Shown: positions 1 through 64,000 of the stretch, piece by piece | Position numbering within the stretch: position 1 is the first letter of the stretch | How the letters are laid out: the number at the start of each line of letters is the position of its first letter | From: Escherichia phage EPIMRB01 | Sequence record: PQ657784 | Direction: 5' to 3' (one strand) | DNA length: 64,000 bases | Made by a program: the position numbers and the translations under genes | Notes under the pieces: model-generated | Seen by the model: only the letters and a program-made list of their open reading frames with translations | What the model was told of the DNA's origin: nothing | Database searches by the model: none

Positions 1-2178
1 TTAGGCCGCAAGGGCCTTCATAGTTTTAGCGATTTGGGAGACTTCATCATCGCTTAAAGAGCTGCGATAACCGATGAAGTCGGAAACAATACGGAATTTC
101 TTGGTAAACTCAGCAACCATTTTATCACTGTTTTTTGAAGCATTATTTGATAATACATCAAAAAGATTAGTTACTGTCCAGATGTCATGACCGATGGTAT
201 CTTTTCCACCATTAAAATATACACCACGCAGTGAACTAACTATATTAGCGAGTCGTGTATATTCTTCAGAAACTTCATCGGTACTGAAGTACTTCATCAT
301 AAAATCTAGTTCAGGATGCTTGATAATTTTATCAATATATCGTTGAGCTGAACTTGAATAACCTACATACTTATCATAATCTACATCATCAAAAGCATCT
401 ACATATAAATCACGCAAAGCTTCAAAAATACATTGGCACTGACCAAGCTCTTTTACCTTTTTCTGCAAAAGCGGACGAATAACATAAAATTCATTAATGC
501 CAATAAGATTAGCCATACGAATCAAAATATTCATAGATGGATGACAAAGCGATGTAGTACCATCCATAGAGAAAATATCAGAACGATGCATGTACGCTAC
601 ATAACCAGTAATTTCATCTGCTTCTGATGTAAGTGTAAATAGTTCCTCTTTTTCCCATCGCCCATCTTTAATTTCAAACTTAAATGCTGTAGCAGCTTTA
701 GGACGAGGAGCTTTACTTTTAACTACCTTTGGAATATAGCTTTTAACTAAAGCTTCAATTTCTGACAAATAATGAATGTTAACTTCATCACTTTCAAACA
801 TTGCCATAATATCAGGTAGTAAATCAATCTGCGATTCTACTTCCGGATTAATAAACAGAAGACGCTCATTGTGATGAATATTTAAAGTGTTATTAAATTC
901 ACTATCATCTAACGCGTGTGCTAATCCACGGACAATATTAACACGATTTTTAATATTATCAATAACGATATTAATTTTTGTTGTATTAATACCAAACAGA
1001 CGATAACTTGATGCAACGGCTGAAGTTTCATGGCTTTGCTTAATGCGTTTCAGTCGAGGGTCAAGATTTACTTCATACACAACTCCTGCATTGCATAACT
1101 TACTGTCAGGTTCAAACATGCTCTGCATCTTCTTATATGACAGATTTTTAGTCGTGAATTTGACTGAATTACTAATCATATAATCTCGAGCAGAATAGCC
1201 CATTTTCATTAACTCGCGATACGTATGGCGAGGAGATGTAGATTCTTTAAATCGTTTTACATCTTCATTAAATGCTTTCTCACTGAGTTCTTTAACTCGT
1301 TCAATAATATTTTTACGAGTACGATCATCCAATGAAAGAGCTTCACGTGATGGAGCAATATCAAGTGAACCCATTGGAAACTTAATGTAATTCACTTCAT
1401 TGCGAATGCTTAGCCAGTTACGGTCTCTAATAACACCATCGATAGGATAAACGATACCACCGTAGATAGCATATAATCCACCACGATCTGGCCAGTATCT
1501 TTCTGGATTTACACCGTAATAATCATCAAAATCCGGAAAATAATCAATTTCGCGGTCAAGACCATTAATGATAGCTAAATCTTTGAATGGTCGCATGATA
1601 TAAGAAACTTCATAAGCAAAGTTTCTAAAGTCTTTTTCTTCAACTGGAACTACGATTTCAATACCAGTTTTATCATCTGGACCCATTTCTTTCACGAATG
1701 TAGGTTTAATTTGTGGACCATCGCCATCCATGTAAGCTACATAACCACGAATTTCACCTTTATGATACGAAGTAATACTAAATGTATCAGTATAACTAAA
1801 CGGAGATTTAGAACCTAAACCAAATCCGCCAATGAAATCGTTAGATTCGGCTTTAGATGAACTGAAATATGAATTATACAAACCAGGAGAATTATCATCA
1901 CCTTGAATATCAAAATCACTCATACCCGGACCAAAATCTCGGCAAACAAATCGTGGATCTAAACGTCCAGGAACTTGAATGATAAATTTTTCAGGATTTC
2001 CATTGAGAGCATGGGCATCAATCATGTTGGTAATCAATTCACGGACTACTGCGCGAATCTTGTTTGTGTACAAATCAGATGATAGAATTTTAAATACTTT
2101 AGGAGATGCTGTGATGCTAAATGCTTTTGATTTAGAACCATTACCAAGAATTGTTTCTTTTTCAGTGGTGATAATCAT
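1..2178 (-). CDS. rIIA: rIIA protein
   Basis: 725-aa ORF, same length as T4 rIIA; N-terminal ATPase-like region; followed by rIIA.1 and gene 39 as in T4; stop codon at positions 1-3. Confidence 0.92.
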
Positions 2179-2188
2179 AATTTCCTCA

Positions 2189-2392
2189 TTAATTCATATT
2201 ACGCTTAATAACTTCAGCAACTTCTAGTAGTTCGTCTTTAGTTGCGGTGTCGGATTGAATTTTATCTCTAATATCTTTAAAGCGGTTTTTAAATTCTTCG
2301 GCTTCTCCCATATCGAAAAAGCGTTGAATGATTCTATATTCTCGATGAACTGCTTTATCAAAAAGTTCTAAATTTACTTTATATGATTTCAT
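2189..2392 (-). CDS. rIIA.1-like small protein
   Basis: 67-aa ORF directly upstream of rIIA with GAGGA SD; position matches T4 rIIA.1. Confidence 0.6.
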
Positions 2393-2417
2393 TCCAATAT
2401 CCTCATTTGCCCAATTA

Positions 2418-2447
2418 ATTATACCACATCCTTGTGGTAAAGTAAAC
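2418..2447 (-). promoter_or_regulatory. T4-type early promoter (GTTTAC-N18-TATAAT) upstream of rIIA.1
   Basis: minus strand reads GTTTAC TTTACCACAAGGATGTGG TATAAT; 32-nt core identical to the copy at 47253-47284. Confidence 0.55.
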
Positions 2448-4264
2448 TACTGGCTCATCCATTCTTTACGAAGGTCAGCATTATCTCCCATGAGCATTTC
2501 AAAAAGCTCTTTCCAGTTCTCAGGAAGTTTAACAACATCATATACTGGGTTTTGAATCATCTCACGATATTCAGATTTTTCCAAAGAGCCAAGTCCCTTA
2601 ATATAACGGATGCTATGTTTAGGTAGAGCATCTTTGGCACTCTCATATTCAGCGACTGTATAAAACCATTCTTGTTTTTTACCGACCTGAGCGATGATTA
2701 CAGGAGTTTTGACAAAGCGAATTCTTCCTTGTTCAAACAGTTCTGGCCAATTACTAAAAAATCCGAGCAGAGAAGGATAAATGCTTCCTAAACCATCATG
2801 GTCAGCATCGGTCATAATAGCAATATTATGATAATTCAAGTTTTCAGCTTTTTCACCAAGAACTAATCCAGTGATTGCGCAAATATCAAATAGTTCTTTG
2901 TTTTTAAGCATATCAGCATATGACATACCCCAACTGTTGAGAACTTTACCACGCAATGGATAACCACCATGAAGTTCTTTATCACGAACATCAATAAGAT
3001 ATCCGATAGCAGAATCACCCTCGGTTAAGAACAATGTAGTATCAGCATCTTTACCACAAAGATTCGCTTTAATATGTTTATGAACCTTAGCTTTAGAAGC
3101 CTTTTTAGCTGCTTTAGTTTCTGCTGCTTTTTCTGCTGCCAATTTACGAGCTAATGCTGCTTCAATAATTGGCATCAAAATTGCTTCATTATTTAGAATA
3201 GCACGTGAAATCTTTTTAGCATCAAGCTGAATATGACTACGGATTTCACCAAATGGAGAAGTCAAACGCTCTTTAGTTTGAGAATCAAATCGCATGTTTT
3301 TCATATCACGGACAAACATAACGATAGTCAAACATTCTTTAACACGTGCTTTAGTTACATCAATTTTGAATTTACGTTTGATTTGTGGAATAAGGTCTTC
3401 ACAAATATCATCCATAACACAATCAATGTGATGACCACCATTCTTAGTGTGAATGTTATTCACATAAGTTAATTGACGAAAACCATCCGGTGAACGACCA
3501 ACCGCAATAGAACAATTTTCTTGTTCTTGAACAATAGCATGTTCATCATACTGCCGTGCATATTTCTTAAAATTGCCCTGAACCTTTTTACCATTAAAGG
3601 TAAATTGAATATCAGGATAAACAACAGCAAGTGTCTGGAGACGATCTAGTGTAATGTCAAGATAAACTTGGGACAGCTCATTAGTTTCAAATGACATAAA
3701 ATCTGGAATGAAAGTAACACGAGTTCCTTTCCATTTTCCAGGAATAGTTTCCCAGGATTTATTTTCCATGCCATTTGAACAACGAACTACAATATTATTT
3801 TGACCATCGCCAGTTTCACCGACAAACATCACAGAAAAAATGTTAGTTAAACTAGAACCAACACCATTCATACCACCGGTGACACGTTCTTTATCATCAC
3901 CAAAGTTACCACCTGCTTTTGGAATAGTCCATGCAGCAACAGGACCAGGAATTTCTTCACCGGTAGGTGTTTTAACCATTGCCTGTGGAATACCGCGACC
4001 GTTATCTTCAACTGTTACCTGATTATTTTTAATGGTAACATTAATTTTATTTGCGAATTTAAACTTAGTACGAATACCTTCATCGACTGAGTTATCGATA
4101 ATTTCATCAATAAGCTTAACAAGACCAGGTACATACTGAACACTTTCCCATTTACCAAACAGAAAGCGCTCATGCATTTCATTAGCAGAAGAGCCAATGT
4201 ACATGCCACTACGCTTTTTGATATGTTCAATATCGCTCAGAATTTTAATTTCATTCTTAATCAT
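2447..4264 (-). CDS. 39: DNA topoisomerase II large subunit gp39, uninterrupted (gp39+gp60 equivalent)
   Basis: 605 aa from the first ATG; GHKL ATPase N-terminus and Toprim-like DxD region; single continuous frame. Confidence 0.9.
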   Translation of the reverse strand: MIKNEIKILSDIEHIKKRSGMYIGSSANEMHERFLFGKWESVQYVPGLVKLIDEIIDNSVDEGIRTKFKFANKINVTIKNNQVTVEDNGRGIPQAMVKTPTGEEIPGPVAAWTIPKAGGNFGDDKERVTGGMNGVGSSLTNIFSVMFVGETGDGQNNIVVRCSNGMENKSWETIPGKWKGTRVTFIPDFMSFETNELSQVYLDITLDRLQTLAVVYPDIQFTFNGKKVQGNFKKYARQYDEHAIVQEQENCSIAVGRSPDGFRQLTYVNNIHTKNGGHHIDCVMDDICEDLIPQIKRKFKIDVTKARVKECLTIVMFVRDMKNMRFDSQTKERLTSPFGEIRSHIQLDAKKISRAILNNEAILMPIIEAALARKLAAEKAAETKAAKKASKAKVHKHIKANLCGKDADTTLFLTEGDSAIGYLIDVRDKELHGGYPLRGKVLNSWGMSYADMLKNKELFDICAITGLVLGEKAENLNYHNIAIMTDADHDGLGSIYPSLLGFFSNWPELFEQGRIRFVKTPVIIAQVGKKQEWFYTVAEYESAKDALPKHSIRYIKGLGSLEKSEYREMIQNPVYDVVKLPENWKELFEMLMGDNADLRKEWMSQ

Positions 4265-4316
4265 CACTTATCCTCGTTTGGTTTCGGGAATATTATACTC
4301 CGGCATTCATAAAGCT

Positions 4317-4334
4317 AAAGGCCCGAAGGCCTTT
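4317..4334 (-). terminator. UUCG-tetraloop hairpin
   Basis: AAAGGCC-UUCG-GGCCUUU overlapping lipoprotein stop. Confidence 0.4.
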
Positions 4335-4603
4335 TATTTAAAACGAATAGTTGAATCCTTAAAGAACAGCCCAGAACATACTGTTCCTTCTACTTTCTGC
4401 CCGGTAGGTCCAACAGCACGAAATCCAGTATGTTGGAAATCATTTTCAGAGCAACCGAACCAGTTATATCCAGTGATTTCAATATTCGTAAAACCACTTG
4501 ATGATAAAATTTTAGTTGCATTATCAGCATCAGTACATCCTACTAAAGATACTGCTAATACTAATGCTGCGATAGAACGATTAACATATTTCATAATTTT
4601 CAC
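4334..4603 (-). CDS. small lipoprotein (signal peptide with LVGC lipobox)
   Basis: 89-aa ORF; N-terminal hydrophobic segment ending LVGC. Confidence 0.55.
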   Translation of the reverse strand: MKIMKYVNRSIAALVLAVSLVGCTDADNATKILSSSGFTNIEITGYNWFGCSENDFQHTGFRAVGPTGQKVEGTVCSGLFFKDSTIRFK

Positions 4604-4974
4604 TTAAATTTAATGGCTTGAAGAAGACTAATAATTCTCAAACGGCTTCTTTCATCTTTAACTGTAAAAGAAAGAGGGTCGCCAGATTTCATAGTAATAG
4701 TGCATTCAAAATCAAAATCTTCTGTGACTTCTTCGAAGAAGTCAAATTCTTCATCATAAATTAGAACACTACTTTGCAGACTGTGAAGAGTTTTTCCAGC
4801 ATTTCTGCTAACTGCTGTACTAATCATTGTAACATTATGACCTTTCATATCTTCAACGATAAATTCACTAGTCAATATTACAGCATTAATAGAACTATTC
4901 CTATTACTAGCAGAAAGTAGAAATTTCTTTTCTTCGCCTTCGCGAATACGATACTTCTTACCAATTTTAAACAT
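4600..4974 (-). CDS. hypothetical protein
   Basis: 124-aa ORF; stop-start overlap with neighbours. Confidence 0.5.
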   Translation of the reverse strand: MFKIGKKYRIREGEEKKFLLSASNRNSSINAVILTSEFIVEDMKGHNVTMISTAVSRNAGKTLHSLQSSVLIYDEEFDFFEEVTEDFDFECTITMKSGDPLSFTVKDERSRLRIISLLQAIKFK

Positions 4975-4976
4975 AA

Positions 4977-5153
4977 TTACCCTTTAAGTAAGTCGTAAAA
5001 TCCACCATTCACATGCTTAGGAGCAGAAGGCCGACGAGTAGACAAACGATGACATTTAGGACAAACATCATTTTCTCGTTCAGAAATCTTTTTAATTTTT
5101 TCATATTCATGCCCGCAATCTTCGGATTGGCATTTATAATCATACATTGGCAT
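4977..5153 (-). CDS. small zinc-ribbon protein (two CxxC pairs)
   Basis: 58-aa ORF read by hand, MPMYDYKCQSEDCGHEYEK...CPKCH; AAGGA SD 7 nt upstream; below track length cutoff. Confidence 0.4.
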   Translation of the reverse strand: MPMYDYKCQSEDCGHEYEKIKKISERENDVCPKCHRLSTRRPSAPKHVNGGFYDLLKG

Positions 5154-5207
5154 AATTATTCCTTAAAATGTGCTTTCAGCATCTGATACAAAGACCATGC
5201 CTGTTCA

Positions 5208-5582
5208 TTATTTTTCAATAGTAACTTTCATGACCGGGAATTCTGTGAAATCTTCTATTTGTTCTTGCTCTTTCTCTTCCTGCTCTTGCTCTTCGGCTGC
5301 CTGGTATGGATTTTCCACTTCATCAAAGAACGCAGCTTCGCTCGCTGAAAGCCAGATAAAATCTTCATCCAAAATATCTTTACCAGAAGATAACGCCAAT
5401 TTTCCACTAGATGTCACAAGTTTAGTAGGACGACCAAGATAGTCAATATCTGTAACTCTAAAAGGTTCCATACCTAAACGTCGTGCATAAATTCCGTTTT
5501 CAGTATGATATTTAATAAATTTTTCTTGAGCTTGTTTATTTTTAAATTGATACCATTTATTAACTTCAAATTTAATAGCCAT
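5208..5582 (-). CDS. hypothetical protein with acidic C-terminal tail
   Basis: 124-aa ORF. Confidence 0.5.
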
Positions 5583-5797
5583 TAATAAATTTCCTTCCAG
5601 TAAGTTGTTCCATCTTCAGTAATTTCACGAAATACACCATAAATTGGTTGTTTATCACCGACTTTCTCATACACATAAACCGAAGTCAAGTGAGTAAACT
5701 TAACGATATGTTCCTTTTGAACCACTACCAAATCTGGATCAAATAATACATCTTCAAATTCGTCATTAGTGCAATTCTGAACAATTTTACGTTTCAT
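5582..5797 (-). CDS. hypothetical small protein (size and position compatible with cef)
   Basis: 71-aa ORF overlapping neighbour stop; synteny only. Confidence 0.4.
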
Positions 5798-5810
5798 TAC
5801 AATTTCCTCA

Positions 5811-6080
5811 TTAATTAAACAGTGGAGCGATACGTTTCAGAAGAGTAGCAGCACCTTTGGCGAATTTTACATCATGAAAAACAGTTTCTTCTTCCGTTAC
5901 AACACGAGCTTTAATGTTTTCACAATCCCAATTTTTACGAACAATCTTCAAAAGCTGCAGTAAATCTTTACATTCAGCAATATCGATAACACATCCACGA
6001 GAATCTTCCATTATCGCACGATAACCGTAAGCCATACCATAATCGTTGAAAGATTGCTCGATGATAATTAAGTTTTCCAT
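5811..6080 (-). CDS. hypothetical protein
   Basis: ATG at 6080 preceded by GGAGAATAAA leader shared with other cassette genes; track start at 6092 is TTG. Confidence 0.5.
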   Translation of the reverse strand: MENLIIIEQSFNDYGMAYGYRAIMEDSRGCVIDIAECKDLLQLLKIVRKNWDCENIKARVVTEEETVFHDVKFAKGAATLLKRIAPLFN

Positions 6081-6177
6081 TTTATTCTCCAAGTTATTTT
6101 CTGTATCAGTAGTTGATATTGATATAGTACCATAATCAACTACTGATGTATATAGTTTTATGAAAAAATTTTAAACT

Positions 6178-6675
6178 TTATGCATAGCGAGCTTTGCTAT
6201 AGTGTTTAATCCAACTTTCAGGAATGACTTTGTATGTTCCTAAAAATACCGCGTTGTACAGCTTAACACCGTCTTCTACCCACTGATCGGTAATGTATGC
6301 ACACATAGCACGAGTACGATGTTTTTGAACAACCCCTTCCTCATCTTCAGTAAATTCGAATTCATAAGGAGCAACGAACTTGATAGCTTGACCGAGTTTC
6401 CACTTAAAGTCTACACCTACATGCGAAGTATCAATCGTTTCAATTCCTTTAGCGGGAACAGCTTTCAAAAACGCAGGCTCAAGAAATTTCCATCGAACAT
6501 AACCAAACTGAGGTTTAGACATTCCATCTTTAGGAATGATACGCACTTTTACTTCAGAATCTTCATCTTTAACACCATGTTTAAGCTGAATGCTTACGAC
6601 TTCAACCAATTTTCCTGCTGCTTTAGAACGGGATTTATCAGATACACGAGCAATTTCACCGATATTAATATTCAT
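6178..6675 (-). CDS. MotB-like protein
   Basis: 165-aa ORF in the cef-motB-dexA interval; C-terminal motif TDQWVEDGVKLYNAV shared with next ORF. Confidence 0.5.
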   Translation of the reverse strand: MNINIGEIARVSDKSRSKAAGKLVEVVSIQLKHGVKDEDSEVKVRIIPKDGMSKPQFGYVRWKFLEPAFLKAVPAKGIETIDTSHVGVDFKWKLGQAIKFVAPYEFEFTEDEEGVVQKHRTRAMCAYITDQWVEDGVKLYNAVFLGTYKVIPESWIKHYSKARYA

Positions 6676-6748
6676 AATTATCTCTCACTTGTTAAAAAGA
6701 TTTTATACTCCGCAGGACCATTATACTCTGGTCCCAAGAGTTTGTAAA

Positions 6749-7249
6749 CTAGCTTACACGAACATTAATCACTGCGCTGCGAGGAACTACAGAGTACTCT
6801 CCAGCATGAACTACATTAAGAAGTTCAACGCCATCTTCAATCCACTGGTCAGTTACCCAACCGCCAATCGGATTCGCGAATGGACGACGAATATAAACTG
6901 CCTTACACAACAAATCAGTCGGGTCTTCAATTTTTTCAACTGGTGTTACATACATAGAAACTAAATCCATATCAATATGGGATTTTTCTTGTTCTTCTTT
7001 TTCAATTTCTGTCAATAAATTGAAATCTTCTTCATAGATGATGAATGATGATACCCTTCCATAATAGTTTCTAATTTCCATGTACACTGTACCAATGAGA
7101 ATTCCGCTATTAACACTAATAATAGTAAAAGGATATCCGCCAGTTGTACCAAGAAGTTCCCAAAACTTGCTATCAGTCGTATTCGACATTGTCCGGAAAT
7201 CAATTTCAGATGGTTTTTTCATTTGATACGTAGTATTAATTTTAATCAT
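6749..7249 (-). CDS. MotB-like paralog
   Basis: 166-aa ORF; C-terminal TDQWIEDGVELLNVV motif homologous to 6178-6675. Confidence 0.5.
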   Translation of the reverse strand: MIKINTTYQMKKPSEIDFRTMSNTTDSKFWELLGTTGGYPFTIISVNSGILIGTVYMEIRNYYGRVSSFIIYEEDFNLLTEIEKEEQEKSHIDMDLVSMYVTPVEKIEDPTDLLCKAVYIRRPFANPIGGWVTDQWIEDGVELLNVVHAGEYSVVPRSAVINVRVS

Positions 7250-7258
7250 AATTTTCCT

Positions 7259-7771
7259 TTAATCTAAGGTAATAAAGCCTTTTAATTCGGCATGCGATTT
7301 GCGAAACATTACTTGATGCCCACCAATGATAACTTGATCATCTGGCACTTCATAAATCGCAATGTACATTCCACGATCTTTTAAGTCTTCACGCTCTTCT
7401 CGAGTAAACCATCTCATTATATCATATTCACTAGCGAAAGCAAAATGATATAATGCAATAAACCACAATGGAATATAATTTTCAATTCGTGAATAATCTT
7501 TATTCCATTTAGTTTTAATAGCATCATTAGCATTTTCAACTAATAACTTATCATCGTGTGGAATAGGAATACTTTCATGGCTTTCATAATTATCGCTATG
7601 ATGATGAAATGACGATGAATTAATACCGCAAAATTTTAGCCAAGTTCGAGTTTTTATAGAATCAAATCCACGATAAGGAGTTGATTGAACGCATAACTCT
7701 TGCCTAATTTTCACTATACCACTATCATCATTTAATGCGCTAAACGATGATTCAACACGATAAATTTTCAT
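7259..7771 (-). CDS. hypothetical protein
   Basis: 170 aa from ATG at 7771 (GAGGA SD); track start 7810 lies inside the upstream promoter. Confidence 0.5.
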   Translation of the reverse strand: MKIYRVESSFSALNDDSGIVKIRQELCVQSTPYRGFDSIKTRTWLKFCGINSSSFHHHSDNYESHESIPIPHDDKLLVENANDAIKTKWNKDYSRIENYIPLWFIALYHFAFASEYDIMRWFTREEREDLKDRGMYIAIYEVPDDQVIIGGHQVMFRKSHAELKGFITLD

Positions 7772-7798
7772 TTTATTATCCTCAGTAGCTATGGTGTT

Positions 7799-7828
7799 AT
7801 AATACCACAACTAACCGAGGAAGTAAAC
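7799..7828 (-). promoter_or_regulatory. early promoter
   Basis: GTTTAC-N18-TATTAT on minus strand. Confidence 0.5.
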
Positions 7829-7834
7829 AACTTT

Positions 7835-8518
7835 TTATCGTTTAGTTGGAAGAGATAGAGGATCGCATTCTTCCTCTGATGGAGCATCTTCAAGACCCAT
7901 AGCATAGCGCAAAGCATACTTCATCATCAGGATGTCTTTCGCACAGTCATGAATAGAATCATGTGCAACGAATCCATCTAAAGTTCCCTTTGGAAGAGGA
8001 CATGTGGTCATATCACGAACAAGTAGAAGTGCTTCAATTCTGGTACGAATATCACGCTGATTCCAGAATTTACACGGTTCTAACTTAAATGTATCAAGCT
8101 CATTCTCGGAAACGCCATTAAGACGTTGAATATCGCGAATGAGATCGACTAAAATTGGAAAATCAAACGACATTCCACGGCACCAACCTTGAGATTTCCA
8201 AGGATCGATGTTATGTGCATTGATGTAATCATTAAATTTTGCAATACCATCGATAGTGCTTACATCTTCATCTGATGGTGCAATATTTTTTCTAGCTTCA
8301 GGAGATTGATTCTTCCACCATTCGATAGTGCTTTTAGTAAAAAGACGATGTCCTTTTTGGCTTTTTAAATCAAATTTGATTTTAATGCCACGTGAAACTA
8401 ATTCATCAAATGTTTCAACGACTTCTGGATTAGGGTCAAAAGCAATTACAGCCAAATCAATAACAGCTGCTTTTTCACCGCTTCCCATCGTTTCAAAATC
8501 TATAATAAAATCAAACAT
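7835..8518 (-). CDS. dexA: exonuclease A (3'-5' DnaQ-like)
   Basis: 227 aa, same length as T4 DexA; DFETMG exonuclease motif at N-terminus. Confidence 0.9.
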   Translation of the reverse strand: MFDFIIDFETMGSGEKAAVIDLAVIAFDPNPEVVETFDELVSRGIKIKFDLKSQKGHRLFTKSTIEWWKNQSPEARKNIAPSDEDVSTIDGIAKFNDYINAHNIDPWKSQGWCRGMSFDFPILVDLIRDIQRLNGVSENELDTFKLEPCKFWNQRDIRTRIEALLLVRDMTTCPLPKGTLDGFVAHDSIHDCAKDILMMKYALRYAMGLEDAPSEEECDPLSLPTKR

Positions 8519-8760
8519 TAAACTTTCCTCGCTAAATCGCGAATTTGACCTACAGTATAATCTTGGATATAAACTTTATTAATGGGCTCATCAATAAATT
8601 TTGCCATAGATTCAATATCTTTTTGCATCTCTTCAAGACTGTATACTATCTTTGAAGCTTTTTCACGAATAGTTACATTTTCAGGTCCTGGATTTTCTTC
8701 AATGACAGCTTTAACATTTGCCATAAGAGATTTAAACTGATACCAACTTAATTCAATCAT
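8518..8760 (-). CDS. hypothetical protein (dexA.1 position)
   Basis: 80-aa ORF. Confidence 0.5.
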   Translation of the reverse strand: MIELSWYQFKSLMANVKAVIEENPGPENVTIREKASKIVYSLEEMQKDIESMAKFIDEPINKVYIQDYTVGQIRDLARKV

Positions 8761-9013
8761 TAATAATCGCCTTATAAAGATGGCTAATTTCGCCTAAAAC
8801 ATAATCACTGATTGTAACAGTTTTCACTTCACCACAAAAGAATTCTAACGCAATTAAATCTCGTTCAATTTCTTCTAATTGAAGCATTAACTTGCCAGAT
8901 TCAATTTTTACATTTCTACGATTTTTACTATAAGCTATTTCATAAATTTCGCTCACTTTATCTTGAAGCAGATAAAACTGATCTTTAGTTATTTCCACGA
9001 ATAGCTTCCTCAA
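8753..9013 (-). CDS. hypothetical protein (dexA.2 position)
   Basis: 86-aa ORF. Confidence 0.5.
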   Translation of the reverse strand: MRKLFVEITKDQFYLLQDKVSEIYEIAYSKNRRNVKIESGKLMLQLEEIERDLIALEFFCGEVKTVTISDYVLGEISHLYKAIIND

Positions 9014-9245
9014 ATTTAATTAGTAATTTACAGACACTTTCATCTAGTGTAATTACCGTATCTGTATTACTGTGATATGATTGTTTTTCAATTCGTTTAA
9101 TTGCTAATATAGTATCACTTATAAGATAAAGCTTATGAAGGAGCTCAGCTCCTGTTACCATAACATTAAGATTATCTTGCTTATTAGTATGCTTCCTTAT
9201 ACCATCTATTAGACGATTTAAATATTTTGAATTGATGTTAATCAT
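8985..9245 (-). CDS. hypothetical protein
   Basis: 86-aa ORF. Confidence 0.45.
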   Translation of the reverse strand: MININSKYLNRLIDGIRKHTNKQDNLNVMVTGAELLHKLYLISDTILAIKRIEKQSYHSNTDTVITLDESVCKLLIKFEEAIRGNN

Positions 9246-9251
9246 ATATCC

Positions 9252-10571
9252 TCACACATAAAATACGTCATAACGACCACGGGTAACACCAACATAAAGA
9301 AGTTGTTGAGCCAATTCAGCATCTGCATAATGAATACAAGGCGTATAAATGAAAGCACGGTCTACAGACATACCCTGAGCTTTATGGAATGTTGATGCAG
9401 GAAGTGCTTTCACTTTACTAAACTGTGATTTAGCATCCCAAAAATCACTCCACGGGGCTTTTCCGCCTTTGTTCCAATTTTTATAAGTTTCTGCCGTTTT
9501 ACCTAAAAATAGGTTAAACTTATACAATTCTTCATCAGATGAAATTATTTTAATCTTTTCACGATAATATTCATCATCGCCGTAAGTTTCTACTGTTAAA
9601 TCCCAATGACGAATTAAGTATTCTCCAGAAACACCACGAGCTTTAACAAAGGTTGATGTATACTCTGCTTCTATAATACGAACTAATTGTCCGTTATTAA
9701 AAATAATTTCTGACACAGGCTTTCCATCAATTTTATATGTTTTAATTAATGGTTCCTGCATTACAATAATTTCACCGACAATAAAATCTTTATCAGTTTC
9801 AAAAATCTTTTTACGAATAATGCTATTTAACTTATCAACAGATTTATTCGTAAATGCCATTACGCGATTTTCAAACAAATCATCTAGTGATTTGACGATT
9901 GAAAAATAATTTACCATAAAATCGCGTAAAGCGGTATCACCAGTAAATCCACGTACTCCATGCCCGTCAACAACTTTATCATAAATCCACTTACCGTTAC
10001 GAACATCAGTAGCTACATCAATAATAGGAGCATTACTGCGTTTAACTTCAGTAAGTTCACACTGATAAAAATCTTTGTGTGTAAAGAATGGACTGATATA
10101 AGCAGTATTTTCTCCTGGGTCAACAGGTCTAATTTGCTTATTATCGCCTATTCCAATTATAGTACACCACGGTGGGATAGTTGAAAGCAAAATTTTGAAG
10201 AGCTTTCTATCATACATTGACACTTCGTCGCAGATTAATACCCTGCATTTAGCTAAATCTGGTACTTCTTTTTGTTCAAAAAGAACGTTTTCTTCATACG
10301 TAACTGGGTTAATTTTAAGAATACTGTGAATAGTACTCGCTTCTTTCCCCGACAGTTTTGAAAGAATCTTTTTAGCTGCATGAGTAGGAGCTGCTAAAAT
10401 AATACCAGTTTCACCCGTAGATATTAAAGCTTCAATGATGAATTTTGTAAGAGTAGTCTTACCAGTACCAGCAGGTCCATTAATAGTTACATGATGTTTC
10501 TTTTCTTTAATAGCCCTCATAACGATGTTAAAGGCATTTTTCTGGCCTTCTGTCAAATCATCAAATGTCAT
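9252..10571 (-). CDS. dda: Dda DNA helicase (SF1)
   Basis: 439 aa as in T4 Dda; Walker A GPAGTGKT. Confidence 0.95.
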   Translation of the reverse strand: MTFDDLTEGQKNAFNIVMRAIKEKKHHVTINGPAGTGKTTLTKFIIEALISTGETGIILAAPTHAAKKILSKLSGKEASTIHSILKINPVTYEENVLFEQKEVPDLAKCRVLICDEVSMYDRKLFKILLSTIPPWCTIIGIGDNKQIRPVDPGENTAYISPFFTHKDFYQCELTEVKRSNAPIIDVATDVRNGKWIYDKVVDGHGVRGFTGDTALRDFMVNYFSIVKSLDDLFENRVMAFTNKSVDKLNSIIRKKIFETDKDFIVGEIIVMQEPLIKTYKIDGKPVSEIIFNNGQLVRIIEAEYTSTFVKARGVSGEYLIRHWDLTVETYGDDEYYREKIKIISSDEELYKFNLFLGKTAETYKNWNKGGKAPWSDFWDAKSQFSKVKALPASTFHKAQGMSVDRAFIYTPCIHYADAELAQQLLYVGVTRGRYDVFYV

Positions 10572-10879
10572 CGGAAAGTCCCTGCAATTGGAATACTAAC
10601 AATACGCCCAGTATCTAGAATTCGTTGATATAATCTTTGTGTATCTACATCAGGCTTAACATGTTTAACTTCTATTTTATTAAACCAAAACTTGCGTGGA
10701 GTCTCAACTAGTCTTGGAATTCCCATACCTAAAGCTAGTTTATATTGGTCTTTGAGAGTAGTAAAAACTCTATCAGCAATCTCTCTTTCAAAAAATACAG
10801 CAGGACGATGTTCATCAAGTGGAACTGGCGCAGTAAATCCATCTTTGTCTCGGTAAACTATCGCATATACATAAACCAT
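10568..10879 (-). CDS. hypothetical protein (dda.1 position)
   Basis: 103-aa ORF, ATGA overlap with dda. Confidence 0.55.
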   Translation of the reverse strand: MVYVYAIVYRDKDGFTAPVPLDEHRPAVFFEREIADRVFTTLKDQYKLALGMGIPRLVETPRKFWFNKIEVKHVKPDVDTQRLYQRILDTGRIVSIPIAGTFR

Positions 10880-10880
10880 A

Positions 10881-11627
10881 TTATCCTCGGATAAGTTTAA
10901 AAATTGAACAATTTAGCGGGTATCCTCTTTTCAGTTTAAGTTTATCAATAAAAGACAAGTTTTGATACCGCTCTACACCTTGAATAATTTTATCACACAT
11001 ATCATATTGCATTTCTGCTTCTGACAACTTTTTCACAATTTTCCAATCCGAGCCTTTAAGAAGAACGTTCAGTTTAACAACTTCAGCGCCTTCTGCTATG
11101 CGAGAACCATCAATACGAGCTTTAAGTGCTATAATCCTTAGCTTAATATCAGAGGTCTGTTTTGATTTAGAAAGCTTAGAAATGTGTTCAATTCGATTTT
11201 CACGCTTTTTCTGTATAGCTTTAATTTGATTATAAGTCTTTTTGATTTTAGCCCATTTCTTTTCATCTAAATTTAGTTTATGAACTTTTTTCGCAGATGA
11301 ACGACCAATTCGCAAAGCAAATAAATCCCGTTTTTCAATCAACTCTTCTAAAGTATAATCAGAACGAAATGTATTATACTTTTTCTTTACTGCAATAACA
11401 TTCCCTTTAATGTATCCAATGTTATTATCAAAACGTTCTAATGATAATTTCTCTCCTTCAATACGATTATCAAAAGGTTCTCCTGAGTAAGCGCAAACTT
11501 TCTGATCTAAAATGTTCTTAATGTAATTGAAGTCTAAGTTAAAATCTTTAGAACGTCTTTTAGCAGATGCCTGAGTGTGCTCTAAACGACGTTTAATTTT
11601 ACGAATTTGATTATTAGACAGTTTCAT
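10881..11627 (-). CDS. srd: Srd-like protein (basic, lysine-rich)
   Basis: 248-aa ORF between dda.1 and modA; size and position match T4 srd; no motif check possible. Confidence 0.5.
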   Translation of the reverse strand: MKLSNNQIRKIKRRLEHTQASAKRRSKDFNLDFNYIKNILDQKVCAYSGEPFDNRIEGEKLSLERFDNNIGYIKGNVIAVKKKYNTFRSDYTLEELIEKRDLFALRIGRSSAKKVHKLNLDEKKWAKIKKTYNQIKAIQKKRENRIEHISKLSKSKQTSDIKLRIIALKARIDGSRIAEGAEVVKLNVLLKGSDWKIVKKLSEAEMQYDMCDKIIQGVERYQNLSFIDKLKLKRGYPLNCSIFKLIRG

Positions 11628-11662
11628 ATTTTTCTCACATCTTACGGACGATTGACTACTAT

Positions 11663-11692
11663 ACTATAACATTTTTACCTTGGCTTGTAAAC
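11663..11692 (-). promoter_or_regulatory. early promoter upstream of srd
   Basis: GTTTAC-N18-TATAGT on minus strand. Confidence 0.5.
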
Positions 11693-11703
11693 AATTTTAT
11701 GAA

Positions 11704-11731
11704 AAATGCTTCAAAAATTTCATGGTATAAT
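11704..11731 (+). promoter_or_regulatory. middle-promoter-like motif on plus strand
   Basis: plus strand AAATGCTTCA, 12-nt spacer, TATAAT; would read antisense into modA. Confidence 0.3.
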
Positions 11732-11748
11732 GAATCTAAGTCCTTCCA

Positions 11749-12351
11749 TTATAGATTAAATCCTTCAAAATCAAGAGTATAGATAGTGTATGTTGAATAC
11801 TTTTTATACTCATATCTATCTGCAATTCTAAATACACTTCCAGCTGGTATCATTACTTCTTGTTCATCTGAAACTAATTCCATATTACGATAACGATGGC
11901 TATCCGGAAACTTAAAGTTTGGATTGTATTCTTTACAGCGTAGAGCTTTTATGGCATACTCCTGGAAATTGAATACCATAGGAGCTTTGAATTCAAAAAT
12001 AACCTGTGTGTTATACTCTAAACCGGAAGCAAAATGTAGAGCTATATTTTTATCATATGAAGCTGATACGACTTTATCAAATGTAATAATATCAATTCCT
12101 TGATTTAATACTTGCTTAGTCTCAGCTGGAACACCTCTCCAAAGAGGTTTATCGTTTGGAACCAAACGAGATTTGATTATTTCATTTAACCAAGTATGGT
12201 CATCTGGCTTATTAGTAATACAATGAATTAAAAGTTCAATTTCAGATAAATTAAACCCTTCAGAAAGTAATTCTTCACGAATAGAAGCACGCACCGATGC
12301 ATCCATTGATTTTATTTTAAAATCTTTTAGTTGCATTACTGAGTATTTCAT
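11749..12351 (-). CDS. modA: ADP-ribosyltransferase ModA
   Basis: 200 aa as T4 ModA; R / S-x-S / E-x-E ART motifs (WRG, SAS, EQE). Confidence 0.8.
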   Translation of the reverse strand: MKYSVMQLKDFKIKSMDASVRASIREELLSEGFNLSEIELLIHCITNKPDDHTWLNEIIKSRLVPNDKPLWRGVPAETKQVLNQGIDIITFDKVVSASYDKNIALHFASGLEYNTQVIFEFKAPMVFNFQEYAIKALRCKEYNPNFKFPDSHRYRNMELVSDEQEVMIPAGSVFRIADRYEYKKYSTYTIYTLDFEGFNL

Positions 12352-12971
12352 TCAACTACCTCAATATCATAAACTTTAAATGTTCCAAACGAATCGTGTA
12401 ATTTTTCTTTTGAAATAGAAGTTATTTTATACTTTCCAATTGGAATCATCCATTCTTGTTCATGTACAATCATCATTAAGTTATCAGTACGCTCTGAATC
12501 TAATCCATCAGTATCTTCATATGTATACTTAAACTCAGTATTAGGAGAAGAAAGTATAATATCGCTGATATGGTCAGAATAATTAAAAGCTTTATCAGTT
12601 TTTAAACGAAGTATTGTTTCAGTGAAATATTCAGCATAAGAAAAAGAACATGCTGTATGCAAACTAGTAGTAAATGAATCTACCCTGTTCGTTGAAAACA
12701 CTTCTCCAACTTGTAAATCTTTAATGAGTTCTTTTGTCGATTTTGATATACCACGATATAATTGATAAGGCGATTTAGTTAAATGCTTTTTAATGATTTT
12801 ATTCAACTGTCTGTGAAGAGCTTCATTCTTTTTGGCTTCCATACATTGCCAAAGAATTGATTGTTCAAAATCAGTAAACTTTTCACAAACCTTTTTATAC
12901 ATATCATGTTGAAAATCAACGCTTTCAGCTTTTATAGATAACTGTTCAACATCTGCAAGATTAATAATCAT
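12348..12971 (-). CDS. modB: ADP-ribosyltransferase ModB
   Basis: 207 aa as T4 ModB; YRG, STN, EQEW motifs; GGAGG SD. Confidence 0.8.
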   Translation of the reverse strand: MIINLADVEQLSIKAESVDFQHDMYKKVCEKFTDFEQSILWQCMEAKKNEALHRQLNKIIKKHLTKSPYQLYRGISKSTKELIKDLQVGEVFSTNRVDSFTTSLHTACSFSYAEYFTETILRLKTDKAFNYSDHISDIILSSPNTEFKYTYEDTDGLDSERTDNLMMIVHEQEWMIPIGKYKITSISKEKLHDSFGTFKVYDIEVVE

Positions 12972-12997
12972 GATAGCCTCCGTATACTTCAGAAGCT

Positions 12998-13027
12998 ATC
13001 ATATCATCGTTAGAAAGGAAAGTAAAC
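12998..13027 (-). promoter_or_regulatory. early promoter upstream of modB
   Basis: GTTTAC-N18-TATGAT on minus strand. Confidence 0.45.
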
Positions 13028-13038
13028 AACTTTTTGAA

Positions 13039-13221
13039 TTATTTTGCCCAGGGAGCCCAAGGCGGAGGGTCAAGATGGTATGAAGCTAGTTCTTCTAGAA
13101 GAGCATCTGGGGCTTCAATTCCATAATTCTGTAATACTATACGGTATTCTTTCTTATAATCACTAGAATCATTCTGGATATTCGTAGAATGATTATCTTC
13201 TAACATCTCAAATAAATCCAT
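13039..13221 (-). CDS. hypothetical protein
   Basis: 60-aa ORF. Confidence 0.4.
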   Translation of the reverse strand: MDLFEMLEDNHSTNIQNDSSDYKKEYRIVLQNYGIEAPDALLEELASYHLDPPPWAPWAK

Positions 13222-13229
13222 ACTAATTC

Positions 13230-13700
13230 CTAGCGATAAAAACCAAATTGACGATTAGCTTCAATAATCTTTCTTTCTTCTTCTGACATTCTCCAGCGTA
13301 GTCCAACATCAAAATGAGCCCAGACCATCTTAACAAATGCATTTATATCTTTAATATCTTCAATAATGAATGTTTTACTTTTAGAAGGTTGACTAACTAA
13401 TTTAACTTTATCGTCTTCAAACAGGTCAAAAAGACCATATTCATGAGCTCTTTTATAGCCTTTAATAGTTAAAGCTTCAGAAGAAGAAAACGGTGAATCA
13501 GTCTTCTGCAAAATATCTTCAGTATGCTTTATAATTAGAATAACATTTTCTGGATATTTTCTTTCTTTTATATCTTTAATTAAAAGATCCGGATTTTCTG
13601 CTAAAGGAATAATTAATGAGCACTTTTTATCAAGTGTATTTACTGATTTACCTTCTTTGGACATAAATTCTATTGAATAATGTTTTGCTACTTCAATCAT
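13230..13700 (-). CDS. hypothetical protein
   Basis: 156-aa ORF. Confidence 0.5.
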
Positions 13701-13857
13701 GTGATTTCCTTTTGCCTACTAATGGACCGTCAGGAATTTTATTTTCCTGAATGTATTTTTCATTTTCTTCCATCATTTTACTGCCAATTTTAAGAAGCAA
13801 ATCCAAGGCTTCATTTGCTTTAGCCTTTGCCTCTTCTAACGTCATATCTTTGGTCAT
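13693..13857 (-). CDS. hypothetical small protein
   Basis: 54-aa ORF read by hand; ATGA overlap with both neighbours. Confidence 0.35.
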
Positions 13858-14057
13858 GATTTATCACCATAGATGTCTCTCATCAATTTAAGCGCTGAGC
13901 GTTCTAATTTCTTTTCTTTCTCAGCACTAATCATTGATTTCATCCATTCTTCTGATTCGTTTTGCATTTCTTTATTTGCCTGTTCAACCCAACCATCGTC
14001 AATGTACATTGAGTTTGGTCTACTGAACCATTCAAGCATTTTCTTCAGAACTTTCAT
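13854..14057 (-). CDS. hypothetical protein
   Basis: 67-aa ORF. Confidence 0.45.
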
Positions 14058-14529
14058 CTGTTTTACCTAAAACAACAGTAGGAGCATCATCAAATTCATG
14101 AATTTTTAGCAAATTTGGATGTAAACTATTCCATACAGAAGAAATAAAGTATGATAAAGCATCTTCACTCACAATTATAAATTTATTTCCTTTATCTATT
14201 TTCCAGCTATATACTGAATCATACGAATAGAAAGATAAAGGTTTATCATTATATTGTTCTGCGCTAACATTAATGTATTCGGATTTAGTAAATGCTTCAA
14301 TTGCTCTAAACGGAATATTTGGTACAGTTTCAATAATTCCGATCTTTTTAAGTTTTATTTCAGCATCTTCTGGAACTGGCATTGAAACAAAATTTTCTAC
14401 GAGATACATTGGGTCACAATAACCCTTATCAATCATTACTGCTACGGTAATTGGAACGTCTTTAGCAAACGACATACTATTACTGCTAATATACATTTCA
14501 AACAAAATCGCTTCCATAATTTTCCTCAA
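14032..14529 (-). CDS. hypothetical protein
   Basis: 165-aa ORF. Confidence 0.5.
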
Positions 14530-14867
14530 TCACAAGATGTAGATGAACAGCCAGAATCACAAGAACTTCCACATGAATCACCTGCCCATACATGAACAGG
14601 AACATTAGTATCATATGAATCATAACTAGACTGTGTATTCTGTGCATTAGATGATGTAGTAGGTGTTGACCAGCGCCAAGGATTTTTATAATATTCCTGG
14701 GCTTCTTCATAAGTCATAGTAACTGCTTCTACTGTTCCATCTCCCATATAAACATATTCAACTACAGTTAAAGGGAGGTAGTCATTTGAAATAGGAACTA
14801 CACCTTCTCCGGGAGTTGTAGAGAAAAAATCCGTAAAGAAACTTTTAAACCAATTAAAGATAAACAT
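14526..14867 (-). CDS. hypothetical protein with Cys/Ser-rich C-terminal tail
   Basis: 113-aa ORF ending [18 protein letters not shown]. Confidence 0.45.
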
Positions 14868-15073
14868 TACAAAAAGCCTCTTTTGAATTCGACCTGCTTC
14901 TCACCATAATCATATCGAATCTCTGCGTTAAATTCAACAGACCCATCTGCGTGCATCATAAATGAATGCACAACAACTTCTGTAGACCAGGGTTGCAATT
15001 CATATTTCTTCATTACATGCCGTGAAATGATAATATCTAAATCTTCATTTGGTTTAATCCAACGATTTAACAT
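14867..15073 (-). CDS. hypothetical protein
   Basis: 68-aa ORF. Confidence 0.45.
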   Translation of the reverse strand: MLNRWIKPNEDLDIIISRHVMKKYELQPWSTEVVVHSFMMHADGSVEFNAEIRYDYGEKQVEFKRGFL

Positions 15074-15142
15074 AGTGCTCTCCTCTATAAGATAATTCTA
15101 TTATACCATACTCATTTTGATATGTAAACCATTTAAATGAAA

Positions 15143-15164
15143 AAGGACTCCCGAAGGAGTCCTT
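15143..15164 (-). terminator. rho-independent terminator downstream of soc
   Basis: 9-bp GC stem with UUCG loop followed by UUUUUCAUUU. Confidence 0.6.
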
Positions 15165-15168
15165 GAAT

Positions 15169-15414
15169 TTATTCACCAGTTACTTTCCACAAATCTTCGT
15201 TTGCAGTAATCCATTCAGTACGTTGATTTTCTTCATATACTGTAGAATATGCTGCTTTTTCTGAAGGGAATATCTGGTAATGAGCGCCAGAAATTTTATG
15301 AACGTCAGAATAAAGAGGGAAAGCTACAGAAATTTCCTTTCCTTCAATTTTCTTATTTCCATCTAATTTTTGCTCAAATGTTTTAATATTAACATAACCG
15401 CGAGTACTAGCCAT
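15169..15414 (-). CDS. soc: small outer capsid protein Soc
   Basis: 81 codons; MASTRGYVNIKTFEQ start as in T4 Soc; TATAAATA late promoter 31 nt upstream. Confidence 0.9.
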   Translation of the reverse strand: MASTRGYVNIKTFEQKLDGNKKIEGKEISVAFPLYSDVHKISGAHYQIFPSEKAAYSTVYEENQRTEWITANEDLWKVTGE

Positions 15415-15444
15415 GTAATTCTCCTTTTATTTAAATTACATGAC

Positions 15445-15452
15445 TATTTATA
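15445..15452 (-). promoter_or_regulatory. late promoter TATAAATA upstream of soc
   Basis: exact TATAAATA on minus strand 31 nt before soc ATG. Confidence 0.6.
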
Positions 15453-15482
15453 ATAAATTCTCGCGGCTTTTAAGACGAGCTG

Positions 15483-16001
15483 TTAATAACCTCGGTCCTG
15501 ACGAGCAAAGTTCTCGGCATTTTTCAGATAATAAAGTTTAAAGATTTCTTCTGCTGTAAGACCAAGACCCTGGAACATATTCAGAACGAAATGAAGAATA
15601 TCAATCATTTCAAATTTAATTTCTAACTGGTCTTGTGGAGACAAATCAGTAATCAGAGTTTCACGACGTTCACCATGCTGCGACTTCCAAGGTTTCCATA
15701 CAGCAGATGCGTCTTTTTCACCATTACTCATACCACCAAGAGAAGTCAGAAGTTCACGGAATTCATCGTCAATATAATCTTTCTGATTACGCAACCAATC
15801 AACAACTTCACCGGCAGTAGCCAAGTCATCAGGATGACGATTATATTCAGGTTTATCTTTAGCTAAACGAATCTGCAGAGATTTCTGCATGTCAAGCATT
15901 ACCTGCAGCGGGTCTTTTTCATCACCGAGAATATCCCAATATTCATTTTGAGCTTTATCAGCGCCTTCAATCAGTTGTGAACATTCGTTAAAGTAAGCCA
16001 T
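15483..16001 (-). CDS. 56: dCTP pyrophosphatase gp56 (MazG-like)
   Basis: 172 aa from ATG at 16001 with AAAGGA SD; size matches T4 gp56; track ORF is N-terminally extended. Confidence 0.8.
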   Translation of the reverse strand: MAYFNECSQLIEGADKAQNEYWDILGDEKDPLQVMLDMQKSLQIRLAKDKPEYNRHPDDLATAGEVVDWLRNQKDYIDDEFRELLTSLGGMSNGEKDASAVWKPWKSQHGERRETLITDLSPQDQLEIKFEMIDILHFVLNMFQGLGLTAEEIFKLYYLKNAENFARQDRGY

Positions 16002-16074
16002 TATTTTTCCTTTCAATTCATGGGTTAGTAGATTAATTATACAATAAATATATAAAGCAATAAGGAGGATATAT

Positions 16075-16275
16075 ATGGTACAAAAATTAATGGCACTTGT
16101 TAATGCCATAAAAGGTAATAAAAAACGTATAGCTTTTACTATTTCTGCTATGGTAGGAATTTTACTCTGGAACTTTATTTTATCACCAATTGCAATTGCG
16201 CATGGTGTTAATATTCCAGTAGTTACTCTTGATACATTCGTAGATCTAGCATTTGCTTTAGTTGGGTTAATTTAA
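16075..16275 (+). CDS. hypothetical small hydrophobic protein
   Basis: 66-aa plus-strand ORF with AAGGAGG SD 6 nt before ATG; sits in the 56-61 intergenic gap; stop overlaps gene 61 stop convergently. Confidence 0.4.
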   Translation: MVQKLMALVNAIKGNKKRIAFTISAMVGILLWNFILSPIAIAHGVNIPVVTLDTFVDLAFALVGLI

Positions 16276-17300
16276 ATCTTGGCATATTTAGATAGCCGCA
16301 TTTTAGCCATCAACCCCTGGGCAATATTATTTTTCATATATTCCATAATTTGTTCAGGGGTTGCACCTTCCTTTCTAATCATATCATTGACATCTTTTGA
16401 TTTCCAGGGAGATTTATCCCAAAACATAACCCTTTCTCCTGCATCAACTAATTTAGTCATTCGTTTGATAGTGTCAGGGTGACGAGGTTCATTATCTAAA
16501 ACCCACACTCGTCTATCTTTAAATGGAACAACTTCTAGGTCTAATTGACCACCCGTAATAGCTATACCATTTTCAATAAAAAGTGAATCTATAGGTCCTT
16601 CTAGAACATATACATCACCATCTTTAACTCGTTCGACTCCATAGATTTTTGTTGCTTCAGGATAAGCTTTGATGGTGATATATTTTTGGGGAGCATCTTT
16701 CTTTAATGCACGTCCTTGAAAAGACTCAGCTTTTCCATTAGCATTATAAATTGGAATAACAAGACGAGGCTCAGGTATTTCCTTTTTGTATGTTCCCGGT
16801 GCTATGCTATTAACTAATTTAGGCCATTCAGTTGTAAACCAAAGATATTTCCATTTATCCTTTGGAATACAACGAGCTTTTACATATTTTATAATTGCAT
16901 GGTCTTCCGCCAGTTTATCTAATCTAACGCATGACGGAAGAGATTTAATTATTTTCTTCTCAGGTTGTTTAGAAAGTTCTTTAGGTTTTTCTACTGGACG
17001 ACTTTTACCTTTTTCTTTTCTTATTTCAAAGATATACTCACGATATAAATCAGGTTCAAACTCCTTTAAATATATTCCGATTGGTGCATGATAGTTACAG
17101 TTATAACAATGAATATTTCCTTCATTATTATCACCATAATACCATCCACGAGCTTTATTCTGGTCGGTTTTTGAATCTCCACAAACAGGGCATCTAAACC
17201 GTAATTTAAAAGTTGAACTATTATTTACTTGTGTGAATTTAGGTAAATGAGCTAATGCACGATACGCAAACTCATTATCAATCCAAGGTATTGATGACAT
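16272..17300 (-). CDS. 61: DNA primase gp61
   Basis: 342 aa as T4 gp61; N-terminal Cys4 zinc ribbon (CPVCGD...CYNC) and Toprim region. Confidence 0.95.
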   Translation of the reverse strand: MSSIPWIDNEFAYRALAHLPKFTQVNNSSTFKLRFRCPVCGDSKTDQNKARGWYYGDNNEGNIHCYNCNYHAPIGIYLKEFEPDLYREYIFEIRKEKGKSRPVEKPKELSKQPEKKIIKSLPSCVRLDKLAEDHAIIKYVKARCIPKDKWKYLWFTTEWPKLVNSIAPGTYKKEIPEPRLVIPIYNANGKAESFQGRALKKDAPQKYITIKAYPEATKIYGVERVKDGDVYVLEGPIDSLFIENGIAITGGQLDLEVVPFKDRRVWVLDNEPRHPDTIKRMTKLVDAGERVMFWDKSPWKSKDVNDMIRKEGATPEQIMEYMKNNIAQGLMAKMRLSKYAKI

Positions 17301-17302
17301 TT

Positions 17303-17467
17303 TTACTCTTCTTTTTCTTTAGATTCCTCTTTTTTCTTTTTAGGAATCTGTTCAGGACCTTTATTTACTACAGCACCTGATGTTGTTCCAGTAGAGATAT
17401 TTTCAGGATTACCACCTGAATCTCCAGCAACCATATCTTCTTTAATAAATTCTTTATATGTTTTCAT
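17303..17467 (-). CDS. hypothetical small protein with internal-protein-like N-terminus
   Basis: 54-aa ORF read by hand, MKTYKEFIKEDMVAGDSGG...KKKKEESKEKEE; ATGA overlap with 61.1-like stop. Confidence 0.4.
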   Translation of the reverse strand: MKTYKEFIKEDMVAGDSGGNPENISTGTTSGAVVNKGPEQIPKKKKEESKEKEE

Positions 17468-17513
17468 ATTAACCTCTATTCATAAAAGCATTAAAAATTT
17501 GGTCATCAATAGA
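17465..17513. repeat. 49-bp direct repeat, copy 1 (3' end of 61.1-like gene)
   Basis: 48/49 identical to 17823-17871; covers last 14 codons, stop, SD and ATG of next gene. Confidence 0.8.
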
Positions 17514-17825
17514 TGGCACAGTAATATTTTCTGCATCATTTAGCAAATCATTAATTTCATCGGATAGCATAACACATGTACCTTTATTTCCTGTAATTGT
17601 TACTGCGCAATTACGAACGTTTTCTTTATTAAATTTTAGGTTAATATTTTCGTAATGAAAATCCTTTAATGCTGAATATATTTTTAAAATAAAATTGTCT
17701 TTTACTACAATAAACCCAACCTCACTATTAAAACGTGGTTCATGGAAACTGTAATAAACCTTTTCATCTATAAAATCGTATGAAATTTTTTCCATTTTTA
17801 AATATGAAAATTCAGAACTATACAT
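17469..17825 (-). CDS. hypothetical protein (61.1 position)
   Basis: 118-aa ORF; C-terminal 14 aa identical to next ORF. Confidence 0.5.
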   Translation of the reverse strand: MYSSEFSYLKMEKISYDFIDEKVYYSFHEPRFNSEVGFIVVKDNFILKIYSALKDFHYENINLKFNKENVRNCAVTITGNKGTCVMLSDEINDLLNDAENITVPSIDDQIFNAFMNRG

Positions 17826-17871
17826 ATTAACCTTTATTCATAAAAGCATTAAAAATTTGGTCATCAATAGA
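17823..17871. repeat. 49-bp direct repeat, copy 2 (3' end of 61.2-like gene)
   Basis: see copy 1. Confidence 0.8.
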
Positions 17872-18453
17872 AACATTTACTTTAGACTGTTTTTCTGATG
17901 GTAATTCATATCCACATATTACAATTTTGTGATCAATATCAAAATACACAGAAGCAATATGATTAATGATGTTTTCAGTAAAGTCTAAATCAACATCAAT
18001 ATCTTTTTGACCACAGCCCAAAGGATAAATAATGCGAGTAATTCGATTATCTTTAACAAATATTCCACCGACATACTCTGTGCTGCGTTTAAAGTCTACA
18101 CGCCGACGAAATGAAAAATATTCAGGCTCTCTATGAGCTCGGCTCATAGGACACAACGAGTAACTAGAATAAGAGATGTCAAATCCTACACCTTCGATAT
18201 GAGCCAAAGTGTTATGATTAAACCAATTATAATCGTACGCCAAATCCATTAGATTATAATATGTAAAAGGCACCGGATTAACATCATTAGTCACAAGCAT
18301 GTAATTAGCAACTGCTATAATTTCATTGTTTTTAACGAATACAAACCGTGATTGATGCGAATGACCTGGACCCGCGTTTTCACGATTAATGATATAACAC
18401 TGGGCACCTTTATATTTGTATGTATCTCTGCACTTGTGCATTTGATAGAGCAT
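17827..18453 (-). CDS. hypothetical protein (61.2 position)
   Basis: 208-aa ORF; ends ...SIDDQIFNAFMNKG. Confidence 0.5.
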   Translation of the reverse strand: MLYQMHKCRDTYKYKGAQCYIINRENAGPGHSHQSRFVFVKNNEIIAVANYMLVTNDVNPVPFTYYNLMDLAYDYNWFNHNTLAHIEGVGFDISYSSYSLCPMSRAHREPEYFSFRRRVDFKRSTEYVGGIFVKDNRITRIIYPLGCGQKDIDVDLDFTENIINHIASVYFDIDHKIVICGYELPSEKQSKVNVSIDDQIFNAFMNKG

Positions 18454-18746
18454 TATTCACCTACCACTTCAGCGATGATATTTTTATTATTAAAGTTTTT
18501 ATCACAATACAGAACGTAATTGTATTGCATTACACCACCAGACTTAAGTTGTTTTTGCACTTCAGCTTTCATTTCAGGACGATCGCGCTCAACGATATTC
18601 ATAATATCCGCTTCAATTTGAGTTTCAACCTCAGTCTGATCAGCAGTCATAGACCATTCGCACAAATCTTTATCATAACCTGCCATAGCAGGCTGAGCAG
18701 CACAAGAAGCCAAAGTAAAAATTGTAGCAAAAATAAATTTTTTCAT
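18453..18746 (-). CDS. sp: spackle periplasmic protein
   Basis: 97 aa with signal peptide; position between 61.x and dmd as in T4. Confidence 0.8.
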   Translation of the reverse strand: MKKFIFATIFTLASCAAQPAMAGYDKDLCEWSMTADQTEVETQIEADIMNIVERDRPEMKAEVQKQLKSGGVMQYNYVLYCDKNFNNKNIIAEVVGE

Positions 18747-18806
18747 GATAATCTCCTCAGTAGTTTATGTTTATATAGTATCTCAATTTCCAACAAAAGT
18801 AAACAG

Positions 18807-19106
18807 CTATTTTAAAACTTCTGCATAATCACATGTTACAAACTGTTTCTCTAGCTTGACGATTTTACGAAAGTATCTTTTGCATTGGCGAATCTGCCGC
18901 TTCGTGGGGCGAACAGCAAACTTAATAAATTCCACTCGACCAAATGGAGGACTTTCTTCTGCTGGAATATCTAGCACCAATTCCCACGTATCTGCAATAA
19001 GTGCTTTGAATTGCGTATTTTTCCTGACGTTATACGGTGTAGGTTTAAATAAAACAATATGCATATTATCCTCGGCAATCCACTTCACATACTTTCTTGT
19101 CATCAA
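18807..19106 (-). CDS. hypothetical protein (61.4 position, adjacent to dmd)
   Basis: 99-aa basic ORF. Confidence 0.5.
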   Translation of the reverse strand: MMTRKYVKWIAEDNMHIVLFKPTPYNVRKNTQFKALIADTWELVLDIPAEESPPFGRVEFIKFAVRPTKRQIRQCKRYFRKIVKLEKQFVTCDYAEVLK

Positions 19107-19248
19107 TGAAAGCTTTAACTAATGCTTTATTAACTTCAGCATATTGAGTAGTAGCCCATTGAACGTCATCTTTCATCATTGTGGTTTCTTTAGTAAACAT
19201 GCTTTCATTCTTAAACCACCCCATAAAAACTACCTTTACCAATTCCAT
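19066..19248 (-). CDS. dmd: Dmd antitoxin
   Basis: 60 aa, MELVKVVFMGWFKNE...; size and position match T4 Dmd; GAGGAG SD. Confidence 0.85.
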   Translation of the reverse strand: MELVKVVFMGWFKNESMFTKETTMMKDDVQWATTQYAEVNKALVKAFIDDKKVCEVDCRG

Positions 19249-19277
19249 AACAATCTCCTCATTTAACCAACAAGACT

Positions 19278-19307
19278 ACTATACCATAGTCTCGTCAGCT
19301 TGTAAAC
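19278..19307 (-). promoter_or_regulatory. early promoter upstream of dmd
   Basis: GTTTAC-N18-TATAGT, -35 overlaps gene 41 stop. Confidence 0.55.
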
Positions 19308-20734
19308 TAAAATTTTAATTCATTCGCCAAAGCATCTAACTGAGCTCGAGTGGATTCATTTCTTTGATAGCGATTCTGTTCAGCCTGAATCTGTTGTGAA
19401 CCTGCTACTTCACTCACTTCAGTTGGAGTAGAATCTTGTTCAATTTCTACCCATTTTTGATTTCCTTTTTGAACACCCATCAAAAACTTATTCCACCTAT
19501 TCTTATCACCATATCGTGATTTGATTTGCTTAATGAGTTGCTGTTCAGCAGCTGCTAGCTCCTCGGTTTCAATGACCGCAAGCATAAAATCAGCGGTTGC
19601 TGGAAGACCAGCAGATTCTGCAATATCGCTCATGTTAACATCGGAAGAGTCCCAAGCTTGTTTACCAACCTGTGCTGCAGTCCAAAGAACAGTTTCGGTT
19701 TCAACAGCCAGAGCACGCAATTCCTCTGCGATAGCTTTAACAGTTGTGTAACTATTTTCTGAGTAAACTCTAATGCGGCAAGATTTACAAATACCTAGAT
19801 AGTCGACAATAATGATTGTTGGAACAAAATTCTTCTTGAGCTTTAATTCATTTAAAAGTGATCGAAATGTATTAGCGTCTGCTCCACCAGTAGGATATTG
19901 CTTAACGATTAAACGACCAAGGGTAGATTTCTCACGCCATTTTTCCATTTTTCCTTTATACTCAGCGTAAGAAATATGTCCATCATCAATATCGTCAAGA
20001 GAAACATCGAGCATGTTAGCATCAATACGTTTAGCACAGACTTCTTCTGCCATTTCCATGGAGATATAAAGAACGTTATGACCAAGCTGCAAATAATCTG
20101 CTGCCAATGAACACAGACCTAATGACTTCCCAACGTTAACGCCAGCCATTAAAACGTTCAGTGTTCCAGTCTCAGCTCCACCTTTCGTAATTTTGTTTAG
20201 AATTCTGAGTTTAAATGGAACCTTACGAGCTTTATTCATATAAGATAGCCAACGCGCTTCATAGTCATCCATCCAATCATGACCAACGTAGCTATCAAAT
20301 GAAATTGATAATGCTTGGCGCATGATGTCAGGAATAGCACCTACATCTGGCATTTTCTTATTTCGTTTTTCCGGAGGAAGCTCAGCATTAGTTTGAATTT
20401 CGATTATTTTAGACGTAGCATTAAACATCGCCCTTTGCTGAACATATTTTTCTGTTTCTTTTACTAACCAGCTGTGGTCTTCTGGAGAATCAGCCAGTTT
20501 TGAAATAAGTGTTTTTACACCAGAATATTCTGTTTCAGTAAATGAACTATTTTCTAATGCAACATTTAACGCATTAATAGATGGAACGCTATGATACTCA
20601 TTAACATGAGATTTAATTAATTTGAATGTATTTTTAGCTGGACCACTTTCAAAATATTCTGAATCCATATATGGCCAAACTTTTGAAAAATAAGCTTGAT
20701 CAAATATGAGATGAGAAAGAATAATTTCTACCAC
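19307..20734 (-). CDS. 41: replicative DNA helicase gp41 (DnaB-like)
   Basis: 475 aa as T4 gp41; Walker A GAGVNVGKS. Confidence 0.95.
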   Translation of the reverse strand: MVEIILSHLIFDQAYFSKVWPYMDSEYFESGPAKNTFKLIKSHVNEYHSVPSINALNVALENSSFTETEYSGVKTLISKLADSPEDHSWLVKETEKYVQQRAMFNATSKIIEIQTNAELPPEKRNKKMPDVGAIPDIMRQALSISFDSYVGHDWMDDYEARWLSYMNKARKVPFKLRILNKITKGGAETGTLNVLMAGVNVGKSLGLCSLAADYLQLGHNVLYISMEMAEEVCAKRIDANMLDVSLDDIDDGHISYAEYKGKMEKWREKSTLGRLIVKQYPTGGADANTFRSLLNELKLKKNFVPTIIIVDYLGICKSCRIRVYSENSYTTVKAIAEELRALAVETETVLWTAAQVGKQAWDSSDVNMSDIAESAGLPATADFMLAVIETEELAAAEQQLIKQIKSRYGDKNRWNKFLMGVQKGNQKWVEIEQDSTPTEVSEVAGSQQIQAEQNRYQRNESTRAQLDALANELKF

Positions 20735-20743
20735 ACTTACTCC

Positions 20744-21100
20744 TTAAAAGAATTTAAATTTTTTCTTTGACCTTTTATTAAATGCATCTTGTAGTTGCAT
20801 TGTAATACATTTTTCTACATGAGGAGCTAACTCAGCTTTTCTTTCTTGGTCAAGAACAGCAAAGTCCATTACGACTTTTCCATCAACCCAATCTAATTTT
20901 GTCACATACACAATGTGTGTAGAACCATCTTCTAGTTTAATGACAATCTCCTGGATAACATTTTCCATAGCAGATTTAATTATCTTAAGAGACTCATTAA
21001 AAAGACGTTCTTTTCTTTCTTTTTCCCCCTCCGAAGAGGGGGATTCATCGATAATTTCTAAATCTAAATCATCTTTATTCATTAAATTCTTCCATATCAC
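20744..21100 (-). CDS. 40: gp40-like protein
   Basis: 118-aa ORF between 41 and uvsX; synteny. Confidence 0.55.
   Translation of the reverse strand: MIWKNLMNKDDLDLEIIDESPSSEGEKERKERLFNESLKIIKSAMENVIQEIVIKLEDGSTHIVYVTKLDWVDGKVVMDFAVLDQERKAELAPHVEKCITMQLQDAFNKRSKKKFKFF
21025..21042 (-). other. stable GC hairpin inside gene 40 coding sequence
   Basis: CCCCCUC-UUCG-GAGGGGG within codons about 20-26 of gp40; no U-tract downstream on the coding strand. Confidence 0.4.
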
Positions 21101-22256
21101 TTAACTGTTCGAGGTCAGTTTCTAAATCAGCAGCTGATTTACTTTTACTTTCTGGAGATTTAAATTTTTCAACCTTTGAGTTAATCAATTCATCAACTTC
21201 AGCTTCAACAATTTCATTACTATCAATAGCACCTAACTGATAAGCACGTTTAATAGCATCTCGGAATGGTTGATGCTTAAATAAAGGACCCCAGAATGTA
21301 GTGCAGTTAGTATCTTTTGCACGCCAAGATTTTTCTTCGCGAATCATCTCGCCGGTTTCTTCGTCAAGAAATTCACGAGCATACCAACCATTCTTAGGTT
21401 TTACTACAAATCCTAATTCTAGAGCCATATCTAACAATCCAGAATAAGGATCGATACCACCGTCAAATTTAACATCAATAAAGAATTTACTTTTTTCTTT
21501 AACGGTACGAGATTTTTCTACATTTAGAACAAATTGATACCCCTGAAGATCAGAACCATCTTTAATCTGGCGTTTACCGATAATGAATACGGTATCAGCC
21601 GAATACATTACGCCTGTACCACCTGTCATCACGGTTTTACTAAACATTTCAATTGTTTCAATTGTATGGTTAACCGCAACACATGGAATATTTTTAATGC
21701 TAAAGTAAGGAGTAACAATACGGAATAATGACTTCAGTGATTTAGCACGAGTCATATCTGCCACAGATTTTTCATTCAAGGCATCTTCAGTTTCTTTCTT
21801 AGAAGCCATATTACCGATTGAGTCGATGAATACAATAACTTTTTCACCGCGCTCAATAGCTTCAAGCTGATTCACCATATCAATTTTCAGCTGTTCAACT
21901 GACTGGATTGGCGTATGAATTACTCGTTCCGGGTCAACTCCCATGGATCGCAAATAAGCTGGAGTAATACCAAATTCGCTATCATAGAATAGACAAACCG
22001 CGTCAGGATATTTGTTCAAATACGCCGCAACCATAGTCAAAGACATATTTGATTTAAAGTGTTTAGAAGGCCCTGCGAAAATAGTTAAACCAGACTGCAT
22101 ACCACCATCAATCGCACCAGAAATAGCAATATTAAGCATTGGAATTTTTGTACGAATTACATCCTTTTCATTAAAGAATTTAGATGTAGTCAGTTCAGCA
22201 GTCATTTTAGAAGTGGAAGCTTTAATCAAACGGGATTTTAAATCTGCAATAGACAT
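21075..22256 (-). CDS. uvsX: UvsX recombinase (RecA-like)
   Basis: 393 aa; MSIADLKSRLIKASTSK start; RecA-fold motifs. Confidence 0.95.
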   Translation of the reverse strand: MSIADLKSRLIKASTSKMTAELTTSKFFNEKDVIRTKIPMLNIAISGAIDGGMQSGLTIFAGPSKHFKSNMSLTMVAAYLNKYPDAVCLFYDSEFGITPAYLRSMGVDPERVIHTPIQSVEQLKIDMVNQLEAIERGEKVIVFIDSIGNMASKKETEDALNEKSVADMTRAKSLKSLFRIVTPYFSIKNIPCVAVNHTIETIEMFSKTVMTGGTGVMYSADTVFIIGKRQIKDGSDLQGYQFVLNVEKSRTVKEKSKFFIDVKFDGGIDPYSGLLDMALELGFVVKPKNGWYAREFLDEETGEMIREEKSWRAKDTNCTTFWGPLFKHQPFRDAIKRAYQLGAIDSNEIVEAEVDELINSKVEKFKSPESKSKSAADLETDLEQLSDMEEFNE

Positions 22257-22333
22257 TCATTTTTTCCATAGGCATCATTATATTTTCCTCACTGGTTAAA
22301 GATAGAGTAATTATAACACAATAAATTTAGGCA

Positions 22334-23182
22334 TTAATCAACTGCTATTGGATGAATAGCATTAAACTTATGAAATGCTTCTGATTTTTCTTTACGAGAA
22401 ACACACATGCGAAGAACCTTTAATGGCTCGTCTTCTTCACCCAACGATTTTCGTTTTTCAATATTAGAAGTTTTCCAACGAGCTTGCTCTGGAAACTCTC
22501 TATTGATTTGCTCAAGCGCTCTATTATGTTTAGAATTACTACGAATTGAACTGCACCCGCCAGGAGCTTGTGCTTTTCCAGATACAACCAGATATTTGAA
22601 CAAGGCCAAATGCGGATAACCTTGATTAATTAAATTGAGAAATGCATACATATCTTCACATAAATCAATTTTTCCATACCCAATTTGTTCTGTCGTAAGT
22701 TTTCCGAGGTCATACCATGTATTCGTGAATCCATATGAATTTTCACGATAATTACCCCAAGATGAAGTAATTTTAAAAATAGGTAGACGAGCATGGCCAT
22801 GATAATACCCACAATCCATGGCATCCTCAACATATTGAATCAATTCATAGAACTGTTCACGGGTTAATTGATTGACTTTATCTACACAACGACGGTCATC
22901 TCTTTTTCGCATTGAACTCATACGAATAGTAGTATCATCGTCAATCATCCAGATTCGTTGACCTGTATACATATCAGTAATTGCTTTACGAGTACCGGCA
23001 ATTCCGTTTACATCATCAGGAATAGTTATAATTTTAGCTCTAGACCCATAGGCATCATAATAAGCTTTTTCTTCGTGTTCACGTACTACAATATGTGGTT
23101 CATAATCAGTCGGAAACATATCAAGGACAGAAACTGCCCCTACACGTTGATAGCTTGGAATTACGAATTGAATCATTTCCAC
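22334..23182 (-). CDS. putative beta-glucosyl-HMC-alpha-glucosyltransferase
   Basis: 282-aa ORF in the uvsX-42 slot where T4 has the 351-aa beta-gt; no resemblance to T4 beta-gt; assignment by T2/T6 synteny from memory. Confidence 0.5.
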   Translation of the reverse strand: MEMIQFVIPSYQRVGAVSVLDMFPTDYEPHIVVREHEEKAYYDAYGSRAKIITIPDDVNGIAGTRKAITDMYTGQRIWMIDDDTTIRMSSMRKRDDRRCVDKVNQLTREQFYELIQYVEDAMDCGYYHGHARLPIFKITSSWGNYRENSYGFTNTWYDLGKLTTEQIGYGKIDLCEDMYAFLNLINQGYPHLALFKYLVVSGKAQAPGGCSSIRSNSKHNRALEQINREFPEQARWKTSNIEKRKSLGEEDEPLKVLRMCVSRKEKSEAFHKFNAIHPIAVD

Positions 23183-23913
23183 TCACCTTTATAGTCTTTT
23201 TTCACAATATGAGTTTCGCCAGTATTCCACCAATGATCAACCAAGTAAAAATGACGAGAATATACATGAAGACTTCCAACATTCCATATAATAGAACCTG
23301 CTTTATACTGACGAGTTGAATCGCCTGCATTCAAATCAGATACTAATTTATCTAATACGTATTTTTGCCATGCATAATCATTACGGAATCCGAAGACCAC
23401 GTCATTTGAGCGCATGCTTACTACTGCATTGACTTTCTTATCACGAATCAGGTACTGTACTGTATTAGTACACATGAAATCTGACATACCATCTTTATTG
23501 TAGTCAAATTGCATGGATGGACGAGTATAAATCATGATACCACGCCGAGAATCAGGATTTTGACCAAGTTCAGCTAAACACATATCATACTGGGCATAGT
23601 TATCTTCTGACCAGATGGCCCAACCATAATTCGAGTTAATTTCGCCCTTAGAAGATGCTACCTGCTGCCAAATCTTCGGTGTTTCACCCGGAATATCTTT
23701 AACAAACAAACTTTTAGATTTATACCATTCAAGTTCACGTTGAATGTATTCATCATTAAGAGCGCCAAAAATAAACGGTTCATCTGCTACAAATGATGCA
23801 CCAATAATTTCAATAGTTTTAACACCAGTTTTATCAACTACGAAATCTTTTTCTTTTAATGCAAGCCCCAAATGAAGACGGATTTCTTCAACTGTCATAG
23901 AGTCACTAATCAT
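23173..23913 (-). CDS. 42: dCMP hydroxymethylase gp42
   Basis: 246 aa as T4 gp42; thymidylate-synthase-like fold. Confidence 0.95.
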   Translation of the reverse strand: MISDSMTVEEIRLHLGLALKEKDFVVDKTGVKTIEIIGASFVADEPFIFGALNDEYIQRELEWYKSKSLFVKDIPGETPKIWQQVASSKGEINSNYGWAIWSEDNYAQYDMCLAELGQNPDSRRGIMIYTRPSMQFDYNKDGMSDFMCTNTVQYLIRDKKVNAVVSMRSNDVVFGFRNDYAWQKYVLDKLVSDLNAGDSTRQYKAGSIIWNVGSLHVYSRHFYLVDHWWNTGETHIVKKDYKGEWK

Positions 23914-23920
23914 TTAAACC

Positions 23921-24070
23921 TCAATTGATACATTCATATTTAACTTGTAACAGTAATAAACCCCAACCTAAAATAATAGTTGGAATCATAAGAGGAACCG
24001 TTACGCTATAGTATATACTTATTATAATCATCAAGATTAAAAGCAACACTGCTATAATTTTGCTTTTCAT
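23921..24070 (-). CDS. imm.1-like small membrane protein
   Basis: 49-aa hydrophobic ORF read by hand; ATGA overlap with imm stop. Confidence 0.45.
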   Translation of the reverse strand: MKSKIIAVLLLILMIIISIYYSVTVPLMIPTIILGWGLLLLQVKYECIN

Positions 24071-24318
24071 TCCTTCTCTCTGATGATAATTACTTGATTT
24101 GGCTGTGCAGACTTTTTGGTTTCACCCGCAATTGACCAAATAAATGTAATAAACCAACCAATAATTGACCAGTTAAACAGTAAAGACGTGAAAAAGATTC
24201 CTACTGTCGATTTTGACCCACGCATCAAGGCGATGAACCATGGAAGCATGTATATAATAATAGCCAACACGCCTGAAACTAAAACCATAAAAATTGAACC
24301 TGCTACTAAAGTTTCCAT
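24067..24318 (-). CDS. imm: superinfection immunity protein Imm
   Basis: 83 aa, two TM segments; size and position as T4 Imm. Confidence 0.85.
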   Translation of the reverse strand: METLVAGSIFMVLVSGVLAIIIYMLPWFIALMRGSKSTVGIFFTSLLFNWSIIGWFITFIWSIAGETKKSAQPNQVIIIREKE

Positions 24319-24325
24319 GTTTTCC

Positions 24326-24706
24326 TCACTTAGTCAAATTTTTTACACATGAATTATAAGAATTCACTACATACTCCATTGGAGCATTTTTACCAGTACG
24401 CCATTGGTAATTATTAGCCCAATTTGCCCAAAGTTCAGCGCAGTAGTTTTCAATTTTTTCTTCGCGTGTAATTACATCCGAATTACGATATGCTTGAGCA
24501 GATTCATCTGGACGAATAGCTTCGTCAAAATTCGCCTGCATTTGTTCTACTGTCTGTTTTGGAGCTTCTTTATAACACTTGACGTTAGGATTATAAAATT
24601 TGCTTGAACAGTTTACAATTTTTCCTACATCAGACTGATTTACTACCGGTCCTTGAGCTACACAACCAGTAAGACCTAATGCAATAACCAAAATAGCAAT
24701 TTTCAT
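24326..24706 (-). CDS. lipoprotein (LTGC lipobox)
   Basis: 126-aa ORF with signal peptide and lipobox, Cys-containing mature part; lies between imm and gene 43. Confidence 0.55.
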   Translation of the reverse strand: MKIAILVIALGLTGCVAQGPVVNQSDVGKIVNCSSKFYNPNVKCYKEAPKQTVEQMQANFDEAIRPDESAQAYRNSDVITREEKIENYCAELWANWANNYQWRTGKNAPMEYVVNSYNSCVKNLTK

Positions 24707-24716
24707 AATAATTTCC

Positions 24717-24953
24717 TCAAATACAAGTAGTAATTACTCCAGTAGTGCTTACACAGGTATTACCTAATTGAACACCCAGCGTTCCATTAGTATTCATATG
24801 AAGATTATCACCAATTTTTGTTGATACTTTACCATTCATGTGAATAACAGTATTAGATTCAATCACATTCTGAGTGTCATTTTCAATATCAATAAATGGA
24901 ACAGCTGCTAATGCAACTAAACACACTGCTAAGCAACCATAAACAATTTTCAT
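24717..24953 (-). CDS. small secreted/membrane protein
   Basis: 78 aa from ATG at 24953 behind the GGAGAATAAA leader; signal-peptide-like N-terminus; track ORF extension runs through the promoter. Confidence 0.5.
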   Translation of the reverse strand: MKIVYGCLAVCLVALAAVPFIDIENDTQNVIESNTVIHMNGKVSTKIGDNLHMNTNGTLGVQLGNTCVSTTGVITTCI

Positions 24954-24997
24954 TTTATTCTCCAAATCCGTATCAGTTGATAGTTGTATAGTACCAT
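24947..24997. repeat. 51-bp promoter-leader cassette repeat, copy 1
   Basis: identical to 51632-51682; includes -10, leader, SD, ATG and second codon. Confidence 0.8.
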
Positions 24998-25017
24998 GGA
25001 AGAACAGGGATGTAAAC
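24988..25017 (-). promoter_or_regulatory. early promoter of cassette type (GTTTAC-N18-TACTAT)
   Basis: followed by leader CAACTATCAACTGATACGGATTTGGAGAATAAA ATG. Confidence 0.55.
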
Positions 25018-25100
25018 AGTTTTGTGAAAAAATTTTTAATGAATTTACAGGATCTAGAATCATCTATTTTTCCTAAGTATAGATTTATATTACTTGTATG

Positions 25101-25122
25101 AAAAAGGGACCCGGAGGTCCCT
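25101..25122 (-). terminator. rho-independent terminator downstream of gene 43
   Basis: AGGGACC-UCCG-GGUCCCU then UUUUUC. Confidence 0.6.
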
Positions 25123-25134
25123 AGATTTATTCTA

Positions 25135-27831
25135 TCAGCCAAACAGGAAGTCTAACGAAGCTTTTTCTTCATAGTCCATACCAGCCGATTCACACATGCC
25201 TGCAAGCGGTTTAACAAACGATTTTTGGAACAAAGTTGAGTAGTCAATCCAAGACAGTACGTCAGAACGAATTTCTTTTGGAAGTTCTGTACCCGATGGC
25301 CAAGCAATGCATTTGTCACCAAATGGATTTCCTTCACGCAATGGAAGAACCATTACTTTATTTCCATCCAAAATTGGAGCTACACCCAGACCACTAACAG
25401 CTCGACGATAAGTTAGCACACCACGAATATGGAACGGACATTTAAATCCTGGCCAACCTTTATCATCATATTTCGCTATATCGTTCGCAGTTTTTACTTC
25501 AGCAATAACTTTATAGTCAAGTTGACGATATTCTTTCTCGAAGTTCTTGTAATATTCTTGGACAGACTCTTCACCTTCCTGAAGAATACGACGAATACTT
25601 TCTTCGAGAGCTTCTTGCACTGCTTTTGGTGTTGAACTCTGCTGAGTTTCCATACCCATGATTTTTAGATGCGGTTCAGCAAATCGTTTATCTTCCATAT
25701 CATAAACGTTCAGAGCATAACGCTTTTTCGCTTTCCAAAATCCACCAACGCCCTTTGAACCAAGTGGAGGGCAAGAAATAGCTTCACGGTCCATATGCAT
25801 CAGATGCTCGCGGTTATTCATATAATCACATAACTCACGATATGCAACATCAATCATAGGTTCCATCTTTTTCTTACCGAACTGATTCATGAATTCAACT
25901 AAATCGTTCTGCTCTTTGAATCGGTCAAGACCAACTTTTTCAATAACTTTATCTACACAAACATATACCGAATCAGTATCACCTGCTGCAATGAAATCTT
26001 CATCGTTAGTTCCGCATACTTTATTCAGATATTCATTAATTTTACGAGCAATCCACTGAATACCAACTTGGCCGAAAATTGTGATAGCAGTAGCATTTCG
26101 CAAATCATAGTAACGGAAATGAATATTACCAAGAGCACCATAAAGACTGTTAATAAGAATTTTACGGTTCAGTTGATTTGTGTTAGCAAGTGTAGCTGCT
26201 TTTTCACATTCTTCAATCAGACTATTGAGAACGGATTCGGTGTAATTCGATAGTTCATTTAAGAAATCATCACTGAACTTAACATATCGTTCAACTTCAG
26301 GTTTAGTTGAACAAGACCCTGCGCCTTTCATAATAATCTTTTTAATAGCTTCGGCATTCATTTCTTCAGCGAACATTTTCTTTTTCCAGTCTTTACGCTG
26401 GAAAAATACTTTAGCGATTTCCTTTGGAATGATACCTTCTTGATGCTTATCATACATCCATCCATTCGGAGAACAAGAATATTCATCACTCGGTTTAGGA
26501 GCTGTTCCTGCGATATATTCATGAATTGGATGAACTTTAAACTGACCACGAATAGTCTCAGGACTAATGTTAACCTGACGAATAATGCTCGGATACAGAG
26601 ACGTCAAGTCAAAACTCATAATATATCGACGAGCAATTGGTTTAGGTTCAAACACAAATGCACCCGGAAAACTCTGTTTAACGTGCGAACCTTGTTGAGG
26701 AATAACCTTATGTTCACCTTTCAATGAGTTAAAAATAATAGCATCCCAGGTTTTAATAGGACTCATTACACCAGAAAAAGGCATTTTAGCGTAATAAGAC
26801 ATACTTAAAACTAGATCGATAAACCCGCGAATTTTATCAATTGCTTGAACTGATTCTACGTCAATGATGTTATAACTAATGTATCGTTGATGATTAGTCT
26901 CACGAAGTTTATTAATAGGACCGTCGTATGGTAATTTACCTTTTTTGGTTTCATGTTGAGCAACTGATTCCAAAGAGAATGACGGCAAATTAGTAAAAGC
27001 AAATTTCTTGTACAAATCTAAATAATCAAGAATAGATACACCATCAATAGAATAAATTTCTTTGCTGCCGTACATGTTTTGAATTAGTTTAGATTTTACT
27101 CGACCAATTGGAGAGAAGCGTTTCATACTACGTTCACCGAGAACCATTTTAACGCGATTCATGATATACGGAACGTCAAATCCCTCAATATTCCAACCAG
27201 TAAAAATAGCAGGTCGTTTCTGTTCCCAGAGATTGATATATTCCATGAGCATATCACGCTCATTATCGAATGGCATATAAATTACTCGGTCAAGAATTTC
27301 TTGAGGAACTTCATCACCACCTTCACAGTCAAGCTTAGCAGCTAACTTTGCATCCCATTTTGATACTGAACCATACATTGAATTCAAAAGGTCGAAAACA
27401 TAAAAACGATCATCAATTGAATCGTAATGAGTGATAGCATCAATTTCATATTCAGCTTTCATTGGGTCAGGAAATTTATCACCAGTAACCTCAATGTCAC
27501 AGTTAGCTACACGAACAAATTTTCGGTCATAAACAATTTCTGAACCATATGTATCACTGATATAAGCGAGTTTAAAATCGTTCATACCGAGAGCTTCGAG
27601 ACCGATGTCTTCCATTCGTTTCATCCAATCTCGAGCATCTTTCATTGATGGAAATTTTTGAGGAGCGCAATTTTTACCATAAATGTCTTTGTACTTTGAC
27701 TCTTCCTTACAATGCCTAAACATAGTCGGAAGATATTCTACTTCACGAGTACGTTCCTTTCCGTTTTCATCAATATAACGTTCAACAATGTTATTTCCGA
27801 CTGTTTCAATAGAGATATAAAATTCTTTCAT
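25135..27831 (-). CDS. 43: DNA polymerase gp43 (family B)
   Basis: 898 aa as T4 gp43; exonuclease and polymerase motifs; operator hairpin upstream. Confidence 0.97.
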   Translation of the reverse strand: MKEFYISIETVGNNIVERYIDENGKERTREVEYLPTMFRHCKEESKYKDIYGKNCAPQKFPSMKDARDWMKRMEDIGLEALGMNDFKLAYISDTYGSEIVYDRKFVRVANCDIEVTGDKFPDPMKAEYEIDAITHYDSIDDRFYVFDLLNSMYGSVSKWDAKLAAKLDCEGGDEVPQEILDRVIYMPFDNERDMLMEYINLWEQKRPAIFTGWNIEGFDVPYIMNRVKMVLGERSMKRFSPIGRVKSKLIQNMYGSKEIYSIDGVSILDYLDLYKKFAFTNLPSFSLESVAQHETKKGKLPYDGPINKLRETNHQRYISYNIIDVESVQAIDKIRGFIDLVLSMSYYAKMPFSGVMSPIKTWDAIIFNSLKGEHKVIPQQGSHVKQSFPGAFVFEPKPIARRYIMSFDLTSLYPSIIRQVNISPETIRGQFKVHPIHEYIAGTAPKPSDEYSCSPNGWMYDKHQEGIIPKEIAKVFFQRKDWKKKMFAEEMNAEAIKKIIMKGAGSCSTKPEVERYVKFSDDFLNELSNYTESVLNSLIEECEKAATLANTNQLNRKILINSLYGALGNIHFRYYDLRNATAITIFGQVGIQWIARKINEYLNKVCGTNDEDFIAAGDTDSVYVCVDKVIEKVGLDRFKEQNDLVEFMNQFGKKKMEPMIDVAYRELCDYMNNREHLMHMDREAISCPPLGSKGVGGFWKAKKRYALNVYDMEDKRFAEPHLKIMGMETQQSSTPKAVQEALEESIRRILQEGEESVQEYYKNFEKEYRQLDYKVIAEVKTANDIAKYDDKGWPGFKCPFHIRGVLTYRRAVSGLGVAPILDGNKVMVLPLREGNPFGDKCIAWPSGTELPKEIRSDVLSWIDYSTLFQKSFVKPLAGMCESAGMDYEEKASLDFLFG

Positions 27832-27834
27832 AGA

Positions 27835-27867
27835 TATTCCTTAGTTTATAGCCCGAGTTATTAGGCT
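27835..27867 (-). promoter_or_regulatory. gene 43 translational operator hairpin plus RBS
   Basis: minus strand AGCCU-AAUAACUC-GGGCU (5-bp stem, 8-nt loop) then AAGGAA SD and ATG; loop matches the classic T4 gp43 operator loop. Confidence 0.75.
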
Positions 27868-27889
27868 CTTGATATATTATACTCCAAAT

Positions 27890-27908
27890 AAGGGGCCGGA
27901 AGCCCCTT
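27890..27908 (-). terminator. terminator-like hairpin downstream of ORF 27914-28150
   Basis: AAGGGGC-UUCCG-GCCCCUU then AUUUGG. Confidence 0.5.
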
Positions 27909-27913
27909 TGCTT

Positions 27914-28150
27914 TTAAATTTCTATTGTATGACGCGATATAACGGACTTGCCATCTTTATTTGTGGTTTTGATAATCGCATGAAATGCGCGTTGGCGTGG
28001 GTAAACTAATCGTTGGAATTCTTTTTGGAATTCTATTTGTTTATCTTCAGGGAGGTCAAAAACCAGTTGGGTAGAAGACAGACCATATGTTTGTTTTAGA
28101 TTTTCGAATATTAGAAAAGCTTCGGTAAACTGAATCTCTGATTGTGTCAT
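27914..28150 (-). CDS. hypothetical protein between regA and gene 43
   Basis: 78 aa from ATG at 28150 with AAGG SD overlapping regA stop; terminator hairpin just downstream. Confidence 0.45.
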   Translation of the reverse strand: MTQSEIQFTEAFLIFENLKQTYGLSSTQLVFDLPEDKQIEFQKEFQRLVYPRQRAFHAIIKTTNKDGKSVISRHTIEI

Positions 28151-28160
28151 ATAATTTACC

Positions 28161-28529
28161 TTAATTACCAATCGTATATTTAGGAACGAGTTTCCATTCA
28201 TGTTTTTGTTTAAAAGAAATAACTCGGAAGTTATTAGTTAAATCTTTCATAAAAGTTCTTTGACCAGGAACGATTTCAATCAGTCCCCAATCTTCTAATA
28301 GCCATGCAATCGAATCACGACGAACTTCATCTTCTTCTGTCATTTCAACTTGGCGACCATCCATACGAAGCATTTCTTTAAAATGAACGATATAGTATAG
28401 TCCTTTTTTCTGAAGAATATGACAGGACTGATACAGAACTTTATCTTTATTATTAGCAATTCCCATACGAGTCAAAGTTTCTTTTACTTTCAGAAAATCT
28501 TCAGGTTTTTTAAGAGTAATTTCAATCAT
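28161..28529 (-). CDS. regA: translational repressor RegA
   Basis: 122 aa as T4 RegA, MIEITLKKPEDFLKV... Confidence 0.9.
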   Translation of the reverse strand: MIEITLKKPEDFLKVKETLTRMGIANNKDKVLYQSCHILQKKGLYYIVHFKEMLRMDGRQVEMTEEDEVRRDSIAWLLEDWGLIEIVPGQRTFMKDLTNNFRVISFKQKHEWKLVPKYTIGN

Positions 28530-28530
28530 T

Positions 28531-29094
28531 TTACCATTCCAATGCTAGTTTTTTGAGTTGTTTCTGTTCTTTTACGTTCTTAGTCACTTCTTTCAAAAAA
28601 TCATCCGTGACTAAACCTTTTAGTTCTTTTAATACTAAAGGTAGTTTTCCATTTTTAGTAAGAATTGATTTATAGTTAATTGCATCATTTGTATTAACTT
28701 GATACCGCTTAGCAAGTAACTTAATAATCAATACTTCGGTGGAATCTTCAACTAGTTTTGCCCATTTACCATATCTTTTACCACGAGGAACTGCAGCCAT
28801 TAGATAATTAAAATGAGCTTCATCACTTAATCCAGAACCGATTAAATTCATAGCATATACAGCTGGCATGCACTCTGGAAATTGTGATAATGCATTTTCA
28901 ACCATGAATTTTGAATAATCTTTTTGAGCAATAGAGCATTTAGTTTTATTATTAATAGCTCCAATTATTTCAAAAAATTCATTTTCAGCTTTTTCTTTAA
29001 AAGTATCAGCAGCAGATTGGACAGCTGTCCAATCTTTTGAATACCAAGCAACTTGATGCTCGTTTAATTGAATATCATCTTCAAATAAGCTCAT
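28531..29094 (-). CDS. 62: clamp loader small subunit gp62
   Basis: 187 aa from ATG at 29094 ([13 protein letters not shown]). Confidence 0.9.
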
Positions 29095-29095
29095 A

Positions 29096-30055
29096 TCACT
29101 TCCACTGCATTTCACATGCTAATTGAATGAAAAGATAAGCTAAATGTAATTCAGTGTTAGCTGCAATACCATGATACTGATTATTTTCGCCGACAATTTC
29201 GTACATACGAATAATACTCTGTGGAGTTACACGTGAATAGATTTCTTCGGCAAGTTTACCCACGAACCACGAATAATCGGCTGCATATTTTGGTGCTAAA
29301 GCTCTGAGTTGTTTAACATCTTTATTTTTGAGAGACTCAAGAACATCATCAATAGCACCACGATCGTTAGTAACCAGTGATAAAATACCAGCATCCAAAA
29401 CACCTTTAGATGAATAACTATCGAGCTCGCCAATAGTTTTACGAAAATCAGGAAAATTCTTTTTAACCAAAGCTGCTACAACTTTCATATCAGCTATAGC
29501 AATACCTTCATGTTTACAGATTTCAGTCAATCGACGAATCATCTGCTTCATCATTTCAATTTTATCTTCATCGGTCGGTTGACCGAACGTAATAACTCGG
29601 CAGCGTGACTGAAGTGGTTTAATAATACCATCAATATTGTTAGCAGTAATAATAATACTACAGTTTGAACTATAAGCTTCCATAAAGGAACGAAGATGTC
29701 GCTGAGACTCTGCTAATCCTGAACGGTCAAATTCATCAATAACGATTACTTTTTGACGACCATCAAATGAAGCTGCACTCGCAAAATTAGTTAAAGGACC
29801 ACGAACGAAATCAATTTTACAATCTGATCCATTCACAAACATCATGTCAGCATTTACATCATGGCACAATGCTTTTGCCACAGTTGTTTTACCTGTTCCT
29901 GGAGAAGGAGAATGAAGAATAATATGTGGAATCTTACCTTTACTTGTAATAGATTTAAAGGTTTCTTTATCAAAGGCGGGAAGAATACATTCATCGATAG
30001 TAGATGGACGATATTTCTGTTCAAGAATGTGTTCTTTTTCATTTACGGTAATCAT
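29096..30055 (-). CDS. 44: clamp loader large subunit gp44 (AAA+)
   Basis: 319 aa from MITVNEKEH; Walker A SPGTGKTT. Confidence 0.95.
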
Positions 30056-30089
30056 AATTTCCTCATTCAAGTTTTAGTGTAAATTATAA

Positions 30090-30103
30090 AGGGCCGAAGC
30101 CCT
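30090..30103 (-). terminator. UUCG hairpin between genes 45 and 44
   Basis: AGGGC-UUCG-GCCCU then UUUAUAAUUU. Confidence 0.4.
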
Positions 30104-30106
30104 CTA

Positions 30107-30793
30107 TTAAAAATCGTGGGTAGAATCAGCTTCAAGAGCTACTACATAATTCGCGTGTTCACCTTCAAATTTAGCAGCACCTTGTTTACCTTTTGCCCAG
30201 AGCAGAAGTTTATAATTTCCTGGTTGCATTTTCATATTTGCCATATTGATAATGAAATTAAATGTATTTTCACCATCATAATCACCAAGAGTCAAAGAAT
30301 ATTTAACACGGGTCAGAGCAGAATCTTCTACTTTATTAAAACCGTTAATTACGATTTTACCTTCTTTTACCGTGATAGCAATTGTATCAATCTGCAGACC
30401 ACGAGATACACGCAACAGTTGTTGAAGGTCTTCAGCTTTAATTTCAGTAACAACAGATGCTACCGGGAATGGAATTGGTTTATTAGGAGCAACTACTGTA
30501 CTCGGATCGGCTGCTGGCCAAAAAATTGTTGAGCGGGCATCAGCAATTTTAATATTTCCATCTTCTGACTGAGAAATTTCTGCATCATCATTAACTAAAG
30601 ACAGAATACCGAGAAAACCGTTCAAATCGTAAATTGCTACATCAAAATCAATAACGTCAGAAATATTTGCTTCCGCATAAGTTGTACCATTAACTGCGCG
30701 AGTCATAATAAATTGACCGGATTTAAGCATAATACCAGAGTTAATAGTAGCGAAATTTTTCAGCAGAGCAGTAGTATCTTTAGACAGTTTCAT
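30107..30793 (-). CDS. 45: sliding clamp gp45
   Basis: 228 aa as T4 gp45. Confidence 0.95.
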   Translation of the reverse strand: MKLSKDTTALLKNFATINSGIMLKSGQFIMTRAVNGTTYAEANISDVIDFDVAIYDLNGFLGILSLVNDDAEISQSEDGNIKIADARSTIFWPAADPSTVVAPNKPIPFPVASVVTEIKAEDLQQLLRVSRGLQIDTIAITVKEGKIVINGFNKVEDSALTRVKYSLTLGDYDGENTFNFIINMANMKMQPGNYKLLLWAKGKQGAAKFEGEHANYVVALEADSTHDF

Positions 30794-30822
30794 GTAATTT
30801 CCTTCAATTCAAATGAGATTTA

Positions 30823-30847
30823 ATTTTATAACTAATTTAATAAAGCA
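30823..30847 (-). promoter_or_regulatory. MotA-dependent middle promoter upstream of gene 45
   Basis: minus strand TGCTTTA, 12-nt spacer, TAAAAT. Confidence 0.45.
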
Positions 30848-30848
30848 A

Positions 30849-31238
30849 TTAACGATTAAAATCAGCCGCAATTGTTTCCGCAACAATTTGAGCAGCAACA
30901 ATTAGACGTTCATCTGCATTACCACAATAATCATCTTCAAGGCGTTCACCACATGAAGTCATAATAAATTTAGCACCAGCATTTAGAGATTCTGTCGTAT
31001 GTTTGCGCATTAGTTCAATCCATTTATTACTTACTTCACGATCGATAGCTTCATAATATGCATGACGAGCAGGTGCAGATTTAATTTTGTTCTGAATAAT
31101 TTCCATTGCGTTATCAGAAAGAGACAAAACCCATGCTCGACGAATTTTATTTTGGTTTTGCGGATTTGAGTCAGAACGCACGTGTTTTGGCTGAATATCT
31201 TTTACATCAACAGTATAATTCACAGTAATTTTAGTCAT
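30849..31238 (-). CDS. rpbA: RNA polymerase binding protein RpbA
   Basis: 129 aa; position between 45 and 46. Confidence 0.75.
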
Positions 31239-31247
31239 AATACACCT

Positions 31248-31436
31248 TTAGTCATAATAATCAGTAACAGTCCAAGCTTCATTTCTATTGGACATTATTT
31301 TTGTATATTCTGCTTTAAATGCATTCCTAAGCATAGATTCAGTAACTATATGCTCTTCATTAGAAAAATTATTTCTCAGAATATATCGTTTTATTTCAGG
31401 AAAAGTTAATAAATGCTGTCCAGTTGAATATTCCAT
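31248..31436 (-). CDS. hypothetical protein (45.2 position)
   Basis: 62-aa ORF. Confidence 0.45.
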   Translation of the reverse strand: MEYSTGQHLLTFPEIKRYILRNNFSNEEHIVTESMLRNAFKAEYTKIMSNRNEAWTVTDYYD

Positions 31437-31491
31437 GTTTTTCCTCCATAGAGATTATACTCTAATAAATTAAAGCATAATCTCTTATAAA

Positions 31492-33174
31492 TTAAACCAT
31501 TACAGTAAATCGACCAACTTTCTTCATTTGAAGATGCTGACCGTATGCTTGCGGGTCATGGTCTCTATGCGAAATAACAAAAACATTAGTATTTTTTAAA
31601 CTATCTAAAATAGTTGAAATAGCTTTTACACCTTCAACGTCGGTCGCTGAATCAAAAACTTCATCAAGAATTAGTGTGTTTATTTTAACACCTGAAACTT
31701 TTTCAGCAATATCACGCCAAGTAAATAAAAGAGCAATATCAATTCGCGCTTTTTCACCTTGACTGAATGAAGCATAACTAAAATCTTCACGACCACGGGA
31801 TTTAATTGTCTCATTAAATTCTTCATCTAATGTAAACACATAATCCGCTTCCATTATTTTAAGATAATGGTTAATCTGCTTATTAAATAATGGAATGTAC
31901 TTTTTAATAATAGCACCTTTAATACCAGAATCTTTGAGCATATCAGTCAAAATTCCTCGGTGGTATTTTTCCATTACTAAATTAGTTTTTGTCTTAACAA
32001 TTTTATCAAGTTCTTCTTGAAGCAGTGCTATTTCATCAGCATGGTCAATAAACTCAGAAGATGCTTTTTCTATAGCTGCTTTAACTTTTTTAGCTTTATC
32101 TACCGTCGTAATTAGAGATTGCTTTTTATTGCGAATATCATTTGCCAACGACTGCTGGGTTTTAATATTATCTCGGTATTCATCAACAAGAACTTTTAAA
32201 TTATCACGGTGTGTTGAAAGCTGTTCAAACGAATGCGTGCATTCAGAAACTTTATCTTTAATTTTAGAAACAACTTTATCACCGGAACTCAATTGTGACA
32301 AACAGGTTGGACATAATCCACCTTCGTGATACATATTAATGACTTTATTATACGAGTCAATTTTTGATTTAATTAAAACTGCTTCTTGACCGATTTTATT
32401 AAATGCATCAGTCGGGTCTTCGTCTAAAACAATATTAACTAATCTTTCATTAGCTTCTTCTATTTCCGATTTTAGCGTTCTAGCTTCTTTTGCCAAATCA
32501 TCATACATATTTTGCAGACGAGTAAGATTGTCACCCGTTAATTTTTTCTGGCGTTCAACGTTATCATTATATATTTTAATTTGTTGGATAATACTATCTT
32601 TTTTAACATCAAGCACTTGGTTTTGTGAATTTAATTCACGTATTAGTGCTTTATTAAGCTTATCCATTTCAGCTAATGTTCCTACCTCAAGCAGGTCTTC
32701 CACAAGCTTTCTTCGTGCAGGGGTCGACAAACCCATGAAAGGGGTATACCCTGCTGTACCAAGGACAACAATCTGCTTGAAACTGGCATATGACATTCCG
32801 ATAAGCTGTTCAAATTCTGCTTGGAAATCTTTACTGCTGGCAGATTCATTAAGACGTGTACCGTTAACGGTGATTTCGAAAACGTTTGGTTTTTGTCCTC
32901 TTTTGATATAGTACTTTTTCTCATCATATTCCATCCACAGTTCAACTAAAAGTTCTTTCTTATTTGTGCTGTTTATTAATTGACCTTTCTTTACATCACG
33001 AAATGGTTTGCCAAAAAGCCCAAATGTGATGGCTTCTAACATAGTAGACTTACCACCGCCATTTCGGCCAGTAATAAGAGTTTTTTGAACCTTATCTAAT
33101 TGAATGTCAATAGGATTTCCACCTACTGACATTATATTTTGATACCTAACTCGGTTTAGTTTAAAATTCTTCAC
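31492..33174 (-). CDS. 46: recombination endonuclease subunit gp46 (SbcC/Rad50-like)
   Basis: 560 aa as T4 gp46; Walker A GRNGGGKST, coiled-coil with CPTC zinc hook. Confidence 0.95.
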   Translation of the reverse strand: MKNFKLNRVRYQNIMSVGGNPIDIQLDKVQKTLITGRNGGGKSTMLEAITFGLFGKPFRDVKKGQLINSTNKKELLVELWMEYDEKKYYIKRGQKPNVFEITVNGTRLNESASSKDFQAEFEQLIGMSYASFKQIVVLGTAGYTPFMGLSTPARRKLVEDLLEVGTLAEMDKLNKALIRELNSQNQVLDVKKDSIIQQIKIYNDNVERQKKLTGDNLTRLQNMYDDLAKEARTLKSEIEEANERLVNIVLDEDPTDAFNKIGQEAVLIKSKIDSYNKVINMYHEGGLCPTCLSQLSSGDKVVSKIKDKVSECTHSFEQLSTHRDNLKVLVDEYRDNIKTQQSLANDIRNKKQSLITTVDKAKKVKAAIEKASSEFIDHADEIALLQEELDKIVKTKTNLVMEKYHRGILTDMLKDSGIKGAIIKKYIPLFNKQINHYLKIMEADYVFTLDEEFNETIKSRGREDFSYASFSQGEKARIDIALLFTWRDIAEKVSGVKINTLILDEVFDSATDVEGVKAISTILDSLKNTNVFVISHRDHDPQAYGQHLQMKKVGRFTVMV

Positions 33175-33386
33175 AAAAGATTCCTTTTAATGTATCTTTT
33201 AGACCATTCTATCATATCATCATAATCTAAAAAGTATTCATCAAATTCAGCCATGCAAACAACACCTTGTGCTGCTTTTGATGTGATATAAATTATTCCA
33301 ACATATCTAGAATCTTCTTCGGTGTAATCAATATTTGCTATGAATTCATCATTAATGTCAAATGTCGAAAACTTCACAGTATGCAT
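33171..33386 (-). CDS. hypothetical protein (46.1 position)
   Basis: ORF overlapping 46.2; start uncertain (ATG at 33386 or 33434), no clear SD. Confidence 0.35.
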   Translation of the reverse strand: MHTVKFSTFDINDEFIANIDYTEEDSRYVGIIYITSKAAQGVVCMAEFDEYFLDYDDMIEWSKRYIKRNLL

Positions 33387-33621
33387 CCTTAATACAAGAT
33401 ACAGCCATATCTTGTAATGATTTAGGTGTGTCATTATCTAAAATGTTGAAGTTAAAAGATACAGCCCAGTCAGTGCAGACTGTAACCTTTTTAATACAAT
33501 TATCTTCAACCTCTAACGGTTCAAACCAATATTCAATAATTTCTTTATGCCCAATATCATCTTTTACTTCGCATTCAAAATGCTGACTCATCATAACATT
33601 TTTAAATTCATCAAAAGTCAT
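33358..33621 (-). CDS. hypothetical protein (46.2 position)
   Basis: 87-aa ORF, ATGA overlap with gp47 stop. Confidence 0.5.
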   Translation of the reverse strand: MTFDEFKNVMMSQHFECEVKDDIGHKEIIEYWFEPLEVEDNCIKKVTVCTDWAVSFNFNILDNDTPKSLQDMAVSCIKDAYCEVFDI

Positions 33622-34637
33622 TGTGTTGCCTCTACATATAGCTGGTTTGCATATTGAATAAGTGCTTCACGGTCAGAATCAGTGATGTCTGGAATTGCAT
33701 TAATGTATTCTTCCATCAACGTCTGAAGAGATTGAACTTCAACTTCTTCACTTTCATCTGACTCGACAGAGTTATCAATTTTTGACACAACTCGTAATGA
33801 ATGCACAACTTTTTCTAGTTCAGATTCGAACTTCGTCAGATTTTTGTCTACTTCAGTTACTATAACACGTACTGATAGATTTGTAAAATCTTTATAGTCA
33901 ATTTTTCCTTTAAATGGATAATGAATTCTACGATGCCAGGTAGTATTGTTTGGAATAAATTCCATTCGTTCTGTTTCTGTATCAAACATCCAGAACCCGC
34001 GAGGGTCATTCTCGTCACCTGCAGTTAGTGTCCATGGTGTCCCAATATATCTGACGTTAGCAGCCTCAGAGATAGTATGGAAGTGACCAGACCACACTTC
34101 TTTATAAGTCTTAAGGAAATCAGGTTCAAGACCGTGAGATTTCATTCCTTTATAAAAATAAAATCCGTTCAGTTCCCAGTGACCAACGCAAAAAGAAGCA
34201 GATGAAGTTTTGATGTGTTCAAGAATTTCACCAGTATTTTCTTCACACATCCAAGGAATTAAATCAATTAAACATCCGTCAAAATCTACTGTAGTAGGCT
34301 TATCATACACTTTAACATTAGGATATTTAGCCAAAAGCTCAGTAGAGGCATTTGGAGTTAAAGTATTTTTAAAGTGCATATCATGGTTTCCTACAACAGT
34401 ATGTAGGGTAATACCAGCATCATCAAGCATTTGAACTATTTCACGAGCAAACTCCATAGTTTTATGCGTGATTGCTTTTCGCACATCAAAAATATCGCCG
34501 TATTGAATCCAGGTAGTAATTCCATTTTTCTTAGAATATTCTATTGCTTGTTTAATTCCATCCAACTGAATGGATTGAACCCACTCATCGTCGGCTTTAA
34601 CACCTAAATGCCAATCACCTAAATTTAAAATTTTCAT
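33618..34637 (-). CDS. 47: recombination nuclease subunit gp47 (SbcD/Mre11-like)
   Basis: 339 aa as T4 gp47; phosphoesterase motifs (GDWH, GNHD). Confidence 0.95.
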   Translation of the reverse strand: MKILNLGDWHLGVKADDEWVQSIQLDGIKQAIEYSKKNGITTWIQYGDIFDVRKAITHKTMEFAREIVQMLDDAGITLHTVVGNHDMHFKNTLTPNASTELLAKYPNVKVYDKPTTVDFDGCLIDLIPWMCEENTGEILEHIKTSSASFCVGHWELNGFYFYKGMKSHGLEPDFLKTYKEVWSGHFHTISEAANVRYIGTPWTLTAGDENDPRGFWMFDTETERMEFIPNNTTWHRRIHYPFKGKIDYKDFTNLSVRVIVTEVDKNLTKFESELEKVVHSLRVVSKIDNSVESDESEEVEVQSLQTLMEEYINAIPDITDSDREALIQYANQLYVEATQ

Positions 34638-34774
34638 ATATCAAGAACCGTCATTGAAATGCAAAATAAAATTATTGAAATAAACCCATCTGGTGTGCTA
34701 AAGAACCCAATCCAACATGCTCTAGTGAATAGATAAAATGCAAGAAAAAGTATCACATATCCAAGAAATATCAT
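34634..34774 (-). CDS. hypothetical small membrane peptide
   Basis: 46-aa hydrophobic ORF read by hand; GGAG SD; overlaps gp47 start. Confidence 0.35.
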   Translation of the reverse strand: MIFLGYVILFLAFYLFTRACWIGFFSTPDGFISIILFCISMTVLDI

Positions 34775-34797
34775 TATATCAAACTCCGTATAAAGCT

Positions 34798-34815
34798 AAA
34801 GGGCCGAAGCCCTTT
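34798..34815 (-). terminator. UUCG hairpin overlapping alpha-gt stop
   Basis: AAAGGGC-UUCG-GCCCUUU; flank shared with the hairpin at 4317. Confidence 0.4.
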
Positions 34816-36016
34816 ATTTTGTAATAATGTCAAACTGTTCTTTAAAGCAGAAGCTTGAATCTTGATGCTGATACAAAAATTCATATGCTTTTTCTCGCTC
34901 ACGGTCATAAAGAGTTCGATCAGATGACAGTTCTTTAATACGTTCAAATGTTGATTCCATGTCATTTTCATCAAACCAAATGATACCGCTATCATGCGAG
35001 GTCAAAGGAGTATTATCAACACGGAATTTTAAATTTTCGCCAGTAGATTTCCAAAATACCGGAATTGTTCCACATGCACCAAGCTCGAGATGAGTATATT
35101 CTAAAGAACGTTGTAGATATTTTTTGTCCAACTTACTCAGCTGATAACCAAATCCGGATTTACTCATACGTTCAAGCATTTCGCTATTTACATAACGGTC
35201 AAGAATTTGCGTTGGCAAATTAGGAGCAATTTTAATTTGGTCTACTTGATGAAGACGATAATACTCGTATGGAATTCCTTTTTCTTTAATAGGAATGAAC
35301 GCTGGAGAACGTTCCAGACCTTCCATAATAGTACTTAGTCCTGCAGGTTTAAGATGTTTTTCATGAAAATCAAACATCTGATAAAAACCTTTCCATGTAG
35401 TCGTACGACCAATCCAACGGTTGATATTCATGTTAATTTCAGAAACATCTTTCCAGTAGGTTGACCGAACCTTCGCAATATCCATAGGAGGCTGAAAGTT
35501 ATATACTGTCGGTGCTTCTTCAATATCATCAAACAGAGAAACTGTTTCAGGATACCATTCTTTCATCAGAACTTTATTAAAATCACCATTATCAGAATGG
35601 CTAAAAATAACATCAGCTCGACGAACAGTTTCTTCTAATCCCAAATTTCGGCGCAAAGAAAGAGAAGAATGGTCATGTTGATAAACTACAACACGAACAG
35701 AAGGTTTAATGTTATCAATAATTTTTTTATAGTTATTAATAGTGTCTTCTTCAACCGAAGTAGCAGGAACTGAATTGATAATTAGAATATCACAATCATT
35801 TACCAGCTTAAGTGTTTTATCATATTCTTTTGCCAATAAAACCGGAATTGAAAATGATTTATAATCATGCGCGCAATTACGAGTAAATGATTTATCTTTA
35901 GCATAAACCAAAGTTACTTCATGACCATTTTTAATAAACCAATCACGTTGCTCGAGTGAGAATTTTGTTACACCACAACCTTCAAGACCTCGAGCCATAA
36001 AAATACATACTTTCAT
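34814..36016 (-). CDS. a-gt: alpha-glucosyltransferase
   Basis: 400 aa as T4 alpha-gt; position after gene 47. Confidence 0.85.
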   Translation of the reverse strand: MKVCIFMARGLEGCGVTKFSLEQRDWFIKNGHEVTLVYAKDKSFTRNCAHDYKSFSIPVLLAKEYDKTLKLVNDCDILIINSVPATSVEEDTINNYKKIIDNIKPSVRVVVYQHDHSSLSLRRNLGLEETVRRADVIFSHSDNGDFNKVLMKEWYPETVSLFDDIEEAPTVYNFQPPMDIAKVRSTYWKDVSEINMNINRWIGRTTTWKGFYQMFDFHEKHLKPAGLSTIMEGLERSPAFIPIKEKGIPYEYYRLHQVDQIKIAPNLPTQILDRYVNSEMLERMSKSGFGYQLSKLDKKYLQRSLEYTHLELGACGTIPVFWKSTGENLKFRVDNTPLTSHDSGIIWFDENDMESTFERIKELSSDRTLYDREREKAYEFLYQHQDSSFCFKEQFDIITK

Positions 36017-36067
36017 TTAATATCCTCTTTGTTTTGGTTTATTTTACCAAAAATTTATAAAGCAATA

Positions 36068-36085
36068 TAGGAGCCGAAGCTCCTA
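36068..36085 (-). terminator. UUCG hairpin upstream of alpha-gt
   Basis: UAGGAGC-UUCG-GCUCCUA. Confidence 0.4.
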
Positions 36086-36259
36086 TCCACATAATACGCC
36101 ATACAGAGGCTCATTAGAACTTTTAAATTTTATGCGCTTATATTTTATAGTTCCTTCTGCTTTAGCTTTATCATGAGACTCTTTAAAGCGTCTCATCATT
36201 TCCTCTTTAGAGGAACGAATTTTATTATAATCTATTTCAGAAGTCTGGGTGTTCATCTT

Positions 36260-36466
36260 TCATAACTGCCACCATTTTTTGACTTGATAAGAATCAACCC
36301 ACACTTTCATATTAGGGTCTGCTCTTACAATAGGAGGATTAACTTCTTTAATTGAACTATCATGGTATTCTTTTTCAGAAATTTTCACACAAAGATGACC
36401 ATTCAAAGATTCAGTAAATCCTGCATTAATTTTAAGACGCTTGAATTTTACGTGTGTAAGCATCAA
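36260..36466 (-). CDS. hypothetical protein
   Basis: 68-aa ORF. Confidence 0.4.
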   Translation of the reverse strand: MMLTHVKFKRLKINAGFTESLNGHLCVKISEKEYHDSSIKEVNPPIVRADPNMKVWVDSYQVKKWWQL

Positions 36467-36749
36467 TCATATCCTCAATTTGCGATCTAGTAGTCTTCCA
36501 AAGAATACTGATGAGTTCATCGTTATATGGCTGTTTTAGAATATCCCGACTTTTCTTGATAGCATATTCGTATTGAGCAAAATTATTGTTTTCAGCTGCA
36601 ATCTGAGCGTGCTTATAAAGACGATTCAGTTCGCGTTTGTTTTTAGACAATAACTTATTTGCTTTTCTTTCTGCTTCAAGACGGTTCTTTTCTTCAATAG
36701 AAGAAATAAGCTTTTCCACTTCATCATTAATTTCGGGTTTATCAGTCAT
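36432..36749 (-). CDS. hypothetical protein
   Basis: 105-aa ORF. Confidence 0.45.
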   Translation of the reverse strand: MTDKPEINDEVEKLISSIEEKNRLEAERKANKLLSKNKRELNRLYKHAQIAAENNNFAQYEYAIKKSRDILKQPYNDELISILWKTTRSQIEDMIDAYTRKIQAS

Positions 36750-36750
36750 A

Positions 36751-36969
36751 TTATTTCTCTAATATAAAATAAAAATCATCATCTGTTAAATGATACCTGT
36801 AATTTAATTCTACACCATTAGATTTAAAAGCGGTATCATACGGATTTTCTGGATCAATATCAATGTCAAGAGCTAAAACTTCCCTGAGATACATTTTAAG
36901 TAAATAGGGAATAGCTTCAACTTCAGGTATTTCTTCCAAGAATCCGGAGAGGTTAATCGTTAGCCTCAT
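36751..36969 (-). CDS. hypothetical protein
   Basis: 72-aa ORF. Confidence 0.45.
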
Positions 36970-37510
36970 ATAAAAAATCCAAACTAGGAGAATCGTCTAC
37001 AACACTTTTCTTTTCAGCCCCCGGTGTTCTATAGGTTGATTCTTCGTAATGCGTCATTTTATCATAGATGTCTTGAATAAAAGTTTCATCTACTAACGCA
37101 ACCATATCGTCGTCACGGCTGTCATAGACATTGTGAACGAAGTAACTATATTTCTTTGCAACTTCCTTACGTTCTTTTTTAATACGCTGGACGAATGCAT
37201 TAAAACAAGCTTGAGTTATATACGCATGTGGGTTTTTATATTTCGTTTCATCAAAATTGTGAAGCCCCTTAATAGAAGCTTCTATACCATCTGCAATCAT
37301 TTCTTGTTTCCAAGACTGGGTGTATCCTGAAAAGTTGAAACGTTTAGATAAGCCTTCTGCAATAAGCATAATGGCTAATCCGATAGTATCATTCTGACGA
37401 ACTACTTTATTTGGGTCTTTATTATTTGCTAATTCTGTTTTCCAATCAATAATAGCTTGTAAAAGCTCTTTATTGTTTACGTAATTATATTTAGGCTTAG
37501 TTTCTGACAT
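36953..37510 (-). CDS. 55: late sigma factor gp55
   Basis: 185 aa from ATG at 37510 ([20 protein letters not shown]) with GAGGTG SD. Confidence 0.9.
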
Positions 37511-37588
37511 TTTCACCTCTTAGCTCAATTCATAGATCTATTATATCATAATATTTGAAGATCTATCTTAAAGCATAGAGGATATCAG

Positions 37589-37858
37589 TTATCTAAGTAA
37601 ACAGTATGCTTGGAATACTTTTTCCATCATCTTTTTAAATTCATGAATATCTATATAATGACTAGTTAGATCAGCATGATATAAAAAGTCTAAAAACTTT
37701 TCATGTGTACTAACATATTCACTTTCATTTAATTCAGAAACATGGCTTTCCCAATATCCAACACCAGTCTTATTTGGGAAAAATGAAATTTTCATGTATT
37801 GGTCAACATAGAAAATGCCATAATTTTCAATAGTAATAGAAATATTAATAAATTTCAT
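37589..37858 (-). CDS. hypothetical protein
   Basis: 89-aa ORF. Confidence 0.45.
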   Translation of the reverse strand: MKFINISITIENYGIFYVDQYMKISFFPNKTGVGYWESHVSELNESEYVSTHEKFLDFLYHADLTSHYIDIHEFKKMMEKVFQAYCLLR

Positions 37859-38070
37859 ACATTCATCAACTTAGCCGCTTCAAGAGCTGCATCTAGTGAA
37901 TCAAATTGGTCAACGTATTCAATCAATTCGCCATAATTGGCATATAACCACCATTGGCTAAATTCATACTCAAGGATGAATCCGTTTCCTTCAATTTGAG
38001 TTAAACCAATGCCATTTGTATTTACTTCATATCCAGCAAGACGCAAATCGTTAATAAGAGCTTCGTTCAT
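37855..38070 (-). CDS. hypothetical protein
   Basis: 71-aa ORF. Confidence 0.45.
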   Translation of the reverse strand: MNEALINDLRLAGYEVNTNGIGLTQIEGNGFILEYEFSQWWLYANYGELIEYVDQFDSLDAALEAAKLMNV

Positions 38071-38072
38071 AA

Positions 38073-38399
38073 TTATACCTTAGTAATTTTCAGGTCTGCA
38101 AATTTTTTCTTGCGTTGATTTTTCATGCGACGAATAGTTTTATCGGAAATTTCATGCTTTTGATAAGCTTTAGATTCTACACCAAAAGCTTTAACATCAA
38201 ATTCTGACAAGATATATTGAACCAACAATTCACGGACAGTATTGCGTCCAATCTTCTGATCATTCTGTTTCATCGTCTGATGAAGCTCTTTTTCCCATTT
38301 ATCCAAAATTTGAGGAGTTACAATATCGCCTTTTTCTAGCAAAGAAACTACTTTATCATATGCGTAAGAATTAATGACGTTTTTAATTTGAATAGTCAT
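38073..38399 (-). CDS. hypothetical protein
   Basis: 108-aa ORF. Confidence 0.5.
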   Translation of the reverse strand: MTIQIKNVINSYAYDKVVSLLEKGDIVTPQILDKWEKELHQTMKQNDQKIGRNTVRELLVQYILSEFDVKAFGVESKAYQKHEISDKTIRRMKNQRKKKFADLKITKV

Positions 38400-38437
38400 A
38401 CATTATCCTCAATTACGTTAAAATTTTATTATCCAAA

Positions 38438-38453
38438 AAGGGCCGAAGCCCTT
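38438..38453 (-). terminator. terminator-like UUCG hairpin
   Basis: AAGGGC-UUCG-GCCCUU then U-rich tract. Confidence 0.5.
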
Positions 38454-38652
38454 AGCTAAACTTTTTGGCACCCTTCCAGCCTTCATACATCATTGCGGCT
38501 GATATTAATATTGCTCCTGAGCAACTTGAATATTTGTGATTCCAAAACCAGTTTAGAAAAACTTCATCATCAATACCTTGGGCTATCATATTTTCAAAGA
38601 ACTGACGACGAGATTCGGCAATTCGTTGTGATAATTTAGATTCAGGATTCAT
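38452..38652 (-). CDS. hypothetical protein
   Basis: 66-aa ORF. Confidence 0.45.
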   Translation of the reverse strand: MNPESKLSQRIAESRRQFFENMIAQGIDDEVFLNWFWNHKYSSCSGAILISAAMMYEGWKGAKKFS

Positions 38653-38784
38653 TTAAATTTTCCAGTTACCGTTTTCATCAATAAATTTAATCCAGTCATT
38701 TACTGACCACTTAGTTGTATCACCTTTTGGAGTAACATTTAAAGTGTATAACCCCTGCTTAAAAAGCATTCGTTTGATATTCAT
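38653..38784 (-). CDS. hypothetical small protein
   Basis: 43 aa from ATG at 38784 with GAGGA SD; track ORF start overlaps upstream gene. Confidence 0.35.
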   Translation of the reverse strand: MNIKRMLFKQGLYTLNVTPKGDTTKWSVNDWIKFIDENGNWKI

Positions 38785-38791
38785 AATTTCC

Positions 38792-39085
38792 TCAGCTATA
38801 ACGATAACACTCGTTTGATTTACGTTTAGCAACTCGTTGAGAAGTATTATAATCAAAATCATCGTCAATGTAAACTGATTTTTTCAACTTTCTTACTTCA
38901 CCACGTAATTGGCGATTTAGCTCATCTTTAACTTCTGAATCAATACCTTTCATTCTACGCCATTTATCTGAGCGAAAAATGTTTTCAACCATATCTTTAT
39001 GACTTACCCCATCAGGAGCTTTACGCTTTCCGAAATAGTCATAATCACGCACTTTTAAGTCTTTACGACGATACGTTTTACCCAT
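38792..39085 (-). CDS. hypothetical basic protein
   Basis: 97 aa from ATG at 39085 with AAGGA SD. Confidence 0.4.
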   Translation of the reverse strand: MGKTYRRKDLKVRDYDYFGKRKAPDGVSHKDMVENIFRSDKWRRMKGIDSEVKDELNRQLRGEVRKLKKSVYIDDDFDYNTSQRVAKRKSNECYRYS

Positions 39086-39260
39086 GGAGTTTAATTTCCT
39101 TAGCAACTGAACTAAATACAGCACGATCACAAATCATCTGTTTATGTAACTTGAGTATAAGATAATAAACTTCAAAACCGTTTACATAAGTAACACGAAC
39201 AACATTACCATTAATAAAATAATATTGTCCCTTTTTAATCTCTTTATCAACCACAACCAT
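39078..39260 (-). CDS. hypothetical protein
   Basis: 60-aa ORF downstream of an early promoter. Confidence 0.4.
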   Translation of the reverse strand: MVVVDKEIKKGQYYFINGNVVRVTYVNGFEVYYLILKLHKQMICDRAVFSSVAKEIKLHG

Positions 39261-39290
39261 ATCAAATCCTCAAAGGCAATTCATATGTTA

Positions 39291-39320
39291 ATAATACCAC
39301 AGTTTGAACTTGTTGTAAAC
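39291..39320 (-). promoter_or_regulatory. early promoter
   Basis: GTTTAC-N18-TATTAT just downstream of nrdH terminator hairpin. Confidence 0.5.
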
Positions 39321-39400
39321 AACTTTGTGAAATTATTTTAGGGAATGATAAGAAGGGAACGATAGCTTAGAATGGTAATATACAGAATGTGAGAAAGAAA

Positions 39401-39413
39401 GGCCCAGAGGGCC
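39401..39413 (-). terminator. terminator-like hairpin downstream of nrdH
   Basis: GGGCC-CUC-UGGGCC-type GC palindrome then UUUCUUUCUC. Confidence 0.45.
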
Positions 39414-39417
39414 CGTC

Positions 39418-39741
39418 TTAGTCTTCTATGATATCTCTATCATATCCAAGTGAAATGAGAGTTTCTTTGAAGTGTTTAATGTTCTTTTGTCTAGAATCAT
39501 TAATGAAAATGACTGGATAACGAATGTTAAGAGATGTGAATCCAGCGCGTTTAGCAAGAGATACAATCAGTGGACGATCATACTCAATCTTACCATTATT
39601 TGTAAGAACTTTATAGAAAGTAAAAGGAGCATTGAGCTCCTTTAGAAGTTTTGTAACTGATTGACATCCAGGACAACGACCTACTTCATCTGGAATTCCA
39701 TAGACTTCAATCTTATTCTTTAAGTTCGAGTTTTGTTCCAC
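39418..39741 (-). CDS. nrdH: NrdH-like glutaredoxin
   Basis: CPGC redox motif in glutaredoxin-like context; probable GTG start at 39741 with AAGGA SD (track start at 39870 overlaps the upstream ORF by about 150 nt). Confidence 0.55.
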   Translation of the reverse strand: MEQNSNLKNKIEVYGIPDEVGRCPGCQSVTKLLKELNAPFTFYKVLTNNGKIEYDRPLIVSLAKRAGFTSLNIRYPVIFINDSRQKNIKHFKETLISLGYDRDIIED

Positions 39742-40024
39742 GAGAAATAATTCCTTGGTAAGCCCAATAAGGAGGATTAACAGAATCCTCACCAGAGTTT
39801 TCTTCAGGAAAATAAACCTGGATAACGAAGCCGGATTCATCAAAGGTGAAATAAGTAGTAGGCAGTTCACCTAACAAATCGGCACGAGCGTTGATTTCTT
39901 CGAGGTCTTGTTCACGTCCAGCCCAGAAGCTTGGGTTCAGACTACATTCATAGAAATAATAGTCATTACCGAACATATCAAAACCATTCCAACTCTCTAC
40001 TACATACCGCTCAAAACTAATCAT
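39713..40024 (-). CDS. hypothetical protein
   Basis: 103-aa ORF. Confidence 0.45.
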   Translation of the reverse strand: MISFERYVVESWNGFDMFGNDYYFYECSLNPSFWAGREQDLEEINARADLLGELPTTYFTFDESGFVIQVYFPEENSGEDSVNPPYWAYQGIISRGTKLELKE

Positions 40025-40026
40025 AA

Positions 40027-40242
40027 TTAAGCCTTTTTATCAAGAACCGCATTCAGCTTGTTAGTAATTTTATCCAGACGCTCATTGAACTCACTAGAAG
40101 ATAAGCCCTTTTCTGGAGAAATTAAACTAATCACGAAAAATATAGCAATAAAAGGAATAAGGAAAATAGCTCCAACTGCCATAAACAGAAAGAATGTTAC
40201 AGTTGTAAGAAAATCAGCTAAACCTTTACGAAATTTATACAT
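40027..40242 (-). CDS. hypothetical membrane protein
   Basis: 71-aa ORF with one long hydrophobic segment. Confidence 0.45.
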   Translation of the reverse strand: MYKFRKGLADFLTTVTFFLFMAVGAIFLIPFIAIFFVISLISPEKGLSSSEFNERLDKITNKLNAVLDKKA

Positions 40243-40366
40243 TTACCTTTACCTTTACCTTTAATTGATTAACCAAGCATTGATAAGCACTAAACTATAT
40301 TGCGAATAAAATTCTGGACCAAAATGAAAAATCATATCATTTATAGTATCCATAATGTAATTCAAT

Positions 40367-40837
40367 TTAATCATGTGTCCACACCCCATCGGTATTTGAC
40401 CAAAGTCGCTGATTATCTGATCCTCGCCACAGCTTTTTAGTCGGAAGATTTTTCTCATACTTCCCATCAATAATAACATCAACATATTTAAGCATTTCTA
40501 GTTGTTTAATATCTTCAAACTTATATCCTGTCCACAACCAAATGCTTTTATTGGGATAAAGATTTTTTACTGTTTGAACGATGCAATGAATAACATCTCG
40601 GTTATCAGGATAGAGAGGGTCACCTCCGGTTATAGTCAATCCTTCTATATAATCATTATTCAAACATTCAATCAATTGTTCTAGCGTTTCACCAGTGAAT
40701 GGAATACCATTTCTAGCATTCCATGTTGATTTATTATAACACCCTTCACATTTATGCAAACAACCTGTAACGAAAAGAACGACCCTGCAACCAGGGCCAT
40801 TCACAAAATCACAAGGATAAAATCTATCATAATTCAT
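40367..40837 (-). CDS. nrdG: anaerobic ribonucleotide reductase activating protein NrdG (radical SAM)
   Basis: 156 aa as T4 NrdG; CLHKCEGC radical-SAM cysteine cluster. Confidence 0.9.
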   Translation of the reverse strand: MNYDRFYPCDFVNGPGCRVVLFVTGCLHKCEGCYNKSTWNARNGIPFTGETLEQLIECLNNDYIEGLTITGGDPLYPDNRDVIHCIVQTVKNLYPNKSIWLWTGYKFEDIKQLEMLKYVDVIIDGKYEKNLPTKKLWRGSDNQRLWSNTDGVWTHD

Positions 40838-42651
40838 TGATGCTTAACCCTATGCATGATTTCTTTATTTTTACCGAGATTAAATCCGCGTTCGTTCGGA
40901 TTTCCCAAATAACCACATGTTCTTCTTATTGTGTTCATCTTTTTAGGATCAGTTTCTCCACAAATAGAACAAACAAATCCGTTTTCAGTAGGAGTCATTT
41001 CATGGGTACTTCCACATGTAAAACATTTATCTACTGGCATATTAACACCAAAATAATCTAAATGTTGTGCAGCATAATCCCATACGGCCTCAAGACCCTT
41101 TAAGTTATTTTTCATATCAGGAAGTTCAACATAAGAAATGTGGCCGCCTGTCGCAATGAAATGATATGGTGCTTCGCGAGAAATCTTTTCAAACGGAGTA
41201 ATATTTTCTTCTACTGAAACATGGAAACTGTTAGTGTACCAACCTTTATCGGTAACATCCTTTACACTTCCATATTTTTCGGTATCAAGTTTACAGAAGC
41301 GATAACAAAGGTTTTCAGCAGGAGTAGAATACAAACTAAAAGCAAACCCAGTTCTTTCAGTCCACTGTTTAAGACGAGCATTCATTTTAGTTAAAATTTC
41401 CTGTCCAATATCACGACCGACAAGAATATTCAATTCGTGAATACCAATGTATCCTAGAGACACTGAACTTCTGCCATTTTTAAATAACTCAATTATATCG
41501 TCATCAGGTTTAAGACGAACCCCGAATGCACCTTCTTGGTAAAGAATAGGAGCAACAGTCGCTTTAACTCCTTTTAAGGAACTAATTCTACACATCAAAG
41601 CTTCAAAACATAAATCCATTCGCTCATTGAACAATTCAACAAATTTCTGTTCATTGAATTGTGTTCCAATATAAGAATCTAACGCGATACGAGGAAGATT
41701 CAGTGTTACAACACCGAGATTATTACGTCCATCAAGAATTTCATTGCCAGTCGAATCTTTCCATACGCTCAAGAAACTACGACAACCCATTGGAGAAACA
41801 GGAATAGATGAGCCGGTGATAGCTTTATTGTTCTTAGCCGAAATGATGTCAGGATACATTCTTTTGCTTGCGCACTCTAGAGCAAGCTGTTTAATATCAT
41901 AGTTCGGATCGTCTTTATAAAGATTAACACCTTCTTCAACGAACATAACAAGTTTAGGGAAAATAGGAGTTATCCCATCACGACCAAGACCTTTAATACG
42001 ATTTTTCAGAATTGCTTTCTGAATCATTCGTTCAGTCCAGTCAGTTCCCGTACCAAATGTAATTGTTACAAAAGGCGTTTGTCCGTTTGAACTAAAGAGA
42101 GTATTTACTTCATATTCATAAGCTTGGAATGCATCGTATACATCTTTTTCTGTTTTAGATTGAGCATAATTCAACGCATCAGCGATTTGCCATTTTTCTG
42201 CATCCTCAATATGTTTTGCATAGGTGCGTTTAACATAAGGAGAAAGTACTTTATCTACATTAGCAAAAGTCGTTCCGCCGTATTGATGGGAAGCAACCTG
42301 TGCAGTAATTTGTGCCATAATTGCAGTAGCAACTCCAATTGATTTAGGAGTTTCAATCTGTGCATTACCTAGCTTAAATCCGTTCTCAAGCATTCCTTTT
42401 AAATCTACTAAACAACAATTAGTAAATGGAAGAGCAGGGGAATAATCAATATCATGGAAATGAATAATTCCGCTTTCATGCGCTTTCATAATAAAAGACG
42501 GGACCATATTTTTGGCAATGTGTTTAGACACAATACCAGCCATAAGGTCCCGTTGAGTTGGAAAAACACGAGAATCTTTATTAGCATTCTCGTTTAAAAG
42601 GTCTTTATTAGTTTTATGAATCAATCCTTCAATTTCTTTTTCAATTGTCAT
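40834..42651 (-). CDS. nrdD: anaerobic ribonucleoside-triphosphate reductase NrdD, intron-less
   Basis: 605 aa continuous ORF; C-terminal glycyl-radical and Cys4 zinc region. Confidence 0.95.
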   Translation of the reverse strand: MTIEKEIEGLIHKTNKDLLNENANKDSRVFPTQRDLMAGIVSKHIAKNMVPSFIMKAHESGIIHFHDIDYSPALPFTNCCLVDLKGMLENGFKLGNAQIETPKSIGVATAIMAQITAQVASHQYGGTTFANVDKVLSPYVKRTYAKHIEDAEKWQIADALNYAQSKTEKDVYDAFQAYEYEVNTLFSSNGQTPFVTITFGTGTDWTERMIQKAILKNRIKGLGRDGITPIFPKLVMFVEEGVNLYKDDPNYDIKQLALECASKRMYPDIISAKNNKAITGSSIPVSPMGCRSFLSVWKDSTGNEILDGRNNLGVVTLNLPRIALDSYIGTQFNEQKFVELFNERMDLCFEALMCRISSLKGVKATVAPILYQEGAFGVRLKPDDDIIELFKNGRSSVSLGYIGIHELNILVGRDIGQEILTKMNARLKQWTERTGFAFSLYSTPAENLCYRFCKLDTEKYGSVKDVTDKGWYTNSFHVSVEENITPFEKISREAPYHFIATGGHISYVELPDMKNNLKGLEAVWDYAAQHLDYFGVNMPVDKCFTCGSTHEMTPTENGFVCSICGETDPKKMNTIRRTCGYLGNPNERGFNLGKNKEIMHRVKHQ

Positions 42652-43121
42652 TTTAAACTCTTTCTAAGCTGCTTCTTAAATGAAGCTATTAACTGTGTTT
42701 TTGTGTCAGATTCATTATATTCAAATCCTCTTTGAAGCATCTCAGCCATCATTTCCTCTTTTCCTAAACGAGAAAATTCCTTTGATTTATCTCCAACAAA
42801 GTTAGGGTGAATATTATTTTGGGTGTAATCGGATTTTAAATAAGTAAGTAAATTTTCTAACCATTCAAGATAATCAACGCCTTGTCCTTTTAAGCCAGAA
42901 CGATTAAATTTATGTTTCATTTGACCTTCTGCAGCATTGCAGAGATTACAGAGCAATCCACGTACCTTTCCAGCTTTCGGTCCATTTAATTCATGGTCAT
43001 GGTCAAGATGATTAGCTTGAACATCAGGATTTAATTCTCGTTGGCAAATTAAGCATTTACCGTTTTGTGCATTATAAAATTTTTGTTTTTCTTCTTTGTA
43101 TAATTTGCCAGTCAATAACAT
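42648..43121 (-). CDS. 49: endonuclease VII gp49 (Holliday junction resolvase)
   Basis: 157 aa as T4 endo VII; CxxC zinc motif and H-N-H-like core. Confidence 0.9.
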   Translation of the reverse strand: MLLTGKLYKEEKQKFYNAQNGKCLICQRELNPDVQANHLDHDHELNGPKAGKVRGLLCNLCNAAEGQMKHKFNRSGLKGQGVDYLEWLENLLTYLKSDYTQNNIHPNFVGDKSKEFSRLGKEEMMAEMLQRGFEYNESDTKTQLIASFKKQLRKSLK

Positions 43122-43170
43122 AATAAAACCCTTACCTTAAATAGATAAGGGTATTTATTATTTTCAAGTA

Positions 43171-43617
43171 TTAAAACGCTCGGTCAGAAAAAGAAATTTG
43201 AGTTTCAAGCCATTCAATATATTCTGCCGCGGCTTGCATCAAATTTCCTTCATAACCATCGTTATTTTCTTGTGCAGCTAATTTAGCTAATGCATATGAA
43301 ATGCGTTCACCTTGAAAAGCGGCTTTAGGTTTATGAATAGCTTGATCAACTCGTTCTACGACTTCTTCAATTTCGCCATTTTCTACTGATTCAGTATTCC
43401 ACAAGCACCAATACGAAATTGGCTTATCGTAGATGTTAATAATCTTTCCATCAGAAAGTTCAATTTCAATAATTCCAGTATCAGGTTCTATATCATCTTC
43501 ACATTCTTTTGCAAGTTCACGAACTTTAAAGACAGTACCTGCACTAAGTTCCGGCCAGTAATTACATAGCCCTGTATCAACACGATTAATTCTAAACCAC
43601 TTATCTACTGTAATCAT
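43171..43617 (-). CDS. pin: Pin-like protein
   Basis: 148 aa from ATG at 43617 with GGAG SD; immediately after gene 49 as T4 pin; synteny only. Confidence 0.4.
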   Translation of the reverse strand: MITVDKWFRINRVDTGLCNYWPELSAGTVFKVRELAKECEDDIEPDTGIIEIELSDGKIINIYDKPISYWCLWNTESVENGEIEEVVERVDQAIHKPKAAFQGERISYALAKLAAQENNDGYEGNLMQAAAEYIEWLETQISFSDRAF

Positions 43618-43657
43618 GTCCCATCTCCATATCAATTAAGTCATTTATCGTTGGTTC

Positions 43658-43687
43658 ATTATATACTGTTTCTTCATCAGTGTAAAC
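43658..43687 (-). promoter_or_regulatory. early promoter upstream of pin-like gene
   Basis: GTTTAC-N18-TATAAT. Confidence 0.55.
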
Positions 43688-43740
43688 CGGTTCTTCCAGC
43701 TCTGGCTCTACAGTTTCCCATCTAGCCGCCCACCAGGGTT

Positions 43741-44061
43741 TTATAGCGTAATCCATTCTCGTACTGTCTGAGTTACTACACGTTCATGGGGCTCGACTAG
43801 TTCAACAGTCGGAACTGCATAATACCAGTCAGAATGATAAGAACCTGACCGAGATTCATTTACAGCCACATGTACATTATGTTTTGGACTAAAGTAAACA
43901 CACTGACGATATTGACATTTACCATCTTGCACCCAGTCTTCTATTTCGACAGGTTTAAGATAATCGGAAAAATCGAAATCATAGTTTTCCGAAAATGCAT
44001 CATGGTCTTCAATGATTTCGCTCAGAACTGCATCAACATCTAATTTATTTTCAATAGTCAT
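43741..44061 (-). CDS. hypothetical protein
   Basis: 106-aa ORF. Confidence 0.45.
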   Translation of the reverse strand: MTIENKLDVDAVLSEIIEDHDAFSENYDFDFSDYLKPVEIEDWVQDGKCQYRQCVYFSPKHNVHVAVNESRSGSYHSDWYYAVPTVELVEPHERVVTQTVREWITL

Positions 44062-44071
44062 TTTTCACCAA

Positions 44072-44281
44072 TTAATTTCGCAATTTATTAAGTTCTTCAT
44101 CATCAATCCAGGATTCTAGTCCTGATGGCAGGGCACATTCAATTTCCCAAAGAAGTTCTTCAATTTTATGAAGACGATCTAATTCTTCAGCTGGAATAGT
44201 AACCATTGATGGAGTTCTTGATACACTAATATCGTAAATCATATTTACCCCAGTTTGACCATGCAATCGCCGTATTTCCAC
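44072..44281 (-). CDS. hypothetical protein
   Basis: 69-aa ORF. Confidence 0.45.
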   Translation of the reverse strand: MEIRRLHGQTGVNMIYDISVSRTPSMVTIPAEELDRLHKIEELLWEIECALPSGLESWIDDEELNKLRN

Positions 44282-44460
44282 TTAGAAATAGACTTTTCAC
44301 CATTAGAATAATAAACTTCGAGTTTAGCACGATTATTTTTAATTTGAATAACCTTGGCTGTCATCAAAGTTCCATATCCATAGTAAACTGCAACTTCATC
44401 ACCTACATATACCGCGCTTCCGCGATAATCATGGATATAATCAGTTCCTTCGAGCATCAT
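44245..44460 (-). CDS. hypothetical protein
   Basis: 71-aa ORF. Confidence 0.45.
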   Translation of the reverse strand: MMLEGTDYIHDYRGSAVYVGDEVAVYYGYGTLMTAKVIQIKNNRAKLEVYYSNGEKSISKWKYGDCMVKLG

Positions 44461-44720
44461 TTAAAGTATTCCCGCAATTGGTCAAATCCACCAATATGAC
44501 TTCCATCAGGAGCAAATATCTGAGGCATTGTCAAGCCGATTTGAGTATCACGACCTAGTTTAGTCAGAAGCTCAGCGATTTTCTCATCATCAAAAACACC
44601 TTTTTCCGGCATAATGTTGATAAATTCAAACGGCTGTTTCTTCACAGTCAAAAGACGTTTTGCATTATCGCAATACACACATTTATGGATGTTGCTATCA
44701 TAACCATATACTTTAAACAT
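44457..44720 (-). CDS. nrdC: thioredoxin/glutaredoxin NrdC
   Basis: 87 aa, MFKVYGYDSNIHKCVYCDNAKRLL as T4 NrdC; CVYC active site. Confidence 0.9.
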   Translation of the reverse strand: MFKVYGYDSNIHKCVYCDNAKRLLTVKKQPFEFINIMPEKGVFDDEKIAELLTKLGRDTQIGLTMPQIFAPDGSHIGGFDQLREYFK

Positions 44721-44721
44721 A

Positions 44722-44964
44722 TTATTCCTTAATTCCTAGTACTTGTTTAAAAGTCTCGTCGTAATCAAGACTTTGACCCGTTTGTTCTTTATGTTTGTAT
44801 ATAATATCACTTACTTCTGATAGCATATTTTTATATGAACGAGTTAAAGCTGATTTAAGCACGCTGTATCTATCAGGAAATTTACCATGTTCATTATAAT
44901 AAGCTATTGCTAATTCACGGACTGCCTTTTCGGCAGTCTCCATATATTCTTTACGCTTTGTCAT
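44722..44964 (-). CDS. hypothetical protein
   Basis: 80 aa from ATG at 44964. Confidence 0.4.
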
Positions 44965-45247
44965 TTTCTTCTCGGTCAAATCGGTGTTTACAATGGCGAC
45001 ATTTATAACGAAGATTACTAGTATGCCAATGGACCAATTGCACCTGTTCAGTTCCACATTCAGGGCAATTAGGAACGTTTTTAGAAGCACGTTCGCGACG
45101 TTCAACCATAGCCATAATGGCATCCCAAGCCGGAGGTTTAAAATCTAAATCGTCAGTAACTAGCAGTCCTTTATCAAACCCAGCGCATGGAGTCCATTCA
45201 GGAAAATCTGAAGCTTCAGCAATATCTTCTAATAAACGCTTTTTCAT
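44951..45247 (-). CDS. hypothetical zinc-finger protein
   Basis: 98-aa ORF with CPECG...CRHCKHR. Confidence 0.45.
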
Positions 45248-46170
45248 TTTAGTACCTCAATAGCATTACGTAAACCATTTGCTTTGGCGGTTAAAGTCTT
45301 AATAACTTTAGTATGCTCTTCAATCTGTTTTTCAACTTCAATCAAACGGGCACTGAGATATTCGCGTTCTTCTTTCATAGTATCATTCCCATGATTGTGC
45401 TTTGGTGTAGGTTTAAATTTACTAGGGTCCTTTAACTTAATAACAACTTTAGTTTCAAACAGTGAAAGACCATAATTCGTATTATCATCAAAGGATTCAA
45501 CTACGTCCATTTTAGACAATAACGTACGAAGATTATAAGTCAAAGAACGAATCGTTTTATTATGTTTATTAGCTTCACATGGTTTCATATATGGAAGATT
45601 TTTATATATTTCATGTGGAGCACAAACAATAATTGACAATTCAAATGGTCCATTCTGTGATGATGGAATGAATTTAGCCGTAACCCAATCTTTTACATTT
45701 ACATTAATAGTACGGTCATCGCCATGACAAAACAGTCTACGAGAATGCTTAAAAAGCATATTCACATTATTATTGAATTCATGTGAAAACTCACTAGCAA
45801 ATTTTTCTTTACTATTTTTAGAAAACCATTCTTCTAAATAAGTTCTTTTCACGTCATTAATAATATTAAATGTAACAACACTAGCATTTGATACATTAGT
45901 CTCAATGTAGTTTGGATACATAAATTTTTTAACATTATTAACAGCTATCACAGAAGATAGTAATCGGGAACGTTTGAACCACTCTAGCAAAGAACCAAGA
46001 GAATGTGAATACGCATTTTGTGTATCTTTACAAATATGGTTTTCCCATCCAATATAGTCTAAAAAATCACGAAGAATATTATTGATTACTGCTCTATGTC
46101 CTATCTGATAATTACGATGTTTAGTAATAAGACTGTCAAAATAATCAATATAATGTTTACGAGTTTTCAT
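45244..46170 (-). CDS. hypothetical protein with C-terminal coiled coil (paralog A)
   Basis: 308-aa ORF; predicted C-terminal heptad-rich helix. Confidence 0.55.
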   Translation of the reverse strand: MKTRKHYIDYFDSLITKHRNYQIGHRAVINNILRDFLDYIGWENHICKDTQNAYSHSLGSLLEWFKRSRLLSSVIAVNNVKKFMYPNYIETNVSNASVVTFNIINDVKRTYLEEWFSKNSKEKFASEFSHEFNNNVNMLFKHSRRLFCHGDDRTINVNVKDWVTAKFIPSSQNGPFELSIIVCAPHEIYKNLPYMKPCEANKHNKTIRSLTYNLRTLLSKMDVVESFDDNTNYGLSLFETKVVIKLKDPSKFKPTPKHNHGNDTMKEEREYLSARLIEVEKQIEEHTKVIKTLTAKANGLRNAIEVLK

Positions 46171-46222
46171 GTTCTTCTCACTTGGTTAATGATTTATACT
46201 CCGAGCCATCCTTGGCTTTAAA

Positions 46223-47224
46223 TTACTTAATTAGCTGTAAAGCTTGTTCAAGACGATCCAGACGATTAACAGATTCTTCCCAAATCCTTTTAGCCTTCTC
46301 ATATTCTTTCTGCGCTTTATTAGAAATTTCTAGAACTTCTTTATAAGCTTTTTCTAGTGCAATAACTTCTGGACGAATTTCTATCGGTTCAGGCGAATCG
46401 TCAAGACATTCCATTAGTTCTTCAAGGGTAGTTTCTTCTTTAGGAGTATTCACAATTTCATCACATTTTTGTTGGTAAATTTCTTTATCAGTCGGTGAGT
46501 ACGTACGTTTCACTTCACGGAGGCTAATTATAATTTTATATCCTTCCCAACCACACATATTTTTGAAAGGATATGTATGAATACTTTTTACGGTTTCCAT
46601 ACAGCCCAAAGCCGCCTCTAATTGATAAGTTATAGTGCTAGCAATTGAGAAAAATTTATTAATATTCTTTTGGTTAGCGTTTGGTGTAAAAAATCCATAA
46701 TTCACAAAAATAGCTACTTTATTTTTATCAAGCTCATATTCTTTTACGATAATCATATCAGAAGCCAAAGGATGAATTTGACGATAATTGCCATAACATA
46801 ATTTAGAAGCTGATTTTAGAATTTGTCCTTTGAAAAGTCTGAAATTACTAATCCAACGACGAGTAAAAATATTCTCAGGGTCTTCTTTATTATTAAGATG
46901 ATAAGAATTAACATCACCGAACCAATTATATCCTACTACATCTTTAGTTCGTTTAATTTCTTTCCCAAATTTACCAAGAATATCTCTGTTAACTAAGTAT
47001 GAAAGAAGACGAGACCCTTTAAAGGTTTTCTTAATGTCATCTTTATCTGTACGACTAGAAATTTCACGAACTTCGTGAATAAATCTGCTGGAAGAAACAA
47101 TGCTTACATCAATATTATTGAGCCATTGATTGATAATAGAAAGAACACTATTCTGACTAGACTTAGGTTTAACTTTATCATCAATAACACTGTTGAATGA
47201 TTTGATATATTCGTTACGAGTCAT
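46223..47224 (-). CDS. hypothetical protein with C-terminal coiled coil (paralog B)
   Basis: 333 aa from ATG at 47224 with GAGGAG SD; track start 47254 lies inside the promoter -10 element; motif QILKSASKL shared with C. Confidence 0.55.
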   Translation of the reverse strand: MTRNEYIKSFNSVIDDKVKPKSSQNSVLSIINQWLNNIDVSIVSSSRFIHEVREISSRTDKDDIKKTFKGSRLLSYLVNRDILGKFGKEIKRTKDVVGYNWFGDVNSYHLNNKEDPENIFTRRWISNFRLFKGQILKSASKLCYGNYRQIHPLASDMIIVKEYELDKNKVAIFVNYGFFTPNANQKNINKFFSIASTITYQLEAALGCMETVKSIHTYPFKNMCGWEGYKIIISLREVKRTYSPTDKEIYQQKCDEIVNTPKEETTLEELMECLDDSPEPIEIRPEVIALEKAYKEVLEISNKAQKEYEKAKRIWEESVNRLDRLEQALQLIK

Positions 47225-47252
47225 ATTAATCTCCTCAGTAGAAAGTAAGAAC

Positions 47253-47282
47253 ATTATACCACATCCTTGTGGTAAAGTAAAC
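47253..47282 (-). promoter_or_regulatory. early promoter upstream of paralog B
   Basis: GTTTAC TTTACCACAAGGATGTGG TATAAT, identical to the rIIA.1 promoter. Confidence 0.55.
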
Positions 47283-48310
47283 TAGTTCAGTGCATTTAGT
47301 GCATTGTTCAGTTTAGAACGTTGCTTCGTGAGATTTTTGACTTTTTCTTGAGCTTTTTCTAGCATCTTTTCAGCTTCTAGCACTTCATTAGTTGCTTTAA
47401 CGAGTTCATCATCTACTGCCTTGATAGACTTCTCAATCGCATCTGCATGCCATTTTTCAACAGGTTTAAGACTCGGATTTTCAATAGGAAGAAAATTCAC
47501 TTTATTGAATTTCCATGCATCCTTATTACCTGAACTATACATCCAAAATTTAGGATCGTTTGATGAATAATTGGATAAATTTAAATTTAAGTTATCTTGC
47601 ACTTCCTGCTTTTTCTCTTGTGTGACTTCGTCCTTTCTCAAAAAATCGTATTTAAATGAAACGATCATATCAAGTTCATATGTTGTTGTGTCTAATTTAA
47701 ATCGTTCAAAACGAGGTAAAATCTTAGACTGAACAGCGGCAACAACATCCATATACTTAAATGCTTCTGTCAACTGCGATTTAAGGCATTCGCAAATTGA
47801 AAGAGAATTTTTTGTATTAGGTTTAAAGCTAATTCGTGCAGTTCTATTATTTTCTTTTAATGGTCTTACTTCCATCTGAAGAGTATAACCATCAAATTTC
47901 AGATTCTTTAAGTTAATATCAGAACCTTTTAATCGACTCGCAGTTGATAAAATTTGCTTTAATTGTCTACGGAACAGAGCAATAAATCTCCATTCAATAC
48001 GATAATGATTTGGATTGAAGAATCCAGATGATAAATCGACCTTACTTTGACCAACGCCTTGAACAAATAGAGGATTTTTATAATCAATAGTTTTACAGAA
48101 ATCGGTGAGCTGCTCACGGGCCGTCATTTGTGTAATATACCCTGCTTTACTAAAATTACGCACCCATTCACTGCTATTCGTATACTTAAAGTGATGAATA
48201 ACACGATTAACTTTATCAGGGTCTAAATTATTTTCACACAAAAATGTCATAACATCACGAGTATAGCTGGCATTACGAACCATATCTTCAATTTGAGAAC
48301 GAGTTTTCAT
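47282..48310 (-). CDS. hypothetical protein with C-terminal coiled coil (paralog C)
   Basis: 342-aa ORF; motif RQLKQILSTASRL. Confidence 0.55.
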   Translation of the reverse strand: MKTRSQIEDMVRNASYTRDVMTFLCENNLDPDKVNRVIHHFKYTNSSEWVRNFSKAGYITQMTAREQLTDFCKTIDYKNPLFVQGVGQSKVDLSSGFFNPNHYRIEWRFIALFRRQLKQILSTASRLKGSDINLKNLKFDGYTLQMEVRPLKENNRTARISFKPNTKNSLSICECLKSQLTEAFKYMDVVAAVQSKILPRFERFKLDTTTYELDMIVSFKYDFLRKDEVTQEKKQEVQDNLNLNLSNYSSNDPKFWMYSSGNKDAWKFNKVNFLPIENPSLKPVEKWHADAIEKSIKAVDDELVKATNEVLEAEKMLEKAQEKVKNLTKQRSKLNNALNALN

Positions 48311-48318
48311 GGTATTCC

Positions 48319-49206
48319 TTAAGATTTAAGTAAATCAACGATTTTAATTAACTTTTCACGCTCAGATTTAGCTTTACTACTCAATCCAGATAGTCTGAAA
48401 ATTTCATCGTCATATTGTTGAATAGAAATATTCAGCTCTTCAATTTGCTTATTAAAATAATCAATTTGTTCAGAATGTTTTTCGTTACTACGACCTGGTG
48501 CAGGTTTTGTAGGCAATTTAGTTGAACTGGATTCATCCGGGCGATAAATTAAAATACAACTTGAACCAATCGGACATTTAGCACCAGATGAATATTCTAA
48601 TGTTCCGGCTTCTTTTAAAACTTCAAAAGCTAAACAGAGATGATGCCCCATATTAACATAATCTGTAGAGCGAGCTCTGACGTAATAATCATCGCCGCGA
48701 ATACTAAATTTAAAGCATTTAAGGTCTTCTGTATTATTGGTCTTAAAAATCATTTGTTTATCTAGACCTTTAGCTAATCGAGCGCCTAATGCTAATAATC
48801 GTCGTTGATTTTCCCACAAATCTGCGATCATTTGATCGAATGATAATTTTGGCATTAGTCGACCATAAAGGTCATATCCTTTATTATAATTACGAAGGAT
48901 TTCACTCGCGTTAATACGAGACAATGCTCCAATTTTATTAAGGGCTTTCATAATGCGATTAGATAAACCCATTCCAGACCAGTTTGTTCGCTGCAAATGT
49001 TTTTCTAATCCAAATCCAATATCAACTTTAAACTTATCTAAAATTTCTGCATGAACATCTCTGTCAATAACATTCAAATCCAAAGTTGGGTTAAATCTAT
49101 GAAAAAATTTATCTGGCTCTCCACGACGAAGTACAGTCCATTCATTCAATTTTTTATTAACTAAAGATTTAATTACTGCATTGACATTATTAATTGCTAC
49201 TGACAT
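48319..49206 (-). CDS. hypothetical protein with C-terminal coiled coil (paralog D)
   Basis: 295 aa from ATG at 49206 with GAGGA SD. Confidence 0.5.
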   Translation of the reverse strand: MSVAINNVNAVIKSLVNKKLNEWTVLRRGEPDKFFHRFNPTLDLNVIDRDVHAEILDKFKVDIGFGLEKHLQRTNWSGMGLSNRIMKALNKIGALSRINASEILRNYNKGYDLYGRLMPKLSFDQMIADLWENQRRLLALGARLAKGLDKQMIFKTNNTEDLKCFKFSIRGDDYYVRARSTDYVNMGHHLCLAFEVLKEAGTLEYSSGAKCPIGSSCILIYRPDESSSTKLPTKPAPGRSNEKHSEQIDYFNKQIEELNISIQQYDDEIFRLSGLSSKAKSEREKLIKIVDLLKS

Positions 49207-49217
49207 ATTTTCCTCAC

Positions 49218-49622
49218 TCAATTTTCAATTTTACTAAATACGCAGAATATGATGGAAAAGACTATATAAGCACCGCACACAGATTGAACTAATACCATTC
49301 CAAAGAACCAGACAATATTATCAAACAGTGTCTGTTTTACGTCGAAAGGACGTAAACTTACAGTAATATTATCACCTTTTTCTATTGAAGAATACATCTC
49401 TGGAGAAATATATTCACTAAATCTATAACCGTCTTTGAGTTCATATACGGCAATAAACGATAAACTAGACCCCTTTCCTTGAGTTCCTGTAAGGGTATTA
49501 ACTATAGTAACATCATAATCTTTATAATGCATATAATCATTAATAGCATAATAACCATATGCAATTACTATACATAAACAACATATCAATAAATTCAATC
49601 TTTTAATTATCAACTGTTTCAT
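49218..49622 (-). CDS. hypothetical membrane protein
   Basis: 134-aa ORF with N- and C-terminal TM segments. Confidence 0.5.
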   Translation of the reverse strand: MKQLIIKRLNLLICCLCIVIAYGYYAINDYMHYKDYDVTIVNTLTGTQGKGSSLSFIAVYELKDGYRFSEYISPEMYSSIEKGDNITVSLRPFDVKQTLFDNIVWFFGMVLVQSVCGAYIVFSIIFCVFSKIEN

Positions 49623-49677
49623 AATAATCTCAATTAAAAGGGCTTAGAACCATTATACCATCCTTGGTATAAAGCGG

Positions 49678-50205
49678 TTATGCGAGTACCGTCTTTAACC
49701 GTTCTTCAAATTTCCGAAGAGTGTTCTGGCGTTCAGCTCTTTGCTTTTTGTAAGTTTCAATACGCTCTGAAATGAGAGTGTATCGTTCATTTACTGATTC
49801 TTTCATAAAATCAGGAATTTCACGAGAAGCTTTAATTTCATCAAATTTATCAATAACAGCTTGCTCTTCAGCAATTAAGTTATCATACATCAAAATATCT
49901 TTCTTGATGAACTCAATATCTTCTTGAGTTACACGAGATAATTTAGATGCTTTATCCTTTTTGTACTGTTCGTTAGTATCACGAGACCAGTGTAATGTAC
50001 GATTTTTATTCGTATTCTTATAAATTTCTACAATACCAATCTCATCAATAATAACGATCCAATTCCAACGGGATTTGTAAATTTGTCCTCCATCAACCGC
50101 GATTTCACCACCGATTGAGACATCATTAAAGAACTTGCTTTGAGCTTCAGATTTAAATTTACCATCATTGTAGTTTACTAAGTTGAAAATATCTTTAGCA
50201 TTCAT
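49678..50205 (-). CDS. hypothetical protein
   Basis: 175 aa from ATG at 50205 with GGAGG SD behind cassette promoter. Confidence 0.5.
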   Translation of the reverse strand: MNAKDIFNLVNYNDGKFKSEAQSKFFNDVSIGGEIAVDGGQIYKSRWNWIVIIDEIGIVEIYKNTNKNRTLHWSRDTNEQYKKDKASKLSRVTQEDIEFIKKDILMYDNLIAEEQAVIDKFDEIKASREIPDFMKESVNERYTLISERIETYKKQRAERQNTLRKFEERLKTVLA

Positions 50206-50233
50206 TTTCTGTTCCTCCGTAGTTGATAGTTGT

Positions 50234-50263
50234 ATAGTATCACAGAGGAACAGTCTTGTAAAC
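50234..50263 (-). promoter_or_regulatory. early promoter of cassette type
   Basis: GTTTAC-N18-TACTAT then ACAACTATCAACT leader and GGAGG SD. Confidence 0.55.
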
Positions 50264-50265
50264 AA

Positions 50266-50580
50266 CTAAAAGAAACTTCTTTCACAATTTTTTCCACTGA
50301 ACCACGCGCTCACTGCTTTCTTAGTCTCAGGAGCAGTGTTATCCATAAACCATTCAAAGGCAGCCTTTTTATGATTCTGGAGGGCTTCTCGGGCTTTAAT
50401 CTGCTCACGGTCTATTAACACTAACATATGAGCCTTTCTTGTCACCAAGGGCTTCTTATGATTTTTTGAATACTCCCAATCATTTGTCCATCGCATCGTT
50501 GTTGCGAACTGAAATACTGCTTCTTTAATTTTAGTTTCGTAAATTTCACGAGCCTTTGAGTATAACATCATTACCTCCAT
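50266..50580 (-). CDS. hypothetical protein
   Basis: 104-aa ORF. Confidence 0.45.
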   Translation of the reverse strand: MEVMMLYSKAREIYETKIKEAVFQFATTMRWTNDWEYSKNHKKPLVTRKAHMLVLIDREQIKAREALQNHKKAAFEWFMDNTAPETKKAVSAWFSGKNCERSFF

Positions 50581-50669
50581 TTACCAGTTTAATTCTAGTC
50601 ATCTTTTTGATGGCAGTCCATATAATCTATTTCTGAACTGCCTTTTTATCTTAGAAGGCCTCTTATGAA

Positions 50670-51638
50670 TTATTTCAGAAGAGTAACCTCAGCGATTTCT
50701 TCCCAACCGTTTTTGTCGGTCATAATAAAGTCAGCAAGATAAAGAGCAGTACGCAGTGAAACATTGCGTAAACGATTAACATTGACTTTCATCCATGATA
50801 ATGCTTTATAAGTTTCTTCATCAGAAAGACCGCGCTTTTGCATCATGTCAGTTGAAAGAATAACATCTTCAACCCTGACCATAATTTCTTCATTAGTGTG
50901 AACACCTAAATCTAAATAAACTGAGCGGGACACTAATGCTTGTAAATGTGGAGCAAGTTTAGTACCACGGTCTAATTCGCGGTCAATGTCAACGTTTGTG
51001 ATAAAAACAATCGTTCCTTTAAATTCAAACTCACGCTCAATGCCTTTTTCTTCTAAGTAAGAAGATGCAGTGCTCCAGCAGACTTTACGGGTCTCTCCAG
51101 TGTCCAGAGCAGCTTTCAGAAGATTAAGAATGTCCATATCAGAGAAAACATCCACATCATCAATCAAAAGGACAGAATTCTCTTCACGATTATTCCAAAG
51201 CTGCTCATAAAGACCAATACCAGAGATTTTACCGTTAATGCTTTTATACTCAATGTATCCAATATCATTTGCTTTATTTAAAGCTTTATCTAAAGAATAC
51301 GTTTTACCAATACCTGCTGCACCAGAGATAATTAATGAACGAATGTTTCCGTTAATAATACCATTCGTCATCATTCCCATAACATTAAATCTTTTATTAA
51401 TGCGGGTTTTCATATCTTCATATGATTCTTTAACTTCTTCAACTTTTACACCGTCATATGAAATGTCTGATTTGTAAACCCAAACACCGCGACGTTTACC
51501 GTCAATTTCAACAAAAACTTTACCATCTCCTTGTGCATCTACCGGAGCATTATCAGGGAACCACTCACCTAAGAGTTCAAAAGTTCCAGAGATTTCTTTG
51601 CCAAAGTAGATACCCTTATTGATAGTTACAGTTTTCAT
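50670..51638 (-). CDS. predicted AAA+ / P-loop ATPase
   Basis: 322 aa from ATG at 51638; Walker A SGAAGIGKT and Walker B VLLIDDVD; own early promoter and cassette leader. Confidence 0.6.
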   Translation of the reverse strand: MKTVTINKGIYFGKEISGTFELLGEWFPDNAPVDAQGDGKVFVEIDGKRRGVWVYKSDISYDGVKVEEVKESYEDMKTRINKRFNVMGMMTNGIINGNIRSLIISGAAGIGKTYSLDKALNKANDIGYIEYKSINGKISGIGLYEQLWNNREENSVLLIDDVDVFSDMDILNLLKAALDTGETRKVCWSTASSYLEEKGIEREFEFKGTIVFITNVDIDRELDRGTKLAPHLQALVSRSVYLDLGVHTNEEIMVRVEDVILSTDMMQKRGLSDEETYKALSWMKVNVNRLRNVSLRTALYLADFIMTDKNGWEEIAEVTLLK

Positions 51639-51682
51639 TTTATTCTCCAAATCCGTATCAGTTGATAGTTGTATAGTACCAT
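51632..51682. repeat. 51-bp promoter-leader cassette repeat, copy 2
   Basis: identical to 24947-24997. Confidence 0.8.
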
Positions 51683-51702
51683 AAAGCTTTATGCTTGTAA
51701 AC
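51673..51702 (-). promoter_or_regulatory. early promoter of cassette type upstream of ATPase gene
   Basis: GTTTAC-N18-TACTAT; leader identical over 51 nt to copy at 24947-24997. Confidence 0.55.
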
Positions 51703-51732
51703 CGTTCTGTGAAAAATTTTTGAAATAAAAAA

Positions 51733-51752
51733 AGGGAGCCCGAAGGCTCCCT
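51733..51752 (-). terminator. rho-independent terminator downstream of NTase gene
   Basis: AGGGAGCC-UUCG-GGCUCCCU then UUUUUUUAUUUC. Confidence 0.6.
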
Positions 51753-51753
51753 A

Positions 51754-52767
51754 TCATTTATAATAACTTCGGTGGTTTTCAAGATAGACCTTCTCAAGGA
51801 AGTCATCCCAGAAACTCATATCTACTTTTTGCTGCATACCGTTCTTAGAAGCTTCAGTAGATGCTGCTTCTACTTGATCTACCACATCTTCCAAAAACTC
51901 TTGAACTATTTTAAATGGATGTTTACCCAACTTCACGTCGAGAATAAATGGAGCATCTTGGAGTGGATAAACCAAGTCGCCAGTTTTGTAAATTTCCAAT
52001 AGTTGGAGTCCACCACGACAAGCATGACTTAGTGCTTTCCAATCAATACCTTCATTAGCTTCGGCTTTACGAGCACGTTCACCATATTCAGCATCTAATT
52101 TGTTCAGTGACTGCTTAAGCTCAATAAGAGAAAGCGTTGTCTGATATTTACGACCCAGCACTGTATAGAACGTTTGTGGACCTGTTTTCTCATGATTATG
52201 GAACACCCATTCACAGAATTCGTTTTCTGGAAGACGATGCTTAATATCTTCAATTTTAGTGCGACGTTGTCCTTGTGTTCCATCTTCTCGGTAGACATTC
52301 CGTTGATCAGGAATTTGATTAATTACTTTCAACACATCACGTAATGCAGCTAGACGAGAACCTTTAACACCATATTTAGAGGCTTGCTTGCGGACATATC
52401 CTAAATAGGATTTCATGTTAGTCGTATAAAAACGAGAACGGTTGTCTTGAATAAACTTCCACACATCAGGCAAATCAGATTTAACCACTAGTTCAGGTGG
52501 AGTGTGAAGCATATCCAATGCTACAGTTTCACCATCTGCTGCTAATTTAAAGAAATACTTAAGACTATACAATTCGTGGTCAATATCATCTTTAGTGTTT
52601 TTAGATGATGTGTTGTTGGTATTTTTACTCATGTGCTCTTTGACATTTCCGATAAGAATATCGCGAGCAGGAGGAACAAAGATTTCTTTAAAATCTACAT
52701 CAGATTCTGGGGTAGAAGTTCCATAAAGATGACTACCGAAATAGCTTTTCATTACTGTTTTCATCAT
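51754..52767 (-). CDS. predicted Pol-beta-superfamily nucleotidyltransferase-fold protein
   Basis: 337-aa ORF; N-terminal GS-x9-DVD motif (GSHLYGTSTPESDVD) plus downstream acidic residue (ALDMLH); terminator hairpin right after stop. Confidence 0.55.
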   Translation of the reverse strand: MMKTVMKSYFGSHLYGTSTPESDVDFKEIFVPPARDILIGNVKEHMSKNTNNTSSKNTKDDIDHELYSLKYFFKLAADGETVALDMLHTPPELVVKSDLPDVWKFIQDNRSRFYTTNMKSYLGYVRKQASKYGVKGSRLAALRDVLKVINQIPDQRNVYREDGTQGQRRTKIEDIKHRLPENEFCEWVFHNHEKTGPQTFYTVLGRKYQTTLSLIELKQSLNKLDAEYGERARKAEANEGIDWKALSHACRGGLQLLEIYKTGDLVYPLQDAPFILDVKLGKHPFKIVQEFLEDVVDQVEAASTEASKNGMQQKVDMSFWDDFLEKVYLENHRSYYK

Positions 52768-53225
52768 TCAGCCTTATATTCAATAACAGGACATACTTTA
52801 GCTTTACGAGCTTTTAAAAATTCAACGATAATCGATTTCTTGGGTTGAATAGGAGGTAAACCTTTATTTTTCCTATCAATGTTTTCTACGTGTAAAGCAT
52901 AATCCTTTTTCCATTTATAATCTTTATATTTTTCACGCAAATGTACAGGAATAACAAATGAACCAATAATAAGTAAAACAACCAAAAGCGCAAGTATAAA
53001 TGCTGATGGAAGCAAAGTCCATAAACTACCGAAAATAAGCCATCGTTGTAGGCTTTCTGCACAAATAATTGTTAGCCCTACAAGTATAGCACATCCAAAA
53101 ATAGAAACGAAAAATGTAGGAATGACAATAGACCAAAAATATGCGCATAATGTCTTAGGTCGTTGCCATTCATCGTTAAACAATTTGAATAATTTATAGT
53201 GCCAAGAGTTTTCATTAATAATCAT
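52764..53225 (-). CDS. hypothetical membrane protein
   Basis: 153-aa ORF with several TM segments. Confidence 0.5.
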   Translation of the reverse strand: MIINENSWHYKLFKLFNDEWQRPKTLCAYFWSIVIPTFFVSIFGCAILVGLTIICAESLQRWLIFGSLWTLLPSAFILALLVVLLIIGSFVIPVHLREKYKDYKWKKDYALHVENIDRKNKGLPPIQPKKSIIVEFLKARKAKVCPVIEYKAE

Positions 53226-53227
53226 AA

Positions 53228-53749
53228 TTATCCTTTCATTGAAGGCGTAACGGTTGTTAAATACTTAATCATAGCTTCAGCTTCTGATTTTGATAATGAA
53301 ATTTCTTCACCGTTTTGACGAATAGAAATAAAATCCGGATGACGGTCACCACCAGCTTTTAAAACACACATATAAGTATCAGTTTCGCCTTCAATATTTG
53401 AAATGATTGAAGCAGTTCCGCATGAATGTGGTTTTTGATAAATCAATACAGCTTTTCTTCCACCGTTTGACTGTTCATAGGCTTTTAATACATCAAGCAA
53501 ATCAGTTCTTTTATCAATAGCTAAAATGTTATTTTCATCTTCAATGTTAAATCCTTCGGATACTTCATAAAGCGTTACCCATAAATCACCGATGTCAATA
53601 ACAGCATTTACTTTTCCACGGCTTTCAAGAGTATGACAAATTTTCTTGATTTCGTCATAACTCATTTTAATAATATCATCTCCTTGACTAAGAAAGATGT
53701 CATTTTTAAATTCAACACGAATTAAACCACTTCCACTTGAAATAAACAT
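53228..53749 (-). CDS. hypothetical protein (paralog pair member)
   Basis: 173-aa ORF; C-terminus EAEAMIKYLTTVTPSM resembles next ORF. Confidence 0.5.
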   Translation of the reverse strand: MFISSGSGLIRVEFKNDIFLSQGDDIIKMSYDEIKKICHTLESRGKVNAVIDIGDLWVTLYEVSEGFNIEDENNILAIDKRTDLLDVLKAYEQSNGGRKAVLIYQKPHSCGTASIISNIEGETDTYMCVLKAGGDRHPDFISIRQNGEEISLSKSEAEAMIKYLTTVTPSMKG

Positions 53750-53755
53750 ATTTCC

Positions 53756-54310
53756 TCACTTTGAAATCATAGTTGGAATGACAGAATCAAGATAAGTCTT
53801 TAGCGCAATAGCTTCGTCTTTGGTAAATGTAATGATATGTGATCGAAAATCATCAATTTGACGAATAGATACTACATCTCCCTCTTCATAGCATTTTGAC
53901 ACATTTAAAATAGTTTCATCATTCTGATCGCAAGCGTTAGTAATAATAGCATTGCAATTTTTGAGCCATTTTAAACTATGTTTTCTTTCATTAGAATAAT
54001 AAAAATATTTAATCTTAGCTATAAAACTATCCCAATGGATAACTGATAAACACATTGACTCGCTTTTAATATTAAATCCTGGGCATGAAGAATAAAAATG
54101 AATTTTATGCTCATCATTAATGCTTACAATTTTATCAGTGTAAGCATATTCAATTTGAGTTAAACGAACAATTTCACTAGGTGTAAAATACAGCATATCG
54201 TCTTCTTGCGTCAAACGATACATATTATTTACTTTTTCTATAGCCAATTCACCAAAAAGTGGACTAACTTCTAATACTAATCGTTTCATATTAATCCTTT
54301 TTATTGGCAC
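53756..54310 (-). CDS. hypothetical protein (paralog pair member)
   Basis: 184-aa ORF; C-terminus DEAIALKTYLDSVIPTM. Confidence 0.5.
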   Translation of the reverse strand: MPIKRINMKRLVLEVSPLFGELAIEKVNNMYRLTQEDDMLYFTPSEIVRLTQIEYAYTDKIVSINDEHKIHFYSSCPGFNIKSESMCLSVIHWDSFIAKIKYFYYSNERKHSLKWLKNCNAIITNACDQNDETILNVSKCYEEGDVVSIRQIDDFRSHIITFTKDEAIALKTYLDSVIPTMISK

Positions 54311-54569
54311 GAATTTGTTCTAAAATTTTAGAGTATTCCTTTGTATCAGATTTACGTACAATCGATACACTATACGGCATACTATCGGTGTCTTTTATAA
54401 AGCGTTCCAAATGACATTCTAATAAAATTTCTGGATTATAAATCGTGTACATCAAATTACCTGTTGCTCCACGATATTGACAGATTTCTACTGATTGAAC
54501 ACCATTCCATAATTTTGTTAAGACCAAATCACCTACTTCTAATTTAGGAAAGCCCATGTTATTCACCAA
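54291..54569 (-). CDS. hypothetical protein
   Basis: 92-aa ORF. Confidence 0.45.
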   Translation of the reverse strand: MVNNMGFPKLEVGDLVLTKLWNGVQSVEICQYRGATGNLMYTIYNPEILLECHLERFIKDTDSMPYSVSIVRKSDTKEYSKILEQIRANKKD

Positions 54570-54744
54570 TTAAAGTTTCAATATAAGAATCAAGATTTAC
54601 TTTAGCTTCTTCCATAAGAGTTTTGTATTTAATCTTGTTGGCATGTCCGGAGAAAGCTGATTCATCAATAATTGTTGATGTATGAACAGCTTTACTATAC
54701 GTCTCAATTAATTCTCTTAATTTAAAAGCCTGCTCACTTGTCAT
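54559..54744 (-). CDS. hypothetical protein
   Basis: 61-aa ORF. Confidence 0.4.
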   Translation of the reverse strand: MTSEQAFKLRELIETYSKAVHTSTIIDESAFSGHANKIKYKTLMEEAKVNLDSYIETLIGE

Positions 54745-54876
54745 TACATACTCCTCTGAATCATATCAATAATGTTGTTCACCAAATTATAAGTAAACAT
54801 TGGGTAATTATATTGAATCATCACATACACAACAAACAAAACTTTCATTCTCTTCTCCTTGGCAGTTGACAAGATT

Positions 54877-54906
54877 ACTATACCATAACCTTGCCAACTT
54901 GTAAAC
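54877..54906 (-). promoter_or_regulatory. early promoter
   Basis: GTTTAC-N18-TATAGT. Confidence 0.5.
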
Positions 54907-54908
54907 CA

Positions 54909-55082
54909 TTAAATGACGTTTTCGATAAAATTCTGAAGCTTTGTATGAGCATCAACCATGATTTTCATTTCTTCCTTTGCGAAAGCTGTGCCTCTTTCAC
55001 GAGAAGAACATTCATAGTCAGAAACTGCATTAGCATATTCTTCAATTAGCTTCATTAAAAACATCTGCTTTTCAGTTTTCAT
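54909..55082 (-). CDS. hypothetical small protein
   Basis: 57-aa ORF read by hand with AGGTGG SD. Confidence 0.3.
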   Translation of the reverse strand: MKTEKQMFLMKLIEEYANAVSDYECSSRERGTAFAKEEMKIMVDAHTKLQNFIENVI

Positions 55083-55266
55083 TATTCCACCTAATCATTT
55101 CAAGATATTGAACTAACTTAGCTTTGGATTTATCCAAATCCTTTTTAGCTGTTTCTATACCGTCGTATGAATATCCTTCACAATGCTCAACTGCTAATTG
55201 ATATGAATCTATTTCAACATCACGTGCTAATTTAATGATTTTTTCAAACTGTTCGTGTGTTAGCAT
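55072..55266 (-). CDS. hypothetical protein
   Basis: 64-aa ORF. Confidence 0.4.
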   Translation of the reverse strand: MLTHEQFEKIIKLARDVEIDSYQLAVEHCEGYSYDGIETAKKDLDKSKAKLVQYLEMIRWNNEN

Positions 55267-55268
55267 AC

Positions 55269-55472
55269 TTAAACTCTCGTATTATGATCGATAATTTCAT
55301 CAAGAAACATATCTAACGCTTCTAAAGCATTATCAACTTTAGTTTCAAAGTCTTTAATGCCTTTATTCGAAATACCCGATGAATACCAAGCAAAGTCAAT
55401 CAGCTCTTCATCTGCTTTACGAATTGAAGCCACTAATTCCTTGATTTTATCTGCTTGCTCTATACTAATCAT
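55269..55472 (-). CDS. hypothetical protein
   Basis: 67 aa from ATG at 55472. Confidence 0.4.
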   Translation of the reverse strand: MISIEQADKIKELVASIRKADEELIDFAWYSSGISNKGIKDFETKVDNALEALDMFLDEIIDHNTRV

Positions 55473-55660
55473 TATTCTACCACATATGACAGAGAGAATA
55501 TTGCACACGCCATGTGAGTTGCAACTTCATCACACATATTATAACGTTTCTTAAGAAGTTCTACAAGTTCTTCACTAGTAACTTCATCCATGTCGACGAA
55601 AAAATCACCATTAATGATGACGTAGATATTTCCTTCTTGATTGAGTGCTTCAATTTTCAT
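55472..55660 (-). CDS. hypothetical protein
   Basis: 62 aa from ATG at 55660 behind cassette promoter and GAGGAG SD. Confidence 0.45.
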
Positions 55661-55688
55661 GATGTTCTCCTCTTTATCCGATAGTTGT

Positions 55689-55718
55689 ATAGTATCACAG
55701 CTCAAACGGAAAGTAAAC
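55689..55718 (-). promoter_or_regulatory. early promoter of cassette type
   Basis: GTTTAC-N18-TACTAT then ACAACTATC leader. Confidence 0.55.
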
Positions 55719-55733
55719 CGGTAAAATGAAAAA

Positions 55734-55751
55734 AGTCTCCCGAAGGAGACT
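55734..55751 (-). terminator. rho-independent terminator downstream of rI.-1
   Basis: AGUCUCC-UUCG-GGAGACU then UUUUUUCAUUUU. Confidence 0.6.
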
Positions 55752-55755
55752 AATG

Positions 55756-56142
55756 TTATTCGAGGGAAAGAAGATATTTACTCTGGTAAAACATTCCAGT
55801 AATATCATCTATCGTGCTTTGAATGGCTGGAGGCATTTCTTTATAAATGCTGTTAGATTGGTCTAGTATGCGATCAATCATTTTAATTGTGTCGGTAGGA
55901 AGTTTACTGGCATCTGGAATTGAAGGCGTGTATTTTCTACCAGAATACCCCAAATATTGTTCACCAAATTTATCAATCAAATCTGGCAATTCGGAGAAAA
56001 TAAAATCGTATGCTTTGTGTCTAGCATAACTTTTAGTTTCAAAATGTGCAGAATGAAAATAAGCTTGTGCAGCCATTAATAAACCTAAGTATTCATCTGC
56101 CTTTGAAGGTTTTCCACTTTGTGAAAAGTCGCTGAATTTCAT
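55756..56142 (-). CDS. rI.-1-like protein
   Basis: 128-aa ORF immediately upstream of rI; synteny. Confidence 0.5.
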
Positions 56143-56432
56143 TCAGTCTCCAATTTAATGTTCATAATTCTAGCGTATGATTGTGCCATCTCCGCGCCTC
56201 GTTCTATACATTCAAAATCAGAAGAGCACGGGTCATTTTTATAGGTCGTTCTCATAAAACTATAGAACTGTTCAGATGATTCTACGCTTTTATTTTCAAA
56301 AAGCATATAAACATGTCTAATACCAGATTCCATAAATTTATCAAAATGAGGATCGACATTCGCTTCAATCGATGGTGATAAAGCAAATGACAATCCTAGC
56401 ATGGCAAATAGTGCCGTTGCTTTTAAGGCCAT
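56139..56432 (-). CDS. rI: lysis inhibition regulator RI
   Basis: 97 aa, MALKATALFAMLGLSFALSPSIEA signal-anchor as T4 RI. Confidence 0.9.
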   Translation of the reverse strand: MALKATALFAMLGLSFALSPSIEANVDPHFDKFMESGIRHVYMLFENKSVESSEQFYSFMRTTYKNDPCSSDFECIERGAEMAQSYARIMNIKLETE

Positions 56433-56444
56433 AAAGGCCTCCTA

Positions 56445-56657
56445 TCATTTTTGTCCTGTATTTACTTTATGCCGATGCACGGCCTTAACTTTATCAAGGT
56501 ATTTTTCAAAATTTCGCAATCTAGTATAGTCTGCCGGAGATTGGTTGAGTGATACTTCTCGACGCAAAGCTGAAATGATATTTCCAACTTCCCTACGAAT
56601 TTCATCTAATTGAAGCACAGTAAGATTGCGAAGTTGCTTTTCAGTTAATTGTAGCAT
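56445..56657 (-). CDS. hypothetical protein (rI.1 position)
   Basis: 70-aa ORF. Confidence 0.45.
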
Positions 56658-56699
56658 ATATACCCCTTTAGTTAGATAAACCTATTTATAACTTTTGCA

Positions 56700-57281
56700 C
56701 TAACCGAGCTTTTTAGTTAATTCGTTCCAGTGTTTTCTACACAAAGAAACATAAATTTCATCACCAATACAGATTTGATTACCTTCTTTAACTGGTGTTC
56801 CATCTTCCATTAATCGAGCTGTCATAATCGCTTTTTTGCCGCAATGACAAACTGCCTTTAGTTCAATAAGTTTATCTGCAATCGCTAAAAGTTCTTTAGA
56901 ACCTTCAAACAATTTTCCAGCGAAATCAGTCCTTAATCCATAAGCCATAACAGGAACATTATATGTATCAACAATTCGACTTAATTGATGCACCTGTTCA
57001 GTTTTTAAAAACTGAGCTTCATCTACAAATACGCAATGAATATCTTTTTGTGCTTCAGCCCATTTATAGAACTCGAAAATATCCATATCATCTGTAATAA
57101 TATTCGCTTCCTGCTTAATTCCAATGCGAGAAACAACTTCACAGACAGAATCGCGAGTATCAATAGCAGGCTTAAGAACTAATACACCCATTCCACGTTC
57201 TTTATAATTATGTGCAGCAGTCAAAAGAGAAGCAGATTTTCCAGCATTCATTGCTGCATAAGTAAAAATTAAACTCGCCAT
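56700..57281 (-). CDS. tk: thymidine kinase
   Basis: 193 aa as T4 Tk; P-loop AMNAGKS. Confidence 0.95.
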   Translation of the reverse strand: MASLIFTYAAMNAGKSASLLTAAHNYKERGMGVLVLKPAIDTRDSVCEVVSRIGIKQEANIITDDMDIFEFYKWAEAQKDIHCVFVDEAQFLKTEQVHQLSRIVDTYNVPVMAYGLRTDFAGKLFEGSKELLAIADKLIELKAVCHCGKKAIMTARLMEDGTPVKEGNQICIGDEIYVSLCRKHWNELTKKLG

Positions 57282-57290
57282 ATCACCTTC

Positions 57291-57476
57291 TTAAAGCGTA
57301 TTCACATAAGCTATTAATTCATTTTCTTTCTTATCAAACCGATCAGCAAATTCTTCCTGCTGTTCGGGAGATAGCGGGCCGTATTCATCATAAAAGGTGT
57401 TTGCTTCTGTATGCTCATCTAGAAGTTCATGGATAAGCTCAAACAATTTATCTTTTTGTTCTTTACTCAGACTCAT
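57291..57476 (-). CDS. hypothetical protein
   Basis: 61-aa ORF. Confidence 0.45.
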   Translation of the reverse strand: MSLSKEQKDKLFELIHELLDEHTEANTFYDEYGPLSPEQQEEFADRFDKKENELIAYVNTL

Positions 57477-57646
57477 ATATTAATTTCCAGGAGTTTTAAA
57501 ATAATTCGCTTTTGCTTAAATATTTCCATAGTTAAATGATCAGTATCTTTTTGACCAATTCCAATGGCAAAACCTTTATTAGCAGCGAGTTCAATTAAAT
57601 TATCAAGCTCACGTAACACTTCGTATTGTAACTCAAAACTATTCAT
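57473..57646 (-). CDS. hypothetical small protein
   Basis: 57-aa ORF read by hand; ATGA overlaps at both ends. Confidence 0.35.
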   Translation of the reverse strand: MNSFELQYEVLRELDNLIELAANKGFAIGIGQKDTDHLTMEIFKQKRIILKLLEINI

Positions 57647-57870
57647 TTTGGTTTACCTTCTTTAACGAAATCTGGATAAGGATAAAATCCCGAATAAAAT
57701 CCTTCACCTTTATGATTGATACATCCTTTATTAGAACAATAGCACCAATAATCGAAATCACAAGTCATTTCATCGTTGCATAAAGCAAAAACAACCGGCC
57801 ACTTACACTTTTCACAGTGGGCATTTTTAAGAATACTAGTTTGGCTCATAACCATGTAACCTTTAAGCAA
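57643..57870 (-). CDS. hypothetical Cys-rich protein
   Basis: 75-aa ORF with about nine Cys. Confidence 0.45.
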   Translation of the reverse strand: MLKGYMVMSQTSILKNAHCEKCKWPVVFALCNDEMTCDFDYWCYCSNKGCINHKGEGFYSGFYPYPDFVKEGKPK

Positions 57871-58058
57871 TATTCTTCTACATGTTGTTTACGACCTTTC
57901 TTATCAATAAAGGTATATTCAACGAATGTTCCAATGTAGTCTTTATCTACATCATGTGGACTATTAATTGGGCATTTAGTACGGCAAATGCGTTCCCATT
58001 GACGAATAATTACTGCTTTGTTTTTAGGATCAAACGGATGTGGGTAATGTACTTTCAT
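57846..58058 (-). CDS. hypothetical protein
   Basis: 70-aa ORF. Confidence 0.4.
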   Translation of the reverse strand: MKVHYPHPFDPKNKAVIIRQWERICRTKCPINSPHDVDKDYIGTFVEYTFIDKKGRKQHVEEYCLKVTWL

Positions 58059-58509
58059 AATCCACCACTATTAAATCAATATCAGGAGTAAACATGTCGA
58101 TTAATTTAGAAACCTTATCCCAATCGCCGCCAGCAATACCACAACCTATACGCGGAATGTAAATTACCGGTTTAAACAAAAGGGTTTCTGCCTGTAGATT
58201 TAATTCTATCATGCAGTTTACTAAAGCACCATAATCAAGATTAGGACCTGGTTCGTATTGCGTATACAAGTTATAACATATGCCAAACCCATTAGGTTTA
58301 TGTTTAAAAACAATAGACATATCACCGAGTTTTTCACGCGAACCATATTCAGTTGTGGTCTTATCTATTTCTAAAATTTTGGGATAGGCTCTTGCTAATT
58401 GACCAGCTACACCACTGCCCATTGTATGAAAACAGTTACACCCGTGCGCAATAATATTACCTTCAAGAAAGAGGGCGACAATATCGCCCTTGATATATTT
58501 TACAATCAT
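58030..58509 (-). CDS. macro domain protein (ADP-ribose binding/processing)
   Basis: 159-aa ORF with macro-domain-like motifs (HGCNC, MGSGVAGQLA). Confidence 0.65.
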   Translation of the reverse strand: MIVKYIKGDIVALFLEGNIIAHGCNCFHTMGSGVAGQLARAYPKILEIDKTTTEYGSREKLGDMSIVFKHKPNGFGICYNLYTQYEPGPNLDYGALVNCMIELNLQAETLLFKPVIYIPRIGCGIAGGDWDKVSKLIDMFTPDIDLIVVDYESTLPTSV

Positions 58510-58853
58510 CTAGTACTCAATCCTCGATTATAAGAATCTACTAAACGGTCAACCATTGAATGACAAGCGGCTTTATCTTTTTCCTCCGCAACTGAACATT
58601 CTAGGGTATTCCACTTTTTAGCATATCGTTTTAATAATGTATCGTTTTTGTATCTGCTTGATTTATCTCTTTCTCCGTCTTTATATGCATATATTAATTT
58701 CTGCGCAAATTCAGCTTGGCATGCTTTATTTTTCCCACAATAATCTGCCGCAGTGCGGTTCACATACTCCCTAATTTCAGTATATGATGTATCTGCTGAC
58801 GCATAAGCAGAAAATGAAATTAATCCTATACATAAAACCAAAATTTTAGTCAT
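58506..58853 (-). CDS. hypothetical secreted protein
   Basis: 115-aa ORF with signal peptide. Confidence 0.5.
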   Translation of the reverse strand: MTKILVLCIGLISFSAYASADTSYTEIREYVNRTAADYCGKNKACQAEFAQKLIYAYKDGERDKSSRYKNDTLLKRYAKKWNTLECSVAEEKDKAACHSMVDRLVDSYNRGLSTR

Positions 58854-59391
58854 TTACTATTTCCAAAAGTTTATTATTTTTAAGGTAATTAGCCTTTTCT
58901 AGGACTTCAGAAGCATATTTAGAACCTGCTTTAACATTCCATCCCGAATTATAAGAGGATATTGCTTTTCTTATATCGCCCTTATGTATATTTAACCAAT
59001 AAGAAAGTTCAATGTACGCCCAGGAAGCTGAATTGGATCGTTTATTCAACATTCTTTTTATTTCAGCATCGGTCATATTATAACCAAGTTCCTTAACTCT
59101 CGCTCGCATAGTAGGCAAATAATTTTGGAACATTCCGTAAGCATGATGTTTTGGTTTAGATTTTAAATTAACTCCGCCAGAGCTTTCTTGCCATAAAATA
59201 GCAGCCATTATATGACCTAATCCGCTCTTGTGGATATTTTTGTGTGTTTTATATTTTCCATCCTTAGAAAATTGTTCCCCGAATTGATACGCGTAACGCA
59301 TGTTATCGAGTTGGACATTACTGAAAGTATGCTCGGAGCTATGTGCCATCATTGAAATGGCCAATAGACCAGCGAGTAGTGCTTTTCTCAT
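58846..59391 (-). CDS. secreted lytic-transglycosylase-like protein
   Basis: 181-aa ORF with signal peptide and WQESSGG motif. Confidence 0.5.
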   Translation of the reverse strand: MRKALLAGLLAISMMAHSSEHTFSNVQLDNMRYAYQFGEQFSKDGKYKTHKNIHKSGLGHIMAAILWQESSGGVNLKSKPKHHAYGMFQNYLPTMRARVKELGYNMTDAEIKRMLNKRSNSASWAYIELSYWLNIHKGDIRKAISSYNSGWNVKAGSKYASEVLEKANYLKNNKLLEIVND

Positions 59392-59398
59392 GTTTACC

Positions 59399-59860
59399 TC
59401 ATTGAGTTTTAATTACTGCTTTAGAAGCCTTTCCTGGTAAACGACGACTGTTGATAATTGCCATCCTACATTGAAGTGACGGGTCTTTGAACTTCTCATT
59501 AGGTTTACAAACTGTAAATCCAAGCCAAAGATTTCCATCTGTAATTTCTAAACGTCCAGGACGATATTCAACTCCATCAATAAAATCCTCATCAATGTCA
59601 GGACGCGGAGGCATACTCAGGAATTCATTAACTTCTAAAACATGGTCTTTTATTTTATGGAATAATTCAAAAACATATGTCTCATCAATCTCCCGTTGAA
59701 TTGCACGATCAAGAAGATGTTGAGAATATTTTAGATGAAACGATGAGACCCCTGCTGCTTTTGATGCCTCACGAATCTCATTGTTAATTTGACGAAACTC
59801 CGACTCAAAGTGACGACGAAGCTTATTTCGACGGATAAAAACTTCTGTATTGATAGTCAT
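59399..59860 (-). CDS. regB: endoribonuclease RegB
   Basis: 153 aa as T4 RegB; consensus early promoter upstream. Confidence 0.9.
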   Translation of the reverse strand: MTINTEVFIRRNKLRRHFESEFRQINNEIREASKAAGVSSFHLKYSQHLLDRAIQREIDETYVFELFHKIKDHVLEVNEFLSMPPRPDIDEDFIDGVEYRPGRLEITDGNLWLGFTVCKPNEKFKDPSLQCRMAIINSRRLPGKASKAVIKTQ

Positions 59861-59887
59861 GTTATTCTCCTCTTAACTGATAGAAAA

Positions 59888-59917
59888 ATTATACCACAGT
59901 CAAGAGGAAAAGTAAAC
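59888..59917 (-). promoter_or_regulatory. early promoter upstream of regB
   Basis: GTTTAC-N18-TATAAT. Confidence 0.55.
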
Positions 59918-59919
59918 AG

Positions 59920-60240
59920 TTATTCTTTAAATCTAGTCAATTTATTCATAGACTTTGAAACTTCTGCACGAACCTCATGTAGATTTTTGAGCTGTTCAAG
60001 ACGCTGCGTATAGTAAGCAATTTCATCTTCTTCGAGACAGTCCTGTGAATCTTCTTTAAGATAACGTGCATAGTCCTGAAAAGCGTTACGAACTACTTCC
60101 TGGAAATCATCAAGACTTTGAATTTTCTTAGGAGCAGCAGATACACGACGAGGGGCAGTATAATACTCATAACCAAACCCTGCGCTTAATTGAGCCATTA
60201 GTATTTTTCCTCTGGTTGGAACACTGCACGACAAGCCCAC
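59920..60240 (-). CDS. hypothetical protein
   Basis: 106-aa ORF (92 aa from internal Met). Confidence 0.45.
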
Positions 60241-60500
60241 ATACTGGCTTCTTTGAGTTTCGTTTTAGCAATAGTTAACTGATCGAGGCTTTCAGCATAA
60301 TTCTTCGCGAGTTCATCGTCTTCACAGCTATCAAATGCTTCCCAAAATTCATCGTATAAAGCATCAAAGATAAGTCCTAAACGAACTTCAGCGTCTTTGA
60401 TAGCATTCACTTTACCGATTTTCTCTTCGGTATGCGGCTTATAACCCTTAATATCTTCAATCATATTTGACTTCCTCACCAGTACATAAATCATATTCAA
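60198..60500 (-). CDS. hypothetical protein
   Basis: 100-aa ORF. Confidence 0.4.
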
Positions 60501-60678
60501 CTAAACGAATAGGTTCATGAATGCCATATCCCTGAACAGAAATTTCTGTCGTAGGATAAATTCCATCAATATCACCCATATTCCAGGCTTCATTAAATTG
60601 CTGTTCGCCTGAATTACTAAACCACTCGGCGAAAGCATTTAGCACATCTTCAGAACCTTCAATAATTATCTTTGCCAT
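60457..60678 (-). CDS. hypothetical acidic protein
   Basis: 73-aa ORF. Confidence 0.45.
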   Translation of the reverse strand: MAKIIIEGSEDVLNAFAEWFSNSGEQQFNEAWNMGDIDGIYPTTEISVQGYGIHEPIRLVEYDLCTGEEVKYD

Positions 60679-61040
60679 TACAAACTCTCGGTGAAGGTAC
60701 GAGCGATAACGTCGCGCTGCTGTTCCGGAGTCAGAGAGTTAAAGCGAACTGCATAACCTGATACACGGATGGTCAGCTGCGGATATTTTTCCGGATGCTT
60801 AACTGCATCTTCCAGAGTTTCACGACGCAGAACGTTAACGTTCAGGTGTTGACCACCTTCAATTTTAACTGTAGGTTGTGTTTCAATTTCAATTTCACGG
60901 GCATGCAAACCGTAGAAAATTTCCGGGTCTACAAAAGAGTCCTCTTTAAAGGTTTTAGAGACAATAATTCGTGCTTGAATACCATCTTCAAAATAAATAG
61001 TACCTTTATGTGTGCCTTCAAGAATTTGATATGCTTTCAT
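60678..61040 (-). CDS. autonomous glycyl radical cofactor (GrcA/YfiD-like)
   Basis: 120-aa ORF with glycyl-radical motif RVSGYAVRF near C-terminus. Confidence 0.8.
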
Positions 61041-61047
61041 ATAAACC

Positions 61048-61377
61048 TCAATTAGAAAATAAATTTATCCAAGATTGTTCTTTAATTAAAAATGGCTCAG
61101 AATCATATGCCATTAAACTTTGGGTGATTAGTCCTTTAAAAGGTCCATCAATAAATTCCATGGTAAAATATGGAATTTTATTCATTAACTGTGCGTTAGG
61201 AGCAGTGCACAAAACTCTGCATCCTTTGAATACACCCTTTTGTAATTTGTATTGCTTGGGATAAAATTCGCTCAAAATGTTATTATTTGCTAAAATTTCA
61301 AAATGATTCACCAATTTATTTTTAATAGTTTTTGGTGAAAAATAAAGATATTCGAAAAGCTGTGTGTCTGTCATCAT
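61048..61377 (-). CDS. hypothetical protein
   Basis: 109-aa ORF. Confidence 0.45.
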
Positions 61378-61973
61378 TGCATTCCAATCACAAAAAATTG
61401 AGGACGAACTGTTTCACCTGTTTCAGCATTATAGCTTCGACAACAGTGTTGTACCGTTTTAATATGGATATTGTAAATCTTATCCATATCAGGAGCTTTA
61501 ATAGGTTCGTCAATTATGTACAAGATACGAGAAAGCGATAACCCACGGAATTTATGACCTTCATTACCGATAAAACTACGGACAGAATCAGTAAATAAAC
61601 GGAATCGAATATCATCGCTAGAATAACGAGAAAATTCTTTTTCAATGTTGCCAGCAGAAATTTTAGCGTAAGCTGAAGTATTAGAAAGAACAATAACTGT
61701 TCCGCCATCATACAGCCAATTAGCGGCAAAGTTAGTCACAGCAATTGATTTACCGGATTGACGTCCACCATCTATACGAAGTGTGCAGTACTGTTTGAGC
61801 ACATCTTCCATTGGTGGAAGATAATCATTCTTACAGAGTTCTTCTACTCTAGCATCAGAATGGTGTGTAAAAGCATTCATCAGGGATAGATACGGGCCAG
61901 TTAAAAATGTTCTCATATTTTCTCTCTTAATTTTTGGGCCATTCCATGGCACATGAGTTGTCCATTCCTGCAT
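61374..61973 (-). CDS. hypothetical P-loop protein
   Basis: 199-aa ORF with GGRQSGKS Walker-A-like motif. Confidence 0.45.
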   Translation of the reverse strand: MQEWTTHVPWNGPKIKRENMRTFLTGPYLSLMNAFTHHSDARVEELCKNDYLPPMEDVLKQYCTLRIDGGRQSGKSIAVTNFAANWLYDGGTVIVLSNTSAYAKISAGNIEKEFSRYSSDDIRFRLFTDSVRSFIGNEGHKFRGLSLSRILYIIDEPIKAPDMDKIYNIHIKTVQHCCRSYNAETGETVRPQFFVIGMQ

Positions 61974-62051
61974 TACCCATTACCGCACTCAGGCTCGACC
62001 TTATCACAGGTTGGCGGGAATACCTCAAATGAGGTCCAGGTTGTTCCCATA

Positions 62052-62525
62052 TTATTTGAACGATTTAACGTACTGAATAGAACCTTTACTATTTACAAAG
62101 GCAATTTTACCATTTTTATTATACATTGTAGCAGTACGTTGATAGCCATAAGTTTGTTTACCAGATTGATAACCAACTAATGCAAAATTATCTTCACCCA
62201 TTTTATTCTGTTTAGCGCGAATGCGTTCATGACCATGTGCCATAAGAACCTTAGCATCACCAGTTGCAATGGATCGACGAGTTTTTTCATCTTCAACTGT
62301 ATTAACAAAGTCGTCAAATGAATCAAATTTAGCATGAGATTTATTATACAATTTTCCATCTACTGCATAATTATATCCCTGTACATCCATCTCAACTTCT
62401 GTACCATCATCCAATACAGCAGTAATTTTCTGTCCTTTTTTAAATTTCAAAAGATCAGTAAAAGATTCAGCAATAATTTGAGAATTAATAGCTGCTTCAG
62501 TGATAAATTCTTGATATGTTTTCAT
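62052..62525 (-). CDS. internal protein with capsid targeting sequence
   Basis: 157 aa; MKTYQEFITEA...IIAE N-terminus matches the T4 IP targeting sequence and protease site; early promoter upstream. Confidence 0.65.
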   Translation of the reverse strand: MKTYQEFITEAAINSQIIAESFTDLLKFKKGQKITAVLDDGTEVEMDVQGYNYAVDGKLYNKSHAKFDSFDDFVNTVEDEKTRRSIATGDAKVLMAHGHERIRAKQNKMGEDNFALVGYQSGKQTYGYQRTATMYNKNGKIAFVNSKGSIQYVKSFK

Positions 62526-62579
62526 GTGTTTCCTTTAAATATTTTAATTAGTAATTTGTCTCTTCAAGCAACTGTGAAT

Positions 62580-62609
62580 ATACTATCACAATTCTAGGAG
62601 AAAGTAAAC
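62580..62609 (-). promoter_or_regulatory. early promoter upstream of internal protein gene
   Basis: GTTTAC-N18-TAGTAT, weaker -10. Confidence 0.4.
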
Positions 62610-62613
62610 AACT

Positions 62614-63582
<969 letters not shown>

Positions 63583-63601
<19 letters not shown>

Positions 63602-63981
63602 TCAGTGATAAAGTTATTTAAATTTTGAGTATATTTCTTTTCATCAAAAATCTTTTGTTGTCTGCGTAGCCGCCATGGCATTTCAATGAACGTGTACCAT
63701 ATCCCAGATAATATTGCTGCTGTAAAAATATTAACAAGTATGGTTAAAAGAATCCAATCTCCTATTCTGTCCATTGGATTTTTTATAAAAAAGTAAAATA
63801 CGAATGATGTCACAGGAAGACTAATAATATACCACAGAATCATAATCTTATCTGTGAACCAATCAGCGTTCGTTAACTTAGCGCGACCATTATAAATACA
63901 CACGAATTTATCATCTGTTGCAGTAGATGGCTTAACTGGTTGATATCCCATTCTAAACTCCCTAATCAACAAATTTTTCAT
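63583..63981 (-). CDS. hypothetical membrane protein
   Basis: 132-aa ORF with TM segments. Confidence 0.45.
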
Positions 63982-64000
63982 ATCTTCGGAACAGCCATTC

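Follow-up and report, generated by a model that had tools for sequence, protein, structure and literature searches.

Phage T4 encodes a number of short proteins of the inner membrane or periplasm, among them Imm, Sp, RI, RIII, holin T and the spanin PseT.3/PseT.2. Three of these (RI, T and PseT.3) have an N-in, single-pass or signal-anchored arrangement. Bacteria have micro-proteins of a comparable kind, such as MgrB and AcrZ, which possess a single transmembrane (TM) helix, bind a larger membrane protein and carry their conserved residues near the membrane–periplasm interface.

The early and middle transcripts of T4 all run counterclockwise and its late transcripts may have either polarity; in a list of 50 T4 late promoters, 32 contain a perfect TATAAATA and the commonest variant, found at nine sites, has A at position −13 (PMC2988020). 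The T at −13 is itself poorly conserved across T4-like phages (PMC1524935). For middle promoters, the MotA consensus is (a/t)(a/t)(a/t)TGCTTtA, positioned 12±1 bp from TAtaaT (PMC2988021). In the T4 genome (NC_000866) dam is located between genes 56 and 61, at 16846-17625 on the minus strand, as was correctly stated in a preliminary description of the locus considered here.

In this work we analyze the region between genes 56 and 61 of Escherichia phage EPIMRB01 (PQ657784) within a window of 64,000 nucleotides, by which we mean the whole stretch of DNA that was examined. The genome of phage AUBRB02 (OY979771), re-permuted to the rIIA start, matches this window at 100% across all 64,000 bases. 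Taking the evidence as a whole, a small plus-strand open reading frame (ORF) in this region is probably best explained as a conserved gene for a late, small inner-membrane protein that is independent of dam. Its predicted product resembles the small T4 envelope proteins in its short length and membrane location. However, it has no sequence or profile similarity to them, and imm, sp, rI, rIII and t all lie elsewhere in the AUBRB02 genome. Moreover, Imm and Sp are early proteins, whereas the strand of the small ORF indicates that it can only be late. The likeness to MgrB and AcrZ, which are similar in size and also have one TM helix, is a functional analogy only: there is no homology, and the small ORF is encoded by a phage and predicted to be expressed late.

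Layout and annotation history of the locus

The gap between gene 56 (dCTPase/dUTPase; 15483..16001, minus strand) and gene 61 (DNA primase; 16272..17300, minus strand) runs from 16002 to 16271 and measures 270 bp, in agreement with the approximate figure given in the preliminary description. The 66-aa ORF reported there is confirmed at 16075..16275 on the plus strand, with an ATG start and, 6 nt 5′ of it, the Shine–Dalgarno (SD) sequence AAGGAGG (16062..16068, plus strand). The ORF is convergent with its right neighbor, gene 61, and the stop codons of the two share 4 nt. Only one minus-strand ORF touches the gap, a 208-aa frame (15483..16109) that extends gene 56 in frame from an ATG at 16109. 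We rejected this frame as a longer version of gene 56, as T4 gp56 and all annotations begin at the internal ATG at 16001; the earlier statement that the gap is free of minus-strand ORFs holds good, with nothing more than this spurious extension reaching in. In the Prodigal annotation of AUBRB02 the small ORF (146832-147032) is the sole plus-strand coding sequence in the stretch equivalent to the window, which supports the earlier view that it is the only convincing plus-strand gene of the window.

T4 itself carries a counterpart of 66 aa at NC_000866 17738-17938 (plus strand), within the unannotated 309-bp gap between dam and gene 61. This counterpart is 98.5% identical to the window ORF, with two substitutions, and resembles it in its AAGGAGG SD, its AAGGAGGATATATATG start region and its 4-nt overlap with gene 61. 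The two differ in their upstream neighbor, which is dam in T4 and gene 56 in the window. The small ORF is not annotated in the T4 records NC_000866, MT984581 and K03113, and the exact T4 protein is without an NCBI accession. The genomes of RB32, RB51, RB68, wV7, AR1 and hundreds of other Tequatrovirus phages do list the ORF, placing a "hypothetical protein" between genes 56 and 61, under the name RB32ORF030w in RB32 and RB51. RB32ORF030w and the orthologues grouped in PHROG 2024 represent the same gene, sharing position, strand, SD and the stop overlap with gene 61. An identical protein is found in RB68, wV7 and others, and the exact window protein is recorded from 154 contigs. The T6 RefSeq record labels its version a "putative head morphogenesis protein", a label that we rejected, the notes in that record being unrelated PHASTER-style transfers.

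The gene is already known, as annotations from the RB32 genome onward include it as a hypothetical protein, and the presence or absence of dam is an ordinary T-even polymorphism. Therefore, the locus does not hold a new kind of element. What the comparison does bring out is that the curated T4 annotation misses a gene that is conserved in the subfamily, is under selection and is equipped with expression signals.

Expression signals on the two strands

A putative T4-type late promoter, AATAAATA, lies at 16043..16050 on the plus strand, 24 nt 5′ of the ATG, and represents the A(−13) variant of TATAAATA. Late transcripts are predicted to start near 16056, so that the leader would measure about 19 nt. 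Against the promoter, an eight-base A/T motif is not rare at 35% GC, and the genome has 16 copies of TATAAATA on one strand and 14 on the other, about the number expected by chance from composition. As sites of this type are near chance frequency, the case for a promoter depends on the recurrence of the element in different lineages, a lone site being unconvincing. The sequence (N)ATAAATA is present 16-33 nt 5′ of the ATG in all eight lineages examined, and takes the form of a perfect TATAAATA 5′ of the ORF in Q7622 and R3_1. In T4, a late-promoter-like element, GATAAATA, stands 5′ of the ORF in flanking DNA that is unrelated on account of the dam cassette. When the upstream 70 nt were shuffled, the motif fell within the 16-33 nt zone by chance in 0.5-5% of cases per lineage.

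None of the early and middle genes of the window shares the strand of the ORF. Given this orientation, and the single polarity of early and middle transcripts, the gene can only be late. We propose, from the sequence, that it would be transcribed only late, by gp55/gp33/gp45-RNA polymerase acting at AATAAATA. A sequence scan found no sigma-70-like promoter 5′ of the ORF on the plus strand.

On the minus strand, the gap contains an element at 16036..16062 that matches the consensus for a MotA-dependent middle promoter and is assigned to gene 56 on this basis. Its parts are a MotA box, TATTGCTTTA (16062 to 16053), an 11-nt spacer and a −10 element, TATAAT (16041 to 16036), and the annotations of SA20RB and fPS-65 likewise mark this element as a middle promoter. 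The putative plus-strand late promoter is nested in the spacer of this middle promoter, and the MotA box abuts the SD. Such nesting is specific to genomes that lack dam, the two promoters being 0.9 kb apart in T4. The equivalent gene 56 middle transcript of T4 primes oriA, according to a feature note in NC_000866. Furthermore, a scan identified a terminator-like hairpin, ATGGCATTAACAAGTGCCAT with TAATTTTTGT, at 16080..16109 on the minus strand, inside codons 6-12 of the small ORF. This hairpin forms in both the window and T4 sequences but in none of the other genera, being confined to Tequatrovirus; the SA20RB and fPS-65 annotations call it a terminator. We consider it a candidate terminator for gene 61 transcripts. 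If these assignments are correct, transcription from the 72 bp that separate the two start codons would go leftward during the middle period and switch to rightward during the late one.

The situation at the 3′ end of the ORF varies between lineages. Strong hairpins immediately follow the stop codon in PKO111 and TH40, whereas Tequatrovirus genomes have no canonical terminator 3′ of the ORF, where a long imperfect hairpin is followed by a U-rich run. In the absence of a strong terminator, late transcripts of Tequatrovirus may therefore read antisense into gene 61. This invites an interpretation in which the main function of the locus is exerted by RNA, with late transcription running antisense into gene 61 and occluding the middle promoter of gene 56/oriA, and with the peptide secondary. 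The 4-nt overlap of the convergent genes, the weak termination in Tequatrovirus, the position of the late promoter inside the middle-promoter spacer and the use of the gene 56 middle transcript as the oriA primer in T4 (NC_000866 note) are all compatible with this interpretation. However, neither of its physical requirements is conserved: the strong post-stop hairpins of PKO111 and TH40 would prevent read-through, and in T4 the 899-bp dam cassette separates the two promoters. In addition, the amino-acid sequence of the small ORF is under purifying selection. We consider it improbable that RNA-level effects are the main function, and give equally little weight to their proposed outcome, a late shut-off of primase and origin-primer synthesis.

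The predicted protein

The earlier description of the product as hydrophobic is borne out by its Kyte–Doolittle profile, which in a 19-residue window peaks at 2.02 over residues 23-41. An AF2 model built with a 25-sequence alignment comprises helices at residues 2-13, 16-42 and 52-63, with a mean pLDDT of 75. Across the 25 members, the charge of the N-terminal segment ranges from −1 to +5 and is net positive in 23, and the C-terminal charge ranges from 0 to −2. Because the N-terminal charge is mostly positive and the C-terminal charge neutral to −2, the product is predicted to be a single-pass inner-membrane protein with an N-in/C-out topology. Composition and the AF2 model together suggest that the N-terminus would form a short, cationic amphipathic helix in the cytoplasm, followed by a TM helix at about residues 19-42 and an acidic or neutral periplasmic tail of roughly 24 residues. 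In Tequatrovirus the last 20 residues are hydrophobic (1.86), more so than in the other genera, and this hydrophobic C-terminus could cross the membrane as a second TM span, in which case the topology would be different.

Four residues, W32, N33, P38 and G44, do not vary among 25 diverse members of the family, and conservation reaches at least 90% at A40 and P48. The resulting family motif, W-N-x4-P-x5-G-x3-P, is found within and after the TM helix and is present in the window protein. In the model, the conserved WN...P...(H/Q)G...P...(D/E) residues would occupy the last, periplasmic part of the helix and the positions immediately after it. As the conserved positions fall in the outer half of the TM helix and in the loop that follows, W32-N33...P38...G44...P48 most likely forms a protein–protein contact site, as judged from the model. 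The protein has no match in Pfam or NCBIfam, PDB sequences searched with the profile yielded nothing beyond TM-helix matches without significance (E of at least 0.07), and a Foldseek search of BFVD with the AF2 model recovered no structures other than its own orthologues.

A few database records identify the protein as a holin; UniProt calls the OE5505 orthologue "Holin", and the KP1079 record has "putative holin". An assignment as a holin or pinholin would suit a small, hydrophobic and probably late-expressed protein. However, these database labels are automatic, and no holin family in Pfam or NCBIfam is matched at E≤10. Nor does the protein have the charged, hydrophilic C-terminal tail with which holins typically end; its hydrophobic C-terminus reads ...DLAFALVGLI, with a net charge of −2, and its charged segment is N-terminal. 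Likewise, the gene does not adjoin the endolysin gene e or the holin gene t, which lie at 26627-27121 and 121613-122269 in AUBRB02, with the ORF at 146832-147032. Mutants of T4 in t fail to lyse, so that T has no substitute holin, and this too counts against the assignment. A holin role for the small protein is unlikely, and the holin or pinholin reading offered by these records has a very low probability in our estimation.

Conservation and selection

The window protein belongs to PHROG 2024, a family without an assigned function, matching it with E=1.5e-31 over residues 2-66 against positions 1-65 of the 65-position profile. Searches by tblastn returned 692 records with the window protein as query and 841 with a Gaprivervirus query. 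The orthologues span seven genera, namely Tequatrovirus, Mosigvirus, Gaprivervirus, Dhakavirus, Jiaodavirus, Kanagawavirus and Marfavirus, together with one uncultured relative, and protein identity across the seven genera ranges from 22 to 97%. In every locus with readable neighbors the ORF stands opposite the early genes and is convergent with the primase gene, at its 3′ end. Neighbors were read in the window, AUBRB02, T4, T6, JK42, phiC120, PKO111, Q7622, R3_1 and the uncultured L017. This set does not include TH40, whose record is unannotated. A GGAG(G) sequence is found 5-8 nt 5′ of the ATG in T4, JK42, phiC120, TH40, PKO111, Q7622, R3_1 and L017. The Dhakavirus JS98 has the ORF as well, though unannotated.

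An exhaustive HMM profile search of 1.84 billion representatives recovered 16 clusters at 50% identity, none of them with a known function. Fourteen match along their length and have 57-70 aa; the two outlying clusters consist of one truncated 45-aa member and one weak match (E 2.5e-4) in a 1099-aa protein. The family profile detects no paralogue in this genome, and scans of IMG/VR with the single distant proteins P0127 and P0125 gave no match.

Across genera, the DNA of the ORF is saturated at synonymous sites, and frame, length, SD and motif are all retained. In informative pairs, dN/dS estimated by the Nei–Gojobori method is about 0.15-0.3, with values of 0.15 for the window and T4, 0.16 for JK42 and phiC120, 0.15 for Q7622 and R3_1, and 0.22 for the window and JK42. 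On these sequence comparisons we judge the ORF to be a genuine, conserved Tevenvirinae gene, its coding nature established short of direct peptide detection, and find that purifying selection acts on the amino-acid sequence of the small protein. The literature searched contains no transcript, ribosome-profiling, proteomic or genetic data on the ORF from any phage. In the T6 record, a 2-nt deletion takes out the ATG of the ORF; if this loss is real, T6 at least can do without the gene.

The same comparisons bear on the suggestion that the gap is purely regulatory, made up of a gene 61 terminator, the middle promoter and leader of gene 56 and an oriA equivalent, and that the ORF is an accidental open frame that owes its persistence to the conservation of these elements. 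Such a gap would account for the minus-strand hairpin and T-run inside the ORF, for a perfect MotA-type promoter that overlaps the SD and promoter region, and for a curated T4 reference annotation with no gene between dam and 61. However, the hairpin is confined to Tequatrovirus and the protein is kept in genera without it, while the regulatory elements cover just the first 35 nt of the 201-nt ORF. Moreover, the frame, the length of 57-70 aa, the SD and the WN..P..G..P motif outlast synonymous saturation, and dN/dS stands at 0.15-0.3. A purely regulatory gap is thus highly improbable, and the ORF is better regarded as the conserved coding gene described above.

Possible roles of the protein

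We can only speculate on what the protein does. One tentative suggestion is that it serves as an accessory, probably dispensable envelope micro-protein that acts late, through helix–helix contact with a membrane partner of phage or host origin. It could in this way tune the timing of lysis, lysis inhibition or membrane integrity. To our knowledge, decades of hunts for T4 rapid-lysis (r) mutants have produced no locus between dam and 61, and a major role in lysis is disfavored for this reason. The lack of an r locus here, taken together with the T6 record without an ATG, likewise argues against any major or essential role.

A more ambitious proposal is that the gene adds a new inner-membrane part to the late envelope program and that in phages without dam its nested promoter region acts as a compact bidirectional switch, helping to silence origin-primer transcription late in infection. 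Under the first half of this proposal, the protein might act on targets such as holin T, RI, the spanin or membrane-bound head assembly. We regard the combined proposal as doubtful. A gene of 66 codons offers a cheap and concrete target for cataloguing the late membrane functions of T4.

Relationship to dam and the variable slot beside gene 56

The preliminary description suggested that this phage is without dam at the 56-61 site, which is correct; nor is dam present elsewhere in the window or in the identical AUBRB02 genome. A tblastn search with T4 Dam gave best E values of 0.022 against the window and 0.058 against the full AUBRB02 genome, with no Dam homolog in either, and no real ORF of the window or of the AUBRB02 genome has a DPPY-type motif. 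The search of the rest of the genome that had been called for was thereby made by way of AUBRB02, given its 100% identity, and yielded no Dam homolog.

The difference from T4 can be placed precisely. Pairwise blastn aligns window 15915-16041 with positions 2700-2826 of the T4 locus and window 16062-16336 with positions 3726-4000, leaving a 20-bp breakpoint at 16042..16061, on neither strand in particular, where T4 has an 899-bp dam cassette (T4 16826-17724) in its place. This insert consists of dam and about 100 bp upstream of it. The Dam cassette of T4 and T2 thus occupies the same genomic slot and is lacking in this phage. DNA of the T4 dam type is present in 184 phage records, at one copy each. 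The contiguous, dam-less arrangement of gene 56, the ORF and gene 61 is seen in 322 of 502 Tequatrovirus records, or about two thirds, making the absence of dam the majority state at this site in Tequatrovirus records. T6 is also dam-less at the 56-61 site, as are the four other genera whose annotated 56-61 region was examined.

When T4, T2 and T6 are set beside this phage, the comparison proposed earlier gives a divided answer: T6 lacks dam at the site just as this phage does, whereas T4 and T2 hold both dam and the small ORF. The claim that an opposite-strand gene is carried instead of dam must therefore be corrected, as T4 has the same ORF beside dam and the indel lies outside the ORF. Although dam is missing here and the ORF occupies the same intergenic slot, the reading of the ORF as a lineage-specific replacement for dam has next to no probability and is already disproved by the sequence of T4. 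Dam and the ORF coexist in T4 and T2, the indel breakpoints at 16042-16061 fall outside the ORF, and the ORF is found in genera that have never been observed to carry dam there.

The ORF is thus unconnected with dam, and the slot between gene 56 and the ORF is a variable cargo site. We rejected the 250-aa slot ORF of Marfavirus R3_1 as a Dam protein, its only match being a weak one of the LprI-like type. Marking the junction from gene 56 to the ORF as a cargo slot draws together what different lineages carry there, whether dam, a homing-endonuclease-like gene or other ORFs. The slot is empty in the Mosigvirus phages JK42 and phiC120, contains a 75-aa ORF in Kanagawavirus Q7622 and LprI-like and MazG-like ORFs in R3_1, encodes a 495-aa GIY-YIG protein in Jiaodavirus PKO111, and in fPS-65 holds dam together with a 186-aa ORF.

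Results and Discussion

The small ORF between genes 56 and 61, a plus-strand gene for a predicted 66-aa membrane protein (16075-16275), shares its DNA with a predicted signal of the opposite strand. Within its codons 6-12 lies a terminator-like hairpin with a T-run on the minus, early strand (16080-16109), which is probably the terminator of gene 61. The hairpin is found in Tequatrovirus, both in the window and in T4, and is absent from Mosig-, Gapriver-, Jiaoda-, Kanagawa- and Marfavirus. In Tequatrovirus, therefore, the same DNA would serve as protein-coding sequence and as an opposite-strand RNA signal.

Two predicted promoters overlap just upstream. The MotA-type middle promoter of gene 56 (16036-16062, minus strand) has an 11-nt spacer that encloses AATAAATA, a putative late-promoter element on the plus strand (16043-16050). 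In T4, the transcript from the gene 56 MotA-type middle promoter primes oriA. Given this nested arrangement, an occupied late promoter might occlude the gene 56 middle promoter in phages lacking dam.

The small ORF is left unannotated in the curated references of T4 (NC_000866, 17626-17934) and JS98 (NC_010105, 15379-15534), whereas it is called in most of their automatically annotated relatives. The T6 copy (locus L006, NC_054907, about 2488-2516) has lost 2 nt between the Shine-Dalgarno sequence and codon 2, and with them the ATG, leaving an in-frame ATT; RefSeq starts this CDS at Met6. The deletion could be a sequencing error, could mean that a rare start codon is in use, or could reflect gene decay.

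The space that separates the small ORF from gene 56, which holds dam in T4, carries cargo that differs by lineage and resembles a hot spot of repeated insertion. In the Jiaodavirus PKO111 (locus L007, 422-1909) it is filled by a protein of 495 aa whose GIY-YIG domain is LEM-3-like, and in the Marfavirus R3_1 (locus L010, 876-1972) by ORFs that are weakly LprI-like and MazG-like. The interval between soc and gene 56 is a second presence/absence slot directly adjoining this one: it spans only 68 bp in the window (15415-15482), and is occupied in T4 by the homing endonuclease gene segF and in T6 and SA20RB by two small ORFs.

In AUBRB02 (OY979771), a phage identical to the whole window that stands in for the complete genome, trinucleotide counts predict 570 copies of GATC where 197 are present (O/E 0.35), making it the most depleted 4-bp palindrome, with TCGA next lowest (O/E 0.68); for the window alone, base composition predicts 199 copies and the sequence has 67. 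This phage, which lacks dam, thus has few Dam target sites. The AUBRB02 record overlaps itself by 127 bp at its two ends, both of which match window 35988-36114 at 100% identity, and the end-to-end junction lies within the window; the public record is a circular assembly made linear with a short end duplicated.

On the minus strand, the 208-aa orthologue of 61.2 (17827-18453) adjoins a 118-aa ORF (17469-17825), and the two share the C-terminal motif SIDDQIFNAFMN(R/K)G. The shorter ORF has the appearance of an additional, partial 61.2 paralogue; in T4 this position is occupied by the 208-aa gene alone.

Follow-up and report, generated by a model that had tools for sequence, protein, structure and literature searches.

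Two small genes lie between imm and gene 43 in the stretch of Escherichia phage EPIMRB01 DNA that we analysed (sequence record PQ657784; 64,000 nucleotides, here called the window), and the locus they form is with high probability an ordinary early unit of the T-even phages, made up of an orthologue of T4 imm.1 and an optional ORFan, orf78, in a slot that takes three states. The whole window is matched at 100% by AUBRB02, an Escherichia phage of the genus Tequatrovirus, in whose annotation the 126-aa and 78-aa ORFs both appear as hypothetical proteins. Both ORFs are present on the minus strand between imm and gene 43, as the preliminary description had reported. The upstream neighbour of the gene string is gene 43 (DNA polymerase, 25135-27831), and the string itself, all on the minus strand, consists of orf78 (24717-24953, 78 aa; ORF list and match to phrog_4189), imm.1 (24326-24706, 126 aa; Pfam DUF5481, phrog_1754 and alignment with T4), imm (24067-24318, the superinfection immunity protein of 83 aa with two hydrophobic segments; PF14373, phrog_1039 and T4 annotation) and orf49 (23921-24070, 49 aa, also with two hydrophobic segments; ORF list and phrog_3610). 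The start of orf49 overlaps the imm stop codon (ATGA); the gene is intact in T4 but unannotated in NC_000866, is annotated in AR1 and RB27, and is conserved in a metagenomic contig (L011). By rule-based sequence analysis all four small products are envelope-directed. Paralogues of orf78, Imm.1 and orf49 were not found elsewhere within the window. A longer frame of 141 aa starting at TTG (24717-25142) was rejected because it runs through the terminator and the promoter described below.

Alignment of the locus with T4 (NC_000866) gives about 97% nucleotide identity, interrupted by a single gap of 247 bp that corresponds to orf78. The preliminary description held that imm directly adjoins gene 43 in T4 and counted both genes of the window as extra. 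The premise is wrong. In T4 the interval between imm and 43 is occupied by imm.1 (125 aa), which is an orthologue of the lipoprotein gene at the same position, and only the 78-aa ORF is an addition relative to T4. As judged from the sequence, the 126-aa lipoprotein is the orthologue of T4 Imm.1 (T4p046, NP_049661, UniProt P18057), with which it shares about 99% protein identity, the position of the lipobox and four further cysteines. It matches PF17578 (DUF5481) with 239.2 bits against a cut-off of 27, over profile positions 1-103 of 103, and phrog_1754 with E = 5e-44, and in both phages the gene directly precedes imm and follows gene 43. The two differ in the lipobox, which reads LTGC in the window and LAGC in T4, in one additional C-terminal Lys of the window protein, and in their leaders, as the window gene has its own Shine-Dalgarno sequence after orf78 whereas T4 imm.1 is fused straight onto the promoter cassette.

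The numbers of matching phage records, the dN/dS ratios and the presence of a Shine-Dalgarno sequence before each indicate that the two ORFs are real genes and not chance frames. The 126-aa protein matches 656 phage records and the 78-aa protein 325. For imm.1, dN/dS is 0.02-0.05 and the Shine-Dalgarno sequence is GAGG at 24715-24718, overlapping the orf78 stop codon; for orf78, dN/dS is 0.3-0.6, with dN about 40 times that of imm.1, and the Shine-Dalgarno sequence is GGAG at 24960-24963. About 320 genomes carry an unbroken orf78 frame, with 60-100% identity, and the nucleotide identity of orf78 is 84-89% compared with 96-99% in the flanking genes. By these comparisons orf78 is a real, fast-evolving yet constrained gene.

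The LTGC lipobox noted earlier on the 126-aa protein holds up, since the N-terminus MKIAILVIALGLTGC fits [LVI][ASTVI][GAS]C with Cys15 as the predicted lipidated residue. Lipoproteins were recognized by a positive n-region and a hydrophobic core followed by this motif, its Cys no further in than about residue 35; the 126-aa protein has all of these features of an SPII sequence. The LTGC lipobox is kept in the Mosigvirus orthologue at only about 33% protein identity, while one metagenomic variant (P0020) has LAGF and lacks the lipidated Cys. Mature Imm.1 contains Cys33, Cys44, Cys89 and Cys120, and its C-terminal part is predicted to be helical. The AlphaFold2 model is poor, with a mean pLDDT of 55.7 and about 78 over residues 81-126; word-indexed homologue searches yielded very few clusters and hence a shallow alignment for structure prediction. 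Imm.1 would be exported and then lipid-modified at Cys15, and Lol sorting would take it to the inner face of the outer membrane because the +2 residue is Val, not Asp. It could then consist of a flexible N-terminal tether bearing a disulfide-stapled helical domain in the periplasm, a picture that the poor model makes tentative. In T4, imm.1 is classed as early at both the RNA and the protein level (PMC9697503 supplement) and is listed as function unknown, with a knockdown scored as "Not Fit", that is, no laboratory fitness effect (PMC11879866 supplement). Our literature search found no paper on imm.1 function or DUF5481, and a PDB sequence search with Imm.1 and orf78 returned no match for either.

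Transcription signals stand at the head of the string. Just past the gene 43 stop lies an intrinsic terminator, AGGGACCTCCGGGTCCCT then TTTTTCAT (25105-25122, minus strand), which is nearly identical in T4, and after it an early-promoter cassette (24943-25039, minus strand) composed of an A/T-rich upstream region, the promoter, a conserved leader, the Shine-Dalgarno sequence GGAG and ATGAAAA. The promoter is TTTACA-17-TACTAT with an extended TG at 25016-24988, its -35 element at 25016-25011 and its -10 element at 24993-24988. The 78-aa ORF had been credited with a cassette promoter of its own, a view we do not share, as the same early promoter stands before imm.1 in T4 and the cassette is repeated in the window at 51628-51724 (84.5%), 6074-6175 and 50201-50264. 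No convincing promoter was seen downstream of the one at 25016-24988, from which we infer that it heads the whole string. The order we propose is the gene 43 terminator, the early-promoter cassette, then orf78, imm.1, imm and orf49, and finally gene 42; a single early promoter would drive the four small genes and perhaps gene 42.

The arrangement resembles the promoter-early stem-loop (PeSL) cassettes, which mediate ORFan shuffling in T4-type phages and for which the borders of gene 43 are known sites (Arbiol et al. 2010, PMC2839356; Comeau et al. 2014, PMC4122927). In both, a terminator stem-loop and a sigma-70-type early promoter directly precede an ORFan, here the terminator at 25122-25105 and the promoter; the cassette is repeated in the genome, with the further copies starting at 51628, 6074 and 50201; and close relatives have the ORFan, lack it or carry a different ORF in its place. 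The likeness is confined to the left boundary of the slot. Downstream of orf78 there is no second PeSL but only the imm.1 Shine-Dalgarno sequence and start codon, and on that side the slot is bounded by a short SD-ATGAAAAT microhomology to imm.1.

Comparison of related sequences places orf78 as an optional ORFan in a slot between the cassette and imm.1 that holds orf78, an unrelated ORF, or nothing. Contiguity of orf78 with imm.1 was found in 318 Tequatrovirus records. In T4, T6, RB3 and RB55 the slot is empty and the site spans only about 562 bp, whereas in T2, RB27 and RB51 it holds, at the same junctions, an unrelated 83-aa ORF (phrog_18567) with no signal peptide. The number of empty loci, about 150, is a subtraction of 318 and 31 from about 501 Tequatrovirus-type loci. 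The earlier question of whether relatives carry both genes at this locus has a divided answer: imm.1 is there, in T4 too, whereas orf78 is there in about 318 genomes and missing from T4 and T6. A direct repeat marks the two edges of the indel. Its left copy (20 nt, 24944-24963) covers the Shine-Dalgarno sequence and ATGAAAATTG of orf78 and its right copy (24697-24716) covers the Shine-Dalgarno sequence and ATGAAAATTG of imm.1; the copies share 80% identity and an exact 10-nt core CAATTTTCAT, are spaced by 247 nt, and bracket the 247-bp indel relative to T4. The right junction of the repeat also occurs in RB27, and a similar one follows the orf78 homologue of dhabil. In dhabil and dhaeg this homologue maps to another part of the genome, on the upstream side of nudE/e/denV. 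An early-promoter cassette precedes it there as well, and the junction after it, TGAGGAAAATATTATG, closely resembles TGAGGAAATTATTATG of the window. Slot contents could have been exchanged by recombination, on the left through the repeated promoter/SD cassette and on the right through the SD-ATGAAAAT microhomology.

A rule-based scan for a tripartite signal peptide, with small residues at -3 and -1 and Pro barred from +1, agrees with the signal-peptide-like N-terminus attributed to the 78-aa protein; it found K2, a 15-residue hydrophobic core (3-17) and -3/-1 sites ALA and LAA, with candidate cleavage after residue 16 (ALA, then A) or 17 (LAA, then V); an uncleaved anchor is also compatible with the scan. 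The signal-like residues 1-17 are kept across the whole 78-aa family, as the lipobox is in the T4 and Mosigvirus orthologues of Imm.1, and the envelope targeting proposed for both proteins stands on these rules. The mature part of about 60 aa contains Cys67 and Cys77 and is modelled by AlphaFold2 as six beta-strands with pLDDT 87-90. Even the most divergent alleles, those of the dhabil type, strongly conserve its C-terminal motif LGVQxGN..STTG..TC. An exhaustive profile search yielded only 2 representative clusters among 1.84 billion proteins, and neither relatives outside the T-even phages nor any structural or family match was found. Most likely, then, the orf78 product is a Sec-exported, cleaved, beta-rich periplasmic protein of about 60 aa that would be dispensable for growth. 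Its assignment as a lipoprotein in EPIMRB01 was rejected, because the protein lacks a canonical lipobox and its N-terminal cysteines are replaced in divergent alleles.

Other readings of orf78 fit parts of these observations. The protein could be tethered to the membrane by an uncleaved N-terminal signal anchor, or be a lipoprotein in some alleles, which we consider rather unlikely. There is a single positive charge in the n-region, and a long hydrophobic core follows, of 15 residues here and about 22 in the alleles with 7-aa duplications within the core (P0004, P0008 and P0010); moreover, the 85-aa allele P0004 has LAAC, which fits a lipobox, and is named "Lipoprotein" by one source. In the window allele, however, LAVC has Val at -1 and VYGC is too near the N-terminus. 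The divergent alleles P0013-P0015 (P0014 being the dhabil protein) have Val and Ser in place of Cys7 and Cys11 with hydrophobicity retained, so that neither Cys is a conserved lipidation site, whereas the family as a whole retains an AxA-type cleavage motif with VPF after it. It is improbable, too, that orf78 is a functionless passenger moved about by cassette recombination. That it is optional within the genus and missing from T4 and T6, that its family is so small, and that it lacks structural and family matches would all suit a passenger, but an intact frame in so many genomes, dN/dS below 1, the conservation of the C-terminal motif in the most divergent alleles and a good Shine-Dalgarno sequence behind a strong early promoter speak for a gene under constraint.

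The preliminary description suggested that both genes are additions relative to T4 beside imm and serve as extra superinfection-exclusion or host-envelope factors. The envelope direction of all four small products agrees with this, as does the adjacency of imm.1 and imm in three contexts, in one of which, Mosigvirus, the pair also adjoins spackle. We nevertheless give the proposal little probability, as T4 itself has imm.1, T4 and T6 have nothing in the orf78 slot and T2 and RB27 a signal-less ORF, the dhabil/dhaeg homologue of orf78 lies far from imm, and neither protein is similar to Imm, to Sp or to any family of defence or exclusion proteins. Pfam and PHROG scans and the PDB sequence search showed no similarity of orf78 or Imm.1 to Imm (PF14373) or Sp; the only Pfam and PHROG assignments are DUF5481/phrog_1754 for Imm.1 and phrog_4189 for orf78. 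Searches with the PADLOC defence-system models gave only noise (E 0.002 to 0.04, 12-15 bits), as did the NCBIfam models against the locus proteins. The reading to which we commit for orf78 is a periplasmic accessory factor that differs between strains and would act in envelope conflicts among phages or between phage and host, with no mechanistic tie to Imm. Against a dedicated link between orf78 and imm stand the empty or otherwise filled slot in the phages named above (RB51 included) and the different place of the homologue in dhabil and dhaeg, and a role specifically in exclusion is unlikely.

The situation of imm.1 is different. Its conserved position next to imm in three genomic contexts supports an association of the two genes; these contexts are 43-(slot)-imm.1-imm-orf49-42 in Tequatrovirus, dmd-imm.1-imm-sp in Mosigvirus, where spackle directly follows the pair, and frd.3-imm.1-imm-orf49 in metagenomic contig L011. 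The association is not universal, as homologues of Imm occur in 1001 phage records compared with 656 with DUF5481, leaving about 345 without detectable DUF5481. Lu and Henning are said to have found in 1989 that plasmid-borne imm alone gives exclusion, and if so Imm.1 cannot be strictly required. An envelope role of Imm.1 exerted together with Imm is possible, and we propose it only tentatively. A review states that Imm needs a second membrane protein for full superinfection exclusion (PMC9952470, citing Lu, Stierhof and Henning 1993).

Similar lipoproteins are found beside gene 43 or imm in other genera. Those of the VR20, JS98 and AnYang type are 166-167 aa long, and related ones occur in Klebsiella phage Roth66, in Kanagawavirus IME523 and PEi20 and in Winklervirus CBH8; in Gaprivervirus, Dhakavirus and the Klebsiella phages they adjoin imm. 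Like Imm.1, members of this group have the lipobox at residues 15-17 and a distal pair of cysteines, the last of them close to the C-terminus, and are encoded immediately downstream of gene 43 and/or adjoining imm. A mature N-terminal motif, QG-x-V-V-N-x-S-x-V-G-K, stands out best in Tequatrovirus Imm.1, VR20, IME523 and Roth66, whereas the other members have a degenerate form of it or none. Unlike Imm.1, the group members are longer, differ in proximal Cys spacing and show other gene orders with respect to imm, which is non-adjacent in Kanagawavirus and Winklervirus CBH8. Scored against a profile of the group, mature Imm.1 sequences rank in the top 0.06-1.5% of their own shuffles, with collinear alignments. 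The Pfam DUF5481 profile does not detect the group, and hhalign of the mature Imm.1 family against the VR20-type sequences is not significant (P 0.03, probability 1.6%). Homology between Imm.1 and the VR20-type lipoproteins is probable on the resemblance of the sequences. The further proposition that Imm.1 and the similarly built lipoproteins of other Tevenvirinae form one wide family and constitute the missing "second membrane protein" for Imm is considerably more doubtful. It draws on the three-context adjacency, on the imm-adjacent lipoproteins elsewhere and on the weak collinear profile similarity. If it were correct, outer-membrane-anchored Imm.1 in the periplasm would help to place or complete the block that inner-membrane Imm imposes on DNA entry.

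Both products can be compared with known phage proteins of the envelope. T5 Llp and the Cor proteins of phi80 and N15 are small early outer-membrane lipoproteins that block the receptor and so keep out superinfecting phage. Imm.1 is likewise small, early and predicted to be an outer-membrane lipoprotein; no search showed sequence similarity to Llp or Cor, and the receptors of T-even phages (OmpC, LPS, Tsx, FadL and others) differ from FhuA. The structure of Spackle (Sp, gp61.3) is helical, whereas orf78 is modelled as all-beta, and no sequence similarity between the two was found. In size Sp is close to orf78: it is a small protein, made early in T-even phages as a 97-aa precursor with a signal peptide, and acts in the periplasm (PMC7677548). 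Sp inhibits the gp5 lysozyme.

Neither gene is new. Both are annotated in hundreds of deposited T-even genomes, and imm.1 has been named in T4 for decades, so that the locus carries little weight as a discovery. The clean three-state slot behind a repeated early-promoter cassette shows how T-even phages swap small accessory genes. A partnership of Imm.1 with Imm is conceivable, given the adjacency of their genes in three contexts and the similar lipoproteins encoded next to gene 43 or imm in other genera. A lipoprotein gene that appears to accompany imm through several genera and gene orders would make Imm.1 a sensible first candidate for that role.

All genes of the locus lie on the minus strand of the window, and ORF calling places them, in transcription order, as the DNA polymerase gene 43 (25135–27831), a 78-aa ORF (orf78, 24717–24953), a 126-aa ORF (24326–24706), imm (24067–24318), a 49-aa ORF (orf49, 23921–24070), gene 42 (23173–23913), a 282-aa glucosyltransferase-like gene and uvsX. 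The preliminary description had placed the 126-aa and 78-aa ORFs correctly and interpreted both as envelope-targeted genes additional to T4, possibly serving in superinfection exclusion or as host-envelope factors. The observation is borne out in part, and the interpretation likewise has partial support; the locus was known and annotated before, with the functions of both genes recorded as unknown. Escherichia phage AUBRB02 (OY979771), where both ORFs are annotated as hypothetical proteins, matches the window at 100% across the 809 bp queried, and about 500 further Tequatrovirus records match the same query at 90–98%.

The 126-aa lipoprotein gene is almost certainly the orthologue of T4 imm.1. 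Starting at the end of gene 43 and reaching into gene 42, the window and T4 are collinear at ~97% identity with a single 247-bp gap, and the T4 reference genome carries imm.1 (T4p046, NP_049661, 125 aa) annotated between imm and 43, so the gene cannot be counted as extra relative to T4: its orthologue occupies the same position there. The 126-aa protein differs from T4 Imm.1 by one lipobox residue (LTGC vs LAGC) and one added C-terminal Lys, and it matches Pfam DUF5481 (239 bits, cut-off 27) and phrog_1754. Supplementary data of T4 studies list imm.1 as an early RNA and early protein in time-resolved omics (PMC9697503, supplementary files 4 and 6) and as a gene of unknown function, "Not Fit" in a genome-wide knockdown, that is, without laboratory fitness cost (PMC11879866, supplementary files 8 and 15). 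A literature search found no paper on imm.1 function. Names in the databases vary: RefSeq T4 (6637–7014 of our comparison sequence L001) calls imm.1 "iduronate sulfatase", a case of annotation drift, and in many GenBank phage records the orthologue is entered as "immunity" or "immunity protein", a name apparently taken over from the neighbouring imm.

The gene 43 stop codon is followed by an intrinsic terminator (25122–25105) and then by a sigma-70-type promoter with extended TG (TTTACA-17-TACTAT, 25016–24988). T4 has nearly identical copies of both, directly preceding imm.1, and the promoter is therefore not orf78's own, as had been proposed. The term "cassette" is apt, as the unit of promoter, leader, Shine-Dalgarno (SD) sequence and first ORF bases (24943–25039) recurs three more times in a repeat comparison within the window, at 51628–51724 (84.5% identical), 6074–6175 and 50201–50264; the copies are 75–85% identical and each stands directly before an ATG. 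Arbiol et al. described promoter-early stem-loop (PeSL) elements, which shuffle ORFans in T4-type phages and border gene 43 (PMC2839356). The repeated cassette fits this idea, although at orf78 such an element is present only on the left side.

The 247-bp stretch that forms the gap in T4 consists of precisely orf78 and 10 bases carrying the imm.1 SD sequence, which confirms that the 78-aa gene is missing from T4; of the two genes described as additional, it is the only one that is. A 20-nt direct repeat (24944–24963 and 24697–24716; 80% identical, 10-nt exact core, spacing 247 nt) flanks the gap, and both copies contain an SD sequence followed by ATGAAAATTG because orf78 and imm.1 both start with MKI. 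By tblastn, orf78 is found in 325 phage records, and a search for relatives with both genes at this locus found promoter, orf78 and imm.1 as a contiguous block in 318. With Tequatrovirus-type imm.1 defined by at least 95% identity (~501 records), ~63% of such loci carry orf78.

The slot between the promoter cassette and imm.1 very probably has three states, as read from a spread listing of megablast matches. The majority state is orf78. In T4, T6, RB3, RB55, ECML-134 and others the slot is empty (span ~562 bp), and subtraction suggests about 150 empty loci. RB27, UFV13 and TadeuszReichstein have another insert of similar length. In RB27 (694–945 of L012) it encodes an 83-aa ORF (MKNIQTNFIQNLKVVNAEK..., phrog_18567) with left and right junctions as for orf78; this ORF lacks a signal peptide and does not resemble orf78. 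The phrog_18567 ORF also fills the slot in T2, RB51 and RB68, and in 31 Tequatrovirus-type records in all; homologues ~50–54% identical are located elsewhere in Dhakavirus and dhabil-like genomes. Phages dhabil and dhaeg, in turn, carry a 76-aa orf78 homologue (62% identical) in another region, upstream of Y06M, NUDIX, lysozyme and denV genes, preceded by an early-promoter-like cassette ending in GGAGAATAAAATGAAA and followed by a junction, TGAGGAAAATATTATG, that closely resembles TGAGGAAATTATTATG in the window. Thus, the behaviour of orf78 is that of a movable accessory module, whose place beside imm is not kept outside Tequatrovirus.

Between regA and gene 43, another 78-aa ORF (27914–28150, minus strand; MTQSEIQFTEAF..., phrog_3826, function unknown) is followed by a terminator-like hairpin, where T4 shows only a 78-bp gap; gene 43 is flanked here by a second polymorphic slot. 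The 282-aa protein between 42 and uvsX (22334–23182, minus strand) matches the beta-glucosyl-HMC-alpha-glucosyltransferase family (phrog_842; Pfam TAGT), and T4 has beta-gt and segA at that position. We take the gene to be of the T2/T6 type, and the phage DNA is therefore probably modified as in T2 and T6, not T4. The orf49 product has two hydrophobic segments and belongs to phrog_3610, and its reading frame overlaps the stop codon of imm (ATGA). T4 has the gene intact, with just four base changes, yet it lacks annotation in NC_000866; AR1 and RB27 (as "42.1") do have it annotated, and it is kept after imm in a divergent metagenomic contig (L011). Its product is probably a genuine membrane mini-protein of the imm string that has been overlooked.

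Both genes are real, and rule-based analysis bears out the envelope signals noted in their predicted products, a lipobox and a signal-like N-terminus. Compared with three other alleles, orf78 shows 84–89% nucleotide identity against 96–99% in the flanking genes, with dN/dS of 0.31–0.59 and dN of 0.10–0.13, compared to 0.02–0.05 and ~0.003 in imm.1 and imm; orf78 is thus under constraint, but its protein evolves at about 40 times the rate of the neighbouring ones. In the N-terminal stretch, MKIVYGCLAVCLVALAA-VPF, a hydrophobic core of 15 residues is accompanied by two candidate cleavage sites (ALA|A and LAA|V), and we consider export likely. The N-terminal Cys residues were ruled out as lipidation sites, as the divergent alleles P0013–P0015 (58–62% identical) have Val for Cys7 and Ser for Cys11 while remaining hydrophobic in this part and keeping the LVALAA-VPF motif. 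Alleles P0004, P0008 and P0010 contain tandem 7-aa (21-nt) duplications inside the hydrophobic core, by which an 85-aa allele, named "Lipoprotein" by one source, gained a lipobox-like LAAC motif. Six short beta-strands are predicted for the mature part (pLDDT 87–90). The family shares a C-terminal motif, LGVQxGN..STTG..TC, with Cys77 invariant and Cys67 nearly so (Tyr in two alleles). Only two clusters were returned when 1.84 billion representative proteins were searched exhaustively with a profile; orf78 represents an ORFan family restricted to T-even-type phages.

In Imm.1 the N-terminus, MKIAILVIALGLTGC, carries a single basic residue and a hydrophobic core, and Cys15 belongs to a canonical lipobox. 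The Mosigvirus orthologue, MKKLIALAMVFGLTGC, keeps the lipobox at only ~33% overall identity, which argues for a real lipidation signal. A metagenomic variant (P0020) reads LAGF followed by AHA-S and looks like a plain secreted version. Under the E. coli Lol sorting rule, Asp at +2 keeps a lipoprotein in the inner membrane; with Val at +2, Imm.1 should be destined for the outer membrane.

A slot that is empty or filled by an unrelated ORF without a signal peptide, together with the dhabil and dhaeg homologue elsewhere, speaks against a dedicated functional link between orf78 and imm, and we regard orf78 as quite unlikely to be an exclusion factor. The imm.1-imm pair, in comparison, is kept in three surroundings: 43-(slot)-imm.1-imm-orf49-42 in Tequatrovirus, dmd-imm.1-imm-sp in Mosigvirus PhAPEC2, where it directly adjoins sp, the other known exclusion gene, and frd.3, an imm.1-like gene, imm and orf49 in contig L011. 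The evidence thus points toward imm.1 belonging with imm; that Imm.1 acts with Imm is a possibility we rate as less likely than not. Imm is said to need a second membrane protein for full exclusion (review PMC9952470, citing Lu, Stierhof and Henning 1993). Imm.1 is an obvious candidate for this putative partner, and it cannot be strictly required. Contig L011 (718–1490) itself has a mosaic make-up: when the two sequences are compared by eye, the Imm and 49-aa proteins closely resemble those of the window, and its imm.1-like product is only 44% identical, without the lipidated Cys, its N-terminal two-thirds aligning best with the Tequatrovirus type and its full-length matches being Mosigvirus-type records.

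Imm homologues are more widespread, occurring in 1001 records compared to 656 with DUF5481. In several genera without DUF5481 a different lipoprotein adjoins gene 43 or imm. Gaprivervirus VR20 and Dhakavirus AnYang and JS98 have 43, imm and then a 166–167-aa lipoprotein (lipobox LSGC), with one additional small ORF in between in JS98; Klebsiella phage Roth66 has 43, a 147-aa lipoprotein (LTGC), imm and 42; and in Kanagawavirus IME523 and PEi20 and Winklervirus CBH8 a lipoprotein of the same family directly follows gene 43, with no adjacent imm. Across these four genera and a Klebsiella phage the family (137–175 aa) comprises 127 phage records, right after gene 43 and/or beside imm (L013 1892–2395, L015 1879–2379, L019 901–1401, L014 1026–1469, L016 895–1422, L017 898–1311 and L018 901–1410 in our comparison sequences). 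A Pfam search of its members did not detect DUF5481. The family resembles Imm.1 in where the lipobox lies, in a motif just behind the lipidated Cys (VAQGPVVNQSDVGK for Imm.1, AYQGDVVNASEIGK for VR20, QMPQGPIYNASEVGK for IME523, QMPQGDIVPASSVGQ for Roth66) and in a distal pair of Cys residues, the last of them near the C-terminus. Statistically, support for a relationship is mixed. Single BLASTP comparisons with the signal peptide included gave E values of 5e-7 and 2e-5; hhalign of mature sequences was not significant (P 0.03). With an HMM of the VR20 group and Roth66, just 3, 9, 60 and 75 of 5000 shuffles reached the real scores of four mature Imm.1 sequences, and the alignments are collinear, motif on motif and Cys on Cys. 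Remote homology between Imm.1 and the VR20/Roth66-type lipoproteins is probable by these comparisons. The association of imm with a lipoprotein is the only lead here worth experimental work.

Follow-up and report, generated by a model that had tools for sequence, protein, structure and literature searches.

The repeated units that head five genes in the 64-kb stretch of phage DNA analyzed here (the window) are best explained, with a probability of about 0.8, as early promoters of a single sub-family related by descent, whose copies exchange sequence with one another and are occasionally used as joints. This explanation rests on the anatomy of the sequence, its conservation in T4 and ~540 relatives, the mosaicism of the copies, and the early expression reported in the literature for the T4 orthologues. 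Three parts of it are inferred: where exactly transcription begins, that RegB cuts these sites, and by which route the copies recombine.

In the proposed mechanism, the unmodified host sigma-70 RNA polymerase would read each unit as an immediate-early promoter, composed of an A/T-rich upstream region, the -35 hexamer GTTTAC, a 17-nt spacer between TTTACx and TAnnnT, an extended -10 element TGn, and the -10 hexamer TACTAT. A short, presumably unstructured 5' leader would follow, and the Shine–Dalgarno sequence (SD) includes GGAG, a motif at which the phage RegB/S1 endoribonuclease cuts. The message would accordingly be translated without delay and subsequently shut off. In three of the five copies, an intrinsic terminator with a UUCG loop would insulate the unit from upstream, which is the 'PeSL' layout (Arbiol et al. 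2010; Comeau et al. 2014). Recombination or gene conversion among the copies would both keep them alike and make them mosaic, and the same homology would occasionally provide the joint for the insertion, loss, or replacement of a small early gene.

The Window and Its Relatives

Judged from its sequence, the window comes from a Tequatrovirus. Over positions 24000–27000 and 49000–57000, the sequence is the same as that of Escherichia phage AUBRB02 (100% identity), and matches to these segments at ~95–98% identity occur in several hundred Tequatrovirus (T4-like) genomes. The first ~68 kb of T4 is colinear with the window, the genes of which lie on the minus strand; the cassettes are therefore to be read on that strand.

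Breakpoints between the window and T4 fall near 2795, 15452, 16041, 22244, 36007, 40817, 42113, and 52768. Several mobile elements of T4 are missing from the window: mobA (with the gene 60 split), segF, segA, mobB, mobC, the nrdD intron with I-TevII, and mobD. The gene dam is apparently missing as well, and a different glucosyltransferase segment replaces segA and beta-gt of T4. In the gene 61.1/61.2 region, a 49-nt direct repeat (17465–17513 and 17823–17871, 98% identical) encloses 358 nt with no counterpart in T4, apparently a small gene that was inserted or duplicated between repeats other than promoters.

Extent of the Repeat

The pattern GTTTAC-N18-TACTAT has five exact matches in the 64-kb window, with the G of GTTTAC at 18804, 25017, 50263, 51702, and 55718. 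When one mismatch is allowed, there are eight matches against 0.40 expected, all of them on the minus strand, a number reached in 0 of 100 shuffles. The exact match at 18804, which is absent from the list in the earlier note, heads the spackle gene (an assignment made from the coordinate offset against T4) and is followed by an unrelated leader.

Copies are referred to below by the position at which their genes start. As the earlier note had it, a cassette lies at 24947–25017; it is oriented along the minus strand, where 25017–24951 reads GTTTAC-ATCCCTGTTCTTCCATGG-TACTAT-ACAACTATCAACTGATACGGATTT-GGAGAATAAA-ATG, with the GGAG of the SD at 24963–24960. The reported identity of 24947–24997 with 51632–51682 over 51 nt was likewise reproduced, and the full repeat spans 55 nt with one mismatch. 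That four genes are preceded by the complete unit, including the leader ACAACTATCAACTGATACGGATTT and the SD GGAGAATAAA, holds at 24953 and 51638 but not at 50205 and 55660. At 50205, the common part consists of the promoter and 13 nt past the -10 element (ACAACTATCAACT), followed by a separate SD, ACGGAGGAACAGAAAATG; at 55660, it consists of the promoter and 9 nt past the -10 element (ACAACTATC alone), followed by GGATAAAGAGGAGAACATCATG. The copy at 6080 is indeed degenerate: ATATAC takes the place of the -35 hexamer, and the leader is a longer variant, followed by the same SD. Across the 64-kb window, the 22-nt core TGGTACTATACAACTATCAACT, which takes in the -10 element, the discriminator, and the start region, has four matches with at most three mismatches, compared to 0.00 expected. 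The cassettes and their neighbors are listed in Table 1.

Table 1. Early-promoter cassettes, adjacent terminators, and downstream genes in the window.
Feature	Coordinates	Strand	Remarks
Early promoter–leader cassette 1	24947..25017	-	ahead of 78-aa ORF; T4 counterpart ahead of imm.1
Cassette 1 promoter	-35 GTTTAC 25017-25012; spacer ending TGG 25011-24994; -10 TACTAT 24993-24988	-	
Cassette 1 downstream part	ACAACT 24987-24982; SD/RegB site GGAGAATAAAA 24963-24953; ATG 24953-24951	-	
Intrinsic terminator hairpin 3' of gene 43	25105..25122	-	AGGGACCTCCGGGTCCCT then T-run; 88 nt upstream of cassette 1 -35
78-aa ORF MKIVYGCLAV..., phrog_4189	24717..24953	-	between cassette 1 and imm.1; not in T4
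Early promoter–leader cassette 2	51632..51702	-	ahead of nrdC.10
Cassette 2 parts	-35 51702-51697; -10 51678-51673; SD/RegB site 51648-51638; ATG 51638-51636	-	
Intrinsic terminator hairpin 3' of nrdC.11	51733..51752	-	AGGGAGCCTTCGGGCTCCCT then T7; directly upstream of cassette 2
nrdC.10 homologue, 322 aa	50670..51638	-	P-loop motif GAAGIGKT; phrog_1250
Early promoter cassette 3	50205..50263	-	ahead of nrdC.8; same -10 and ACAACTATCAACT; own SD ACGGAGGAACAGAAAATG
nrdC.8 homologue, 175 aa	49678..50205	-	phrog_2274
Early promoter cassette 4	55660..55718	-	ahead of mobD.5; only TACTATACAACTATC in common; own SD GAGGAGAACATCATG
Intrinsic terminator hairpin 3' of rI.-1	55734..55751	-	AGTCTCCTTCGGGAGACT then T6; 16 nt upstream of cassette 4
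mobD.5 homologue, 62 aa	55472..55660	-	phrog_3024
Degenerate cassette 5	6080..6153	-	-35 position ATATAC 6153-6148; -10 TACTAT 6129-6124
Cassette 5 leader and SD	variant leader ATCAATATCAACTACTGATACAGAAAATAACTT; SD/RegB site GGAGAATAAAA 6090-6080	-	no terminator
89-aa ORF, phrog_3720	5811..6080	-	between motB and cef; T4 keeps just its two ends

The Units as T4-Type Early Promoters

A motif scan of the window found ~20 T4-type early-promoter-like sites on the coding strand. They share G-TTTAC(A/T), a 17-nt spacer, usually TGn, and TAnnnT, with a GGAG-type SD and an ATG within 20–45 nt. A generic sigma-70 scan was uninformative in this A/T-rich genome (88–97 sites versus 86–92 expected); only the T4-specific motif was enriched.

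The cassettes have the UP/-35/TGn/-10 architecture of T4 early promoters (PMC2988021). The -35 GTTTAC(A/T) and the -10 TAnnnT, 17 nt apart, are exact at 24953, 50205, 51638, and 55660, with ATATAC at 6080, and TGG or TGA stands just before the -10 element in all five copies. A/T-rich upstream sequence of the AAAAATTTTTTCACAAAAC type, which corresponds to the -40 to -60 region of T4 early promoters, is found at 24953, 51638, and 6080; at 50205, this region is nrdC.9 coding sequence, the -35 element beginning 2 nt past the nrdC.9 stop codon. For cassette 1, transcription would start near 24981, a position placed by rule, and give a leader predicted to be unstructured.

All five cassettes occur at homologous loci in T4, at ~97% identity: imm.1, nrdC.10, nrdC.8, mobD.5, and the motB–cef spacer (97% for the region upstream of nrdC.10). 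The feature is therefore already known, both in kind and at these loci. T4 contains a further copy ahead of e.8, in which the leader from ATCAACTACTGATACAG to ATGG matches that at 6080. The T4 genes imm.1, nrdC.8, nrdC.10, and e.8 belong to the early class in RNA and protein, and mobD.5 does so in RNA (PMC9697503 supplements). In addition, the element of phage Lutter (NC_054924) homologous to cassette 1 is annotated as 'promoter', and its hairpin as 'terminator'. By these sequence criteria, the units are strong early promoters of the T4 type, which would be active right after infection. There is no essential difference from the T4 promoters, with which they share the elements described above, the early-gene strand, the cassettes and loci themselves, and downstream genes that are early in T4 by RNA-seq and proteomics; even the -35 element of the 6080 copy is degenerate in both phages.

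Other promoter-like elements were seen in passing. The sequence TATAAATC at 25082–25089 is one base away from the T4 late-promoter consensus, TATAAATA. It lies on the minus strand between the gene 43 terminator and the early promoter, and phage Lutter (NC_054924) has a 'promoter' annotation at the homologous spot. A second promoter sub-family consists of two early promoters (2418–2449 and 47253–47284, minus strand) that lie 45 kb apart and are identical over 32 nt, TAGTTTACTTTACCACAAGGATGTGGTATAAT; here the spacer that separates the -35 and -10 elements forms a hairpin, TACCACAAGGATGTGGTA. A third sub-family, 84% alike, comprises 19270–19307 and 54869–54906 (minus strand) and 2328–2384 of the relative L087. 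It has an inverted repeat across the -10 element, of the GACTATGGTATAGTAGTC type, and in L087 heads nrdC.10 in place of the usual cassette.

Leaders, Predicted RegB/S1 Sites, and Terminators

The strong RegB/S1 cleavage consensus is the 11-nt GG*AGRAYARAA (Uzan and Miller 2010, PMC3014915), which GGAGAATAAAA fits at 11 of 11 positions. GGAGRAYARAA has only three matches in the 64 kb, at 24953–24963, 51638–51648, and 6080–6090, compared to 0.49 expected; the 50205 and 55660 copies have GGAG, with the full 11-nt consensus absent. Both minimum-free-energy and centroid folds predict the GGA of the site to be unpaired, and the leaders as a whole lack structure (minimum free energies between -0.6 and -3.8 kcal/mol; z from 0 to +1 relative to shuffles). 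GGAGAATAAAA thus resembles the RegB/S1 targets in T4 early translation-initiation regions (PMC3014915) in that it lies in an early-gene SD and is predicted to be unpaired; the differences are the incomplete consensus in two copies and that the sites here are known by sequence. The cassette messages would be translated at once and then inactivated by RegB, with cleavage at these sites being a prediction.

The occurrence of an identical leader on two unlinked genes could suggest a cis-acting element, such that the common leader would be a structured regulatory RNA (a riboswitch, an attenuator, or a small-RNA target). The leader is just ~28 nt long, no Rfam family reaches threshold anywhere in the window, and the folds are no better than those of shuffled sequences. 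This reading was rejected and deserves almost no credence.

The terminator hairpins lie upstream of the 24953, 51638, and 55660 copies. Each has a UUCG loop followed by a T-run, with predicted stabilities of -13.9 kcal/mol (z = -3.4) for 25105–25122, -16.2 kcal/mol (z = -4.1) for 51733–51752, and -10.8 kcal/mol (z = -4.3) for 55734–55751. A terminator scan found none at the 50205 copy (cassette 3) or the 6080 copy. Since these two copies have no terminator and the latter also has a poor -35 element, they are not full PeSLs; judged from its sequence, the 6080 copy may be weak or dead.

The likeness to PeSLs suggested in the earlier note thus applies to three of the copies, at 24953, 51638, and 55660, which show the published order of terminator, promoter, SD, and ATG, and falls short at 50205 and 6080, where there is no stem-loop. 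In each of the five copies, the element ends, on its 3' side, with the SD and ATG of the gene that follows. The T4/PST consensus for PeSLs is TTTACW-N17-TAYWAT (Comeau et al. 2014, PMC4122927). The cassettes with terminators and SDs are what Arbiol et al. 2010 and Comeau et al. 2014 described as PeSL cassettes, and as such already known.

A Promoter Sub-Family Probably Related by Descent

Sequence conservation in the cassettes extends beyond what is common to early promoters in general. In the ~14 other early promoters of the window, the sequence past the -10 element and the leaders are unrelated, and only four of the ~20 sites have ACAACTATC there. Early promoters in general therefore do not need ACAACTATC(AACT) or the common leader. 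Based on these comparisons, the cassettes are taken to be one early-promoter sub-family related by descent, with the -10/discriminator/start region TGGTACTATACAACTATC(AACT) in common.

Alternatively, the resemblance could be purely functional, with selection for promoter strength and for a RegB/S1 site producing similar units independently of descent or exchange. Selection is known to act on the -35, TGn, -10, and UP regions (PMC2988021), and GGAGAATAAAA is exactly the RegB consensus, which would be expected from such convergence. However, it would not account for the unrelated sequences of the ~14 other early promoters past the -10 element and in the leader, for the 15 nt between core and SD (CTGATACGGATTT and its neighbors) that are identical in two copies at positions of no known constraint or structure, or for discrete spacer alleles common to different loci. 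Convergence is consequently regarded as very improbable.

Descent within one sub-family is also consistent with the distribution of the element. A 77-nt cassette query matched 541 phage records at 2502 places, the records being essentially all T4-type phages of Escherichia, Shigella, Yersinia, Salmonella, and Citrobacter. Nine exact 15-nt cores are present in one complete relative (IMG/VR 2974742932, 169,650 bp). A scan of IMG/VR with the 15-mer core returned 115 stretches, about two-thirds of them chance matches in unrelated coding sequence that were removed by requiring TTTAC at the right distance.

Mosaicism and Probable Exchange among Copies

The mosaicism of the cassettes was assessed in an alignment of the T4-like IMG/VR matches, T4, RB18, and the window. 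Around a single invariant core, the aligned sequences show six discrete types of spacer, seven or more types of leader, and 12 or more different first genes. At four loci, the leader AACTGATACGGATTTGGAGAATAAA is combined with four different spacers, and the spacer ATCCCTGTTCTTCCATGG precedes three different leaders. Among the relatives, the core also heads motA, the conserved middle-transcription activator (phrog_1345). The motA arrangement, which in this phage lies outside the window, is seen in L048 and L097, where the -10 element and start-region core are combined with the first 17 nt of the e.8/6080-type leader. The GGAG SD of motA is itself a well-known RegB target.

Comparisons at the gene 43/imm.1 locus indicate how such combinations would arise. 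Between the window and RB18, the spacer differs at 7 of 18 positions, compared to 15 of 305 in the flanks (Fisher p = 5e-5), and the RB18 allele is the spacer of the T4 nrdC.8 locus. Between L062 and T4, 4 of 18 spacer positions differ, compared to 2 of 305 in the flanks (p = 1e-4), and the L062 allele is that of another locus in L067. The swapping of spacer alleles between loci indicates that dispersed copies would undergo recombination or gene conversion. Faster drift of an unconstrained spacer could add to its divergence but would not yield identity with paralogous loci.

Partial cassettes were also observed. Salmonella phage STML-198 (L041, 158,099 bp; also L017) shares just 47 nt of the cassette with 49000–57000 by megablast (95.7%); the match covers the -10 element, leader, and SD, lacks the -35 element, and precedes an unrelated 59-aa ORF. 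In L119 and L066 (both IMG/VR 2974787500), the terminator stem is fused to the promoter spacer in two cassettes, with deletion of the T-run, the upstream A/T region, and the -35 element. These match the 'half PeSLs' of Comeau et al. 2014.

Genes behind the Cassettes

Recombination between PeSL cassettes has been proposed as a source of genome plasticity (Arbiol et al. 2010, PMC2839356; Comeau et al. 2014, PMC4122927), and the earlier note had concluded that the repeats mark the genes behind them as recently mobilized cargo. According to such a model of mobile, promoter-capped cassettes, each copy would mark a gene recently brought in by PeSL-to-PeSL recombination or by integration of a mini-circle, perhaps through a site-specific factor dedicated to the conserved core. 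PeSL mini-circles have been shown experimentally in RB49/phi1 (PMC2839356), although the authors of the PeSL papers identified no recombinase.

For nrdC.10, nrdC.8, and mobD.5, the claim does not stand; the same cassette precedes them at the same place in T4, and these three of the five genes are fixed in position in T4 and more than 500 relatives. The nrdC.8–nrdC.10 block is matched at 80% coverage or more in 537 phage records. Moreover, nrdC.10 is family-wide, with relatives at 60–80% identity in ~650 other T4-like phages (of Klebsiella, Acinetobacter, Vibrio, and Aeromonas), and no cassette is detectable in those phages. The core ahead of motA also argues against cargo status; the earlier note had named the presence of the cassette before conserved genes in relatives as evidence to the contrary, and such an arrangement is found in part.

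The description as cargo applies loosely to the two small ORFs that many relatives lack and whose polymorphism favors the mobile-cassette model. ORF 24717–24953 is present in 325 records, in two allele classes, and ORF 5811–6080, traced by the part that is deleted in T4, in 260 records, compared to 541 with the cassette. The corresponding T4 joints are microhomology deletions, however. At the first ORF, the joint is a repeat, ATGAAAAT(T/C)G, found at the start codons of the ORF and of imm.1, so that in T4 the same cassette drives imm.1 directly; at the second, it is a 208-nt internal deletion at GGAAAA inside the ORF. Both joints use microhomologies of 6–10 nt just 3' of the cassette, rather than running from cassette to cassette.

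ORF 24717–24953 begins MKIVYGCLAVCLVALAAV and imm.1 (24326–24706), downstream of it, begins MKIAILVIALGLTGC, a lipoprotein-type signal. From their sequences, the two look like small envelope proteins adjoining the superinfection-immunity gene imm.

The Cassette as a Possible Recombination Joint

Two relatives show joints within the cassette itself. In L087 (IMG/VR 3300045988_128797, 1580–2390), a 740-nt insert lies between the nrdC.10 promoter core and the SD of nrdC.10 (GGAGAATAAAATG). It encodes three small ORFs (49, 87, and 66 aa) and carries two early-type promoters of its own. The left joint falls directly past CTATCAA, and both internal promoters end in CTATCAAA at the same position after the -10 element; the insert is flanked by promoter cores ending CTATCAA. 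In L114, a promoter and leader of the nrdC.8 type stand ahead of an unrelated 37-aa ORF, and the flanks, including the upstream sequence, differ. Because one core is joined to varied spacers, leaders, and genes, and given the L087 insert, the cassette is considered able to act as a shuffling joint.

These two joints are also what the mobile-cassette model would predict; association with indels was seen for 24953 and 6080 relative to T4, and for nrdC.10 in L087 and L119. Yet early-promoter cassettes show no excess of indel ends between the window and T4 (2 of 21, compared to 1.99 expected; P = 0.62), in a crude test that used one comparator and random placement and in which 7 of the 21 indels are homing-endonuclease genes. 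Furthermore, the nrdC.9–nrdC.10 deletion hybrid expected from recombination of the 50262 and 51701 copies, 1,439 bp apart, was found in 0 of 50,697 phage records at 80% query coverage or more. Taken with the fixed genes, the core ahead of motA, and the microhomology joints in T4, these results make it unlikely that the cassettes generally mark recently mobilized genes. That the 22-nt core TGGTACTATACAACTATCAACT is a preferred, perhaps factor-assisted crossover site for promoter-capped small genes is considered more doubtful still. The evidence instead favors early promoters of common descent that exchange sequence and occasionally provide a joint.

Relation to Known Systems

The cassettes resemble PeSLs (PMC2839356, PMC4122927) in combining a stem-loop terminator, an early promoter, an SD, and a start codon, repeated through hyperplastic regions, and in that some insertion or replacement joints, as in L087 and L114, fall inside the cassette. 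In contrast to that description, two of the five copies have no stem-loop and three of the five head genus-stable genes; in the comparison of the window with T4 alone, indel ends are unenriched, and the nearest pair shows no PeSL-to-PeSL deletion. The conserved early-promoter elements at the internal-protein (IP) loci of T-even phages (Repoila et al. 1994), compared here through their description in PMC2839356, are also associated with interchangeable small early genes, but at other loci. Arbiol et al. drew an analogy to integron cassettes and lambdoid 'morons', in which small genes travel with, or land behind, a promoter. Unlike these, the present cassettes have neither an integrase nor an attC-like site; what they have in common is the promoter, and most of the genes are not mobile.

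Implications

What the analysis adds to the known PeSL cassettes is the sub-family with its 22-nt core, the perfect RegB consensus in three leaders, sequence evidence for an exchange of alleles between loci, and the finding that 'recent cargo' does not describe most of the genes, which are long-resident. For five early genes of an unannotated T4-like genome, the cassettes fix the transcription units, the start codons, and the likely points of RegB shut-off. A repeated promoter cassette does not by itself indicate recent cargo behind it, since three of the five are constant throughout the genus and motA is driven by the same core. The reassortment of spacers, leaders, and genes, with allele swaps between loci, is a modest new point that gives population-level support to the idea of the PeSL as a linker. 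Were the core, as seems improbable, also a preferred crossover site, its ~nine dispersed copies per genome would serve as linkers for the exchange of promoter-capped small genes between co-infecting T-even phages, with the copies interconverting. It would then amount to an integron-like shuffling system that operates without an integrase.

Follow-up and report, generated by a model that had tools for sequence, protein, structure and literature searches.

In bacteriophage T4 (NC_000866), regA and gene 43 are separated by a spacer of 78 nt in which no ORF is annotated, whereas the corresponding spacer of Escherichia phage EPIMRB01 measures 329 nt and accommodates an ORF of 78 amino acids. This locus raises the questions of what the ORF is, how it came to be present in one phage and absent from the other, and whether the signals through which the gene 43 product (gp43) controls its own synthesis have been affected. 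The 64,000-nt stretch of EPIMRB01 DNA analyzed here (sequence record PQ657784; hereafter, the window) had been given an initial annotation in which the ORF was taken to be an extra gene inserted into the T4 arrangement. The absence of a gene at this position in T4 is borne out, but the ORF itself is orf43.1. This small accessory gene belongs to the T-even-type phages (Tevenvirinae) and was recorded decades ago. The gene was reportedly first described by Miller and Jozwik in 1990 (J Bacteriol 172:5180), as the ‘conserved regA and variable orf43.1’ of T4-like bacteriophages. The identity of the gene, the organization of the locus, and the population picture described below are, taken jointly, held with high confidence.

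Organization of the regA–43 Junction

The genes concerned lie on the minus strand, in the order rpbA–45–44–62–regA–[orf43.1]–43 according to the ORF list, which is the classical T4 order, and positions 27700–28300 of the window are 100% identical to Escherichia phage AUBRB02. The translational repressor gene regA (28161–28529, minus strand), recognized from the ORF list and from the regA annotations of AUBRB02, G50, and RB51, shares 98.9% nucleotide identity with T4 regA. Its stop codon UAA (28163–28161) overlaps, within the hexamer UAAGGU, the Shine–Dalgarno sequence of orf43.1 (AAGGU, 28162–28158, minus strand, 7 nt from the ATG), and the initiation region of orf43.1, UAAGGUAAAUUAUAUGA, is A+U-rich. 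The allele of orf43.1 carried by the window, which is of the RB51 type and was assigned by its translation and its Pfam and phrog matches, occupies 27914–28150 on the minus strand (stop codon included); it starts with an ATG at 28150, 10 nt past the regA stop, ends with TAA at 27916–27914, and encodes a product of 78 amino acids (MTQSEIQF...RHTIEI) with a mass of 9.2 kDa and a pI of 6.7. A 95-amino-acid ORF starting from an ATG at 28201 was rejected as an artefact, its first 17 codons overlapping the 3′ end of regA in another frame; Prodigal-based annotations pick the 78-amino-acid form and not the 95-amino-acid form.

A GC-rich, terminator-like hairpin (AAGGGGC-UUCCG-GCCCCUU, 27908–27890, minus strand) begins 5 nt after the orf43.1 stop, as given by the minimum-free-energy fold and by the annotation of G50. 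The alignments place a −10-like hexamer, TATAAT (27876–27881, minus strand), between this hairpin and the translational operator hairpin of gene 43, AGCCU-AAUAACUC-GGGCU (27867–27850, minus strand), which is identical to that of T4. The gene 43 Shine–Dalgarno sequence AAGGA (27842–27838, minus strand) and the gene 43 ATG at 27831 follow, and gene 43 itself (25135–27831, minus strand; ORF list), which encodes the DNA polymerase of 898 amino acids, is 98.2% identical to T4 at the nucleotide level over its first 600 nt. The ORF with its own Shine–Dalgarno sequence at the regA stop, upstream of the operator, was correctly described in the initial annotation, and all of these elements were located on the minus strand. 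When aligned with T4, the window corresponds to the T4 sequence with some 250 nt added precisely between the stop codon of regA and the GC-rich hairpin; little or no difference separates the two phages in that hairpin, the TATAAT hexamer, the 18-nt operator hairpin, and the ribosome-binding site, and the identity is complete from the 3′ arm of the hairpin to gene 43. No Rfam RNA family was matched in 27600–28400.

Identification of the ORF as orf43.1

The ORF product matches the Pfam family PF25760, “Phage RB18 ORF43.1 protein”, with an E-value of 5.4e-31 and a score of 106.7 bits (cut-off 27), and the match spans positions 3–69 of the 69 positions in the profile. No other family, and no endonuclease domain, was reported in this Pfam search at E ≤ 10. 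A second match was to phrog_3826, a family of unknown function. In RB51, the same CDS is annotated in the same place and described as ‘similar to RB18 43.1’, and its product, RB51 ORF050, is likewise encoded between regA and 43, equals the window protein in size, and is 98.7% identical to it; the annotation of ime09 at this site reads ‘gp43.1 uncharacterized protein ORF43.1, in regA3′ region’. The window differs from RB51, G50, and REP1 only trivially, by the replacement of an arginine by His74 and by two single-base homopolymer differences, an apparent extra A just 3′ of the stop, at 27910–27913, and an apparent extra C in the hairpin loop. The score above the Pfam threshold, the position between regA and 43, and the length within the range of about 70–85 amino acids, with the conserved core and the C-terminal ...R-T-I-E-I, identify the window ORF as a member of the ORF43.1 family.

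The supposition that the ORF had not been known at this site is thus contradicted by the annotations of the reference genomes RB51 and ime09 and by a Pfam family that is named after orf43.1. As a discovery, the ORF carries little weight, since what it is, where it lies, and how it varies have long been recorded and are represented in Pfam, PHROGs, and GenBank.

Distribution and Allelic States of orf43.1

A clean census of the locus was obtained from 502 T4-like records that match the flanks at ≥95%. The contiguous, ORF-less T4 junction is found in 256 of the 502 records (~51%), T2 and T4 included; an RB18/ime09-type allele is found in 178 (~35%), and the RB51-type allele of the window, as defined by >90% identity, in 68 (~14%). 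The RB51-type phages include RB51, wV7, and AUBRB02. These three states of the locus add up exactly to 502 (68 + 178 + 256).

The RB18/ime09-type protein (gp43.1 of ime09, a hypothetical protein in RB32) belongs to the same locus and the same family as the window allele, and shares with it the YxL-T-FDL-E-Q-FQ core, the C-terminal β-hairpin, and the downstream hairpin and operator. However, the two types have only ~43–47% protein identity, and blastn detects no DNA similarity between them. The RB18/ime09 type lacks the N-terminal extension of ~6 amino acids found in the RB51 type and has no separate Shine–Dalgarno sequence, its ATG lying 1 nt past the regA stop. The same 1-nt distance is seen in VR7 as well as in ime09, and the orf43.1 ATG of Moon and KM16 overlaps the regA stop.

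In a tblastn search, 318 records carried an orf43.1 homologue. Direct inspection of ime09 (Tequatrovirus), VR7 (Gaprivervirus), and the two Moonvirus phages Moon and KM16 placed the homologue between regA and 43 in each, the synteny in KM16, an unannotated record, being read from the order of its ORFs; two metagenomic relatives show the order rpbA–45–44–62–regA–orf43.1–43–imm. Dhakavirus JS98 gave a match to orf43.1 at the DNA level, and RB69 (Mosigvirus) is without orf43.1 and has a regA–43 spacer of 81 nt. A profile search of 5.8 billion proteins returned only 33 clusters, and 1.84 billion representatives, scanned exhaustively with HMMER, gave 10 matches, eight of which are short family members; the two long, repetitive matches (P0037 and P0039) were judged to be compositional false positives. 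The ORF43.1 family is a small one, restricted to T4-like phages in the sequences sampled.

Coding Evidence and Predicted Fold

In an alignment of 30 diverse members of the family, all sequences have an unbroken reading frame and are 71–85 amino acids long. Eight columns are invariant in these sequences (L18, Y22, L24, F31, D32, L33, E35, and I78) and nine more are nearly invariant (G23, T27, Q38, E40, F41, Q42, I71, R73, and E77). Between alleles, synonymous sites are saturated (pS of 0.69–0.89, with pN of 0.28–0.52), and in the close pair of Moon and KM16, 12 synonymous and 3 non-synonymous differences correspond to a dN/dS of 0.05. Across genera, orf43.1 is conserved as a protein, while its DNA has diverged to near-random identity. 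A repeat search found a 12-nt tandem duplication (TTGGAATTCTTT / TTGGAATTCTAT) inside orf43.1 at 28013–28036, encoding the EFQK/EFQR of helix 2; REP1 lacks 12 nt at this duplication and NBEco003, seen as a protein, lacks 4 amino acids, both in frame. These alignments indicate that orf43.1 is a real protein-coding gene under purifying selection.

The AlphaFold2 model of Orf43.1, built on this alignment, has a pLDDT of 93.2 and a pTM of 0.80, and consists of a helix (residues 3–21), an ordered conserved loop, a second helix (35–49), and a β-hairpin (55–63/69–77). Orf43.1 proteins range from 8.4 to 9.2 kDa and are near-neutral to acidic, with pI values of 4.8–6.7. That the protein is made in infected cells is supported indirectly, by the Shine–Dalgarno sequence, the purifying selection, and the confidently predicted fold.

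RNA Elements of the Spacer and the Gene 43 Operator

A GC-rich hairpin lies directly 3′ of regA in T4 (GGUAAUUAA-GCAAGGGGCUUCGGCCCC), and likewise follows regA in RB69. The terminator-like hairpin that the initial annotation assigned to the end of the ORF is indeed present just past its stop, but it is not the ORF's own. Its loop is UUCCG in the window and a UUCG tetraloop in T4 and the other aligned phages. A consensus fold of the spacer, based on nine phages that represent four genera or more and include both carriers and non-carriers of orf43.1, recovers both the GC-rich hairpin and the operator hairpin. Three pairs of the operator stem show compensatory changes on both sides (G-C/A-U, G-C/C-G/A-U, and C-G/U-A/A-U), and one pair of the GC-rich stem does so (G-C in T4, A-U in VR7, and C-G in Moon), the UUCG loop being otherwise invariant. 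This covariation, together with the presence of both hairpins in ORF-less phages, points to the two hairpins as structural elements of the phage backbone. The TATAAT hexamer is kept in T4, ime09, VR7, RB69, and the metagenomic relatives.

The GC-rich stem is strong, with 5 G-C pairs plus A-U pairs, and on the coding strand it is followed by a weak U-tract, UUAUUUGG; a terminator pattern scan called the hairpin on the plus strand only and not on the coding strand, and G50 annotates it as a terminator. The hairpin may be regarded as a putative terminator that closes the regA/orf43.1 unit.

The operator AGCCUAAUAACUCGGGCU at 27867–27850 has a 5-bp stem and an 8-nt loop containing UAAC, and the sequence is identical to that of T4 through to the ATG. 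According to the review by Uzan and Miller (PMC3014915), the gp43 operator is an 18-nt hairpin that has a UAAC loop and adjoins the gene 43 ribosome-binding site. Given the identity of the operator with that of T4 and the 98.2% identity of the first 600 nt of gene 43, gp43 is expected to bind the window operator and to repress translation there. The initial annotation had noted that the operator hairpin is preserved, and the operator and the ribosome-binding site do agree with T4 base for base; as both are unchanged, polymerase autoregulation would be independent of whether orf43.1 is present.

Expression of orf43.1 and Possible Control by RegA

The pattern of a MotA-box middle promoter has no match in 27832–28700; on the coding strand, the closest one lies upstream of gene 45, and neither a sigma-70 nor a MotA-type promoter match was found upstream of orf43.1 on the coding strand. 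The sole sigma-70-like match on the minus strand lies inside orf43.1. The lack of a nearby MotA match fits a model in which orf43.1 is the last cistron of a transcription unit that carries regA, and this unit would end at the GC-rich hairpin. In the RB51 type, the regA stop is embedded in the orf43.1 Shine–Dalgarno sequence, and in the other alleles the ATG lies 1 nt beyond the stop or overlaps it, so that translation of orf43.1 would be closely coupled to that of regA.

Translation of orf43.1 may itself be under RegA repression. RegA sites are unstructured and A+U-rich and have a 5′ A-tract that lies at the AUG or overlaps it, and a UAA that belongs to the upstream gene and falls inside the ribosome-binding site may contribute (PMC3014915). 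When the orf43.1 start region AAAUUAUAUGA is compared with those of the RegA-repressed genes 44 (AAAUUAUGA) and 45 (AAAUUACAUGA), AAAUUAU...AUGA is common to all three, and the ribosome-binding site of orf43.1 contains the UAA of the upstream gene, regA. Repression by RegA is plausible on this resemblance, although the motif is loose and RegA-like start regions are common in this AT-rich genome.

Allele Exchange and the Direction of Change

Within the genus, the window and ime09 are 95–98% identical at the nucleotide level over the flanks (the 3′ end of 62, regA, the spacer, and the 5′ end of 43), whereas orf43.1 has only 55.7% nucleotide identity. The comparison with VR7, which belongs to another genus, gives 64–73% nucleotide identity for the flanks and 61.6% for orf43.1, so that between genera orf43.1 diverges only slightly faster than its neighbors. 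This between-genera divergence roughly tracks the flanks, which is what vertical descent would produce. Within the T4 genus, two alleles whose age matches that of the genera themselves are set within near-identical flanks and bear the signature of allele exchange, which would have proceeded by homologous recombination in regA and in the hairpin and operator sequences.

The T4 junction is the ime09 sequence minus exactly the orf43.1 cistron. The end of regA (GGTAATTAA) and the end of the ime09 ORF (ATTAATTTAA) share TAATT(T)AA, with an exact microhomology of only 4 nt (TTAA); no flanking repeats beyond this TTAA, and no integrase or homing endonuclease, were found adjoining orf43.1. As orf43.1 is syntenic across genera and its divergence roughly follows that of the flanks, parsimony favors loss in T4 and RB69 over repeated gain; with RB69 devoid of orf43.1 as well, either direction calls for two events or more. 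By parsimony, T4 most likely lost orf43.1 through a clean deletion, rather than the gene having been gained elsewhere. The direction of the story is thereby corrected, with the reference T4 representing the state without the gene.

The initial annotation had proposed that an insertion left autoregulation intact; the operator signals are indeed untouched, but the word insertion probably has the direction wrong in view of the synteny across genera. A novel ORF inserted into the T4 spacer as a recently acquired ‘moron’ that brought its own Shine–Dalgarno sequence and terminator, would account for the absence of the ORF from T4, for the Shine–Dalgarno sequence that the ORF possesses, and for flanks that are 98–99% identical to T4. 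This account is nevertheless very unlikely, because 68 records contain the same gene and another 178 a second allele of it, its synteny extends to other genera, Pfam and GenBank already list it by name, and the hairpin pre-exists in T4 and RB69, so that nothing was ‘brought’. The flanks also lack repeats, an integrase, and a homing endonuclease, and the features by which a mobile insertion is recognized (an endonuclease domain, a promoter and terminator of its own, and flanking repeats) are absent from orf43.1. Even less probable, and hardly credible on the present alignments, is that orf43.1 is a decaying, non-functional remnant or a chance ORF in a region where only the surrounding RNA elements matter. 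Such a gene could be dispensable, as orf43.1 is in T4, RB69, and the 256 ORF-less records, and its alleles could be as highly diverged and as devoid of known function as those observed; however, the frame would not be expected to stay intact over 71–85 amino acids in 30 diverse sequences, with a dN/dS far under 1, indels in frame, the motifs Y22, L24, F31-D32-L33, and E35 invariant, and a confident and consistent fold, and no Rfam RNA family was found in the region. The preferred reading remains that of an old, vertically inherited gene, exchanged between alleles and probably lost from T4.

Function of Orf43.1

Searches for relatives of known function gave no informative match. A sequence profile search of the PDB returned nothing meaningful (best E-value 0.79), PADLOC gave no match, NCBIfam gave only a sub-threshold chance match, and a Foldseek search of the model against the PDB had a best E-value of 0.11, with none at E ≤ 0.001. 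In BFVD, only family members, Edwardsiella phage PEi26 (26% identity), and other uncharacterized phage proteins were found, and the structure searches revealed no likeness to RNA-binding, DNA-binding, or clamp-binding proteins. The T4 gp45-binding motif is (S/T)LDFL and the clamp-binding consensus is QL[SD]LF. A clamp-binding reading of the TQxxFDL segment was rejected, as the segment fits neither of these motifs and the model places it in a well-ordered loop. Orf43.1 is predicted to be a soluble protein of 8–9 kDa with two helices and a β-hairpin, too small for an enzyme and without enzyme-like features, and probably dispensable. A confidently modeled protein that is conserved across genera within the best-studied phage gene cluster, and for which no function and no structural relatives were found, makes a cheap target for functional study.

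Orf43.1 would be made early or middle in infection, alongside the replication proteins, and would act by binding a partner. One candidate role is to serve RegA, or else gp43 and the replication machinery, as a dedicated partner or modulator, which would suit the strict regA–43 synteny in every relative examined that carries orf43.1, the start codon placed 1 nt past or overlapping the regA stop in most alleles, and the location of the gene within the 45–44–62–regA–43 replication cluster. Nevertheless, this role is doubtful. The RegA protein is identical in the window and ime09 despite their different orf43.1 alleles, whereas a specific partner should co-vary; the regA DNA is 98.9% identical to that of the ORF-less T4, and gene 43, over its first 600 nt, is also 96–98% identical whichever orf43.1 state adjoins. 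About half of the genus, moreover, does without orf43.1, and the protein has no structural likeness to RNA-, DNA-, or clamp-binding proteins. As RegA and gp43 are near-invariant beside either allele or none, a partner outside the cluster is favored, more likely a variable component of the host or of a competitor than RegA or gp43; that Orf43.1 binds such a variable partner is suggested by the allele pattern, at low confidence, and relaxed constraint plus recombination would yield the same pattern.

A more elaborate version, in which the locus would be a three-state balanced polymorphism of two ancient alleles and a null, encoding a host- or competitor-facing factor whose dose is set by coupling to RegA translation and by repression, is speculative and rather improbable; its basis is the pattern of alleles, together with purifying selection inside each allele and a start region that resembles RegA targets. 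Examples of a host- or competitor-facing factor include an inhibitor of a variable bacterial defense and an inter-phage exclusion function.

Variation at the orf43.1 locus

RB69, a member of the Mosigvirus genus, does not contain orf43.1, and its regA–43 spacer of 81 nt retains the UUCG hairpin, the TATAAT hexamer, and the gene 43 operator (L008, the RB69 sequence, 9352-9432); the ORF-less state of the locus is therefore found in at least two genera. The removal of exactly the orf43.1 cistron from the ime09 sequence (L004 655-895) yields the regA–43 junction of T4 (L001 5960-5985). The 3' end of regA (GGTAATTAA) and the 3' end of ime09 orf43.1 (ATTAATTTAA) have TAATT(T)AA in common, a shared stretch that could possibly have served as microhomology for the deletion of orf43.1.

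The EFQK/EFQR repeat in helix 2 of the Orf43.1 protein is encoded by a 12-nt tandem duplication within the gene (28013-28036; copies TTGGAATTCTTT and TTGGAATTCTAT), and an EcoRI site is present in each copy. REP1 lacks 12 nt, or four amino acids, at this position in both DNA and protein, and NBEco003 lacks four amino acids at the protein level, in frame in both cases, a pattern that points to slippage during replication, by which the helix becomes approximately one turn shorter and the gene survives.

The alignment with the RB51-type phages RB51, G50, and REP1 reveals two single-base homopolymer insertions just 3' of orf43.1 in the window: an additional A after the stop codon (27910-27913; UUUAAAAGC versus UUUAAAGC), and an additional C (27897-27899) that converts the otherwise invariant UUCG tetraloop to UUCCG. 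Codon 74 of Orf43.1 (27929-27931) encodes His in the window and Arg in the other aligned RB51-type phages. The insertions and His74 could be genuine variants, or they could stem from homopolymer errors of the AUBRB02 assembly.

Regulatory sequences

The start regions of gene 44 (GGAAAUUAUGA; 30053-30075, minus strand) and gene 45 (GGAAAUUACAUGA; 30791-30812, minus strand), both classical targets of RegA, are very similar to that of orf43.1 (GGUAAAUUAUAUGA; 28148-28166, minus strand), and on the basis of this likeness the orf43.1 message may be repressed by RegA.

Whether SELEX-variant loops occur in natural operators is a question raised previously (PMC3014915). The Gaprivervirus-type gene 43 operator (VR7, L005 945-962; a second sequence, L012 3296-3316) has a stem of 4 bp (AGUC/GACU), and its loop, AAUCACUC, contains UCAC in place of the UAAC of the T4 operator; this loop is neither UAAC nor CAAC.

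Across the whole window, the MotA-box-type middle-promoter pattern (TGCTTNA, 10-14 nt, TANNNT) has 20 matches, compared with 7.5 expected from shuffles. Among the matches, exemplified by 30823-30847, 31452-31477, and 16036-16059 (all minus strand), some lie upstream of gene 45 and upstream of 45.2/rpbA, as is expected for a T4-type genome.
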